NCBI GenBank assembly: GCA_965285935.1
Contig: OZ260664.1
Span: 83,700,001 to 83,764,000 of the forward strand
Direction of reading: 5' to 3'
From: Ophelia neglecta
Taxonomy: Eukaryota
DNA: 64,000 bases
Shown: positions 1-64,000 of the stretch, piece by piece
Numbering within the stretch: position 1 is the first letter of the stretch
Layout: the number at the start of each line of letters is the position of its first letter
Notes under the pieces: generated by a model
What the model was told of the DNA's origin: nothing
The model's database searches: none
The model's input: the letters and a program-made list of their open reading frames with translations, nothing else
Translations under genes and position numbers: made by a program

Positions 1-1014
1 GTCTAGCTAGAGCCAGAGGAGGGACCTAGTCCTGACTACAGCCAGAGGAGGACTCCACCTCACGCCCAGGCAGAGACAGGGAGGAGGGATCCATACTCTG
101 GGTAGGCCAGGGGAGGGACCTCTGGCTAAGCTAGAGGAGGACCCAGGAGATTTAATGTAGACAAGTGGAGGCCAGCCCAAGGGACACCCTTCCTCTGAGC
201 TGGCCCTCACTTGTCCAATCTTGTGAGAATATAGGGGCCCTCCCGATTCCATCATTCTGTCCCTGAGAGCAGAGCTAAATGAAAGTCCTGCTGTCTGTAT
301 TACAATATCAGGGCAGGAATGACTTAACACAATGTTAACCAAGCATTATACCTCCGTAGAGGTCTAATTAGAAAGTTACTCGTTATCACAGGGATATCAA
401 CAACTGCAGGCATGAGTATGTGTGATTAGAATTATACAAAATAAAGCTCAGTGGCCATAGCTGGTTCAGCTTTTAATGCTTGAGTAAGCAAGCTGAGGAC
501 TAACAGTAATTTTGATTTGTTATTAGTGGGAGCACAAGGAAAGCAAGTCTCATTTCTGACAAGTTGATTTGGTGTTAACTAAAGTGGTGGTTTTTTTACT
601 ACAAGATCTTGCTGTTCACACTTTTGAGGGACAAGGTCTATTGAAGTTTCTATCTGTCCTGCTGTATATCTCCTGGAGAGGTTCCAGCTGTGACATGTGA
701 GGGCTGGCATCCCCTTGTCATTGCCTGACACCCTCTTGTCATTGGTAACCATCAGACCAGGTTATATAAAATGAGACTTGCCGTCCTGTTGACAGCTGCC
801 ATTATATTTTTTTGTGACAATTAAATCTGAGGCTACAAAAGAGTAATGAGAGCAAAACAGGCCAGACCGCTCCTTATGGAGATGAAGGAACTCCTCTCCC
901 GAAGGGGAGAAAGTATGGGGACCTGTGTAATAGAACAGGAGTAAGGAGGTGCCTGTCCTCTCCCACACCACCACTGTTAACACCAAGGTGAGGATGTGAG
1001 TAGGTGATACTTAC

Positions 1015-1089
1015 ATTGGTACTGAGCTGTGTGCTGAGTGTAGCCACTTTCTCCTGAGCAGCTTCTAACTCTCTCCTCAACTTCTTAAT
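1015..1089 (-). CDS. NAV2: Neuron navigator coiled-coil exon (IKKLRRELEAAQEKVATLSTQLSTN)
   Basis: Matches the first navigator coiled coil (I-KLRREL--SQEKV-TLT-QL--N). Acceptor ttgtttcag|ATT, donor AAT|gtaagt, 75 nt, phase 0/0. Confidence 0.93.
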
Positions 1090-1617
1090 CTGAAACAACA
1101 ACAGCAACTTTAACTCAACCAGCAACATTTTACAAAATGGTATATTCAAATCCAATTTATTAAGCTCACAGTGTTATCTTGTGTCTACTTTACCATTAAA
1201 CACTCCTGCTTTCACAGTTAACCATAAATCAGCAAAGATTGGTTATAGAAAAGCAAGTTTATTTATGTTAGTGCTGAAGCAAATTATTTTTGATTTATTC
1301 AGTGTTTGTGTTGCAAATAATATTACTTGGTTAAGACCTAACTGGTTTAGTTTTTCAGTTTTTCCCTGTTTTTTATTTGTTTTTTATTTGTTTTTCGGGT
1401 GGGGTTTATTAAGTAGGTCATGACTTTCACAGAAGATAACTGTTTAAGAGTAAGTTTTGTGTTTACATACAAACCAAAGAGCTGGTTGGATGTACATTAT
1501 AATTTACTGAGACATCTCTACTAGGCGACCATAAACACAATTAGAGAACCCACAAACCCCGGGCAAGCCACTCCGACTTAAAGCTCTCCAGCGGTGAGAG
1601 AGGAGCTACATAATTAC

Positions 1618-1737
1618 CATCCTGCTGTGAGGTTTTAGATGGTTCAGGTACACTGGTAGGAGCAGTGATTGGAGCCTCGTAGCAGTAAGCTGCTCAGATT
1701 CTGAGCCATCTGGAGCAGTGCTGAGTAGGCCTCTCAT
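1618..1737 (-). CDS. Candidate short alternative first exon (MRGLLSTAPDGSESEQLTATRLQSLLLPVYLNHLKPHSRM), phase 0
   Basis: ATG preceded by an in-frame TGA, 40 open codons, donor ATG|gtaatt in phase 0 matching acceptor 1089. Could be chance. Confidence 0.3.
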
Positions 1738-2020
1738 TCATGTGGTACCTCCAGCCATAAAACCTCATTCTCACTCAAGTGTTTTACTGCTGGCTGACAT
1801 GATTTTTCAAACCATTCTGAGATTTATAGTCAGCGTGTTATAGTTTACACTTACAAGTCTTACAAGCATTGCTGTGAGTTTTCTATGCTACCCATTATGC
1901 TGTTCTGACAACATATAAATCACCTTGTGAGATATGGGGGACAGTATATAGGGGAATTCTACAAAACTGTGTTCAACAAAAGGTTAATTTGAGGTTAATA
2001 TGAAGGCATTATATTACTAC

Positions 2021-4693
2021 CTGATCTTTGGACTTTTTACGGCCATGTTTGTCCCCACGCTTAGGTGAAAGTCCTAGGCTTTGAGGAGCTTGACTGCTAT
2101 GTCCAGGGCTCGGAGTGCTATGTCCTATGCTACGTTCATGTCTATGACTGCCCAGACTGCTATGTCCTGGGCTCTGAGGGCTCCGTCCTAAGCTATCTCC
2201 ATGCCTATGACTGCTATGTCCTTGGCTCTGAGTACTATGTCCCGGGCTATCTCCATGTCTACGACTGCTATGTCCTGGGCTCTGAGTACTATGTCCCGGG
2301 CTATCTCCATGTCTACGACTGCTATGTCCTGGGCTTTGAGGGCTCCGTCCTAAACTATCTCCAAGTCCATGGCTGCTATGTTCTGAGCTATAGCTGCTGT
2401 ATCCTGTGCTATGGTTGCTATGGGCCTGACTGGGAAGGCTCTGTCCATGGTCATGACTGCCCTGACTGGTGATCTGACTGGCGTGTCCCATGCTGCGAGA
2501 CATGGCTGGACAGATATCCTGATGGCTGGGGTGTCCATGTCCTGGGCTGTGACTCCTGTGTCTAGCCCTGACAGTCCCCTGTCCACGATCAGGTCTGCTT
2601 GGCCTCTGTCCCTGTCCTGTGTGGGAGCTGACAGTGCTGAGGCTGGTCACCTCAGGGGCTTCATTCTCCTGCAGGTGTCTGTGTAGGGGACATGGATGGA
2701 ACCTCCCCTCTCCCCAGGCAGGCCGTCCCACCTGGGGGGACTGCGGAGCGGAATACACCCTCCTTTTGGCCTTCCCTGATGCAGCAGAATCTGTCCTATA
2801 CATAGAGTTGTCTTGATGAGGGACAGAATTCATCCTTTTTATGGGCAGGCTTTGTGGTGTCTGATGCACCCTGGTGAAAGCCTTGCCCTGTGGGTTCTGA
2901 CCCACTCCGGTTGTTGGGTTGCCCTGTGGGTTCTGACCCACTCCGGTTGTTGGGTTGCCCTGTGGGTTCTGACCAACCATGCTTGCTGGGTTTCCGTGTG
3001 GGTTCTGACCCACTCCGGTTGTTGGGTTGCCCTGTGGGTTCTGACCCACCGTGTTTGCCGGGGTTCCCCAGGCTATGGGGTTGCCCTGTGGGTTCTGACC
3101 CACCGTGCTTGCTGGGTTTCCCTGGGGGGTGTGACCCACCATGGTTGCTGGGTTTCCCCAGGCTATGGGGTTGTCCTGAGGCAGTGAGTTTGCCCTGATG
3201 AGGGTCTTCCCTGGAGGTGTCTGGGGGGTCGTGACAGGCCTGGCTAGGTTGGGGTGGGACCTGTAAGTCGCCTGGGACAAGGGCCTGTACTTGTTAACAC
3301 AGAACCCAGGGGTCCCAATCTTCTTGCTGCTCTTCTGACTCAACCTAGGAAGGCTATGTTTGCCAAACTTGGGTGCCTTCTTCGGAGCACTTTCTGAGCT
3401 AGCCTTTATTTTGTGCAATTTGTCCAACGTACTACTTCTACCGGAGTCCAAATTGACAGCTAAACTTCGAGTCTCTTTCAGGGATTGTGTGCGCCTGATC
3501 ATCCTCTTGGCGTTAGGCTTCTTCCACAGTTTCTCTGCCCAGCTTTCTGGTATTTTTGGGACTTCAGGTAGGCTCTGTTTTGGGCGGACTCTTCCTATTG
3601 GGCCAGGCTGGGGGCTGACCCTGCCCATCAGGCCTGGATGTGGGCTGAACCTTCCCAAACGGCCTTGCTGTGGGCTGTCTCTGCCCACTGGGCCAAGCTG
3701 AGGGCTGTCCCTGCCCATTAGGCCAGGCTGGGGGCTGACCCTTCCCAAACGTCCTTGCTGTGGGCTGTCCCTGCCCATTGGGCCTGGTTGAGGGCTGGCC
3801 CTGCCCAAACGTCCTTGCTGTGGGCTGTCCCTGCCCAATGGGCCTGGTTGAGGGCTGGCCCTGCCCATTGGACCAGCTTGGGGGCTGCCCCTGCCCATTG
3901 GGCCAGGCTGGGGGCTGGCCCTTCCCCCTGGTCTAGTGGAGCCTGACTTTGGGCTCAGGCTGCCCGGATTTGTTAGGCAGATGTCCGGCAGCGTCGCAGG
4001 GGCCGGTGTGGTGGGGGTTCTGGCATGCACACCAGCATCCTCACCACCACCTACCTCATGTTGTTTACAAACAGAACCCTCATCAAAGCCTTTTGGTGTT
4101 GAAGTCATCTCTAATCGCTCCACATCACTCCCAGGAACATCAGAGCCCCTCCCGGGAACATCTGGCTTGGTAGCCACCTTTTCAACCCCAAATGTGCCTT
4201 CATCACTATCACATCCATCTTGTGAGGCTATTCCATTGCCCTGAATTAAAGTTATTTTCTGTGTTTCACCTGATGGCAGGCCTTTGCCTCTCTTAACAGC
4301 AGAGCTATAATACCCATCCGGGGAAACTGATGAACTGCCATTAGATAAATCTAGTGCATTTTCCCTACCTCTGATCCCACAATCTCTGTTACCATAAGCC
4401 GTGCCATTGGCCCACCTGAATGAAGGTAAATCCTCCCTCCTGCCGGTCAGCCTGGACAATTCCTCCTCTGAGGTGTCACAGGAGGAGGTCCCCCCTTCAT
4501 GTATGGTGTCCAGGTGGACCGGGGACACTATGATCTTGGGCAGGCCTATCCTAGGAGACAGGTACGGCCCTTTAACGGGATCCGGCTCTGCCCTGGAGCT
4601 AGGCATCAAGTCCTTTTTTCTCACTTTCTGTTTCTCCCGTTTATGCTTGCTAGGCATGCTGTCTAAAACTTCATCCAACTCCTCCTCATACAT
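2021..4693 (-). CDS. Giant low-complexity coding exon (891 codons), probable alternative first exon of the navigator gene; alternatively a nested single-exon gene ending at 2009
   Basis: 894-aa ORF inside the 1090-10910 intron, same strand as NAV. An in-frame TAA lies immediately before the ATG. CAG|gtagta three codons before the stop is a phase-0 donor compatible with the phase-0 acceptor at 1089. All internal repeats (30, 36, 54 bp) are multiples of 3. Confidence 0.75.
2090..2400 (-). repeat. Coding 54-bp tandem repeat (SPGHSSRRHGDSPGHSTQ-type, His/Ser-rich)
   Basis: Units such as gactgctatgtcctgggctctgagtactatgtcccgggctatctccatgtctac. Confidence 0.9.
2880..3180 (-). repeat. Coding 33-36-bp tandem repeat (TTGVGQNPQGNP-type)
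   Basis: Units such as gccctgtgggttctgacccactccggttgttgggtt. Confidence 0.9.
3590..3935 (-). repeat. Coding 30-bp tandem repeat (GRASPQPGPM-type decapeptide, about 11 copies)
   Basis: Units such as gggctggccctgcccattgggccaggctgg; visible in the translation. Confidence 0.9.
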
Positions 4694-4969
4694 TTATTCA
4701 GTGTTGATGGGTTATAGAGCCAGACAAATATCCTTTACAAATAAACATGGATGTAGAAGCCTCAAGGCTGAAGCATGATACAACCTGAACTCTTGTTGCA
4801 CAACAATATCAAAGAAACTCCCTATCACTGCAAAACTTCCAACGCCAACTTGAGTTTGTGAAAGATGCTCCCACAAAACATATTTACCAGACTATCTTAT
4901 CCGGGAGCAGTTATTTTCACATTTCTAATCTTTTAGCATCAGATTGAGAAGAGTTTCGGAGCTGAGACT

Positions 4970-5050
4970 TTGCGTCTGAGCGTAACGCGCTGTCCACAGG
5001 TGTTTATAGCTTTACGGCCGTAGAAATGATCCTAGGTGATATCACATTGG
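4970..5050 (-). promoter_or_regulatory. Putative core promoter for the 891-codon exon (CCAAT, TATA, Inr-like)
   Basis: On the minus strand: CCAAT at 5050-5046, CTATAAA at 5009-5003 and TCAGAC at about 4979-4974, roughly 30 nt after the TATA. Canonical spacing, about 285 nt upstream of the ATG. Confidence 0.55.
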
Positions 5051-8000
5051 CTCCTGAGGCTGTGAGAAGCAGAGGCAGGCTAGTAGGGAGGGGGACTAGC
5101 CGAACTAACAAATATCCTGAGGTCTATCTAGGCTGTCCACTACATACATAGTACATCTCCCAGAGCTCTGATAAACAATAGAGCTACAAGAAATACAAAC
5201 ACCACCGTCCTCTATAATACACAGTACACAAACGTCTGCCACTGGCACGAGTCACCCACTAACACCATCCTCGCCGCACTCCAATCCATCCCACATCGCA
5301 CAGTCAAATCCATCCCACATCTCGTTATGTGCTCACTACATTAAACTTTCATCAGCCCATCTTCAGACTCAGTTATCCCATACCTGTTCCATTTACCTGC
5401 TCAGCTGGGATATGAGCTAGTGACTCAAATCAAGCTGGAACTGAATCTGAGCATTTGAGCAGAGTTTGAGCAAGGTTTGAGCAATGAACTGAGTCAGCAG
5501 ATTGAGTTGGATAGAGATAAGAGCAGGTATTTTTCTCTCATGAGGTGCCAGATGATAAACTCTAGGGAATGGTAAATCTAGAGCTGTAGGTAGGCAGGGG
5601 TCATTGGCAGGGAGGTGGCAGGGGAGTGGGGTGCTGCCTGGTCCCTCCTGACCCCTTCCATGTAATATGACCTCATGTGCCAACCATATTAAAACACGAT
5701 GTTTGTACATAGAGTTACTGACTGCCCCTCAGATAGTGATAGTGCCTTCACAGGTAACCAGGCTTAGATCTCTGGGGGAGGCTGACGGCACAAGACAACT
5801 TATAAAACTGTCTTAAATCAGGCTGACACCTCCACAGATGATCCTAAGCCAGGGTATTATCAGTCAGGAGAGCTAAAACCTATCACTGATATTCACATAC
5901 ATTCCCCTATCAGGTGATTTTTGCCCACAACCTTTTCTCCACTATAATTAACATGTATCTATGTCTAATTGGATGCCCCTCTCCTAGCAGAGACTATCAT
6001 GGTTACCCTCCCAGATATGTAAAGAGGATATCCCGAGCATGTCAATCTAAAGGTCACCGTCCCTCTGATATTGACCCCTACCCACTGACCAAGGTGGTCA
6101 CCTTCTGAACATCACATTGAATTCACCCACACTGCAGAAAAATGAGGCTTCCCGGCAAATGTTTGTATCAGTAGAATTGGGCAATGATAGGTGTATTTCC
6201 GATTGAGTTGCCTGCGAGGACATAACCCACCTTTATTTATCTGGACTTGAGTGTAGAACGGGCAGCTGAAATGCTATTGATAGCTCAGGAATTGTACCAC
6301 AAGTATTAAATACTGGATCTGACAAGATAGCCCGCCCATTTCCCCTCCATCTCCGCCAGGAATCTGATTTAGACTGACACACTACAGTAGAGCACACCTT
6401 TGGTAATTCATTTTCAAACATTTGAGACAAGAAGGAGATAGGCTCAGAATGTTATTGATAAAAGAATGAGTACTGAAAACATATACAATGTCTTCTTAAC
6501 TACAGAAAAACCTCTTCTTTTCCTAAAACTTGCTCTCAAAATATATTGCCATTCCCATGGAGATTCATCTGTCATGGCATAACAAAGGTCAATTTATTTT
6601 CACAGGTGTGAGAAAGAAGGAGAGGATTAAGAAAAACACTGGGAGTATCAGACATGAGGTGAGAATACATGTACAGAGACTCAGTGTCAGGGTAAGGCAG
6701 GGAGGGGGAGGGGGAGGGGGTAAGGGGTGTGGAGAGAGGCAAAAGGGGGGAAAAGGGGAGGAGGGAAGGGGTGGGTAAGTAGGGATGGGGGTGTGGGTAA
6801 GTAGGGATGGGAGGGGTATGGGGGTTAGGCGGTAGGGGGGTTTGGGTAAAGGGTGGGACCTTTAAACAGGGAGGGAGAGACTACCTGGGATAGCCCTGCC
6901 CCCTCAAGCTCCCCCTCTTATTACATTCATAAAATACACCAAAGAAAAGAACTGTTATTATCTACGAAAATGTAAATATCTTTTTGCAGAATTGGAAGAC
7001 CTGAATATTTGTGGGGCGTGACTTATTCAGTAATCTTGACAGCTGAGAGAGAATGTCGTATTTCACAGATACCTCTTTCTGTTTTCACTACCGCCTGGGA
7101 TTCAGGACACGGAGGTTCCCTATCAAGCAGCACCAAGGCCACAGAACCCAAGACTCCACATACAATCACAACGTGGCTCCAGTCATCAGACTCTCAGCAT
7201 AACATAATAACCTAGAGCCTTCTCGGAATGTCATGTATTTTCTTTGGGGCTGATCTTATTGCCTCCACTGTTATTCACTAATTGAATGCTTGGGAACAGA
7301 CTCCTGCCCTCAGAATCCTGCCCACAGAATCCTGCCCTCAGCCTGCTGGCCTCAGTCTCAGCCAATGCAGGATGGTATATCAATAAAGTGATCTAATGGA
7401 GACATTTGTATAACTGTAGCCTCAAACAAATTATCAGAGAAATCAGTTCAAAGTCTGTAAAAATAATGTTAAGGCAAAATATTTGTGGGCATTATATTCA
7501 AGTTTTTTTTTTCTCAAACAAAATATCTGAATTAATATTGGTGATTCACAGTAAATGTGAGGTAAAAATACACCTGAGTGGGTGATAATACGAACTTTTG
7601 AGTGCTGTTCTTCTTACAAGATGTAAATGTATTTTGGTTAATGTAGGGAGAGTTTTCTGCCAAAAGTCCTTCATAAATATATGTAGAGACAGATAAATAA
7701 GTAGTTGTCTTGGCAGAATGACATGTTAAATCAAATATGAATCTGATTAGATCTGAAGTGATGAGAGATGAAGGTACTGGAGGCAAAAAGTCGGCCAGGA
7801 TCAGGACAAGTAGGTAATATAGGGTCCCTGGTCCACCTCACCGGGGCTGGGTATCTGAAGAAAGTGTTCTAGTGGTAAAATGAGAAAATTAAAACATCAA
7901 TAAAACATCATAAAACAGGCCTAACTGGGTGGAAAAAGGGGCCAACATGATCTCCTGGGAGTGGTATCTGGTGGTCTCAATCTGAACTGCACAGCTGTGG

Positions 8001-10910
8001 GCTGCCATAATCTGCCAGGGACAAGAGGGATGAGACTGAAAACTATCTGTCTATCATTCAAGACTGTGGCTGAGTGCAGGTGTACACATAGTAAGTGACA
8101 GGCCTATAACCCATCCTGTCAACAAAACATCCAGGGCAGGTAACAGGAGCATTAATTATCTCTGGCAATGGGACAATATAAATCTACGATCCATGATGTG
8201 CCCTTCATGGTAGGACATCCTGGATGTTCAAGGTCAAACCTTCAGGTTTGGGATTCCTGGACCTGCCAGTCATGATGGAGGGTTACAGATCACCTCTCCA
8301 ATATTTGAGCAATAACTCTACATAAATTCCACAATTTGATTCCAATAAACATTGCTCTTTTTCAACAAATCGTGTAGCAGTTCTAGCTGTTTTCTATTTA
8401 ATTAATCAAACCATTTTGACTCTCCAAGAGCTATAATGATGCTAACTATACATTTGTTTGTAAACGCTGATCAGTTGGTCAGATAAAATTCCCATCCTGT
8501 GTGCTATTCAGGGAAACCTATAAAAACAAGCGCCGAGCTGATGTACAATCCATCTTGGTTAATTCCCTGATTGTCGTCGCTCTAATGGCCTTGTGAGGGA
8601 TAAGCCACAGGCAAAACCTAGCTTAACCCGTCACTCCCAGCCATGTTAAACTTATGTTAGCCGATCAACATTCTTATCTCCACTTTCAATGTGCTGAGAG
8701 GTGCTAAGACGTCACTTCTGCTCTGACAAAGTACTGAGAGTTGAATAACAATTTATTTTTATTTTTTGTGTTTTGTTTGAGTTGTTTCTCTCCGACAGTT
8801 GACACCAGCTCTCGATGTCTGTCAGGGAGGCCAAGATGCTAACTCAGCAACTAAATGTTTCATGATCAAACCAAGTTGGCAACTGAGACTCTGAGAGTGA
8901 GGTTTCGTGGGAAAAAAGGCCCATCCAATTTATTATTTGTCCAAAAAACTTGACGAGTGTTTTGGGGAAAACATTAGATTTGGGAAAAACTGTGCATAGA
9001 TATAAACATAGATCATGGTTGTTATCAAAAATAAAGGTTTTCGTATCAACTAGTATTTATTTCAATACAAAGCATTCACCATCTGCCTTCACTTCAATAA
9101 ACAAACATGGGGTGTCTGTACAAGCTCTGCCCACAGCACTAATAACAGCCCAGGGATCTCCTTGATGAAGGGAGCAGCGTGCTGGTAAGTCTTCAGTCTC
9201 CTAGGAATTATCACACATCAGATTTGCTACTCCTCATCATGATGTATTTACTGATAAATTAACAACTTTCATAAAACCAGAAAGGAAACTCCTCCTTGTC
9301 AAGACTGCAGAGAACTCCTTTCGAAAACTAGCCCTGATACAGCAGTAATTTGTTGTGCATCTGATGGCAAGACCAGTGATAATATGACGATGTGTTCAAT
9401 ATATAGTTTAGGATAATTGGCAAACTAAAATCTAGGTAATCGAAAGCAGACAAGTATAAATTCCAAAGGATTTTGTCTGACAGCTAAAAACCAAATATAA
9501 ACTGACCTTGTCATGGGACACTGTTTGTGTCACGGGACACTGTGAGAAGAATAATTTTTAATTTCTTTTTCTTTAATATGAAATTGAGGGTTTGGATTTC
9601 CAAAAGTCTAAAAGCTCTCTGAGAACAACTCTGAGGACATTATCCTGCCTTTATTTCAAAAAAGATATATCAAATGTATAGAGGAACTTGAAAAACACCC
9701 AGTTTCCCCTGGGTAAGGTGCTGTATATTATTCAGAGTACAATAATAAGGCTCCTGTGTGTATACAGCTCTATGTGAGGGTCCCATCTCCAGAACCAGCG
9801 GCATGCCATCAGTATACGGTATGATTTAAACACTTGGCAAGGCACAGCTCACCTCTCTACACCTCCACAGCTGACAAATTGTCCACCTTTTTACACAATT
9901 CTCCGGCCGAGCCTGGTTTCCACGTTTTATACATTCTGTGCAGGGCGTTTCCGATCCTCAGCCAGTTTTCGGTCTCCGTATGATGACAGACTGCTACTTT
10001 TCCTTACATCTGAATTATGTTTGGCAAACAAAGACATGTTTCCATCGACCGGCCACTTCTTCAACTCCCCTGGTGGTTCCCAAAGGTACTAATCACATTC
10101 CGTCAGTTTTTCGCCCCATAGTTTTCTTCCAGCTGGTATTTTATCAACAGGCCTTCTACCATTGGTGGATCACACAGAGTAGGGTCTGCTCACTTCTGAC
10201 AAACACACACATTTCTCCTGTCCCTGCAGACTTTACACTACACATTTTACACTAACCGGTCTTTTTTGCCAGCTTGTTAGTGTAACTTGGGCGCTTTTTC
10301 AATACAAGTTTTTTTCTCGACAGAGTTTGTTGATGAATGTGGCTCATTTTTCTTCGGAGTAGTATAAATCTGTAGGATTCTATGGTATGAGCAGAACTGC
10401 TATTTAAATACTACTCTACAACCTGGTATCATTCACAATTTTAAGTAGTATGGTAGCCATGTATGATAGTACTTTCACGCAGGCAATCTGATGGTTCCTG
10501 TCCTTTTCACTTAAAGATGTCGACTCCCGACTACCATGACTATTCCTTGGGTTTCTATCTGTATTAAATGTCATTCAACCATTTTGGCACACTGTATGAT
10601 ATGGCGTATGAATAATGAATAACACAAAAAGTGCTCTTTTATCTTGCCAATACCTAGTTTTTCCCTTGTCTTGGCACACTGTGCGGTATATGTAATGTAA
10701 ATTGGCTCCTGACAATGACAGCCGTAGACTGTTTTTGTCCACTGTTTTTTTAATCCAAGTTTATTGCATTCAACTGGGGTGTTTTGTATCGCAATTATTT
10801 ACATTGTAAATGGCCCTTGAGCCCAATAAAGAAGAAAGGATCAGTGTATAAGTACCAATATTATTACGTATTATATATTATCATGTATTATGATAATAGC
10901 AGTGTCTTAC

Positions 10911-10987
10911 CTCGGCCTGCTGTTTCTCTTCTGCTGTGCTGTACACTGAACTAGAACTGGATACAAGTGACAGGCTAGATCCATGTA
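10911..10987 (-). CDS. NAV2: Neuron navigator internal exon (LHGSSLSLVSSSSSVYSTAEEKQQAE)
   Basis: Not in the ORF track. Encodes the conserved navigator motif HGSSLSLVS-SS-YST-EEK. Acceptor ttttatttcag|TA, donor GAG|gtaaga, 77 nt, phase 1 to phase 0. Confidence 0.93.
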
Positions 10988-11390
10988 CTGAAATAAAAAT
11001 AATATGTTAAATAAACATCATGGATTTCATTATAGTATATCTATTACTTAAGCAATTACTTTAACCCTTTTGGGGCCAAAAAAAATATGTAATTTCGATG
11101 TCTGCAAAGTGCCACAAGAACAAGCATATTTCCCAAAGACACATGTCTGCTTATAACAATGCAGAGTTTATGGACAAATAAATATCCCAGGCAGTGTTAA
11201 GCAGTTTCTTCAATCTCCTGAGCAATCCTCATAGCCTAGGACTGGATCATGTGTCCCAGGTGTGATTTCAGTTAGCTATTTATTTCAGTTTCCATCCTAG
11301 TACAATGTCTATACATATAGCTGGCAGGGACAATATATCTTCCAAAGAATCTTAAAATCAGAAGGACTTTTGATTGTTCATTTCTGTGTA

Positions 11391-11580
11391 CAGTAGAACC
11401 CAGGATGTAAGACAACCAAAAATGGCCAAAATAGACCTTCATCTACATGGTTTGGAATACATGCCTTGCATTTAACCCCTGATGAGAGACCACCCCTCTT
11501 ATAAGACCACTTGGTTGGTGGTCTCCCATGAGGAGTGACATTTTGCCTGTTTGTATTATATTGTCCTCTAAGACCACTTA
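11391..11580. mobile_element. Degenerate MITE (TA-CAGT end, GACCAC subrepeats)
   Basis: Begins TA|cagtagaacc and has internal gagaccacccctcttataagaccac, resembling the 45546 family. No clear right TIR. Confidence 0.5.
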
Positions 11581-11596
11581 ATGCCCCAGTACTCAC

Positions 11597-11840
11597 GGTC
11601 ATCATCCCTGGATCCTGAGAGTTTGGACAGCCCGGGTAGGAAGACGTTAGCGTAGGGAGGGTTACCCGCGTTGGAGTTGCTGCGTACCAGGCCCATGGCT
11701 CCGGCGGAGGTTAGGGGGTAGGCAAACCTCCCCGACCCCTGTGAGGGGGTGGGGGAGCTGGGCCCAGCCCCGCCGTCCGCACTGATCTGACTGAAGGAGT
11801 TGGTCCTGGGCAGTGTGTCCGCTCGCGATGAGGGGTACAC
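11597..11840 (-). CDS. NAV2: Neuron navigator internal exon (VYPSSRADTLPRTNSFSQ...SGSRDDD)
   Basis: Acceptor tatttacccag|GTG (phase 0), donor GAC C|gtgagt (phase 1), 244 nt. Joins in frame with both neighbours. Confidence 0.88.
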
Positions 11841-12156
11841 CTGGGTAAATACACACGCAGTAATCAGAGCTATTGTAGCTTCTGGTGACATTCTATATAA
11901 TCTATTTGGTAAAAATAACATTACCTAGATATCATGTAATAAATATTTTCAGATGAGAGCAAACTGCTTTTTAATAAGTTTCAACCAAATATTTACTAGG
12001 AAAAATCTTGTTATTAAAAATAATCAGCTTATTTTTGATGGCTACTTATAATATTTATAGAGTAGTATAAGGTCAGGAAAACTTATATGGAAAGTATTTT
12101 TAAATAGGAAATAATACTGTTCATTTATAATATGACTATAAGCGTGTGGGACAGAC

Positions 12157-13633
12157 CTGTTCTGACTTGGTTGACTTGAAGCTATCTGAGCGGTGTATTC
12201 CGTTCTGTGGGTTACTAATACTGGCCAGTATGTTCCTGGAGGTGAGACTGAGAGCCCGTGCCTGCTGTATCTGAGCCTGTATGTTAGACAGGCTCTCCAT
12301 GGACTCGGTCTCAGACATAGCCATCCTCATGGGGCCCCCTTTGGTCCAGGGCGAGGCTCCACTGGGAGATATGGTACTGAGCGGCCTGGAGGGTAGGTAG
12401 TCAGAGCTCATGTACCCGGCGGCTATACTGACATTGACGTAGGGGGAGGTGGGGCTGTACTCCCCGTCAGAGCGCACCCCGGCCGCCCGCCGAGCTGCCT
12501 CCTGCTTGCTGTAGGTGGCGTGAGGGTTGCTGATGATGGTACTGCCGATCAGCTGTCCGTCCGGACCCTTGGTTAGGTTCCCTCTGCTGCCAAACAGCCT
12601 CTCCTTCATGTCAGAGCTGTTACGTTTACGGTCCAGTGTGTTAGACTGGTACCCGTTCTGGAGAGGGACTCCAGCTTGAGTCTTGGAGCCTACAAGCCCT
12701 TTATTCCTCTCCAGGGTGCTGGCTCCATAGCTCTGAGGTCCCATGTCACTGCGGGTGTCCCGGGGGTAGGTCTGACTCCCGCTGGACGTCTTGGTCGGGG
12801 TCACCTTGTTATAGTTGCTCAGCCTCTCGCCTCTCATGGCCTCTGCCTCGGACAGCTTGCCGCTGGAGCCCTTGTGGCTGTTGGCGGAGGAAGGCCTCCT
12901 AAAGCCGTACCCTGTGGGCACGCCCGACCCCTTCTGTCCCTTACGCATCATGAGCACACTGTGGTCCGTGTTGGTCTCAGAATCCCGTTTTTTCTTGCCC
13001 TCAGGTTTTTCCTCGATGTCAGGAGAGTCCTGTAAGTCGGGGTCCTCTACTGCGATGGCGGTCCCCCCGTTGTTCCTGAGGGATCGCGAGCGCAGGTCGG
13101 TGATGGTGGCCTGGTTTGACTTCTTCTTGATGAAGGCGGCCCCTGAGAGTCCTGACTGGTGGTATCCCAGCCCCTTCAGGTCGTTCCTCTCCTTGGCGCT
13201 GACCGGGAGAGAGGCTCTCTCTAGTCCGCCTCTCTCAAACGAGCCTCCGCTCGAGTTACTGATGTCCTCTCCTATACAGTACTTCCTCCAGTTCTCTCCG
13301 AGGATGTTCTCCAGGCTCTCCTTGCCGGCGCTGGCAGGTCTCTCCCCCCCGCCACTCACCCGTTCAGGGTTTAGGTTTCTGCCGAGGATGGCGTTGGAGG
13401 TCTTTGGAGCATGGAGGAGGTTGGAGGTCCGGGTGGGGAGGCTCCGTGTGGTCAGGCTCGTGCCCGCGGTGCCGTTAGGGGCCCGCTTTAGGCTCCCGTA
13501 GGGGTTAGCGCGGTCCGAGCCATTCCCGCTCAGAGAAGACCCGAGCGACGACCCCGTCAGGCGCTCGTCTGTGCTGATGTCATTGATGGTGTCACTGATC
13601 TCCCCCGAACTGATCGAGCTCGAATCGTCAAAA
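12157..13633 (-). CDS. NAV2: Neuron navigator family (NAV/unc-53/sickie) large internal exon, Ser/Gly-rich region
   Basis: Translates FDDSSSISSGEISDTINDISTDE...IISNPHAT...SETESMESLSNIQAQIQQARA...KSTKSEQ. The DDSSS-SSG-SDT block is typical of navigators. Acceptor ttttggatctttcag|T (phase 2), donor CAG|gtctgt (phase 0), 1477 nt. The gene symbol is only family-level; invertebrates generally have a single NAV. Confidence 0.9.
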
Positions 13634-13659
13634 CTGAAAGATCCAAAAACAGACACTAA

Positions 13660-13895
13660 ATATACAACTCAAGTATTAAAAAAGGACAGGGGGAAAACAT
13701 ACACTTTATATATACAGCTCAAAGTACCTAAAAAGGACAGGGGTAGGGAGGGGAGAGGAACATACTTCACATATACAGCCAAAACTACCAAAAAAGGATG
13801 GAGGGGAAAACATACTTTATATATACAGCTTAAAGTACCAAAAATGGATAGCGTGGGGGAAATATATTTTATTTATACAGCTAAGAGTACCAAAT
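13660..13895. repeat. Degenerate ~60-bp tandem repeat abutting the acceptor of the large exon
   Basis: Recurrent atatacagct(c)aaagtacc..aaaaggacagggg, 4-5 copies. Confidence 0.75.
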
Positions 13896-15550
13896 ATTGA
13901 GGGAGGAGACAATTATCAAGAGGAGAATTAGACTTGTCCAAACAGAAACTACAGAGACATACATCAAATAATAAAAAATAAAAACAAAAACAATAAAATA
14001 ACATTTCTAAAAACTGAATAGCCAATGACAAATACTGACAGAAAACTCTGAATGTATAAACTTCATTCATTTACCTCATTAAACAGTGGCAATGGAGAAA
14101 GCTACACAAAAACTGATATATATATAAACACCACTGTCACGGAGTGCCTTCTGTCGATGAGTTTACAAACAGTGGTAGGCCGGTCATTAGGCTCTGAGCC
14201 TGTTGGTTTATGTACTCTGAACAGTAGGCTGCTGTCACTACAGTGCTTACAACCAACATTTACATATCTTAAGAGAAACATAGTTTTTCTTGTAAGTTTT
14301 GGTGCTTACACTTTGCAGTTCAAGGTTAAGTGCTTCTGGTGGTGTCATTGCTATGTTTGTATTGTGTTTTTTTTAAATAAAAAGTTCATTTGAGAGTAAC
14401 AGGTGTCATTCAGTAGAATCCCAGACATTTACCTTGTCTTATACACACAACTATTTCACCTATAGTCTTTATGCAAGGAGCACACCATCGCCCCTCCCGT
14501 CTGCTCCTCCCCACCGCTCCTCCCCATTGCCCCTCCCCACCCCTCCTCCCCATCACTCCACCCCACCGCCCCTCCCTACCGCTCCTCAACATGGGACTAA
14601 CTGATACCCCCAGTAGTAACAGATGACAAGGCATCCCCTGCTACCAAGATATAAATGATCTTGGAATGTGGGGGGTCGTTAAAATTCTTGAAACTTTTTA
14701 GACAACTTACCTGTTATTTTTGTGTATAAAATCTAATCAAAAGTCTGAATCATCCTTACCCTGAACAGGTAACAGTTCTAGATATTTATTTCACTGGCTC
14801 CGGCTATATATTTCATCAGCTACCACTTCTCCTTAACAATGACATACAACTTAACCAGGCAGAGAAAGTGGAGCTCTTAACAGCTGTCCTGTTTAAACCA
14901 CTGATAAATTATGATTTGTTAGCAGCCAAATCACTACAACATACAAGTTTGTTTTTTTTTTCTCCAGAATTTCTCTCCTAGCTTCAAGGGTGTTTCTGTT
15001 TAAATAATTATAGCTGGTGGTACATACAAGTGTTATAAGTGGGGCAGGGTGATAAGTGAGAGTTTGGGAGACAGGTCATTGCACAGATAAATCAAGCTAC
15101 AAGAACACATTAGTTTATCACCCCCATAAAACAATGTATTAGATAAACCAGGTGACTTGCAGGCCACAAAGGGATGAGGTTCTGGAGTGACGTAGACATG
15201 ATCTGGTCAGGCCATAGTAATGGTATTAGTTCCTACATTAACCACAAGGGGACACTTTATTAGTCCTTCTAAGGGTTGTCCCTTTCTTAATCTCTCCCAG
15301 ATGTCTGATAGTCACTTGATTCAAATTAATTCTTGCAGAGCTTTACCCTTAAATATCTGTCTCTCAAGATTGAAGAGGGATGCTCCGTCTTCACCAACTG
15401 TAACCCCCAACTACTACCCCCCCCCCTCCCATTTATGTTAAGTTTAACAGGATATAGACACACTAGTATGTGTCATCATTTATCATAGTTAAATGTAAGG
15501 AAATAGCTGGGGGGAGGAGGGGGAGGGGAGGGGGAGGGGAGAGAACCTAC

Positions 15551-15666
15551 CAGTAAGTATGAGGTCTGGGGGGTAGAACTCTTGCCTTAGGCTGGCACAC
15601 TGGCACAAACACCAACTGGTACTGGAAGTCTGACACAAACGTGGTCCCTTGGCACTCCATTGTCAT
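15551..15666 (-). CDS. Candidate alternative first exon (MTMECQGTTFVSDFQYQLVFVPVCQPKARVLPPRPHTY), phase 2
   Basis: ATG with an upstream in-frame TAG, 38 codons + 2 nt, donor CTG|gtaggt. Frame matches acceptor 13633. Confidence 0.4.
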
Positions 15667-18436
15667 GGAAACCTACTGTTAATAACCACAATAATCCTGG
15701 TAAATGATCCTCACAACGGTCTATTATCAGGTCAGTTTGAACCCTTAAACTGAACCTCCATATCCATATTAGCCTCAAGGGACAGATATCATTTATGTGG
15801 AGTCATCACTTCAAACATATCATATACAAGGAGGCACTCCTATTCACAGGTTTGCACTTCCTTCATAAAAAAAATGATATGATTCTCTTATCAATGTGCA
15901 CACACAAAGATGTACATTTAAAAAGTGTATCCTTTGGTATTAACAATAGCCAGCTATCTGCCATCCATTCAGCCCTATAGACCCGGTAAGTGACTACAAT
16001 GTTTTGACAGACGTCTGTTCTCAACCATATCAAAGTAATGACTTAGACTTCTCTCTCATGCACCTTCCATTTGTAACAGTCAATATCCAAAAACCGTAAT
16101 TAAAATCTGAGTAGTCAGTCCTCCCGGGACATTGTGAGGTGTATCTCTGGCCAGTCGCCTACACCTGTGTATACATGTTATTGTTTGTAGCTCTGTCCCT
16201 GGGGTAGCCCTGCAGGGAGGTCCTGTGAGAGCTGGTAGACTACTCCCCGAGTCCCTCAGGAGACAGTAGACTTGGTTAGGTTATCACTGGCCTGTCACCT
16301 ACCCCTGTGTAGGTTATTGTGTATAGCTCTGTCCATGGGGTGGCCTTGGAGGTCAGGGTTGAGGTCAAGTGCCCTGAGACCAGGTAGAGGGTACTCCAGT
16401 CCTTCAAGGGGACACAGCTACCCAGGGACTGTACTGAGGGCCACCACAGATGTCACAGATAAAGCCAGCCTCCAGATGGCAGCCAGATCTCACACCACAC
16501 TGGCTGATTCATGTTAATTTGTACATGTTTAATCATGCAGGTAGCCACATACTCTACGATATGACAAGTGAGCTTTTTGAAGACTACGCGTCACATGATA
16601 GAAAAAACAGTAGCCACTAAAACTGCAGCACTGAACCGGCTCTCGGCTAGAGCCATGCCAACCACAAAGCTACGGTACAGATATTGAACCCTCTAGCAGG
16701 CGGTACAGATATTGAACCCTCTAGCAGGCGGTCATACTATTGAACTGATAATCCAATACAACCAGCGGGTGACATTGAAATCCCATCCAGCACAAAGGCT
16801 GTATCTTTTATAAAATCACATTAGCCACTCTAGACGTGAGGGAAGTCACACTCAGATGGACATACCCCACACCACACTCCCTGGCAAGGTTAAGTCAAGA
16901 GTAAATCCAATCGAATTCTGGACACATTAGGTAGAAGTTGTGTTAGTGTGAGTTTTCGCTGGTTTAGGGTGTAAGCCATGGAGGTCCTATTGCTGTTGAG
17001 TCCTACCTCCCTGGCTTGCCTGCTGTCTTTCAATGATACTCTGACCATTCAGACACCTAGCTGTCTTATTTGTCAGTCATTATTTAGCCACACAGCCTTA
17101 TTCTCCTCTCACAATAACCTACAGACTCTGTTTTCCAGCACTAGAGCTGATATCTGCTATTTCACTTTCCTGTATATACACCTATTTATATGTGTCAGGT
17201 TCTATCCACACTAGCTAGGTCTGAGCAATGTGCCTAGTACCTGGGCCCGGCCCCACCACACACAATCGCCCTGGTCGGAGCTCCACATTCTGCTCACACA
17301 ATACAATGCCATACATACATTTGTATAGCCTGTGGTATGTGTCGGTCTCTCCTACATGTATATGTAGATTTCTGGATGTAGATGGTGAGCTGAATTCCTC
17401 AGTGAAGGCTCCCAGTGGGTTGATTAAGCTGGGCATGAGGTGCCTTTATCCTGGGGTGGTCCGGGGCCGCCTGGGCTGTCTGGCGGCCGCCTGAGTAGCC
17501 GCCTGGCTGGCCGCCTGGCTGACCAGAGATGACTTACAGCAGGGAGGCCAAGGCCTCTCCTAGGCTGTATGTAATAGAGTAGGCCCTAGCCACTACAAAG
17601 AGTTTATCTCAATCTTGTCCAGAGCAATCCATTGACAAGCCCGGTTTATGTCCTATTCTTTCTACACAGTCCGAGCAGTAAGCAGTGAGCAGGGAGAGTT
17701 GACCCCCAGCAGACACACACACAGAGGTAGCTAGGCAGCTCCCATACCCTATTGACATACTAGGCTGCTAGTCTAATAAAGGTATTGTCATTGTATTCTT
17801 GTCATTCTGACCTCAGGTCCTCGGAGGTGTCCTATAGTGTGTATAATATAAACCTGAAGCTGGTGCTAGCAGTCTGAATGTTAGTTCCTTGTGGCCTGTG
17901 TAGACCAGGGAGGCTGGTGCCTTGAAGTGAGGTGTGTGAACCCTCACACCAGGGACCCAGGAAGCCAGCGGCCAGCTAGCCTGGGGTCTCAGCACTCAGA
18001 CAGGAGCTCGCTGAGCTCACAGAGGAGCAGATCAGTCCGGACCTGACTACACACACACCCCAGCCACAGACACTAATACATCAGCCAGAGGCATACATCA
18101 TTGACACACCGCTGAAGCCACATGTTGGTACATTCCTCCAATGCCAATCATTTGTCTTATTCCACACACCCTCCAAACTGGCCTGATATATTACTGAGCT
18201 ACTAATCACAAGTTCTCAGCCTACAATTTCTCACTTAAAGCAAAATTGGGCAAACCTCAGATCTACCAGACCAAACATCCATGAAAAAAGCTAGCCCTGT
18301 ATATTAAAACAGTCTTTGAAGCATTTTTACCAGCCAACCAGTCTGCTGGGAGCCTTCACCTTCTTTACACCTCCTTACAGTTCTGACAGGTTATTGTGCC
18401 CTCAGGCGTTTGACAGGAGCCAATCACTGGCTTGTC

Positions 18437-18615
18437 TATGACCACCAGGCCCCACTCTACGACCACCAGCCCCCCCCCCCCACCCACGACAACCAGCCCC
18501 CCCCCCCCACGACCACCAGCCCCCCCATGACCACCAGGCCCCACTCTACGACCACCAGGCCCCACTCTACGACCACCCTGTATGACCACTAGGCCCCCCT
18601 CTTCAACCACCAGGC
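18437..18615. repeat. ~21-bp C-rich minisatellite (acgaccaccaggccccactct)
   Basis: Repeated gaccaccag units separated by C-runs. Confidence 0.8.
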
Positions 18616-18880
18616 CCTTGGCAGTCTACGTCGCTAGTCTACGATGATTGCTATGTTTACTCTTAGGGCTGTCGTCAAAATTCTCCTGTCAACTGGCTGC
18701 AATACATCTGTCCACATTGAGATCTCATTCCAGAGGCTCAGGGCAGATTTCTGACAGGAAACTTGACAAGAAACTGTAATATTGCCAAAAAGCTGCAACC
18801 ACCAGGCACAAATTAGTCTCAATTGCCTACAAAGAAAGGGTAGGACAAGCCAGCAAGTGTATGCTTTGAAGTGTGAATTG

Positions 18881-19224
18881 GAAAGTGGCCCTACATTGCA
18901 GGTGGCCCCCCATCGGAGGTACTGTAACATGGAAAAGATAGGACATGGGGATTCCAAAATGTCCTGCCATTGCAGGTGGCCTTCTTTGGAGGGGCCCTAC
19001 ATCACAGGCACCACTGCCATCACAGGTGGCCTTCATCGGAGGGGCCCTACATTTCAGGCACCACTGCCATCAGAGGTGGCCCTTCATCAGAGGGGCCCTA
19101 CACCACAGGGACCACTGTCCTGCCATTAGAGATGGCCCTTCATCGGAGGGGCCCTACATCACAGGCACCACTGCCATCAGAGATGGCCCTTCATCGGAGG
19201 GGCCCCACATTGCAGGGACCACTG
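18881..19224 (+). mobile_element. MITE (same family as 57321) with tandemly amplified right end
   Basis: Shares aacatggaaaagataggacatggg..aaatgtcctg with the 57321 copy, followed by about five ~50-bp units ending gcaccactg or ggaccactg. Confidence 0.7.
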
Positions 19225-22200
19225 TTATATAGTATAGGAGGACAGAAGCAGACCTTCATAGTAACCTTCTAGAAGTTACCCAACACTGCTTAGGTTAAAC
19301 TCACTACAGGAAAACAATGTAATACCTGATAAACCTATCTGAAAACCCCTGGCTGAGGCTCGGAGATAGGACAGTTTAAAGTTCCTCTTATGTAGGAGTC
19401 CCCCTCCGGGTGATGAGAGACTTGTGGGCTCGAGGTTACTCCTGGAGGTTACTCCCGGAGGTTACTCAACAAGCCAGCCTTTGGCCCCTCACACCTCCAA
19501 ATTGCTTGTCAAGTCTCTCAAGCCTCCAGCACACTTACTACAGACTACAGACTACAGACTGTGCCAGGCCATGTCAGAGCTGGTAACACAGAAACACAAC
19601 CACCACTCACTCCTATATCACCTCGTACCAGGGCTGTCAGCTGAGCTGGGGTAACTTATCACCTGAATGTGTTCCAGGCCAATTGAGCCCTTCAATAAGC
19701 CAGGGCACAATACCCAATAAACCCTTTAATGTGTTCACCTAATCTTGATTGTGTATTAACTTGACACCTTGTTTGATCCTATCCAATAGCAATTGGTTGT
19801 GCATTCAATCAGGCTTTTACAGGGTTCAAAAAACATGTGAGTAGTTTAAAGACAGAGGTAGATGTGTGTCAGTATGTATTGGTGTACTAACTCCATCAAG
19901 TCAGGGTCACCTCGCTGGTGCTGGTAGAGCCAGTCACATAATCCCAGTTCCTGTGACCTGAAACCACACTCAGATAAGGTAAACCACTGGAATGGCAGCT
20001 GGCCTTTTACAGGTCCTTAATTACCAGATGTACTTCCCACCCCAATGTGCTTTAATCATACATTAAAACTAAAGAGCTTGTATCCAGAAGCCTTCATTAT
20101 AGTTCCCAGCCACCTCACTGCCCTTAAGTCAAAAGGCAAATGACTTTAACCTTTTAAATGTGCCTTCAAAACAAAAAGTATCAACTCTGAAGGCTTGTTC
20201 ACCATTCATAAAAATACCTCATAAATAACTCAGTGCTTTGTGTGACTCACGCACTATTTTCTACGGGGCATATTTATTTCCAATCGTATGGTCCTGAACA
20301 TCACACACATCTTGTAGATATTCTGGTTAAACAATTTAAACATGTTAAATGGCTTCATTTAGTGTCTGGAGGCACGCTGGCACCTCTGTAAATAAAGCTG
20401 GCAGCCTCCACAGGGGCTGGCCGTGTTAGAAGTGCCCAGAGCTGTGTATATCAGGGCTGGGCCTCTACCCTCTACCACCCTGGACAGGGAGAACACAGTC
20501 CACCCTGGTGGGGAGAACAACAATCATGTCTGTGACAGGAGGCTGCCATCCCAGGCTACATCAAACACCAATTATTTCATTTAAACAGAATTCAGAAAAT
20601 GCCAGTGATGGTATCAGTCTATCTGGTAAGAGTTTGTAATCAGAGATGAAAGTCAGGACCTTGGTCATGGTGTTAGTGAGGAGGCATGCCAAACTCTGTA
20701 CATGTCTTACCAGTCTGGGAGCCTACTCAGCCTGCAGGCCCTCTGGTCTGAGTTGACTAACCTCTCATAACAGTGATGGCAGGCAGGCTACCCCTGCATG
20801 CCTCCATATAGCATTTGAAATTTACTTAAAAAAACACATTATTTTCATTGAATCAGGGGTACACCACCGGAAACAACATTGACGGAATTTTAGATAATTC
20901 TGTCAATCATTGTCGAACTGTGCTGATACAAGTCATATTTATCTTAATTTGCACCATGTTTTGCTGTATACAATAGTACCAAATAAGACCAGCTGTAGTA
21001 CATGTATTATTGAGTGACTCCATGCCCTTTAAGCCCCACTGTTTGGTAGTCTCCTGTGTAGTTGGCCCTTCCTAACCCCCCTGCATCCCCCCCCCTTCCC
21101 ATATAGACACACCCCTGCAGTAGTTAGGGACATGCTGTACAGTGTGGGACATCCTGTACAGTATACCCCAGGCTACCCCACTGAGATTGGTTCTAGCAGT
21201 CAAGCAGGCTACCCAGTGAGAAGGTAGGGTACCCCAGCAAGAAGGGTTCTAGCTAGGGGGTGAGAGCTGCCAGACATGGCTTACATAATGCTTACATTCT
21301 CTGAGAACTACTCAGGCAGAGAATCCTTCCACAAATCTCTCCCACCTAACTGGATTCAGAAGCAGGTATCATCACCTATGAAGATTTCTACCCTGATTCA
21401 TGAAAGCTGTCCCCTGGGTAGAAAATCTTCGGAGATTTGCTGTGAATTTTCGACTAGTTCCCAGTGAATTTAGGCCGGACTGTTTTAACTACTATGTCAG
21501 AAGTAAGCCTACATGTCACAGCATGCACCCCTTCAACATGCATGTTTCTTGAATGGTCTGTCCTTCTTTTAGCATGTTTTCTATTTCAGGGCCACATGAC
21601 ACTGGAAGGCACTAGCTCACATAACTTGTGGGGGTACTAGACCACATAACAAGTGTACTAGACCATGATAGGACTAACTCAATGTGCCCATCAACTCAAC
21701 TCAAGCTCAATATATTGGCGCCAGGACATATTGGTGCCAGTTAATCTGAGCTCAGGCTACACAGAGGTTAGACAATACCCGGGCCAGAGCCATCCTCAGA
21801 GCTTTGTCTTCTGGTCCAGAAGAATCATCATCTGCTGGGGCTAAAAATAAGTGTTTGATAGCATTCTTTGTACTGAAAATAAACAAAAATGAGCGAGTGC
21901 CACTGATCACTTCTGTGTAGTGTTAACAGGGGAGAGATACAACATATCTTGGCACTGACCCTCTAAACATCATGTGAATCGCTGGGCCATGGCTTGGTGG
22001 TACCACACTCGGCCATATCATCATAGAGGTCTCGGCTATAGGTATATCTCCTACATACACAGACTACAGAGAAGGGTGGTGTTCACACACACCCTGTTTA
22101 TTTGGAGTATTTCCTGGCTGTACAGTCCAGCTCAGTTCCATGATCAGCTCCTTCCTAACTTATTGTTTTCTTGAGAACCAGATACACCTGGAAACAACTA

Positions 22201-23707
22201 CACTGGTTCCTGATCTTCTACACAGACCAGATCTGATCAGCCACATCCCAGACTTGAGGAGCCCCAGACTCAAGGAGCCCCAGAGCCGAGAGCCATCCTG
22301 GGTACATAGAGTCTGTTAGCTAGTCTATCTCTATCTCTGGACATCTCCAGCTTCAGATCTCAGATCTCTCTGATCCCTTGTACTGTGCACATGTTAAAAT
22401 GTCTCAGGGGTTGTTTTGATGAAACGACTGTATTAGATTGTGGAAACTATATTTATTAGAAATGCATAAATTTCATCACATATACAATACCTGGTCTGTT
22501 TCTCTTATGGGGTAGATTCAGACCTCCAATACCATGTCTATAAATATCTCTTGTATAAAACATTTTTATGACTCTTAATACACATTTTCACTGCTGATTT
22601 TTATTTTCAATCCTGCGCTTTACAAATTTATATGCAATGCACAGGAAAAAGTATTTGCTCCCCAGAAGTGGGCGTGTTTGCCATCGGAGAGTATTAGCTG
22701 GTTGCCAGTATTTGGTCTGTTAGCCTGGGTAACTGTGGTTCTAATCCCACCTCATGTAAATATTGTATGAAGCCCCCCCCCAGGACAGCAGACCCTACAC
22801 TACAGGGATGGAGATTAGCATTCACACACTCACTTTGGCTAACACGTTTAGGGCAGGGCGTATGGGGTATCCACAATACAAGCCCTGAAGGCTAACTACA
22901 TTTGACAGGTCATTATCAATAAAACATCACAAATATTAGTAGTGAAAAATGGTGTTAACATTTTCCCACATATAAACAATAATTCTGGGCCTTTAAAGTT
23001 ACCAGAATGTTCCATTTCAAGGGCCAATTAAATTAAACCTACATGTATGAGAAGGCCAAAAAACTGGCATCAAGTACCCAGGCCTGGCCCTCTATTCCTA
23101 CTTCTAATGACTAACACAATATGGCCAGGGTTATTATTTTCCAGGTGTTGTTAGTCCAGTTGACTGAGGCTTTATTTTTGTTGATTTCCATGCCTGACAT
23201 TGGTCTGAGAGAGGTGGAAAAAGGTGGCTATAATTCTAACAGAGCCTGTCCACATTCCACTGTGTTACACACCTGGGCCCTAAACATGCCACTGTGATGT
23301 TCCAGTAGGCAGAGCAGCTCCAGGAAGTCAGAACTGGCTGTAAGATACTACTCAGGTAACGTACCGGGATCAGCCACGGCCTCCGTCTCTCTGCTCAGCA
23401 GCTCTGAGCTCAGAAGTATCTCAGCAGGTACTGACAAACCAGGCGAGTAGTGAGGCTTCAGAGAGAAACACAATACATATAAACCCTGCTACAGTGGGCA
23501 TTGGATGAATGGGAAAACAAACACTAGAGGATCGTAAAATAAACACTCAGGTGGGCTGACAAGTCTACATTGACAGCATGTATCCCAACTGAAGGATGTG
23601 GAACCAAAGGACGGGAACATGGCAAGTATTTACAACTCAATAGCTGAGCCTTAAGTCTTAGTACAGACTTACTATATACTCCATCCATCATCTCAGTCAT
23701 AGACATA

Positions 23708-23892
23708 CAGTGATACCTGTGTTTGTGGTCACCTGTGTAATAAGGTCACCTGTCCACTAAGGTCACTAATAGCCCAATCTAGCATTCTCACTGGGCTAGC
23801 CTATTCTAACTGACCTGCCTATTCAGGTCACCTACACAATGTGGTCAGGTGATTCCATACCCTTGACTGACCTGATTAGACAGGTTTCAGTG
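23708..23892. mobile_element. MITE with CAGTGA(T/A)ACCTGT TIRs and TA flanks
   Basis: TA|cagtgatacctgt ... acaggtttcagtg|TA, with internal ggtcacc subrepeats. Confidence 0.75.
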
Positions 23893-25435
23893 TAGTAACA
23901 TTGTTACTATGGTAACTTTGATCCAAGCTATGTATTGTTCCTGAGCTGTGATTTATAATGAAGATTAATAACAAGCCAGGACACTTGGTATCAGAGAGTA
24001 TGGGAACTGAAGGTAATCTGTTATCATGTCAGGCAGACGAAGCTGGACTTTAACATGGCAGACATCACAAGGTCGTAGTTTCAACACCCGTACTACTTGT
24101 TGATTTAGACAGATCACTTGTACGCCGTTCCTTGCCAGATGGAATGTGCTAAAGTGAGGAATGACTTATACAATTGACACCCTGAAATCCTGAGGTTTGC
24201 CAGAAACTGGTAAATGTATGATTCTGTGTAAGTGATCAGAGGGAGGGCACAATCAAGGGCTGCTACACGGCAGGGGATTCTTAAAAAATAAGGAAAAAAA
24301 AACAACCACCTTGGTGGCAAGTTCCGCTGTCAAGTCCGAGGGGTACCAAATCACGTGGCATGGCATTTGTCACATATCTGGATAAAAGAACAATGTCTTG
24401 CTGGCAATCTGTGGTGTCAAATCATGGTGGCAAGTCACAGAGGAGGGGCTGTGAATGGATGAGGCTAGGAATACAAGAAATAGCCATGTAATAGCCATAT
24501 ATAAAGGACATACCAGAGGAAAACTGAAGAATTGAGAATGTCATTAGGGAATTTCATACTTGACCCTGATCATTATGGAATACAAAATCGTCATTGCCAG
24601 ATAAGATTTAAACATTTAAGGGATTATACCACTTTGTCAATTTCCAATTGGCCTATTTCATCATGTTTAAGAGGGCTCTATACAACATGACAGCAGTGAG
24701 GGAGTTCTATACATCAGGACAGTAGCTGTATTTGGTAAAACTACATGGTGTTAGTCGTGTACTTGCCTTCAGTCATGTACACACTGGCAGGTGGGTGATG
24801 TCGTCAGAGAGCTAAACACAGGGGGTGAAAAGTCCCCTTCAAGGGGTCAGACTTCAATACCCAGGCTATCACAACACTACCTCCCAAATAGGGTAAAGCT
24901 GGCTCCAGGACAACTTCCCCTGCCAAGGGCTGCTCATTTACATGTCAACATCCTGGTGTGCCTGGGGCACTACTACACCAAACTCTTCAGGGGATCACCC
25001 CAGATCTTAAAAACTCAGCATCTATTGTGATTTGAGGTCAATTAATCAAGGTATTATCTGGCAAAAACTAAACCCTTTCCAATTTTATATTGTTCCGGTT
25101 TTAATGCCAGTTTTCATGCCGGTTTTCATGCCGGTTTTCATGCCCTCGACTTGTTGATTTTTTTCCTTTCTTTGCCAATTAAAAGTTCACAACAACAGTA
25201 ATTGTTTTGCGTGTAATATTTTTATGATTTACAATCCTCTGAACCAGGCAAGTCGAACAGAAAGTGGAGCACACTCTAGGACACTAAGGTTAAACTCACT
25301 TTTAAGGAGGTATGCATGTTAATAGAGGGTGATCCTTCTTGATGAAATCAAATTGCTTTTAAATTAGCTGGAGATAGCATATTTATTTTTTATATATCTT
25401 TAGAGGAAGTTCATGGCCAGGGGTGTGTATTTAAC

Positions 25436-25567
25436 TGGTGATTAGTATGAGTGTGTTGATGGGAGGGAGAGGGAGTGGGGTGGGTAGGGGGTAGGGGGGG
25501 GGGTTGATATGGTGATTAGTATGAGTGTGTGGATGGGAGGGAGAGGGAGTGGGGTGGGTAGGGGGTG
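25436..25567. repeat. 74-bp G-rich tandem duplication
   Basis: tggtgattagtatgagtgtg..gggagggagagggagtggggtgggtagggggt occurs at 25436 and 25510. Confidence 0.85.
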
Positions 25568-26129
25568 GAGGTTGCTAAAGCTTAATCTAATAAGACAAGC
25601 AGACCATTTGACTTAGAGATAACTCAAGGGACAAATAAACAATACAGTGGGACCCTTGGCTTGTTATATAAACATTAAATCCTGGACTATGCTTGACTGG
25701 GGATTGATGCTTCTGGCCTGAGACTTCCTGATGATTTCGGAGTATTAAAACGGACTAATCCTGATTACTGACTTTGCTTTGTCTACCAGATATTCAATCA
25801 TGTTTGTTTTCTATATCTCCTCTGATCACTAAATGCTATGTGAATCAATGTCATTTGAAATGAAAAGAAGAAAAGTAGTTGTCATGGGGATGATGGCATT
25901 GTGCAACCATCAACAAGACAGCCTGCCAACATAATAAAAATTCCTTCTTTAAAAAGGATTATAAGTAAAAATTGGGCGGCTTTTAAAAGAACAAGAATCA
26001 TACCAGAATATACTATACCATAAGGATAATCATACCAACGGCTATGTACTATACCAAAGGATAATCATATAAGATGATCAGCCTTTTAATAAGACTTGTA
26101 GTTATAAAGCTGTGTGACTTAGAGCTTAC

Positions 26130-26242
26130 CTGAGGACCCAGAGGTAACCCAGACAAGCCAGGGAGACAGCCAGCAGCAGGATGGGCACCAAGCGGGTCCA
26201 GAAGACCAGCTGGAACAGGGACACACACAACTCCACAACCAT
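26130..26242 (-). CDS. Candidate alternative first exon encoding a transmembrane/signal-anchor peptide (MVVELCVSLFQLVFWTRLVPILLLAVSLACLGYLWVL), phase 2
   Basis: First ATG after an in-frame TAG, 37 codons + AG, strong donor CAG|gtaagc. Contains a 20-residue uncharged hydrophobic stretch. AG+T gives Ser, then FDDSSS. Confidence 0.65.
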
Positions 26243-29200
26243 TGTCACACAGCAACCACAAACCGGAGTCAAGTGTGTGCTCCTCTATAACATACACTAT
26301 GTCCAGCTAGGGCAATGCTGATGTACTGTTAAACAAGGTTAATCCATCTTCAGCAGTCCCAGCCAGCAGATGATTCTATCATAGGAATTCATCAGGCCAG
26401 GACAGGTTACAAGCTCTACACCTGTCTTATCCTCTGTGCGGTTAACCACTGTGAACTTCTCTGAGATAGACTTCAAAGGATTCCAGCACTTGTTATTCTG
26501 AGAGACTGATTCAGTCACTATGTTTTATAAATCACAATTCTTTCGTTTTCTTTTGTTCTGCCACTTCATGGAATCAGCTCCTCCCAGCCTAGAAACTTCT
26601 GACTAAGATCCCTGTATATCTCTAATAGGTTTACACAGAACCAACTGACGGCTTGCTCAGTCTGGTTTAGGATGCATCAAGCATCCCTTCCTTCCTCTGA
26701 GAGCATGTTACTAAGCCCATCAGAGTCTTGTGTGGTGCATAAATGTGTAACAAGGAATGTAGCAGGGAGCCGGGCAAGATAACACTGTGACCCAGTCAGT
26801 GCAAAACTGAAAATTTCTGTAGCAATTACATGTATGCTATAAATTGGCAGAGGAAAAAAGATCGTCATTGGTTACAAAACTAACTCCTCGTCATCTGGGC
26901 AGTTGTTGCCACTCAACAGAATAGTAGTATTAAACATCCAGTGCGCTATGGCCCAGTCAACACGTCAAATACACTTCATCTAGCCACTTGCCGGGAGAGC
27001 CATTGACACAGATGTGGTTGACATGTCTTCACCAATATCCTAGTATCAGCCACAACCCCCCTAGGCCTCCTGCTCATCAGATAGCCAGGGAGTAGTTCAG
27101 ATAGGGATTGTAGATATCAGATAAAGTGTCAAGCCAGTCCCAGCAGCCTCGGTGGGCCTATAGGCTCCTTCCTGTCTTATTTCCAGTATACAGGGCCTGT
27201 TGGGTAGCCCAAGGCCCTGTGTATATGGACCTTGTGTCTGGTGTAGCTGGTGTAGTGGGCCTGTTGGTGAGCCCTCACACCATGTACATGTATATGTATA
27301 TGAACCTCAATCTGTCCTAGAGTCAGTCATTCACACAAGACACAGATTAATCCAGATAACTCCACAAATCAATATGTTGATTGTATATAGTTTGTGGTCC
27401 ACTGGGCAGTAATGGCTCCAGACAGTTGGTGGAGACAAGACTGGCAGACTTTAAGACCACAAGCAAGTGTCCAGCTCATTGTGGACCAACCACTATCTGT
27501 CAAAATGGTCAGAATATGAAGATATTGGCAGGTTTTGTGTCCAGATAGACACTGCTGGCTCCAGATATTCCTGTGAGATGGATGCAGGTCCATGGGTCAA
27601 AGGACTGGTAAAATCGAAACAGCCCCCATCCAATCACACCCCGAGGACTCTCCACATCAAGGGCTCGAGGACTCTCCACATCAAGGGCTCGTCTTCCTGT
27701 CTTCACCCCACACAACTCTCAGCCACCCCTCCTTGTGCCGCCATACCATCGCCGCTGCTCAGAAGTCTGCTCTGATTGTTCTTTAGCAATGAGACTTGGC
27801 TAGTTTACCTGACCTTTATCAATGGCAGTGAGTTGAGAGGGCTGTCAGCCTCTAATGTCCTGCAGTTGTTTAGATCCACACATACATTCAGAAACCCACA
27901 ACACATTACCATCTGGATGCTGTTGGTTCCCAGGTTAACCTTCCTTACACAATAAGCCACAAGGAGGCCCCAATTTGCCTTGGGCAACAATAACTCTGCA
28001 CTGCCAACAAGATAAAAGTGTTTTAACGAAAGTGTGCCTCCTCCCTCCCCAAAACGTGGTGCCTTTCTGCTGAGAAGAATGCTATGTAATTATGAGTCGA
28101 CATGTGGCTGGCCCTCCAGTGTTTTTTGCAGCAGACCAAAACAAACTAGTTGTGTGAGTCGAGCCAGAGCCAGACTCTGGACTAACAGATACCCGATATC
28201 ACTATCCACATGGCAAATTAGACAACACCAGCCGAGAAATGAAAAAACAAAGTCACTATCACTTTCTGCTGAATATGCTGCAGGTTTTTGTGCTCAGCAG
28301 GATGCAGGCTCTGTCTCCAGATTACACACAATGTGCACCGTTTTAAAATAGTCTACAAATCTTAATAACAGGCTGCTGTTCTCAATAAAGTCTAAAAAAC
28401 CTGTGCACTCATCCTAGATAGCAGCCAGTAACGTAAGGAAGGTATATTTCCAGCCTGGAGGCCTACGGAGGTGTGCGGAGAGGCCCCGGAGAGGCCCCGT
28501 ATGACTCCAAACAGTCACACACCCACCAGCTTTCAATTCGAGTCAGAAAATCGGCACCAGCTGGGGACATGTACGTAAATGTAACACACTTCTAGGCCGG
28601 ATCTGGGTGTATAGCTAGGCACATGTATGCAAATGTAACACACTTCTAGGCCGTAAATGTAACACACTTCCAGGCCGGATCTGGGTGTATGCTGTAGGTC
28701 ATTGCATCCTGTCCCCTCGACCCCCAAGACCAAGACACAAAGCCAAACGAAGGCCAACACCGGTTAAATACTATGATCTGTATATTAAAACCACCAATCA
28801 AGTAACCTACATGACTGTCTGTCCTTACATGTTCATTACATTTGACAACTGTTTTTTTTAGTTAGGTACAAAGTTATATTTGCCTGAGGCCAGCTTGCTG
28901 TGACAGATACAGTTACAAGCACTTAGAGAAGGACTACCTGGTAGTCTTCTGTGTTTGACTTCCCATTATTACCTATCTCACAGTCATGATAGGTAAACCT
29001 AGTGAGTGAGAGTCGGAGAGCTGTGGCTGCCAAGTATATGTGTACACAGGCAGGCTTCCAATGACCAGAGGATACCACTCCCTTTCACCAAGTTAATACC
29101 TGAATATTGGTCAAAACTCCAATGTAGGTTCCATCTTTCAGTACAATTCACCTGTGATCAGGAATTTCACGGTCTCCTGGCCTCTCTGGTTACCAATAAT

Positions 29201-30683
29201 GTTTGATTGCTGCAACCTAATCCAAGCAGATGAGATAACATGTGATCAAACCTGACCAATAAACACACTGGGTATCACATGAAGGTGTAAACAGTCACTG
29301 GATACAGCCTATCAGCAAACTTGTCAGATCCTCCCGATACAGTTAATTACTCAATAAAATCTATTTCCAGGAGTTGATGCATCTGAGGAATTAATGTCCA
29401 AGGTGAGCTGGGATGAGCTGGTAGGGTGATAATGACCATCGCTAGTGGAATTGGGGTTCGGAAAATGTCTTCTGCACCACACCTCAAAGCCAGGCCTGAG
29501 GGAGAGTCATGTAAACCTGCCAGCAAGGCTTCTCTGGGGGTGATAAAGGTGGGCATAAAGCCTGTCACCTCCCTTAACTGTGGACAATGGATCAGGTTAG
29601 GCCATCTTCAGCTGGCAGCAGGAGGAGGCAGTCACATTAGCCCTGACCTTATGACACTATACAGCTCCTGGAGGGTAATGTTAGTGTCCGATCTGACTAC
29701 GCCCTGGGCCAGAACCTGTCTCCACACCAATCTACAGACTCATTGTCATCTCCAATCTGATCACTGGAGATCCACTGTCCATTCTAAGGTCTACATTAAA
29801 GGAATGAATTCCTCTCTGGTGGATTTCCAAGGACAGGATAAGATTGTCAGGACTTGTACACTGTCAATTGGTATTTCCTTGTGAGAATCCTGCCAGGAAC
29901 TCTTGTATACTAGGGCTGGGATTTCTTGGCATCACAGATGTTACATTCTTCAGGCTCTGATGTAAAGTACAGCTGAGTATCCTGAACCTGCTACAATCAG
30001 ACAGGGATTAGAGGCAGTGATTTGACCGGGATTAGAGGCAGTGATTTGGGAAACTCACAACAAGCCTTTCACCTCTCTCAGATCACATCCAGACCTGCAC
30101 ACTCACAAGGAAAAATCATCAGCTCCCTCATGAATGAGTCACTTTATAACAGGACTCTGATAAAACATAAACCGGTACATGGTCCTCTTTCACAAAAAGG
30201 GTACATATTTTGATAATTCCTGCACATTTCCGCATATTTCTGAATCTGGTGTTCATTCCAGCTATAAATACTTATGAGCTAATAATGACAACATAGCCTA
30301 TTCATTGAATTAAATATGGAGCTTGACTTCAGACGAAAAAGGACTTCTGGGCCAAGGAGACAGTGATTTGGTGATTGTTTTAGGGGGCCCTTTTCCATTA
30401 CATTAACAGATATACCCATCAGTCAGGGGGTTATGTGATCAGTAAACCCATCAAACAAGTTCAAGTGCTCACAGGGCAAGTCAGTATAGTCATCACAGGG
30501 ATTATTGTCAATTGGAGGGATTATGCAGGAATCCTGTAACAAAATCTTAAACTATTTTCCTTCTGATTAAAACAGCATGTGCTGGCAGACACAACAGCCA
30601 TACATAACAAGGAGGAGAGAAAACAGTAAAAAACTGAGATGCAATCCAACTAATTCATGCTCCAGACACCCATTATAATCAAT

Positions 30684-31060
30684 CCCCCTCGCCCCCCCCT
30701 TTACCCTTGGTAAATACTAGACCCCCATTTGTCAGTGCTACTACAGGGCCTAAGACTGGGCCTAGAACTGGGCCCAGTATGACCGCTGGGTGGACAGACC
30801 AGGTATGTGTTATCAGGAGATGAGAGGCCCCAGGCTGATCTAGATCAATACCTGTTCCCTACAACCAGCCCCTCCCCCCCCCCCCCCCTTACCCTGGGTA
30901 CAATGTCAGTGCTAGTACAGGACCTAAGACTGGGCCTAGAACTGGGCCCAGTAGGACCGCTGGGTGGACAGACCAGGTGTGTGTTATCAGGAGATCAGAG
31001 GCCCCAGGCTGATCTAGATCAATACCTGTTCCCTACAACCAGCCCCCCTCCCCCCCCCCC
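30684..31060. repeat. ~174-bp tandem duplication bounded by poly-C tracts
   Basis: tgtcagtgcta..cctaagactgggcctagaactggg..gatctagatcaatacctgttccctacaaccagcccc occurs at 30730 and 30904. Confidence 0.9.
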
Positions 31061-34000
31061 AAACACACCCCCTGAGGCTCTGATTTCAAAGAGCTGCCTG
31101 CAGGTTTAAACAGAAATTAGGCAGATTATCATTTAACTACCAACTGAAGATTATCATGTTAATTTGCATATGTAAACATCAATGCATTAACTGCACAAAG
31201 CTTCACAGGCTAACCTGATAGATATCACCTACGAGAGAGGTCAATTCTACATGCTATATGCAAATTTGCAGGTAAACTGGCAAAGTTCTGTAGTCCATAT
31301 AGATAATACCTGATTAAACTGATCAGTCAAAGTTTGTTCTGATTTTAAAGAAGTGAACCTGAATGACCTATTCCACAAATACCAATAAGTTTGACTCTGA
31401 CCTCTCAGACAGTTCACAAGCTCCTAATCAGCCTCAGACTAACATAACAATATACAACCAGGGTCAAAGGTCACTTACACCCTGTCAACCCATTTCAAAG
31501 AGGCTCTGCCAGGCCTGTGCCACTTTAACAGTTTACAAACCTGTTTTTATCTTCTTCTTTTTCAACAAAACCAGATCACACACATGACCTGAATTCTGAC
31601 CCCGGGCCGCCAGTGATGTGCCCTGGGTAGACCTGGGCAGGCACCCAGGACTCTGATGGCAAGCCAGATCATCTTTCAAAACACTGTGGGTTAAAAGCTA
31701 GGCCTGTAAACATCACTGAGGGTAGGATATACTGCTGAGACAACCACACACAGTTTTAACATATCTCAGTTTTTTCATTAACCATAGTAGCTCAGGTATT
31801 TGAGGTAAGCTGGAGAACATGATCCTGTATAACTGTGAAAGTGAGGAGTCCAGAGCAGAACTGGTTACTACTTCATTTAAATGGGTACTACTTCATTTAG
31901 AGTGCCACTTGGCAGGTCCCATCCGACATCATTTCTGGACTCAAGTCAATAGTCAATCAGTAAAAAAAAACTGTGTTCCTGAAGGTCCTCCATTCTCTGA
32001 ATGAAGGCCCTCCATCCTCTGAATAAAGGTCCTCCACCCTCTTAGAGGAAATGGACCTTGTAGCCTGGCTAGACATAACATAGAGGAAATAGAAATGGGA
32101 ACTATAGAAACTGAAGCATTGTGCCAATATATTGTTAGGGACTAAAAAATGATCACAGATTAATCAATCTGGAAAATTAGTTTTTAACTTTCAAGCTGGT
32201 AGAGCTGAACTCTTCTCTGGCAGACTGTAGGCAGCTTTGTGGCTGATGACTTGGCCCTGGATTAACACAGCTGGTGGCAGGTGAAACAGACCAAGTTCTA
32301 GGAGTAATCATGTTTGTCAACAGCAGGCCTGGAAACCAGGTTTAAGTTTGAATAAAGTATCACAGTAAAATTAAGTCCATGATCTAGAAGGAGACTGTTC
32401 AGGCTAGGTTTATAACCTGCTGAAAGTCAAAGCAGCTTTACCCCGGACTCTTTCAGAAAACAAGGGAAGGACAAAGTAGTATTAATACTGATGGTCACTC
32501 AATGTACACTACTTACAGATTTAGCAAGTGAGCAGCACTCTCTTTAGGCTGTCCCTCAGACTACTCTCCCCCACCTGGTGGTAACTGGTGTTAATGTTAT
32601 AATATCAGAGTCAACAGAAGTCAGAGTGCTGCAGTCAATGGGTCAGCCCCACCGGACTGATAACAGACCAACCTTACAGGCATACCACAAGAATCATAGA
32701 AACTTATCTTTATTAAATTTGAATGATTGTTTGAACTGAATGTCATACTTGATACCATTTTTATTACAAATCATTAACATTATCACACTATAAGTTATTG
32801 ATTAATCATACAATTCACTTTTCCAAGCTTTGTGCAGCCACAGAATTCACTATAATCCAAAAAGGAGCTAAGTTTTCTTGGTCTATTAGGCTGGCAAGCC
32901 GTGTTCTCAAATACACCAAAATAGTTCAAAATGAGTTTAAAATCATCAAATATGCCAATTTGTTAACAACATTAACTTGGTATTCACTAACAACACTACT
33001 CCAATATCATGTTGAGATGTCTAAATGGGAAAACCCAGGCCAACATTTTAAATCTCGGGTCCATCCTTGTAACTAGCCTGGTATGTAGGGTGGTGTTTCA
33101 GTACAGATCCCTCAGTTCACAGACTGGAGGCTACAAACCAGACGTAACAGATGATTTATGTAGCTGTTCAAATACCTGAAGTCAATCCTCTGTTTTAGTC
33201 AGTATAATATTTTTACTGCTCCTCCCAAGCAGTGAGTGAGGGATTAACCCACACTTAAACAATACTACTTGAGAGCCCTCGTTATGTCATCTGTAAGTCA
33301 CGTCATGGAGGTAGATCTACTGGTATCAGGCTAATGCCTATAATATTACATCTTAATAACTCCATCAGACTGCTATAAACCAGGGAACTATCTCAAAGCA
33401 GCATCAGTATACCTGTGAATGTTTGGAATGTCTTCAGACAAACCCTTCTAATCAATTCTGCTGTCTCCATTATCTGATGACAGCCAAGAAATCTTTCACT
33501 AAAATCAGGGTAAATTCTAGAACTAGCCTTTGTTTGCAGTGAACACATTCCAGTTTACAGTGGCTATCAGATCCGACATTGACCACCTGCCTTTGTGTGG
33601 CCCGGTGTCAGGAGCACTGCTCTCCGTATTGTTACAACCCCACCTAACCTTTTACCAGGTCCTAACTGCCCACAGGGCCCTCTCTATGTTGTTTAAGCCC
33701 ACTGATACGCCGCCCAGCTGCAGGCCGGGTTAGACCCTCTGTACCAGCTCTGAAAACTTGCACCTTTAGAAAAATAATGGAATTTGAAAGAAGCCTTTCC
33801 TCATTTTTTTGTTCTAGAGCAGAAGACTATTCTAACTGTAGAGATTTTTTTCTGTAGATGGAGGCCAGGGGCCAGGTATTGAAGATTCTTCTTGCTGTCA
33901 GCCAGAGTGACTGGTTTTTCAATGATCTGCCTTGAGCCAGTGAATATCAAAGACTTAATTAACCTCTAACTGGGAAATAGCTCAGATCTACTCAGGTGAA

Positions 34001-35760
34001 TAACTTGAGATATTCCATCCCAGATCACAGGTTTATTAATCTTCAGTATGCACCATTTAGCTGCTATACTCCAGGAATCCTCCCGTCATGTAGGGCGCCC
34101 CTACGTCTCCCTTTGATTAGGGGTTCCAGGTGAGATATACCTGCAGTGATCCTTTAACCATCAGACCTCAGTTGTCGTCTCCTGCTAAGATGATGAGAGA
34201 GCCAGCCCCTGAGAACCCAGCCCTCAAACACAGCAAGGCCAGGGGGACGGTATGCTCTGGTCTCCAAACACAGCGCTCTTTAAAATGACATATTAAGCTT
34301 TGCTCTGTCTTATAATATGGACAAAGTAACAATTTAAATCTTAGGTTTTTTCACCTACAGCTACTTGGTTGCAGGTATAGCTTAGATCTTAGACAAGTAT
34401 TGGGTTAAAGTTTACATCTTATCCTGGCTCTCAGACATGAATTTGGAAGCAATCAGATCTAAGCATGGTTCTAAGACAAGTATTTGGAAACCATTAATAT
34501 CATAGCTTGGTTCAACTGTCAGTAATGTTTCCAATTATATTTAGTATGTTGTTGAAAGACCTGCCAAAAGCAAGACATACAATAATATTTGCCTTGTTCA
34601 TCCATATATCAAAGACAAAAGTTTGCAGCTTAAAATAAGAAGTTTTTGTCCTGGTCTGACTCCTAGGAGAAGCAACTTTGCCAACTTTACTGACATAAAT
34701 GCAGTTGATAGAAGTTTGCATAAAAATGAAGTTTCCTGATAGGAGTTGTTTGTGTTCATGGATGAATCCACCAAAAACAGTGGCCTGAGTCAACTTGCAG
34801 GCCAACTCCCGTGGCAGCAGCTGACACACTTATTTTAATTAAAAACATGGATTCTGACTCAGAATTTGCTCAGAAATAACCACACCTATTCCTGGGATTT
34901 ATATATACACTGTACATGAACCCAACTGGAAGTATTTACATTTGCACTGAGTCCAGTACTATTATCTTATTGAGGTCAGATTCTAGATTTTTGAAAATAC
35001 ATTATGAATTAGCATACAGAATGTCATATCAGTCATTCTTCACAGTTCAGGAGAAAATTAAATTCCAGATATTTCAAACCTTTCTATAAACTATTCTAAC
35101 TGCTCCAGAACTTGGTTTAGATAATGTTTCATAGTGAACACCAATAAAATCATGTATCTTTATCAATTTCATCAGGAAAACGCTAGTAACTGCAGTTCAA
35201 GAACCTGTTCATTTACATTATCCTTTGATTCATTCCTCAAAGGGCCATCACATCATGTGTTAACACTTCCCCTGGTAAGGTTGTAAACACTGACTAGTAA
35301 GTAGTACTAAGAACAGCCTATAACAGTGACTAGCACTCAACACAAACTATCAAGGCTCCAAACTATGTAAAACAATGGATTCATTTTTCTAATTATTACT
35401 TTTTCCACTAACAGTACTGTTTATTTCCCATTTTGACCTTAACGTTTACTGGCAGAGAATCGTCATCCATCATACCATGAGTTCTAGGAACACACATCCA
35501 TCATCCAAGTCACATGTGGTGTTGTGTCCCTAAACAACAATTGATAGCATTTCTAACACAGGCAGAAGGCTTTAAAGCTCAGAGATAATACTCTGGTGCA
35601 ACTGTACACCAATCAGGGAGAGTACAAAGCATTCCTAGAGAATATGGGAGAATATCTAAAACAACTTGCACCAGACCTAGTAATACTGAATGAATTGGAG
35701 GGACACAGTGTCTTCAGGGTGTAAGATAGAAGCTACTCCCAGAGGGGTGATAGCCTTTAG

Positions 35761-35970
35761 CCCCAAGACCCCCAAGACCCCCTCCTAAAGGCCCCTAGAC
35801 CCCCTAGACCCCCTCTTAAAGGCCCCTAGACCCCCTAGACCCCCTTCTAAAGGCCCCTAGACCCCCAAGACCCCCTCCTTAAGGCCCCTAGACCCCCAAG
35901 ACCCCCTCCTAAAGGCCCCTAGACCCCCAAGACCCCCTCCTAAAGGCCCCTAGACCCCCAAGACCCCCTC
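35761..35970. repeat. ~31-bp C-rich minisatellite (aaggcccctagacccccaagaccccctccta)
   Basis: About 7 copies; four G-runs per unit on the minus strand. Confidence 0.9.
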
Positions 35971-37299
35971 TTGGGGGAGGGGGTCTAGTGTGGCTCTTAT
36001 CCCCCAAGCCCCCCCCCCCTTCTAGGAGATGGGCGGGGTGACACGAGAGTGGGTCTTGGCCTCTAGCCCCCAGACACCCTCCAGGAGGAGACACCCATCC
36101 CCCACCCTCCATAGGAACCCACCTCTTTGATAAATCCCAGTCTCCCTGGTGAGTAATACCATAATCCTACAGACACAAGGCCCCTTACTTCACCATCACA
36201 TGGGTATGTGGTGGACCACAGTGGACAAGACACCCTTCACACCTGTTAATCATTTATATCTCAGATGAAGAATAGACTATAGAACCCAACCTGAAGCCTG
36301 AAGTAATATCATATGCCAAATTTATTTATCTAAATAATTAATCATAGGCTGTTTCCAAATCTGAAAGAAGTGTTAACAGTTTCTGAATGATAATATGCCA
36401 ATAATATTGACAAGCAGTTGAGTACTAGGAACATATGTGGGACCACATGGATCTTAATGTTCAGAGGGTACGTCATGTTGAGCATGTCAGCATCTCAAGT
36501 CAGCCCCTTGCCCCCTGTCTGGGGGTAAAACCTAGGTTACCATGGCAATGGGACATAAAGCCATATACTGTGACATTCATAAATCTAAATATTATCAATG
36601 GATGGTGAAAGGTAATGATAATCACAGGAAACCATGGTGATTACTCTCTGTTTCCATGGCAACTAATAGGACATCAATACAATTCCTGCCTCTATAATTA
36701 CTTGTTCAGATACAAAGCTGTAATCACTTTGAAATTCATGATTCTTATGAGAATACCACATTTGACCTAATAGAAGACTAGATTTTATCATTTTCAGGTC
36801 TAGAAAATATCATCCTTTTGTGTCAAACTTAGACACATGGCTTACATTGGAGTAATAAAGTTCACTAATATCATTTTAATAATAAAAAGAAATCCAATAA
36901 TAATCTATGGCCCTACTTTATGTTAGAGGTAAGGGTGCATCCTTCATTAGATATGGGTGTTCTACCTGATCATTTATGGTAAGTACATAATGAACTAACT
37001 GACAGTGATGGTTGCTACCATATATATATACCCTGTGTGAAGAGCCTTTCATGATTAACATACAACATGCTATGTCTATGTTCTATAGACACAGGTACAA
37101 GGACTAGCTTACTGATAACTTTGTTGATCAAATACACAAATATATTTATATTGTTGAAGAGAAAATTCAGCCTCTTTAACCATGATTTAGTTTAAAGGTA
37201 CATATGATCATATTTTAATCATTTTAGTTGACAATTTACAACTAAATAATATTTATAAACAAAAGCTCTTGGGTGGCTAGAGACAAGTCCATGACCTCA

Positions 37300-37490
37300 T
37301 TCATACATCAGTGATCTGACAGTTAGGCTCACTGGAGTAGTCTTGTTGTCATTTCTGCTAACTGTTTTGTGTATATGCTCATTTAGATTTATTGTACCTT
37401 GAAGAAGGCTCCAGCCGTAACGTTCTGTATCAGCTTTAATGTCATTCTATTATAAAGTTTTTACACACATTGGGCGTCATTTTCCTTGTA
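37300..37490 (+). mobile_element. Possible Penelope-like terminal repeat remnant with degenerate minimal hammerhead
   Basis: ccTTGAAGAaggct-cc-agccGTAAcgtt followed by an attataaagt poly(A)-signal-like tract. Resembles the CTGAAGAAG...CCGAAACGTT...AATAAAG motif of Penelope ends. Boundaries approximate. Confidence 0.4.
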
Positions 37491-38227
37491 TCAATTGAGT
37501 AGTCAGCAAACTTGAGTAACTACATACCTCAATTTGAGTAAGTTAGGAGCTATGTACAGATATGTTAGAAGCATCAATCAAAGTGCTGGTGTTATCTGAA
37601 GACAGGTATGGGGGTCATCATACAGGTATGTGGGCCATCTCAAGTGATAATGTTACCATGACAACCAGACATTATACCTGGGATCATCACACCAAATTAA
37701 CAGGAATTCTAACAACTTGGCCAGCCTAGACACGACAACTTAATTAACAAATCAAACTGAAAATTAAAACTAATCATTTTGTTTTTTCTCTGTTTTTACA
37801 GTATAGTAATCAGTGCTCTATCACCGAGGTGAATAAGCCAAACAATCTCATTCACACAAACCCATCATCATGTTAAAGATTTACATCTTTAAAAGCGTAA
37901 AGGACCAAGTACATAGTAACCTATGGTTACCGTGATCTTGACTCGTAAGGTGTACACTGTCAATATGAATGAGATCTTATTGTTTGCTCAGGTTTTCAAT
38001 TCAAGCCAACAAGATTATGATTATACAAATCATGCATCAGCATTCACGGAATTAAACCCCAGTGATACACAAACAGTATACACAGTATAGTGGATAAGTA
38101 ACAATAACAAAGGGCCCCTTTGTCACAGAGAGTAGCCAGCCAGGTAAACAAGGGCCCCACCAGGTAAGTGGCCCTCCACCTGGCAGGCTACACTACAAAC
38201 AAGGTGAATTGTGAAGACGTCACTTAC

Positions 38228-38355
38228 TGTGCTGTTCTCAGTTCTTCACAAGACTTTAATTTGATTATCCGATGCCGCTGGATTTTTATATCCAAGCTCC
38301 AGCGTTTTTTGATTGGTCTCGGAAGCACATTTCGGCGACGAAATCCCCCCTCCAT
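38228..38355 (-). CDS. Candidate alternative first exon, polybasic (MEGGFRRRNVLPRPIKKRWSLDIKIQRHRIIKLKSCEELRTA), phase 2
   Basis: ATGG start with an upstream in-frame TAG at 38406-38404, 42 codons + 2 nt, donor ACA|gtaagt. Locally CpG-rich, like the true coding exons. Confidence 0.55.
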
Positions 38356-41300
38356 CCATGAGATGTTAGACCCGTGCGTTGGACAGGCTGCTGGCCGTGT
38401 TGGCTAGTTGGTTTTGGTGTATCAGTGAGCCTGTTGGGGCTGTAAGTGTATCCACATGTATGTTTGTATGTTATAGGCAGAGGCACAGCCAGCCAGGATT
38501 CACCCCACAACAGAAACCAGAATCCTGCTTGAGAATCAAGCCAGGAATGTGCTCCAAAAATACACAGGATTGCCGGTATTCCTGGCTTTCTGGTTTTCAA
38601 CATGGGCTTCTACCTCTGGTTATCCTCCCCAGTGACAGTGGGTGCTCCTGCTCAGTCAGACATCACAGCCGGGGGAAGGGGAATCCCCACCAGGGAAATC
38701 CCTCGGGCCAAGCTGCCCGGCCTAAAATAACACCCCAACTCACAGGGAGGGACTGGCTGAGCAGAAATGTCACATCAGTCACAGAGTACTTTAAAACAGA
38801 GTCTGACAGGCCAGTTATAGTGTCTGAGGGCCACTTATAAAAATGTACCATTATCACCAAAAATACCCAGTTCTCACTAACACACAAAGCTCTGCCATAA
38901 ATTTACCTGTACAGCAATCATACTTCAACTGAACAGCAGGAGCAGGAGGTTAGCTTTAATAATGTCAGTCAAGTGCAATTCAAACAATAAGATTGATCAG
39001 TGCTGGAGTTACTTGACACAGCTCTGAGTCAAGTAGGTTACTTGACACAGGGTTCAAGTTAGAGTCAAGTGATAAAACCTACCTGTGTGAAGGGTGCCCT
39101 GTCTAAATGAGCAGGTGTACTCAGACAATCTGGAGACTTGGAGTATGATAGGTGGCAGGATCTCAGGTACTAGACAGTCCACTGATCACCTGAAGTCCCC
39201 AGTTCTGTGTGATCTAAGCTGCTATCTATCAGCCTCAGTCTGTGGGCCAGCCTTCATGGCGCTAACCACCCTCTCCTGATGGTAATATACAACTGGAGAG
39301 GACTCTGTGCTGCCAAGTAATTATCACTCACTCACCAGTGGTCAAATCAACCTTCTCTACAAACATCATGTCTTCAAACTGTTAGAAAGCCAAGGACGGA
39401 GGTGGAATATACTACTTTCTGTACTTCTTACTACAATGTCATACCAGCCTCGAATGCTTAAGAGAAAGTACAAACCAATCATAACCGTGGCTAATTACTG
39501 GCTTTAGTTCTCAAATGAACACCAGGGGGCTGTCTGTCAAATATCACAAAAATGATCTATTCACTTACATTTAATAAGCACCAAATGGCACATTTCCTAC
39601 ACCCATGAACTCAGGTATATTAACCAATATACTCTACAATCAATGTATGAGTCCACCTAGTCACAAACTGTAGTACCTGATACACCATATAAATGGCATA
39701 AGTTTCTTCCAACACCTAACATCACTGTGCCAAGATACATAGCGTGGTACAGTCTGTACAGGCAGTGTCACATTACTAATGGACTTTAACAGGTTAATGG
39801 TACTGGTCGGTTCTTGTACAACAGAATCCACTTTCTATATACTGTGTTAGAGAGCAGATCACTGACAAACAAGCTACTACAGGACCAAGTGAGAAAAACA
39901 TCAACTACATGACAAGTCAGGCTCATTTTACTTATTATTTATTCAACATTTGACCTTTTTTGATAAAAAATACTAGTTGTTGGATGAAATTTATTTACCA
40001 TAAAGACAATAAGTGAGTCTACCAAAGCTGTTGCCTTAAAGTAATGTAGTATAACAGTAATTCAGTATCTGAGACTATCCCTTGGAAGTGCCTGCCTGTC
40101 TAAAAGGAACTTAGTAATAAAGGTCAGTTGAGCATTTTGGGTTCAGGGAGTCCATGTACTCTTTAACTGAGCTTGAAAACACCACCAGCCGCAGCCCTGT
40201 AAGCTGCCCTGTCTAACCCATCTCTCAGCCTGACTCTGGAGCCTGACCTGTCCATCTCCTCTCCACCACTAGTCTGCCCTGCTCTCCGGCTGAAGGTCAG
40301 GGGTCTGTACAAGCTCAAGGTGGGGACCTTCAATGAGCACTGTGCTACTATACTGTGTCTCTCCCAGACGTAAAGTAAACCATGTCTATGATTCACACAG
40401 ATATAGTCTTCACCATTTCTTAGTTTTTGATTTTTGTGGTTAATAAGATACAGGATGAGAAAGCTCGGGTCCCATCAGGACAACTGATATACACGCTTCG
40501 TACATCGCAGAGGCAGGCTGGAATTATAAAACCCACTCACTATATACAGGAGCAGTAACAAAACATCACACACCACTGCTGGCAAACCTTCATCATTAAG
40601 ACAAGTCCTACAGCCAAACACAAATAAAACGTCTGGGACTAATTAAACATGCATTTGTGGTTACCTAAATCTGCCAAAATGTAAAACTACTGCTGATCTA
40701 AAGCCGCTAGTTATCTGTAAAAACCATCTGGCATGGTTCTGGTACACCGCAATAGGCCCAATTCACAAAACACACCGGCATTTCACAGCTTTTAGAAGCA
40801 GGCGGGAAATATCAGTCCACACATCTTAGAAACAGAGTCTCCTAACAGATTCAGAAAAGATATTATAGCTAGTTTTTTTTAGAAGCTCACAAATCAAATG
40901 ATGGACGGACATCCTGGCACTTTGTGGACACAAAAGTAGTTTAATCAAACCTACACTACTTCTTTCCACCAAAGTAGTATTGATTGTCAGTTTTTCTATT
41001 AATGAAGATATGGGTGACCATCATAGCCACCCTTTATCTATCAGGAATTTTGTCAATCCGAAGTGCATCTCCATCTATTAAGATAAACTTGTGCTGAATG
41101 ATGCAAACGGTAAATATGAGCCTAGATTATCTGGAATTCTACATGCTATCTTGTACCTTTAGACAGTGAAGTGCTCGCCTATCTTGAGGCCAGGTGGTTT
41201 TACATTTATCTGGAACACAAAAAACCCAGTTGATGGCATATCAGCACCAAGCCTGTGTGCTTATACCCTGGAGCTCTGAAAAACACATACACCAACAAGA

Positions 41301-42037
41301 CATTCCTGGAATTCTGGGAAATGGGGTTCACCAGATAGGGCTGCACTAGGATTGTCATTTTTCCAATTGGGGCTGTACTAGAAATGGGGTACACCTCAAA
41401 CCAGGATGGGTATCTAAGTAAACAACACCAGGACAGCTAACTTCATTTACCATCTGGACTGATGATGCTGCAAAAAAACTGCCATATAACCAAGGTTATA
41501 CTAGCTGTACTGATGTTACATATTAAATGTAGTAATTGGTAGATGACATATGGGGATGGGCAGGTAGGCATCTCCCGTACCATCCAGCGCCAGGTATGGA
41601 AGGCCATTGGGACGCAAACCAGGTAAAGTATGGAGGGTTTAACTGTCAAAAACAAACAGAGAACAGACAAAAACACACCCTTTGTCAATCATTGCTTTAT
41701 CTTACAGCGAACTTTTTATTAAAAAATACTGTAGAATGAAGACTTATTGTTTAACATAGACCAGGAGATCCAGTAAAAGTAAATCATTTCAGGGGGGTGG
41801 GGGGGAGGGGGGTACGGAAGGATATCAGGCTCTGCCTTTATTGACCAGAAGGAAAAACATGCACAACAATTTTTTTAATTTACAACGGAGTCTGCTAGAA
41901 CAAGGCTGCTAGTTTTGGACTTTTAAAGCTCAAAGTTTTAACACCTTACGAGAGGGTCCTTCATGTGAAACAAACTGGCTGGACATCCACATGTTTGGCC
42001 ACAGAAGGTACAAAGGTACCCAACAAGAGCACCTCAC

Positions 42038-42204
42038 CTTGGCTTGATGAGGGTAATAACTGGAACCAATACAGTAGATATATGACAGTCATTATGATAA
42101 CTGGCCCAGGCCAAGGTAGAGGCAGGTCTGGGGGGAAGGGAGCATTCCAAGGCTAGAGACTGGCAGCTACTCCCAATGTCTCCCATACTGTGTGTTTGAA
42201 TCAT
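42038..42204 (-). CDS. Weak candidate alternative first exon (MIQTHSMGDIGSSCQSLALECSLPPRPAST...LIKP), phase 2
   Basis: 55 open codons from ATG to donor AAG|gtgagg in phase 2. No distinctive protein character. Confidence 0.2.
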
Positions 42205-42695
42205 GGTTCATTAAGACGGACAGAACAGGTGTCTGAGTCTGACTTATCAGGAAATAAGGTCATGGACATCAACTTGTAATGTGAAGTATTTGAGCTGTTG
42301 AGCCGCTCTCATTAGGAGAGGTCTGGGATGGACCTCCTCACCCAGTCACTGTTATCTGCTGTAAAAGGCATATGGCTATTCGGTTTATTTGATATACAAT
42401 CTAAGCCCCTCCACAGTGCCTCGGAATCATAAGGCAGTCACATTGTGAGAAGGATTGTCCCATCATGAGACTTTACTTAAGCATATATTTCATCCTCTCT
42501 CACTTTTTAACCAGCTGTCTCATATTTCTATTTTTTTAATAGGTAAAATATGTGCTGTTTTATGGCCCTTCTGTTTTCTTGTTCTTTTTTTCATGTTGTT
42601 CCCTTGTTTTTAATGTTGTTTCCTTGTTTCTTTTATGTTGTTTCATTGGGTTTTCATGTTGTTTCCTTGTGGTTTACCCATGTAGAGGCACTTAC

Positions 42696-42799
42696 CTGAT
42701 GTAACTGTGTATGAGATCAGAGACAGCCTTCAGTCTGCCTTCCACAGACTCCAGCATCTCCTCCTCCTTTTCCAGATACAAGCTGGTCACAGTGCCCAT
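42696..42799 (-). CDS. Candidate alternative first exon with N-myristoylation consensus (MGTVTSLYLEKEEEMLESVEGRLKAVSDLIHSYI), phase 2
   Basis: gcaATGG start, 34 codons + AG, perfect donor CAG|gtaagt. M-G-x-x-x-S motif followed by a helical-looking charged segment. Confidence 0.65.
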
Positions 42800-42873
42800 T
42801 GCGGGTTAAACTCCCTACCACCTGACTGGGCTGCTACAATCAAACTCAATACTGGACTATTCTCCATCTACTT

Positions 42874-43578
42874 CTATACGGCTATCAGCTACAATGTCCA
42901 TGAATATTTATATGGCCATGAACATCTATATGTCCATGAACGTCTATATGGCCATGAACTGAACGTCTAAATGGCTATCAGCTACACTGTCCATAAACGT
43001 CTAAATGGCTATCAGCTACACTGTCCATAAACGTCTATATGGCTATCAGCTACACTGTCCATGAATGTCTATATGGCTATCAGCTACAATGTCCATGAAC
43101 GTCTATACGGCTATCAGCTACAATGTCCATGAACGTCTATATGGCTATCAGCTATAATGTCCATGAACGTCTATACGGCTATCAGCTACAATGTCCATGA
43201 ACGTCTATATGGCTATCAGCTACAATGTCCATGAACGTCTATACGGCTATCAGCTACAATGTCCATGAACGTCTATACGGCTATCAGCTACAATGTCCAT
43301 GAACGTCTATATGGCTATCAGCTATAATGTCCATGAACGTCTATATGGCCATGAACTGAACGTCTAAATGGCTATCAGCTATAATGTCCATGAACGTCTA
43401 AATGGCTATCAGCTATAATGTCCATGAACGTCTAAATGGCTATCAGCTATAATGTCCATGAATGTCTAAATGGCTATCAGCTATAATGTCCATGAACGTC
43501 TAAATGGCTATCAGCTATAATGTCCATGAACGTCTAAATGGCTATCAGCTATATTGTCCATGAACGTCTATATGGCTA
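42874..43578. repeat. 34-bp minisatellite (atggctatcagctacaatgtccatgaacgtctat), about 20 copies
   Basis: Period 34 (cagcta at 43081 and 43115), with near-identical units. Confidence 0.95.
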
Positions 43579-45545
43579 TTAACCACTGTGGTGAGCTGTG
43601 TTACCTATGGTGTGTACTAACCATCAACACAGAGCCTATCCGTACCACAATACACCACACCTCACTTCCTATTAACCTTGCCTTGGGCTGGTTACCACAT
43701 ACATGCCCTGTCAAATTCCTCCTATGTTCTCTGTGGCTATTTATACCTGGTACAATACAATATGATATCCAATTCATTCACAAACAGTCTAATCTATACT
43801 GTATTTGAAGGATGCTACTCGAAAATTTAAGAAATGCCGGTTACATTGAGGAGATGATACGAAGTGTCCTCAATGTAAATGTGATCATATATATGTATAT
43901 ATATATTATCCAGTTGTATAAATAACCCATTAGGAGACAGCGGATTGATAATGACAGTCATCTCGGCCACATCTTCACCAGACTTAATGACAAAGCTAGA
44001 CCCAGGGGTACATCAAAGTGCTTTTAGCCCTTGGTGAAAAAACAAGTCTGTTATGAATATGTAATTAATGTGTCTAATATCTGAAAGTGTGCCAAGTTAA
44101 TAAAGAGTGATAAATTGGCAATAAGTCACACAACATGATACAACAAGACAACTGATCTGTGGTCAAAACAAGTTGGTCTACGCCTATATATATATCCATT
44201 TCCTTCCACTTTAAATGTAGTCTCCATACACTGTAGGGCTTCATTAGACAAGCGTCAATAATTAAAAACTGCATCTACTTTACAGCAATAAAATGCCCAT
44301 TTTTTCCCTATGTTAATGTGAGTGTTGTTTGTGTCATAGAAAACTTTGTTTGTATGACTGATCAAATACAAAACAACACAAGAAAACATCTGACATAACT
44401 AAAAAAAACTGACTGAGATACTGCTGTCACAGAAGACAGTCTGAGACTTGGTTTATAACTTGGCTGCTAGACAAATAAGCTGAACACAGCTTCCTGTATC
44501 ACACAGTCTGCCAAACCTACATCGAGTACTCTCTAGACAATCTCAATCAATTTATTGTTAGTGGGGCAGGTGCCAAAGACAAGTAGTGTACAGCTGGTTT
44601 GTCTGTGACCATAAGATACTACTACATAGCAAGATACTACTACATAGCAAGATACTTCGACATAGCACAGCATGACACTGGCAGCTGAGCTACAGAAGTA
44701 CATAGACAAGGAGGCTCTATATTTATGTAACCAGTTTTAACTTTTGATCAGAACAAAGTTATTGCACCTAATTCCCTGAAATGTCAAGAATATATATTAT
44801 ATATAAATATGATAGACCTACCATACAATTTGTAGTAGGCTCTTAATAACAACAATCAAATTTATTGTCCATGTACAATGAACAGTAAAGAGAACTGCTC
44901 CATGCTCAAACCACCTTCAAATGGTATTAGCTGACGTCTAGCTATCCTCGTGGTGTTCCTACACTGCCTGTACCTTTAGGTGGTGGTGTGGTAGTGTCTA
45001 GCATGGTGGCCTATAACTGCCTGGCACTCCGTCCATCAGGGCCTCAAGCCCTTGAGGGACCTTGAAGGTGAGCTCCCACTATCTGCCCAGTCAGATGTGA
45101 GATGGTTTAATTAGAATGGTATCTATCAAACACAGCTTTCTCACAAACATCGTTAGTATCACTTCAGACAGCGATTACAGAATCTCCTGACTTGTAAATA
45201 ACGTCTGTCAGAGATCGAGTAGTATACAGCCTCAGGTTCACTTGGTTGAAACATCCCAGACAAACTCTCCGTCAGAGATAGAGCACTGAACTGGTGGAGT
45301 TTTCACCATGGCAATTTACTTACAATAAGGATTGTTAAAAATGTGTTAGTGTTTTTTAAGACACAAGGGTTGGAAAATACCTGACTTTTAATGACAAGAG
45401 TTTGTCAGTTTACCTAATGAGCTATCACTCAGGTTAGTTATAGTGATCATCGGTGGAGACCGACTTGTGAAGTTCACTTAACTTGATGTCTGTAGTATTG
45501 GGGATCTATCAGCTAGCCTTATTGTTGGTGCCAAGTTTATAAATA

Positions 45546-45723
45546 CAGTGAAACCTGTCTTAAAGACCACCTCTATAATCAGACCACATGTTAATTAAGA
45601 CCACTAATGTGAAGACCATAATGTAGACTTTCAATGTTTAATAACCTGTGTAAACCGACCACTTCTATAATCAGACCAGTAGTTTCTAGTCCCATAGGTG
45701 GTCTCAATTTACAGGTTTCACTG
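45546..45723. mobile_element. Intact MITE, 13-bp TIR CAGTGAAACCTGT, TA target duplication (Tc1/pogo-type)
   Basis: TA|cagtgaaacctgt ... acaggtttcactg|TA, with internal gaccac subrepeats. Confidence 0.9.
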
Positions 45724-45806
45724 TAATAGCAAACTTATTTAAACTAAAGTCTTTTTGTACTGGACTTTCAACAAGTGATCAGATGTGTTGGACATTCAGA
45801 GAGTAC

Positions 45807-46141
45807 TAAAAGACAGTGGTTCTAAAAGACAGTGGTTCTAATAGACAGTGGTTCTAATAGACAGTGGTTCTAATAGACAGTGGTTCTAATAGACAGTGGT
45901 ACTAATAGACAGTGGTTCATGGTTCTAATAGACAATGGTTCATGGTTCTAATAGACAATGGTTCATGGTTCTAATAGACAGTGGTTCTAATAGACAGTGG
46001 TTCTAATAGACAGTTGTTCTAATAGACAGTGGTTCTAACAGACAGTGGATCTAAAAGACAGTGGTTCTAATAGACAGTGGTTCTAATAGACAGTGGTTCT
46101 AATAGACAGTGGTTCTAATAGACAGTGGTTCTAATAGACAG
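45807..46141. repeat. 16-bp minisatellite (tagacagtggttctaa), about 20 copies
   Basis: Direct reading; a few units carry a 7-bp internal insertion. Confidence 0.95.
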
Positions 46142-47090
46142 ATGGCAATGCTAACAGATATTAGACTTCTCAGTTATAAAGCTCCAGGCAGGCTGTCAGT
46201 CAGCACCTCATGGCTGTAAGAGGCAGACCCAGTCTTACAAGTAGTAAATGTAGCTGCCAGACACTCTTTTTCTTCCCATGTGACTTTGCCTGTTGTAAGA
46301 TACAACTAAAAGGAGAGTTTTGTCATGTGGCTCAATGGAGGAATGTTGTTAATATATTCCATCCACAGACTATTAATCACATTGATGGTTTCTCACAGAC
46401 AAAAACATAATTTAGAGTGTGTATGATTGTAGTTTTTAGCCTGGTGAAGACCTTTAGCTGGAGAAAACCTATCGTTCAAAGTGACAGGCGTTGTCACAAA
46501 TGGGAAGGCATTCACTTCTCGCTTGTCTTCCAAAATAAAACAACGATGGGTATTTAAGAAAGGTCACCTAAACTATTTGCCGGTTACAAGTGCGTGGTGC
46601 ACACCTCCCGGGCAAATGGAGGAGGTAATCCATGACTGACATGTTTACAAAATACATTTAAAGTTAGCCTTTCAGCCAGTTGTTAGGCCGGGTACAGGGG
46701 AGCAGCTCACCTGTTGGTGTGATGGCCCCATCCTAGCTGCCCTTTGAGGGGGCTGGACACATGGTTAAACCATTACCAAACTCTCACTAGACCTGCCTGA
46801 TAGTAATAACACTGGCATTCTTAGCTCAAAAAACTTACAACACTCTCCTTCACCACCTTCTAGATGTCATAGTCACTACACATTTCTGTAAAGAAAAGTT
46901 CAAATGTGCTAGAATAATTATGGTTGGAGGTCATGGAGGTGTAGTTTGGGACTAAAAATTAACTACATTTTCTTAGTTCTCAGACTTCACAATTTTCCAT
47001 TCATAATTGCATCAAACTCTACAAATATTTGTTGGCCGCATATAATGAGGAGTTCTGGAATGACCAGAATATCAGAGAGTTAGCAGTTCA

Positions 47091-47230
47091 TAGAAGGAGA
47101 CTAGATATCTGAGAGGTAAAGTTCTCTAGAAGGAGACTAGATATCTGAGAGGTAAAGTTCTCTAGAAGGAGACTAGATATCTGTGAGTTAGAGGTCTCTA
47201 GAAGTAGACCAGATATCTGTGAGTTAGAGG
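47091..47230. repeat. 36-bp tandem repeat, about 4 copies
   Basis: tagaaggagactagatatctgagaggtaaagttctc at 47091, 47127 and 47163. Confidence 0.9.
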
Positions 47231-49514
47231 TGTTTAGACATTGACTAGATGCTCCATGCATTCCACCCCTGGCTGATACAGCCTTTCCCAGAGCCATCTT
47301 ATCATATCTCATGGCGTATCACCTCCCAGATAACCTGGGATACCTCAGATACCACTATAACTACCGGTCCTCGGGCTGAGATAGCTGATCCTACACACAC
47401 ATATTATGAGAATATACTACAATCTACAAGGAAATCCTGGCCAGCCAGTGTGGGAATCACTGTGACCACTGGGTGACTGTGTCTGGAGGACCAGAGGTTA
47501 TCTGAGTGTCACCTTGGGGCAACCCTATCTGACCTTCAACACCAAGACACTCAAAAACACATAACCTACCTGATAAGATGGGGGTTAACCCTCTCACTGC
47601 TGAGGTTGTTGATGTGTACTTCCACAGCACTGAATGGGTTAATAGCTTATGGATCACATATCATACACCATAAGGAAGTGTGGTAATGAGAGAAACCTGA
47701 TCTCCAGTCAGTGACATGTCAAACATACTCCAGAACAGCGGACACTTTAAACCATACAGGGATGGGGCTGATAACATCCCTCTCGTTTTACTCACAAGAT
47801 GGCAGACAACCTCCACAGTCCAATCTATATAAGGAGCCACTTAATCTTGTAGGCAGACTTCCTTACATGGATTGAAATAACTTTGAAAGTAGGTTTGAAG
47901 CCAGCAGACATTGAAGAGCTTTCTGACAGTAAACAGCCCTAGGGACCAGCTCAATAAGCTGGCTTCTCCACAGCCCTTTACTGATTTTTCATATATTTGT
48001 AATACATGTACTTATAGATAAATAAATCACTGACTTATTTACTCAAACACATCACTATATATCTATGTATAGCTACCAATAGCCTGGAGCCAAACCAGGT
48101 CACAGGAGCAGAGGAGCAGATGACCTCAATTCTTGACATTTGACCTTTGCCCTTGGAGAAATTGAAGGTCATTGTTTTGTGATTCTATAAGAAATGCTGA
48201 CAATAGCCATAGCAGAAGGGCTGTTGGGAGAAGGGCTGATGGCTGATGGCTGAAGGGCTGATTATATCTGTGACAATAGTAAGTTTGTGCTGTCAAATCC
48301 AGAGTGAGTTTTCCTGCCAGACATGGGGGCTGTCAGATCCATTTGAGGAGGCTGTCACACGGAGCAGACAACGTGAGCGTGTGACTGCTCTGCTCCACAC
48401 AGATAACAGACAGATCTGCAGAAACAGTCACAGACCATCAACAAAGATATACCATGAACAGCTAAACACCATCACACAACCTGCTTTCAAGCTCAAAAAA
48501 ACCAGGTTATGATTGGTACATGCATCCAGATGAATTGATAGCCATTTTCTTGGCTAAAAGTTTACTATATAAAACATAATGTGTTTAAATGTGTACTTAC
48601 ATTCTGTATTCTGAGATCCCTGGTGTTGGAAAACTACAAGCAATCCCGGAAAATAGCCTTGGAATGTTTACAAAGGAATTCTGGCTGTTAATATTGCGGG
48701 GAGGTTGGTATCTGTATATGTTGAGATAGTGTTAGAAGCTGTCTCAGGCTCTAAGTGCCCCTCAAAGGGCTGTTCATCCCCAGTCCTATTGGAGCTGTCA
48801 ACAGGTCTCACAAACAGATAGCTCCTGGCAGGGTGTCCTAGAAACCTGACTGCTCATGGATTGGCATAGGAAACTCATAGACTCCCAGTCACAAGACTTT
48901 CAAAGCATATTCAAAGAATATGTTGGCTGACCTTATCCACAGTAGCTCACAACTAAATGGGGCAACACTGTGGCAGTAAATTGTAAAAGATGGCTTTAAA
49001 TCCTGGCTGGAACCTTTTTGCTGGTGTTCGGATGTTCCTGTTGGCGGCGAAGCCGGTGTGACCTAGTGAGTCACTGGTCCTTGTACTGCTCCGAGCTGTG
49101 ATAGGCACATCATCCACAGAGCATGCACAGCCCTGCTAATGAATAGGACTGAGTCAGGGGGGTGCTCCTCCTACATGTACTACCCTCCAGCCAGTCAGCC
49201 AGCAGCTCCACATGGCTTCATGTGATTGTAATTAACAAGCATAAAATCTCAGACTTGCACCTCCTCCAGATAAATATTATTTCTAAGGAAAGCATCCAGG
49301 CACAGAAATACCAAAATATTCTCACTTATATATGTGCACACTGATTTTTGCCAGAAACAAATATTTAGAACAATATGTCTCCAAGTAGTAATGACATAGG
49401 CTGGTGCCAATTTCTTCCCCCAGGAAGGCTTGGTTACCCAAACTATATACACTGCAGGAACCAGACTAAATAGAATTATGGATACACCCTCCACTACAAG
49501 CAGAGGGGTCTACA

Positions 49515-49785
49515 GGCTGGGAGGTGGGGGCGGGGCTAGTGTAAGGGGGTGGGAGGGGGTGGATAAGGTAAAGAGGGAGTCAGGGAGGAGATAAGAAGAG
49601 GAGAGAGGGAAAAGAGAGAGGGAGAAGAGGAGACAGGGAGTAATAGGGGACAAGACAGGGAGAAGAGAAGACAGGGGGAGACAGGGAGGAGAGGAGACAG
49701 GGGGAGACAGGGAGGAGACAGGGAGGAGGAGACAGGCAGAAGAGGGGACAGGGGAGACAGGGCAAGTGGATAGAGGAAGGCTGGG
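49515..49785. repeat. Purine-rich (GA) low-complexity tract
   Basis: gagacagggg-type units, almost free of pyrimidines on the plus strand. Confidence 0.85.
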
Positions 49786-52747
49786 GTCTAGGCCCAATCT
49801 CACTTCACACGTATCTGTCAGTACTTAAGTCTCCTCATGTCTGGTTTTCACAGACAGGACTCCCTTGATGTGAATTCAAAATGCTACTATATACTTGTTT
49901 ACTGCATGTTGATAGCCCTATATAACAAAAAAACACTGCTTTGCTGTTTATTTTCCATTTATCCTAATGTTGAGTTGACCCCCTCCCTACACCTCATTCC
50001 ACCAAGAAAAAATATAGAGAGTAAATTGTCATCTGAGAGTCAAGTCAAACCAGATAGAACAACCTGATATAGCACGGGGGGGGGGGGGGGGGGGCTGGAA
50101 TATAAAGGGGTGCTCCCCACCGGCCCCATGCTGAGGAAAACGAAAGTCCACTGAGATGTGTTGTTGTCTGCCCAGGAGTCTATTGAATGTCTGTGAAGAT
50201 CAGACAGGGCTGGGTGGGAGTCTCATCCCATGATAAGACTAACTTACCAGGTTCTCTGAGCTCAGGGCCAAAGTAAACACAGCTATCTGACTGGACTCCT
50301 CCACACAGACTTAAATCTCCACTCTATACTCTGGAAATAAAAATTCCCAGTGGGGCTGCCAACTTCAGAAGTTTCACTTAGTCACTTCTAGGAGGTCCAG
50401 GAGCATAATGTGACTGGGAGCCCCTTGACGTGGACCCTCCTTTCCACCTGGCTACTGACCGAACAGGACATCCTATTAAGCTGAGGGTCTGCTTCCTGAG
50501 ACCCAGAGATGGTCTTTGTCTTGGTTCTTAACACTTGATAGATCACTTCTGTGAAAGTGGGCAGGACCACTGAGAATGGTTCTATACCTAACTCAGATTG
50601 TATACCCACACCAGACCCATCCCTGGACAGGCTCTAGAGTCCCACACAACTACAACCAAAGCCAGTTAGATCCATAGGGCAAGTCTGAAGGAAGGAATTA
50701 CTGACCATTAATGCTACACCCTGGTGACAATGTAATACATGTTAACCATACTATACAGATCAGAGCTGGATACCTCTACAGAAGTGTTAGACCCAACAGG
50801 ATGTGCTGAACAAGTGTTCATTAGAGTTGTGGGGACACTGACCTCTGACCTCCCCCTGCCTTCAGGTGCTCATTCACTACCTATAAGAACAGCCTAGGGC
50901 ACAAAGAGCACTTGAAGAGGTCTGCATTCCATCAGACAAACAGTTCACGGCCACTTATACCAAGCCTTAACTTCTCTTAGCAAAGGAAAAATAAGAAAAA
51001 TTCAGACTCCCCAATGCCAAGAATAGCTCTCCAATGTGGCTTTGCAATCGAAATATGTCTAAACACAGCCTACCAATTACTTTTACTTTTGATTCTGCCA
51101 TAACATGTTTACATTCAGGACCTGACTAGACTGATACTCCTCTTGTTTGTAGGGGGACTAGGCAGGCCCTTGTCAGCCTCCCTCAAACAGGCTACTGGGA
51201 GGGGTCAGGGGAGGGGGACATAGGGTCTATGACACATTGCTATACTAGTAAATGCTCGAGTGTGTGTTGATAATACAGGTTACTGGGAGAAGGGGTTGGG
51301 GAGGGGGACACAGAGTCTACTACATAATTATGTTACTCTTATATAAGAGTAACTGCTTAAGTGTCAGTTGATTATATATGACATCCTTCAACAAACAAAT
51401 GTGTGGCTATTATCTAAACATGATCAGTTGTTTATTTGTCTATTTTTAATTGTATGCCATTCATTATGGGATGCATACACAAGTTAAGTACATCCTGATA
51501 GTAGCCTGCTGCCTTGACAAATGACTGTATTACCCTAGAGGTTACAACTTAGAGGTAATAACTAGTGTGAAGTTTTGTCATAGCATGGCTGACTTTATAC
51601 AGATAAGAGTACCAGTCTAACATTGCCCACATCCCATCAGCTTGTTTTCTCAGGTCATATTGCGGGGTACCAGTGTAGGAGTTCCTGTGGCTCATTTAAC
51701 CACTCTACCACATGTTAGAGATCTGTGATTACCACCGTGGCTCCTGCCAGATGACAGAGGTAGACTGATAGAGGTACACCTGATTAGCTGCTCAGGTGAG
51801 TCAATCATCACAGGTAGATACAGGTAGATAGCAGTGAGTACACAGCCAGGTATCCATCAGTACCTCAGTCACTCAGGTGCCAGAGGAACCTAGAGGTGGC
51901 TCCACAGGGTCGCCCGGTCATGTCCTGACCGACCAGCAGGCCTCCCACATGATATCTCCTGCCCCAAGAGTCAGTGGGTTTAGACAGTAACCCCCCCCCC
52001 CCCCCTGCTTACTAGGGGTGTAATACACCATGTCCAGTCATCTGCCTCCCCTTCCAGCACATACCAATGAGTTTAAAGGCACCCCTGACAAAATAAGCAC
52101 TCTCACTGAGGAATTCCACAAAACCTTTTGAAAAACTGAAAAAGCTTACAAAAATAAATCCAAGACCATACTGAAGTTAGTTTGGACAATAACCAACTTT
52201 ACCTAGGTAATGTCAGGGCTGGTGTTCAAATAAACAGCTCATTGTATTATTTTTTTAAGAACTTTATAGGAAATAGCAAAGATGAAAATAGCATGTATAG
52301 GGATTGTTTCTGCTCAGGTGTGTTGACTTTCTTCTCATCAGATTTGACAGGTTGGATGCCTTGCTCAACAGGCGTAGAGTGAGCTTCAACACTGATACCA
52401 TTAAATAATACAAGCTCATTTACTGAATTATAAACTTTGTTTGCACCTCTATATACAACATTAAGATATTACTATGCCTAAATGATTGGTTTTAGGGGCT
52501 TCTACCTCTACTCAGGTACTGAGTATGAGTAGTATTTGTTGGGGATTACTGATCAGCTGAGGAGAGATTACCTGTTGAAATCTTTTCATACTACTGTTAG
52601 TAGTTAAATGCTCTAAAGATGACTAACCTAGAGTATTGTTTTAAGACCATGTTCTTTGTAGTGGTGGTTTCAGTATGTTCATGTATGTGTTGTGTTTTAC
52701 TTGTTTGTTCAAGGTACATGAAACAACAACAAAATGTCCGATCTTAC

Positions 52748-52845
52748 CTTTTTGTAAACACAAATGAAATATAAATTTTCTATTTTCTACCTGCTGCAGT
52801 GACAATAAGTTCATTCAAAACACTCACCTGCAAAAAAAGGAAACA
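52748..52845 (-). other. Candidate recursive splice site (ratchet point) with 80-nt RS-exon
   Basis: Minus strand reads tgtttcctttttttgcag|gtgagt with the junction at 52828/52827. A second donor AAG|gtaaga follows at 52748/52747. Confidence 0.55.
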
Positions 52846-53526
52846 TGTGTGAGTCAAGGATAGGCAGGGGATTGAAACGACATGATTATATACCAATAAC
52901 TTGTAGAATAGTTAACAAGGCTTCAATGAGGTCTGAACAACATCCCACCTATGTGGTTATATCTGAGGGACATGTTTACATATTGTAAGATTCATATTGT
53001 CAGTTAATATTCTGATACCCCGACAATCCACATCCACATCCACATATACAGGTCAACTTCCAGATGCACTCCCCTCTCCCCCCCCCTCCCCCCACACACA
53101 CCCCTGATTCTGTTTTCATACAAATTCAAATTTCTACCAGTTTCTGTTTGACAGCATGCACATCTGTGTTGACATTTTTCACAAAGACCAATTTATAACA
53201 GTAAATGTACCTTTAAATGATGTTTAATTACTTTTTTCTTTGACTGCCCAGATTTGACAGTATATATTGGACTGTCTCAATGACAGTTGGTTTACAGCCA
53301 AGGAGACATAACATACCTCCTACTGTTATCTTTTCAGCTACTGATTGTTTCTGTAAACTAACACGCCCTTTCTCTTGGGAGAATGTCATCGTATACCGAC
53401 AGACACCTGGAGACATTCAACCCAAACCTCCACCTTTACCACGCCACGCTGGGGTCTTCACATTATATGACATTCTATACCCTGATATATACCATATAAT
53501 ATTCAACCTTCATCTCATACCATAAA

Positions 53527-53652
53527 CAGTAAAACCTGTGAATTAAGACCATCCAAGGGACTGGTAAATACTGGTCTCATTATGGAGGTGGTCTGTTTAC
53601 ACAGGTTATTTTACATTGAAAGTGTATACGATGGTCTTCATTTTAGTGGTCT
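53527..53652 (-). mobile_element. Truncated MITE copy (45546 family), inverted relative to the 54581 copy
   Basis: cagtaaaacctgtgaattaagaccatccaagggactgg... is the reverse complement of about 54633-54758. Confidence 0.85.
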
Positions 53653-54580
53653 ATCAGTTTGTGGTAGGAGTGAGTGAGGGGGAGGGACTCTGGTATCAAT
53701 GAAGACTAACTGGCTGATAAACACAATCCAAATCTCCTGGTAACCTTGAAACCCTGACACCGACATACATTACATATGGCTGGTTTTAAACCATCAATTA
53801 AAAAGGCTTCATTTGATTAATTCATTTAATTATCCACAAATTGGATGGCTATTACAACAAAACATTTCCTGAAGTTTGGGTTGATTATAGAGAATCAAAC
53901 TGAAGTATGCAGGCACTCATCTCGTTCACATAATTAAGGACACAATCATTATTATTTTTATACCTGGGAACTTTTTTAATGACATTAGTCAAAAAAGGCA
54001 GTTTTTCATTTATGTAAAATTTCCTGACACATATTTATAGCATCAGCTCTGGTTGCCCTATATGATATCAGGAAATTAGCAGTCAGATAACAGTGACAGA
54101 CTGACTGACTCCACCACTACAAAACTACACATCAATAGTTAAATAAACTTTCAAACGGGTTGTCGTTTAACACACGGGCTTGAGGCACTGGCATGCACGT
54201 CAATTGATTGAATTTTTGTGATTCAAACTGGATTCCATCAAGGCCTGATGACCTGATAGCAGGAACTCCATACAAAATACTTCTTACCAGGGTTTCTATT
54301 ATTCAAACCAATGTCCATGAGAGCAGACATATTGATTACCTCAGGGTATAGAATACATGTATTTTATCACAGAAGCGATAACATGTTTTGTTGCTTGACA
54401 TCTCACACAAACTTTATGATTGATACTAGAAGTTTGAATATAATATCAGGCCAACAGAAGTAGAAGCCTTGGTCAGCGTCCGCACGCCTAGTTTTGACTC
54501 AAATTTCTCTTAACACACAAAGTTTTGGACAGTTGTTCCCGCTCCATGACAGCACTTGAATCATAAGATAATGCAGAATA

Positions 54581-54758
54581 CAGAGAAACCTGCCTTAAAG
54601 ACCACCTCTATATCCAGACCACCTCTCAATTCAGACCATTAATATGAAGACCATAATATACAATTTCAACGTGTAATAACCTGTGTAAACAGACCACCTC
54701 CATAATGAGACCAGTATTTGCCAGTCCCTTGGGTGGTCTTAATTCACAAGTTTTACTG
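54581..54758 (+). mobile_element. Full-length MITE copy (45546 family)
   Basis: TA|cagagaaacctgccttaaagaccacctcta ... cacaagttttactg; colinear with 45546-45723. Confidence 0.88.
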
Positions 54759-55371
54759 GAAGTTGATAATTTGTTAGTTGTACCAAATGGGTTATGTTTG
54801 ATCAATTAATATTTTCTAATTTCCAAACTTTTACATTTATCCTTGTTGTTAAATCCACAAAATAAAGAAGACTCTCCCTTTATGTGAGCACCATGTGTGT
54901 GTGTTAACTTTCCTCCCTCCCGCCTAGCTTCTAGAAACTGCTGGAACGCTAACCAAAGTTCCTCCTATTCATGGCCTCATAATCTCAGGTCCTTTGTAGA
55001 TAAACACTTGACATTCCTGACTAACAAACAATGGTTATAATTATATCCTATTCCATATATCATCTGTATCACCAATTTGTGTTCACTTCCTCAAAGTGTT
55101 TTTGCCCCCTATCAAATAATACCTAGTTTTGAGTGCTAATTGCAGGCATGGACTCGCTGGGATATGACACACTGTGATATTTAACACTGGTATGACATGA
55201 TGATACACCGTTTTCAATAACAGAGAGACACAATTCATGGAAAATGCTAATTTTAAGTAATTTAGCCCAACTTATCAGGCTCCAACATTCCCATGTACAC
55301 CAGAGTGTTCATCTGTGTGGTAAGAGAATCCTGATATAGTCACAGACAAGTACAACCAGCATACAGCCACA

Positions 55372-55452
55372 TGGCGGCTGGCGGCTGGCGGCTGGCGGCT
55401 GGCGGCTGGCGGCTGGCGGCTGGCGGCTGGCGGCTGGCAGCTGGCGGCTGGC
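55372..55452. repeat. 7-bp repeat (ggcggct)n, about 11 copies
   Basis: Direct reading. Confidence 0.95.
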
Positions 55453-56154
55453 AGGACAGATCGCTGGGTTCTAGATTCCTGGTGTAATCTCACCCCTTTA
55501 AGACACTTCTATTTCCTACCCACTGACACCCTGAACCCTATTACAATCATATCAGTCAAAGAGCACATGTAGAAATGTCTGCTTAAAACATCGTGGACTG
55601 CACAAGGAACATTCTACCACAAAATAACGTTGACAACATTAATTAATCATTTCTTGCAGCAATTAATTAGAAAATAATGCCCACAAAAGAAACATGTGCA
55701 AAATTAGACCATGAAAAAATGAAAATTAATGGCTGGAATTTTTCCCTTTAAAAAGTCAGTATAAAGGGATGCAATGACAGCCTATTCTTGATATCTAGTA
55801 CTGAACTATTCTGACTGAACAGCCCTAATATCTTGTCTACAAAGCTTGATGGTAACTCATTTCTCTGTCCTATGTTTACTCCCGAGTCTAAAATCACCTT
55901 GAAGACAGAAAAATCCATGAATATTGAGTACCCACACCTATTTCAGACATTCATGCCCTGACCTGGACCAAAATAGTACAATGTAAATAAATCACTACGA
56001 TAAATATCATTGATATTTTTCATTAAGTTAATGGACAAAAAAGCAAAACAAATAGACTAAAATAACTAGCGAGCATGTTGTTTTCCTTGAAGAGACAGTG
56101 GCTGTGGAGGTTCATGTTAGAGTGCTGTATTATCTGTCCCAGCCAGAACTCCTG

Positions 56155-56411
56155 CCCACCTTAAAATTGCCCACCTTAAAGCCGCCCACCCTAAAGCCGC
56201 CCACCCTAATAAAGCCATCCACCTTAAAGCCGCCCACCTTAAAGCCGCCCAGTTTAAAGCCACCCACCTTAAAGCCGCCCACCTTAAAGCCGCCCACCTT
56301 AAAGCCACCCACCTTAAAGCCACCCACCTTAAAGCCACCCACCTTAAAGCCACCAACCTTAAAGCCACCAACCTTAAAGCCACCCACCTTATAGCCGCCC
56401 AGTTTAAAGCC
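56155..56411. repeat. 15-bp minisatellite (ttaaagccgcccacc), about 17 copies
   Basis: Direct reading; it generates the spurious LKPPT and VGGFK ORFs. Confidence 0.95.
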
Positions 56412-57320
56412 ATAAGAGTTGGAGGCAGACCTAATGCTATATCAATCACAGTAATGTTGTAGACTGATGTCATTGGCTCCTGGAAAACCATCGGAGGCTC
56501 GTGATCACCAGTCCTAGGGCTATTTTGGACCCTAAATGGTAGCTGAATATCCCCCACCGGCCCTGAGGGTGTCAAACTCCATCTTAAATGATAATACCTT
56601 CACATTCTGGCCCTCTCCCAATCTGCTGCCCTACTCCTTGAGGACCTGATATTAATGCCTACAATGGTCATTGATAACTTGTTTATCTCTGCTCCTCCTG
56701 GTAAGTAGGGCCATACTCTCCATCACACAGGGTCTAGCCGCAGACCTCATAAAGCTCCAGCACCGCCCCTTATAGACATACCCTGACATTTATTGAGGAC
56801 TTTGAACCAATTGCTATTGGACAACCACACTGTAATGGGATTCAGTCAGAAATCCTCTAAGAACTCAGTCAGTTATAGATTAGGTGCAAAGGGTCAGATT
56901 GAGAAGAAAAACACCAGCTATCTGTGTACAGGGAGGCTGGTATAACTGCTGCTGGCTCTCTGTACAGACAGTAGCCAAGAGTATACACATTCAGGGCAGG
57001 AGGCTAACTTCTCTTCTGTCAGAACCTTGGGGCATACACCATACCTACTGTTAGGAATTTTATAATCTAAATTTAACAAATTAAAATCTGAGCATCCTGA
57101 CCCAAATCTAACTGCTTGACAACTGAATTTTCATCCCAGAATGCACTTGGCCCTTGATTCAAAACTGGAAGGCTAAAAAATGGAGTGCAAGACAACAGTC
57201 AATTGTGTAAAGATGGATTACTAATGCTGGAAGTTGTCTGGCTTATTGAACACTGTCACCACAGAACAGATTGTTAAAACCAGCCTTACAAAAAACCATG
57301 GTACCCAATGTAAGAAGGTA

Positions 57321-57497
57321 CAGTGGTCCCTGCGATGTAGGGACACCTCTACAGCCAAGCAAAGTGTCCCTACATAGCAGGTGTCCCTTCATCAGAGGGA
57401 CATTAACATAGGAAAGATAGGACATGGGCATTGGAAAGTGTCCTGTGTTCGGAGGGAGTCCCTTCATCAGAGGGTCCCTTCATCGCAGGGACCACTG
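57321..57497 (+). mobile_element. MITE with 17-bp TIR CAGTGGTCCCTGCGATG and TA flanks
   Basis: TA|cagtggtccctgcgatg ... catcgcagggaccactg|TA. Confidence 0.88.
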
Positions 57498-57499
57498 TA

Positions 57500-57758
57500 T
57501 GTCCTGTAGTCGAGGAGTCCCTTCATCGCAGGGACCACTGTATGTCCTGTAGTCGAGGAGTCCCTTCATCGCAGGGACCACTGTATGTCCTGTAGTCGAG
57601 GAGTCCCTTCATCGCAGGGACCACTGTATGTCCTGTAGTCGAGGAGTCCCTTCATCGCAGGGACCACTGTATGTCCTGTAGTCGAGGAGTCCCTTCATCG
57701 CAGGGACCACTGTATGTCCTGTAGTCGGAGGGAGTCCATTCATCACAGAGACCTCTGT
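57500..57758 (+). repeat. 43-bp tandem array made of the MITE right terminus (5 identical units plus 1 diverged)
   Basis: Unit tgtcctgtagtcgaggagtcccttcatcgcagggaccactgta includes the TIR and the TA. Confidence 0.92.
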
Positions 57759-58255
57759 ATCTCTGACCAACCACTGAAAGTACTCATCCATGGCAGAAAT
57801 ATGTGGCAAGATGAGTTCCTGGAAACCTTAAAAACCCAGAAACAGCCATCCTTTCACCATCTAGAAAGTCCATTAGTACAGACCAGCCGGGACTGTTAAC
57901 CTTTGACACCTGGTGACACCTGGTGAGATGGAGGAGCACACAGGTGTAGAGGATGTGGTATTTCATGAGAGCTGCCTCTGGATAAGACTCCCAGCCCACA
58001 CATTGCAGGAATACAGATAGGGGTCTAATACATGTCAGGAAATTCAATGTGACAAGAGCCGAGGGATTCAGACTGGAGTGATAGGTAGACAAGGGAGCCT
58101 CAGCCTAGATAGTCAGGACACGAGAGTCTCTGGGGACAATACACTAATGACTGATGTGACAACAGAGGGACATCACAGTCTTAAAGTAGGCCATGTCTTG
58201 TAGAACCAATCTTAGTGGAGCTGCCCACTTCATCTCTTTCTCTTTGTGCCTCTAG

Positions 58256-58370
58256 ATGTTGTTGTTTGGGGTTTTACGTGGCTTTCAACACTTATCGGTC
58301 ATATGGCCACGGTGCCTACTTGTGACAGCGGGCTCAATGCCCTCTTTAGAGTGCTGCCTCACTGGAGTAC
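58256..58370 (-). mobile_element. SINE-like 3' fragment
   Basis: The minus strand ends ...cacgtaaaaccccaaacaacaac, a short-repeat tail. The body (ggtcatatggc, agtgctgcctcactg) resembles lophotrochozoan SINE cores from recall; not verified. Confidence 0.45.
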
Positions 58371-59254
58371 CTCTAGAGGAGGCTGTGGATCATGATCTGA
58401 CTGGGAGCCCTTGAAGTGGACCACTCTCCTGGTCAGTGAGAGCCACCCACAGAGATGGGGGTCCACTTCACAGGGCTCACAGTTTAATTATAATGTGTGG
58501 GTTCTTTTCCAATGATAGATATCATTAATGAGAGTGTTCTAAATGGGACTGGTGGGGGCTTGTTGTAAAACAACAGATGAGGATAAGGACAGGTATCTCT
58601 GTCTTAAAGTCTTAGCAGACGTATGAGATATCAGCGATTACAGTGGATAAAATAACTGGTCTCAAGCTGAGAAGTAACACCATGCCATGGTCAGATTTTA
58701 AAAGACCAGAAAAAAAACGTGTTAAGCTTAATTCGGTGATACACATTGAGCAAATTCAAATACCTAAAACGAGATGTGTCAATGTAATAATAGGGGGAAG
58801 CACCACCCATAAAGGTTCTACCAGGCTGCTCTGGACTAAATCCCTGCCATATTCCATACAGAAGATTAAAGCTTCCCCCCCTAAGTGTGATTGTGGCTCA
58901 TCTGAGTTGGGCTTCAGTTTATGGCTAGGAATGGACTCATACCAATAGTACGATAACAGACATGGAATCATTGCCGGAACATAAACTTGTCAAACACTGA
59001 CTACCACAAAAAGAGTCTGACAGCAAATATTGGTCTTGTTTGGTCAATACTCTTCTCAAAATAGCTAGTTGAGTTTGTTCATTGCCTCAATAGTCAGTCC
59101 CAGCCGTGTACAAGCTGAGAAGTCAATATTGCTTTGTTCCAGCAGACAGACACCGCACAAGATAGAGAGGGAGAGAATGCATTGCAAGAGATAGAGATAA
59201 AGATAGATATATAGATAGAGAGGGGGAGATGGGGGAGAGAGGGGGGGAAGGGGG

Positions 59255-59389
59255 NNNNNNNNNNNNNNNNNNNNNNNNNNNNNNNNNNNNNNNNNNNNNN
59301 NNNNNNNNNNNNNNNNNNNNNNNNNNNNNNNNNNNNNNNNNNNNNNNNNNNNNNNNNNNNNNNNNNNNNNNNNNNNNNNNNNNNNNNNN
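59255..59389. other. Assembly gap (135 N) next to a GA/G-rich tract
   Basis: Run of n. Confidence 1.
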
Positions 59390-62300
59390 GGGACTTTCAT
59401 GACAATAGTTTCACCTATTTGTCTCCACTTACAAATGCTAATACTAGAAAGGTGTCCTGGGGTCAAACAAGTAATGTCTTATCCTTCTGCAGGGACGACC
59501 ACAGCTGCACAATAAAACCTGCACCCCCCTCCCCCTGCAGGAATAATCAACTAGTCTGTATTGGAGCTTTGTGCACAAATTAAAAGGTCACGGCAATGTG
59601 TTTTATAGAGTTAGGCTTGAGAAATGGCAGTATTTACAGGAACGGAGGCTTTCTTCTCGTGTTCTACGGTGTTGTAGGACCCATAGAGATGGCCTGACTA
59701 CTCCCAACGGGCGGTGAGCTGAGTTAAGGAACAAGATGCTCATCAAACATACTGTAAGCCCAATCATTTGTCCTCCAGGCAAATGTTTCTACTATTCCAC
59801 CATATAATTGTGAGATGTATTTCGTTGCTGAGAAACACTACAGAGGGTTTTCCTATAGACAACTGTGCTACATGGGGAAACGGCGTACAGGAATTTCTTG
59901 GGCGAAATTTCCGAACATTTTTTAGGTCTGGAAAACCTGCTTGTTGATAGTAGGAAGTGGCGGTGTTGTTACAGGGAACTGACTTGTTACACTCCTAATG
60001 CCCCCCACTCCTGATTTATGATTTACTAAAGGACTAATATTTGCCTGCTGTGACAAGGATTTACTCCTAATGTGAATATAAAGAGCAGGCTCAGTATAAG
60101 GACGGAAAGAAGAATGTTTTCTGAAAGATGGATGGTTCAGTCCCTAGCAAACCCTTCCATAATACATTTAAATATTTGTCCAATGATTTTAACATACTGT
60201 ATCATAAGGTTGATACATTTACAAATTAACCAAATCTTATTTTAAAAATCTTAGAAAAAACTAAACATATTGTATGTAACTGAAAAAAGTTTACACCTTT
60301 AAATTGAAATGAGCATTACATTTTCTTTCTTCTAATATTTCACAACTGACTTCATACAGACTGGTTGATAGCAATGCTGTCTTGAATACTTTAAACTCCC
60401 ACTGCTGAAGCCAGCTCAAATCTCAGGTAGGCAGTCCATGTGCACTGAGGCTTGAGTAGAGCTATATACAGCCCTGATCCTCCCATAGACCTGAGACAGC
60501 TCATTAGAACAAGCCAATGGCTTCAATTATCCCACAGAAATCAAATTAAATCAAGCCAGCCTGCAATTTGTGAGCAGGATAAGAAAGACGGAGAAGATTT
60601 GTGACTTGCTTTTTCCAGATTTGATCAGTCAAGCTTCCTTCAACTTTTAAGCCAGCAACCAGGTTTTCCCGGCTGCCAATAAGATGAATGCTAGGAGAGG
60701 TAATTTGCCAGCGCTTGGAATATAATCACACGCTGATAAGGACACTTTTTGTCAACCATTTTACCAGACATATTGGGTTTTATTTGATGTACTGTAGGTA
60801 ATTCAGAACAAATGTGTCTTGTTTCCTCCACAGCAGGCTCCAGTCTGACATCCTGTTACCCTCAGCTTGTGGAGTATACATTTCGCAGACATGATTATCC
60901 TCCCACAATGTCTTTAAATGCCATCTTAACAGAATATACCAGGCCTAGACTTCAGGAATAAAACCCACTTGGGATATTTACAAAAATCACAATGCCTTCA
61001 TAATTAATTTGGGCTTTTTTCTATCCCCCAATTTAGAAGCTGAAAGCCATGCCAACCCAGACAAAACACAAATGGTAGCCGAGTCACGAGATATCGAGAT
61101 ATCAGAGATCATTTACTTCTTTATATAGATTGCAGGACTTTCTCCTTTGAACGTATGCCAGACAATAACTCACCCTGGAAGTACCTTAGCTGATGGACTC
61201 TGCCTTTTATTGGTTTCATAGTAAAGATGTTTGTCCTTTTTTGGGACCACACAGAAAATAACTATTTTTGAGCATGGACCATGTGTGGTCAGCCAGGTAG
61301 CTCCAAGTTCACTTACACAGCCAGGCAGTTTGACCTATTAAACATTCAATCAGAAGACAGGCTCATTGAATCCAAGCCAGCTCCTCACACAGCACATTCA
61401 TACTGGCTGTCACACATCCCTGGTTACCATGGTAACATTCTAGTATGGGTCAGGAATAAACCTTAGTTCCAACAGAAACTGTAACAATTGACAATTGTAT
61501 AAATAATAAGGTTGAGGGCAGACTAAGCCAGGTTCAACATTAATTATCATTGAGCAAATAAAGAAAAAATCTGTTAGTCAGCAGATTGTCTGTGTTCTAC
61601 ACACCAACACATGATTAGGACTGAGCCTAAGTGTGGGGTGTCCACTTCTCGGAGACGGAATGCTTCCGGCTAGGTGTAAAGACACTAATAGTGTCCTGTT
61701 GTAATGACACATGGCTGAGGTCCTTGTCACCAATACAAACCAGCTCAGGATACCTGGCAGTTCACATCAAACCATGTATTATCCAAACTCCACCAATCCA
61801 GAGTCGAGACCACTATCAGTAACAGAGCATTCACTCCAAGACACTGGTGATTCACAAGGCTCCACCACCTACAGAAGACACTGGTGACTCACAAGGCTCC
61901 ACCACCTACAAAGACACTCATATTCTTCTACTTCGCAATCAGATCTCTTTTTTAAAAATAATTTGCCGGATATGGGGGAACAGCTATTTCACATTTATAA
62001 TTACTTATTGCCCTTCTATTAACCTTGTGGTGCCTGTATCATCTGGATTAATATGACATTCTGAAGAGCCTTATTGATTTTACCTGTTAATGATTTGTGT
62101 GCAATCTGTATTAATAAACAGCCACCTTGTATGGTTTATTAAAGATTTACAGATCTAATAGGAGAATTCTTGTCAGCCATTGTCACCTGAAATGTGTAGT
62201 GATCTGTCTCACCCTTATCAATAGCTCCAATCCATGTTTTCTCTGCCCACTTTAACTTTCACTTTGTTTCAATCTCAACTAAGTAGTCCTTAAAATACTT

Positions 62301-64000
62301 CTCTCATTTACTGCATCAGGAGTATTTTGGCCACCAGGCCTATAATTAGCATTGAAAAACATCAGCAAAAAAGAACATGATGCAATTTCATCCAAGACTC
62401 CCAGGATGCAACAGATAAATAAAGACTTAAGTAGGTTCATACGAAGAAACAAGGAAAGGTAATTGCAGAAAAACTAAATGTATCCATCATTCTATCCCCT
62501 GATCACTGGAGCTTGTATATTCAAGGAGTATTCATTTAACAGTCTCTGTGAATTCTTAAATAGAATAAAACCCATTTGCTGCAATGTAATCACAATGTTT
62601 CAGAGTTAGAGACGATCTTCGGCAGAGTTTGGGACTGAAGTTTAAGATGTATGTTCAGTGGGCATCCCTGTATCTTCACTGGAGCCCATATCACTTCTGG
62701 AGCTTGTCCGCCATCAAGCTCCACAATAATAATAAGACTGGTCAGAGGAGATGGGCTTTTTTCAAGGTTTGGCAATATGGGCAGTGTGAGTCAAGGCCAG
62801 GCTTAATGTGGATCACCAGCCTACAGGTCGTAGGCTTTACACATGGCTGAAGGGCATAATGAGGGCATAATGATGGCTATACGAGGGCATAACGGGAAAG
62901 AGAGAAAGGCCCAAAGTGGGAGCAATCTGCAGGAAGGAATTGGTGGCTTCCTGAAAAGACCAGTTGATTAATATTCTTAGCTATGAAAGAACCCCAGCTG
63001 AAACCATGGTAACTAGCCATTCACAGGAAATTCCCTTTTATTGGGAGTTTCCAGGGGTGGATGGTATTCAGGGAGAGAAAATAGCCATGTAGAGATAACA
63101 CAGCTGTCCCACTGCGCTAGCTATATTGTTTTATTCTCCTTTGTACAGCTCTCACATCAAACAATGCTTAAGCCAAAAGCTTATTAACATATAAAGGAGA
63201 AAAAAACTCAAAGCACAATATAATCAGTGTTTAAATCTCACTGCCTCTAGTACCTAACAACCCCACAATGCAGATATTGCTGCCAGAAAAAAAGAATGAG
63301 CAGAGGAGGAAGTAATTACAAAATAATCTATGTGTTTAATCTCTCTGGCCTGGCTGATTTAACATATTGAGAGCAGTCAGGCAGACTCAGCCAACTCATA
63401 ACTCACAATTAGGTCATTTATCAAACAAAACTGTATACAGAATCAATGCTTATATGATGGACAATGCCCTAGGTAGGGTGTTAATGCCAAACAGAAGACT
63501 TAACTGCCAATAGGAATCAGTTTGTGGTGTCAATAAGGGGTGAGGCAGACAGCCACAATAAGCTGTTGTCCCATATTGAGTAATGTGTAAGGCATGATCT
63601 GCATAGCAAGCTATCAATAGCAAACCCAAAGACATAAATTACTATGGCCAAGCCTTGTGCTTGTCATTGCCAGCCAATGTATGTGTTTGGAGCCTTATTG
63701 ACAGCATGATCCTTGACAATCATGCACCAGCAATGCAGTGCTTTGGCCTATTCTGGCAGATGACCTCAATTATGTGTTGTGCAGAGACAGTCTGCTACAA
63801 TTATCCAGATTCCAAATCTGATTAACGTATTGGGAATTGGAGCACCTTGTCAAGCCCGCATGCTGGCTCCCCTTTCATTACCGTCATTTCCCCCCTTTCC
63901 CTCAGCATGTCAACATTGGCTATGTCTTGTCCACATTGCCACAAATCTAATAATTCTCCAAACCCAGCCTTACCAAGCCGCCCACACTTGCCTGTTGGCT

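What the first reader, a model, noticed from the sequence alone, without database searches (positions are those of the whole stretch)
2021..4693. 891-codon disordered exon hidden in a navigator intron, poised to splice onto the coiled-coil/AAA half
Seen: a 2.7-kb ORF with a stop directly before its ATG, so it is not a simple internal exon. It has its own promoter-like elements and a phase-0 CAG|GTAGTA donor 9 nt before the stop, matching the IKKLRRELE exon. I recognise no globular domain and no TE protein. Inference: a short-type navigator isoform with a new ~900-aa disordered head. Read-through to the TAA at 2009-2011 would instead give a free-standing nested protein, and both products may exist.
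Basis: partly seen in the sequence, partly recalled or inferred. Interest (0 to 1): 0.82.

Follow-up and report, generated by a model that had tools for sequence, protein, structure and literature searches.

The report
Orphan disordered ORF inside navigator intron
A single-copy 894-codon reading frame with no known relatives lies inside an intron of an invertebrate neuron-navigator gene and shows signs of being protein-coding, but whether it is spliced onto the navigator's coiled-coil/ATPase half could not be tested.

Summary
An ATG-to-TAA frame of 894 codons lies on the minus strand at 2009-4693, with a TAA directly before the ATG and CAG|GTAGTA 9 nt before the stop.

**Not chance:** 500 dinucleotide shuffles give at most 277 open codons, and the other five frames hold 28-66 stops.

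**Location:** it sits in the 9.8-kb phase-0 intron between two conserved navigator exons, ...SLSLVSS...AEEKQQAE (10911-10987) and IKKLRRELE... (1015-1089). The P-loop half lies 40-62 kb further on.

**What it is not:** it is single-copy, has no Pfam family and is not in a transposon. An exhaustive search of 1.84 billion proteins matched only its three in-frame tandem arrays. The fold prediction is disordered (mean pLDDT 35). Two distant relatives have the same intron at about 1.5 and 3 kb with no such frame.

**For coding:** differences between repeat units cluster at third codon positions (pN/pS 0.25-0.66; permutation p = 0.014).

**For youth or weak constraint:** CpG o/e is 0.24, like the noncoding DNA around it, against 0.63 in navigator exons. 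GC3 is 0.53 against 0.70.

**Fusion model:** it is phase-compatible but unproven. The donor is ordinary: 13 GT sites in the frame score higher, 7 of them in phase 0. The promoter cues are weak.

The parts
2009..4693 (-). 894-codon ORF including its TAA stop. ATG at 4693-4691; stop at 2011-2009.
4694..4696 (-). In-frame TAA directly before the ATG. The open frame therefore begins exactly at the start codon.
2012..2023 (-). Candidate phase-0 donor CAG|GTAGTAATA. Exon end would be 2021, GT at 2020-2019, 9 nt before the stop.
3596..3925 (-). In-frame tandem array A: 11 units of 10 aa (GRxSPQPGPM), with a 90-nt higher order. Residues 257-366.
2888..3157 (-). In-frame tandem array B: 12-aa units (GNPxxxVGQNPQ). 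Residues 513-602.
2084..2362 (-). In-frame tandem array C: 18-aa His/Ser-rich units (GDSPGHSTQSPGHSSRRH), one with a 9-nt in-frame insertion. Residues 778-870.
10911..10987 (-). Canonical navigator exon (L)HGSSLSLVSSSSSVYSTAEEKQQAE. Phase-1 acceptor; phase-0 donor GAG|GTAAGA. It forms the upstream border of the host intron.
1015..1089 (-). Canonical navigator coiled-coil exon IKKLRRELEAAQEKVATLSTQLSTN, phase 0 at both ends. It forms the downstream border of the host intron and is the proposed splice target.
12157..13656 (-). Large Ser-rich navigator exon. The upstream border is approximate. Its homologues include proteins named neuron navigator 2/3 in molluscs.
11597..11840 (-). Navigator exon ...ADTLPRTNSFSQIS...SGSRDDD with a phase-1 donor ACC|GTGAGT. 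The acceptor position is approximate.
4977..5008 (-). TATAAA (5008-5003) about 31 nt before an initiator-like tCAgac (A at 4977). This is a weak, unverified promoter cue. ATGs at 4939, 4922, 4881, 4776 and 4748 follow it.
1156..1410 (-). Six AATAAA hexamers 599-848 nt past the stop. These are possible poly(A) signals if the ORF is a free-standing nested gene.

Best explanation
The 894-codon frame is a lineage-restricted, ATG-initiated, intrinsically disordered coding sequence. About a third of it was built by in-frame tandem-repeat expansion, inside the 9.8-kb phase-0 intron that separates the navigator exons ...AEEKQQAE and IKKLRRELE.... The most likely way it is used is as an alternative first coding exon. 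A transcript would start in the intron upstream of 4693 and splice from the phase-0 donor at 2021|2020 (or from one of the stronger phase-0 donors inside the frame) to the acceptor at 1089. The product would be a navigator isoform without the CH domain: coiled coils plus AAA+ domain with a new disordered head of about 890 aa.

Shown: the frame, its non-chance length, its position in the intron, phase compatibility, single-copy status, lack of relatives, predicted disorder, and a codon-position signature in the repeats.

Inferred: transcription, the start site and the splice junction.
For: - Non-chance open frame.
- The open frame starts exactly at an ATG that follows a stop. This fits translation initiation there rather than an internal exon.
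- Differences between repeat units cluster at third codon positions: 25 of 50 minimal changes, permutation p = 0.014. pN/pS in the ORF frame is 0.34, 0.66 and 0.25, against 0.54-2.96 in shifted frames.
- All repeat periods and indels are multiples of 3.
- Host-intron borders are both phase 0, and the candidate donor is phase 0.
- The donor's score (5.0) lies within the range of likely real donors of this gene, 3.7-11.
- An in-frame stop follows the donor after 3 codons, as expected once intron sequence begins.
- Navigator isoforms in other animals mainly differ in disordered and low-complexity regions, while all keep the AAA+ domain (PMC9877351).
Against: - There is no expression evidence of any kind.
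- The donor is not special: 13 GT sites in the ORF score higher, 7 of them in phase 0. The ORF is enriched, not depleted, in donor-like sites compared with the 1.5-kb Ser-rich exon.
- There is no CpG island, and five upstream ATGs lie between the TATA-like element and the start.
- The first ATG has T at position -3.
- CpG o/e is 0.24, equal to the noncoding background (0.27), against 0.63 in navigator exons. GC3 is 0.53 against 0.70. Constraint is therefore weak, or the sequence is young.
- Codon-usage correlation with navigator exons does not single out the ORF frame.
- No SxIP or other navigator-type motif is present.
Confidence: 0.4

Rival explanations
1. It is a free-standing nested gene. 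The same ATG-initiated frame is translated to the TAA at 2009-2011 (C-terminus ...KSKDQVVI) from an unspliced mRNA. That mRNA would be polyadenylated 600-850 nt downstream, inside the navigator intron on the same strand, and would be independent of the navigator protein.
For: - The ORF is complete from ATG to stop.
- Six AATAAA hexamers lie 599-848 nt after the stop, before the next navigator exon.
- The candidate donor is only of average quality.
- Composition differs from the host's exons: GC3 0.53 against 0.70, CpG o/e 0.24 against 0.63.
- The coding signature in the repeats fits this reading as well as the fusion reading.
Against: - A phase-0 CAG|GTA only 3 codons before the stop, matching the phase of the next exon, would be a coincidence.
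- No poly(A) hexamer lies within the first 598 nt after the stop.
- No relatives of such a gene were found anywhere.
- There is no transcription evidence.
Confidence: 0.3
2. It is an untranslated or no-longer-translated open frame: a T-poor, GC-rich minisatellite-bearing stretch of intron whose frame happens to be open or was only recently coding. It would have no present function.
For: - CpG o/e is at the noncoding background level.
- No homologue exists for any non-repeat part among 1.84 billion representatives.
- It is absent from the orthologous intron of two relatives.
- Codon usage is uninformative.
- The fold prediction is fully disordered.
- The strand has only 16% T, which lowers stop frequency.
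Against: - Shuffles that keep the composition never exceed 277 open codons, against 894 observed.
- The same DNA has 28-66 stops in each of the other five frames.
- About 580 non-repeat codons are open.
- There is a third-position excess and pN/pS below 1 only in the ORF frame.
Confidence: 0.2
3. It is an internal cassette exon of the full-length navigator. An acceptor inside the frame joins part of it in phase between ...AEEKQQAE and IKKLRRELE, inserting extra disordered sequence.
For: - Both intron borders and the donor at 2021 are phase 0, so any phase-0 internal acceptor would keep the frame.
- Navigator isoforms elsewhere differ by disordered inserts.
Against: - A crude scan found only two decent acceptors inside the ORF (4467 and 2678), in phases 1 and 2. 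The better acceptors (5167, 5079, 5059) lie upstream of the TAA-ATG and would bring in a stop.
- This reading does not explain why the frame is open right up to an ATG next to a stop.
Confidence: 0.07
4. It is a transposon ORF or a retrocopy of another gene that landed in the intron.
For: It is an intronless long ORF inside an intron.
Against: - It is single-copy in the 762-Mb genome. All other matches are to low-complexity repeats, and no parent gene was found.
- The flanks are unique except for a 170-bp satellite-like element 2 kb upstream.
- It has no Pfam family.
Confidence: 0.03

Closest known systems
Alternative isoforms of neuron navigators (human NAV1/2/3, Drosophila Sickie, C. elegans UNC-53) that differ in disordered or low-complexity regions
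   Same: The host gene is a navigator. The review PMC9877351 states that every known isoform keeps the C-terminal AAA+ domain and that isoforms mainly alter disordered and low-complexity regions, for example extra N-terminal disordered sequence in Sickie isoform J. The proposed product would be the same kind of thing: conserved coiled coils plus AAA+ with a different disordered N-terminus.
   Different: The head here is about 890 aa and has no detectable relative in any database searched. A third of it is young tandem repeats. It would replace the whole N-terminal half (CH domain and Ser-rich region) rather than add to it. Its use is unproven.
Nested genes within introns of a host gene, same strand
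   Same: It is a complete ATG-to-stop frame inside an intron, with poly(A) hexamers before the next host exon.
   Different: The frame ends 9 nt after a donor-like site whose phase matches the next host exon. No independent transcript has been shown.
Lineage-restricted (orphan or de novo) genes and repeat-expansion-built disordered proteins
   Same: It has no homologues, a predicted disordered product and in-frame minisatellite arrays. Its CpG content matches the noncoding background. It is absent from the orthologous intron of two relatives.
   Different: 894 codons is far longer than typical de novo ORFs. The relatives available are distant (43-50% identity in a conserved exon), so rapid divergence from an older gene cannot be excluded.

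Membership tests
Neuron navigator gene (host locus) | Conserved Ser-rich central exon homologous to annotated navigators | tested here: met
   55 hits down to E = 1.5e-103. They include proteins named neuron navigator 3 (Biomphalaria glabrata) and neuron navigator 2 (Elysia marginata).
Neuron navigator gene (host locus) | Coiled-coil exons and a C-terminal AAA+ P-loop domain downstream on the same strand | tested here: met
   Searches show the exons IKKLRRELE..., AAFEQSLSNMTTRLQQLTSTAEAK, DTELNELRATIEALRQQ, then ...RRIILCGPSGTGKSYLAQ and ...NVIILDNLHH, 40-62 kb downstream. In one search the Walker-A exon gives only sub-threshold P-loop hits in Pfam (E about 1e-3), as expected for a single exon. 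The IKKLRRELE exon is conserved in relatives.
Alternative first coding exon of a short navigator isoform | Donor in the same phase as the next constitutive exon | tested here: met
   CAG|GT at 2021|2020 is phase 0, and the exon starting at 1089 is phase 0; the canonical upstream exon also ends in phase 0.
Alternative first coding exon of a short navigator isoform | Donor of distinctive strength | tested here: inconclusive
   its score of 5.0 lies within the range of the gene's likely real donors (3.7-11). However, 13 other GT sites in the ORF score higher. The matrix is a generic one written from memory.
Alternative first coding exon of a short navigator isoform | Own transcription start, and reads joining 2021 to 1089 | not testable with these tools
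The sequence cues are weak.
Protein-coding sequence under selection | Codon-position-specific substitution pattern in the claimed frame | tested here: met
   pN/pS is 0.34, 0.66 and 0.25 in the ORF frame, the lowest of the three frames in each array; 8, 17 and 25 minimal changes at codon positions 1, 2 and 3; permutation p = 0.014. The comparison is between repeat units within one genome only, not between species.
Protein-coding sequence under selection | Conservation of the frame in related species | not testable with these tools
   No close relative is in the collections (best 50% identity in a conserved exon). The exact ORF is not on record. Distant relatives lack it.
Transposon ORF or retrocopy | Multiple copies or a parent gene in the genome; a transposon protein domain | tested here: not met
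   single-copy, with other hits only to low-complexity repeats; unique flanks; no Pfam family.
De novo or orphan gene | No homologue of the non-repeat parts in any other taxon | tested here: met
   an exhaustive phmmer search of 1.84 billion representatives gave 38 hits, all within residues about 211-393 or 508-627 (arrays A and B and their edges). The two best hits are unrelated repeat proteins; the word search found none. Caveat: near relatives are not in these collections or are withheld.
De novo or orphan gene | Orthologous noncoding sequence in outgroups | tested here: inconclusive
   in L018 and L019 the same intron is about 1.5-3 kb with stops in all frames. It is too diverged to align with the ORF.

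The most novel reading that the evidence does not exclude
A roughly 0.9-kaa coding exon arose in this lineage inside a navigator intron, largely by in-frame minisatellite expansion in CpG-depleted intronic DNA. It was then captured by the phase-0 splice acceptor of the first coiled-coil exon. This would give the conserved coiled-coil/AAA+ motor half of navigator a brand-new disordered N-terminal head, and perhaps also a free-standing product.
Probability: 0.25. Interest if true: 0.6.

Novelty: new variant of a known kind. Interest (0 to 1): 0.4.

Why it matters
If it is expressed and spliced as proposed, this would be a clear case of a large orphan disordered region being recruited as an alternative N-terminus of an old, conserved cytoskeletal regulator. 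That would be useful for studying how new exons are born in introns and how navigator's coiled-coil/AAA+ half works without its CH domain. If it is not expressed, it is simply an unusually long open frame in a repeat-rich stretch of intron. The sequence evidence puts it between these two readings: a coding signature is present, but the composition looks like the noncoding background.

Tried and rejected
- **RNA evidence.** I did not try again, so read laying was never used.
- **Pfam on the ORF.** Nothing found.
- **Word-index protein search.** Nothing found, probably because it was swamped by low-complexity words.
- **Exhaustive representative search.** It matched repeats only. The two best hits are unrelated repeat proteins, one SET-domain-like and one esterase-like.
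- **Exact-sequence look-up of the ORF.** Not on record.
- **Codon-usage (RSCU) correlation with navigator exons.** It does not separate the three frames (r = 0.33-0.45). It is uninformative, and one reference piece was probably taken in the wrong frame.
- **Motif scan.** No SxIP (EB-binding) motifs and only one RKKS site.
- **Transposon or retrocopy reading.** Rejected.
- **Cassette-exon reading.** Disfavoured.
- **Joined model.** The ORF spliced to the IKKLRRELE exon was not built or searched.
- **Literature.** A search on unc-53 short isoforms found nothing usable. The navigator review was used instead.

Full report
**Observation**

The minus strand of the window carries an ATG-to-TAA frame at 4693-2009, 894 aa.
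- The triplet just before the ATG is TAA.
- The frame ends ...AAA GAT CAG | GTA GTA ATA TAA, so a CAG|GT boundary in phase 0 lies 9 nt before the stop.
- About 930 nt further on, after ttgtttcag, a 75-nt phase-0 exon (1089-1015) encodes IKKLRRELEAAQEKVATLSTQLSTN and is followed by gtaagt.

The frame is not a chance product.
- 500 dinucleotide-preserving shuffles gave a mean longest open stretch of 140 codons and a maximum of 277.
- The other five frames of the same DNA hold 28-66 stops.
- This strand has only 16% T, which helps keep frames open, but the shuffles keep that composition.
- Three tandem arrays make up about a third of the frame. Their units are 30/90, 36/90 and 54 nt, and all units and indels are multiples of three.
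- About 580 non-repeat codons are open as well.

**Where it lies**

- The 506-aa open stretch at 13656-12139 is a navigator exon. It has 55 homologues (best E = 1.5e-103, 50% identity), including proteins that their sources name neuron navigator 3 (Biomphalaria) and neuron navigator 2 (Elysia).
- Downstream come an exon ending ...SGSRDDD with a phase-1 donor (about 11840-11597) and the exon (L)HGSSLSLVSSSSSVYSTAEEKQQAE (10987-10911), whose donor GAG|GTAAGA is in phase 0.
- I fetched 80 kb below the window start. It holds the rest of the gene on the same strand: AAFEQSLSNMTTRLQQLTSTAEAK, DTELNELRATIEALRQQ, further coiled-coil exons, the Walker-A exon ...RRIILCGPSGTGKSYLAQ and ...NVIILDNLHH.
- The Walker-A exon gives only sub-threshold P-loop hits in Pfam.
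- tblastx against loci of relatives shows that the SLSLVSS exon and the I(K/R)KL(R/K)REL exon are neighbours there, about 1.5 kb apart in L019 and about 3 kb in L018. In between there are stops in all frames and no conserved exon.

The canonical junction is therefore 10911 to 1089, phase 0 to phase 0. The ORF sits inside that intron, which is 9.8 kb long here.

**What it is not**

- It is single-copy in the 762-Mb genome. All other matches to it are low-complexity repeats, and no parent gene exists.
- Its flanks are unique apart from a 170-bp satellite-like element about 2 kb upstream.
- Pfam finds nothing.
- The word-index search finds nothing.
- The exhaustive search of 1.84 billion representatives finds 38 proteins. 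All match only arrays A and B. The two best are plainly unrelated repeat proteins.
- A single-sequence AlphaFold model has mean pLDDT 35, with only two short helices at residues 4-10 and 383-408.
- No sense-strand ORF of 150 aa or more follows the Ser-rich exon in four relatives within the DNA available. In L018 and L019 the whole orthologous intron is covered.
- These relatives are distant (43-50% identity in a conserved exon). Nearer ones are not in the collections or are withheld. Absence of homologues therefore shows lineage restriction at an unknown depth, not species-specificity.

**Is it coding?**

For:
- I compared the repeat units with each other. In each of the three arrays pN/pS is lowest in the ORF frame: 0.34, 0.66 and 0.25, against 0.54-2.96 in the shifted frames.
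- Counted per column, minimal changes fall 8, 17 and 25 on codon positions 1, 2 and 3, with permutation p = 0.014.
- The open frame begins exactly at an ATG that abuts a stop. This fits initiation there.

Against, or pointing to weak constraint or youth:
- CpG o/e of the ORF is 0.24, the same as the surrounding noncoding DNA (0.27 over 144 kb). Twelve navigator exon pieces together have 0.63.
- GC3 is 0.53 against 0.70 in navigator exons.
- Relative codon usage does not single out the ORF frame.

My reading is that this is a real but fast-evolving or young coding sequence (about 0.8). A silent open frame is the alternative.

**How is it used?**

*Fusion model.* The donor CAG|GTAGTA is phase-compatible. 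It has six to seven potential base pairs with U1, judged from the consensus, which I recalled from memory. Its score with a generic donor matrix (also from memory) is 5.0. That lies inside the 3.7-11 range of the best-scoring donor candidates at this gene's exon ends. But 13 other GT sites in the ORF score higher, seven of them in phase 0, for example GAG|GTAGGT at 4054 and CAG|GTGGGA at 2731. The ORF also has more donor-like sites per kb than the 1.5-kb Ser-rich exon. The donor is therefore plausible, not diagnostic.

*Promoter cues.* A TATAAA at 5008-5003 lies about 31 nt before an initiator-like CA. It is accompanied by no CpG island. Five ATGs follow it before the start codon, and the first ATG has T at position -3.

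*Nested-gene model.* Six AATAAA hexamers lie 599-848 nt after the stop.

*Cassette-exon model.* A crude acceptor scan finds only two decent sites in the ORF, in phases 1 and 2. The better ones lie upstream of the TAA-ATG. A cassette exon of full-length navigator is therefore unlikely.

I did not pursue it further, and read laying was not used. I built and searched no joined (spliced) protein model; exons were treated singly by reference.

**Comparison with what is known**

A review of the family (PMC9877351) states that all known navigator isoforms keep the AAA+ domain. It also states that isoforms differ mainly in disordered and low-complexity regions. A short isoform with a different disordered head would be a new variant of that known pattern. 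The unusual parts are the size of the head, its complete lack of relatives and its repeat-built structure.

**Verdict**

| Reading | Odds |
|---|---|
| Alternative first coding exon fused to the coiled-coil/AAA+ half | 0.40 |
| Free-standing nested gene | 0.30 |
| Untranslated open frame | 0.20 |
| Cassette exon | 0.07 |
| Transposon or retrocopy | 0.03 |

Interest is moderate (0.4). The case is attractive for exon or gene birth if expression is shown, but nothing here shows expression.

Noticed in passing
about 40.3-40.9 kb and 42.7-43.1 kb below the window start (G000:C7 about 83,659,100-83,659,700 and 83,656,900-83,657,350), minus strand: The navigator exon end ...SLSNMTTRLQQLTSTAEAK, with the start of its intron, appears three times in tandem. 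The segment EATFSPGSMRRQSS(S/T)ASTLSREPCTPGR after DTELNELRATIEALRQQSGM also appears three times. These are either tandem duplications that create alternative donors or exons, or intronic repeats carrying exon copies.
   Followed up: no
window:6688-6858: A satellite-like element of about 170 bp has 70-76% identical copies, partly in tandem, on several chromosomes, for example C7 near 108.998 Mb and C2 near 5.002 Mb. It overlaps a Pro-rich open stretch at 6880-6575.
   Followed up: partly
window 1-64000 and the 80 kb below it: The whole 144-kb locus is strongly CpG-depleted (o/e 0.27), while conserved navigator exons keep 0.63. This suggests heavy germline methylation of the gene body, and it gives a simple contrast between constrained and unconstrained sequence in this genome.
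   Followed up: partly
L017:106-1059 (+), upstream of the Ser-rich exon in a relative: A relative's navigator locus carries its own 317-aa ATG-initiated repeat-rich open frame (PQGYTRQSSVEPQGY...) about 2 kb upstream of the Ser-rich exon. Repeat-built disordered frames may therefore be a recurring feature of navigator loci in this group.
   Followed up: no
   Followed up: no
G000:C9:2842577-2845835, C1:21403001-21407886, C5:31123530-31125242: Other long open frames (up to 1298 aa) with P/G/Q-rich 10-12-aa repeats matched the ORF's arrays at low identity. These are probably unrelated repeat proteins or minisatellites.
   Followed up: no
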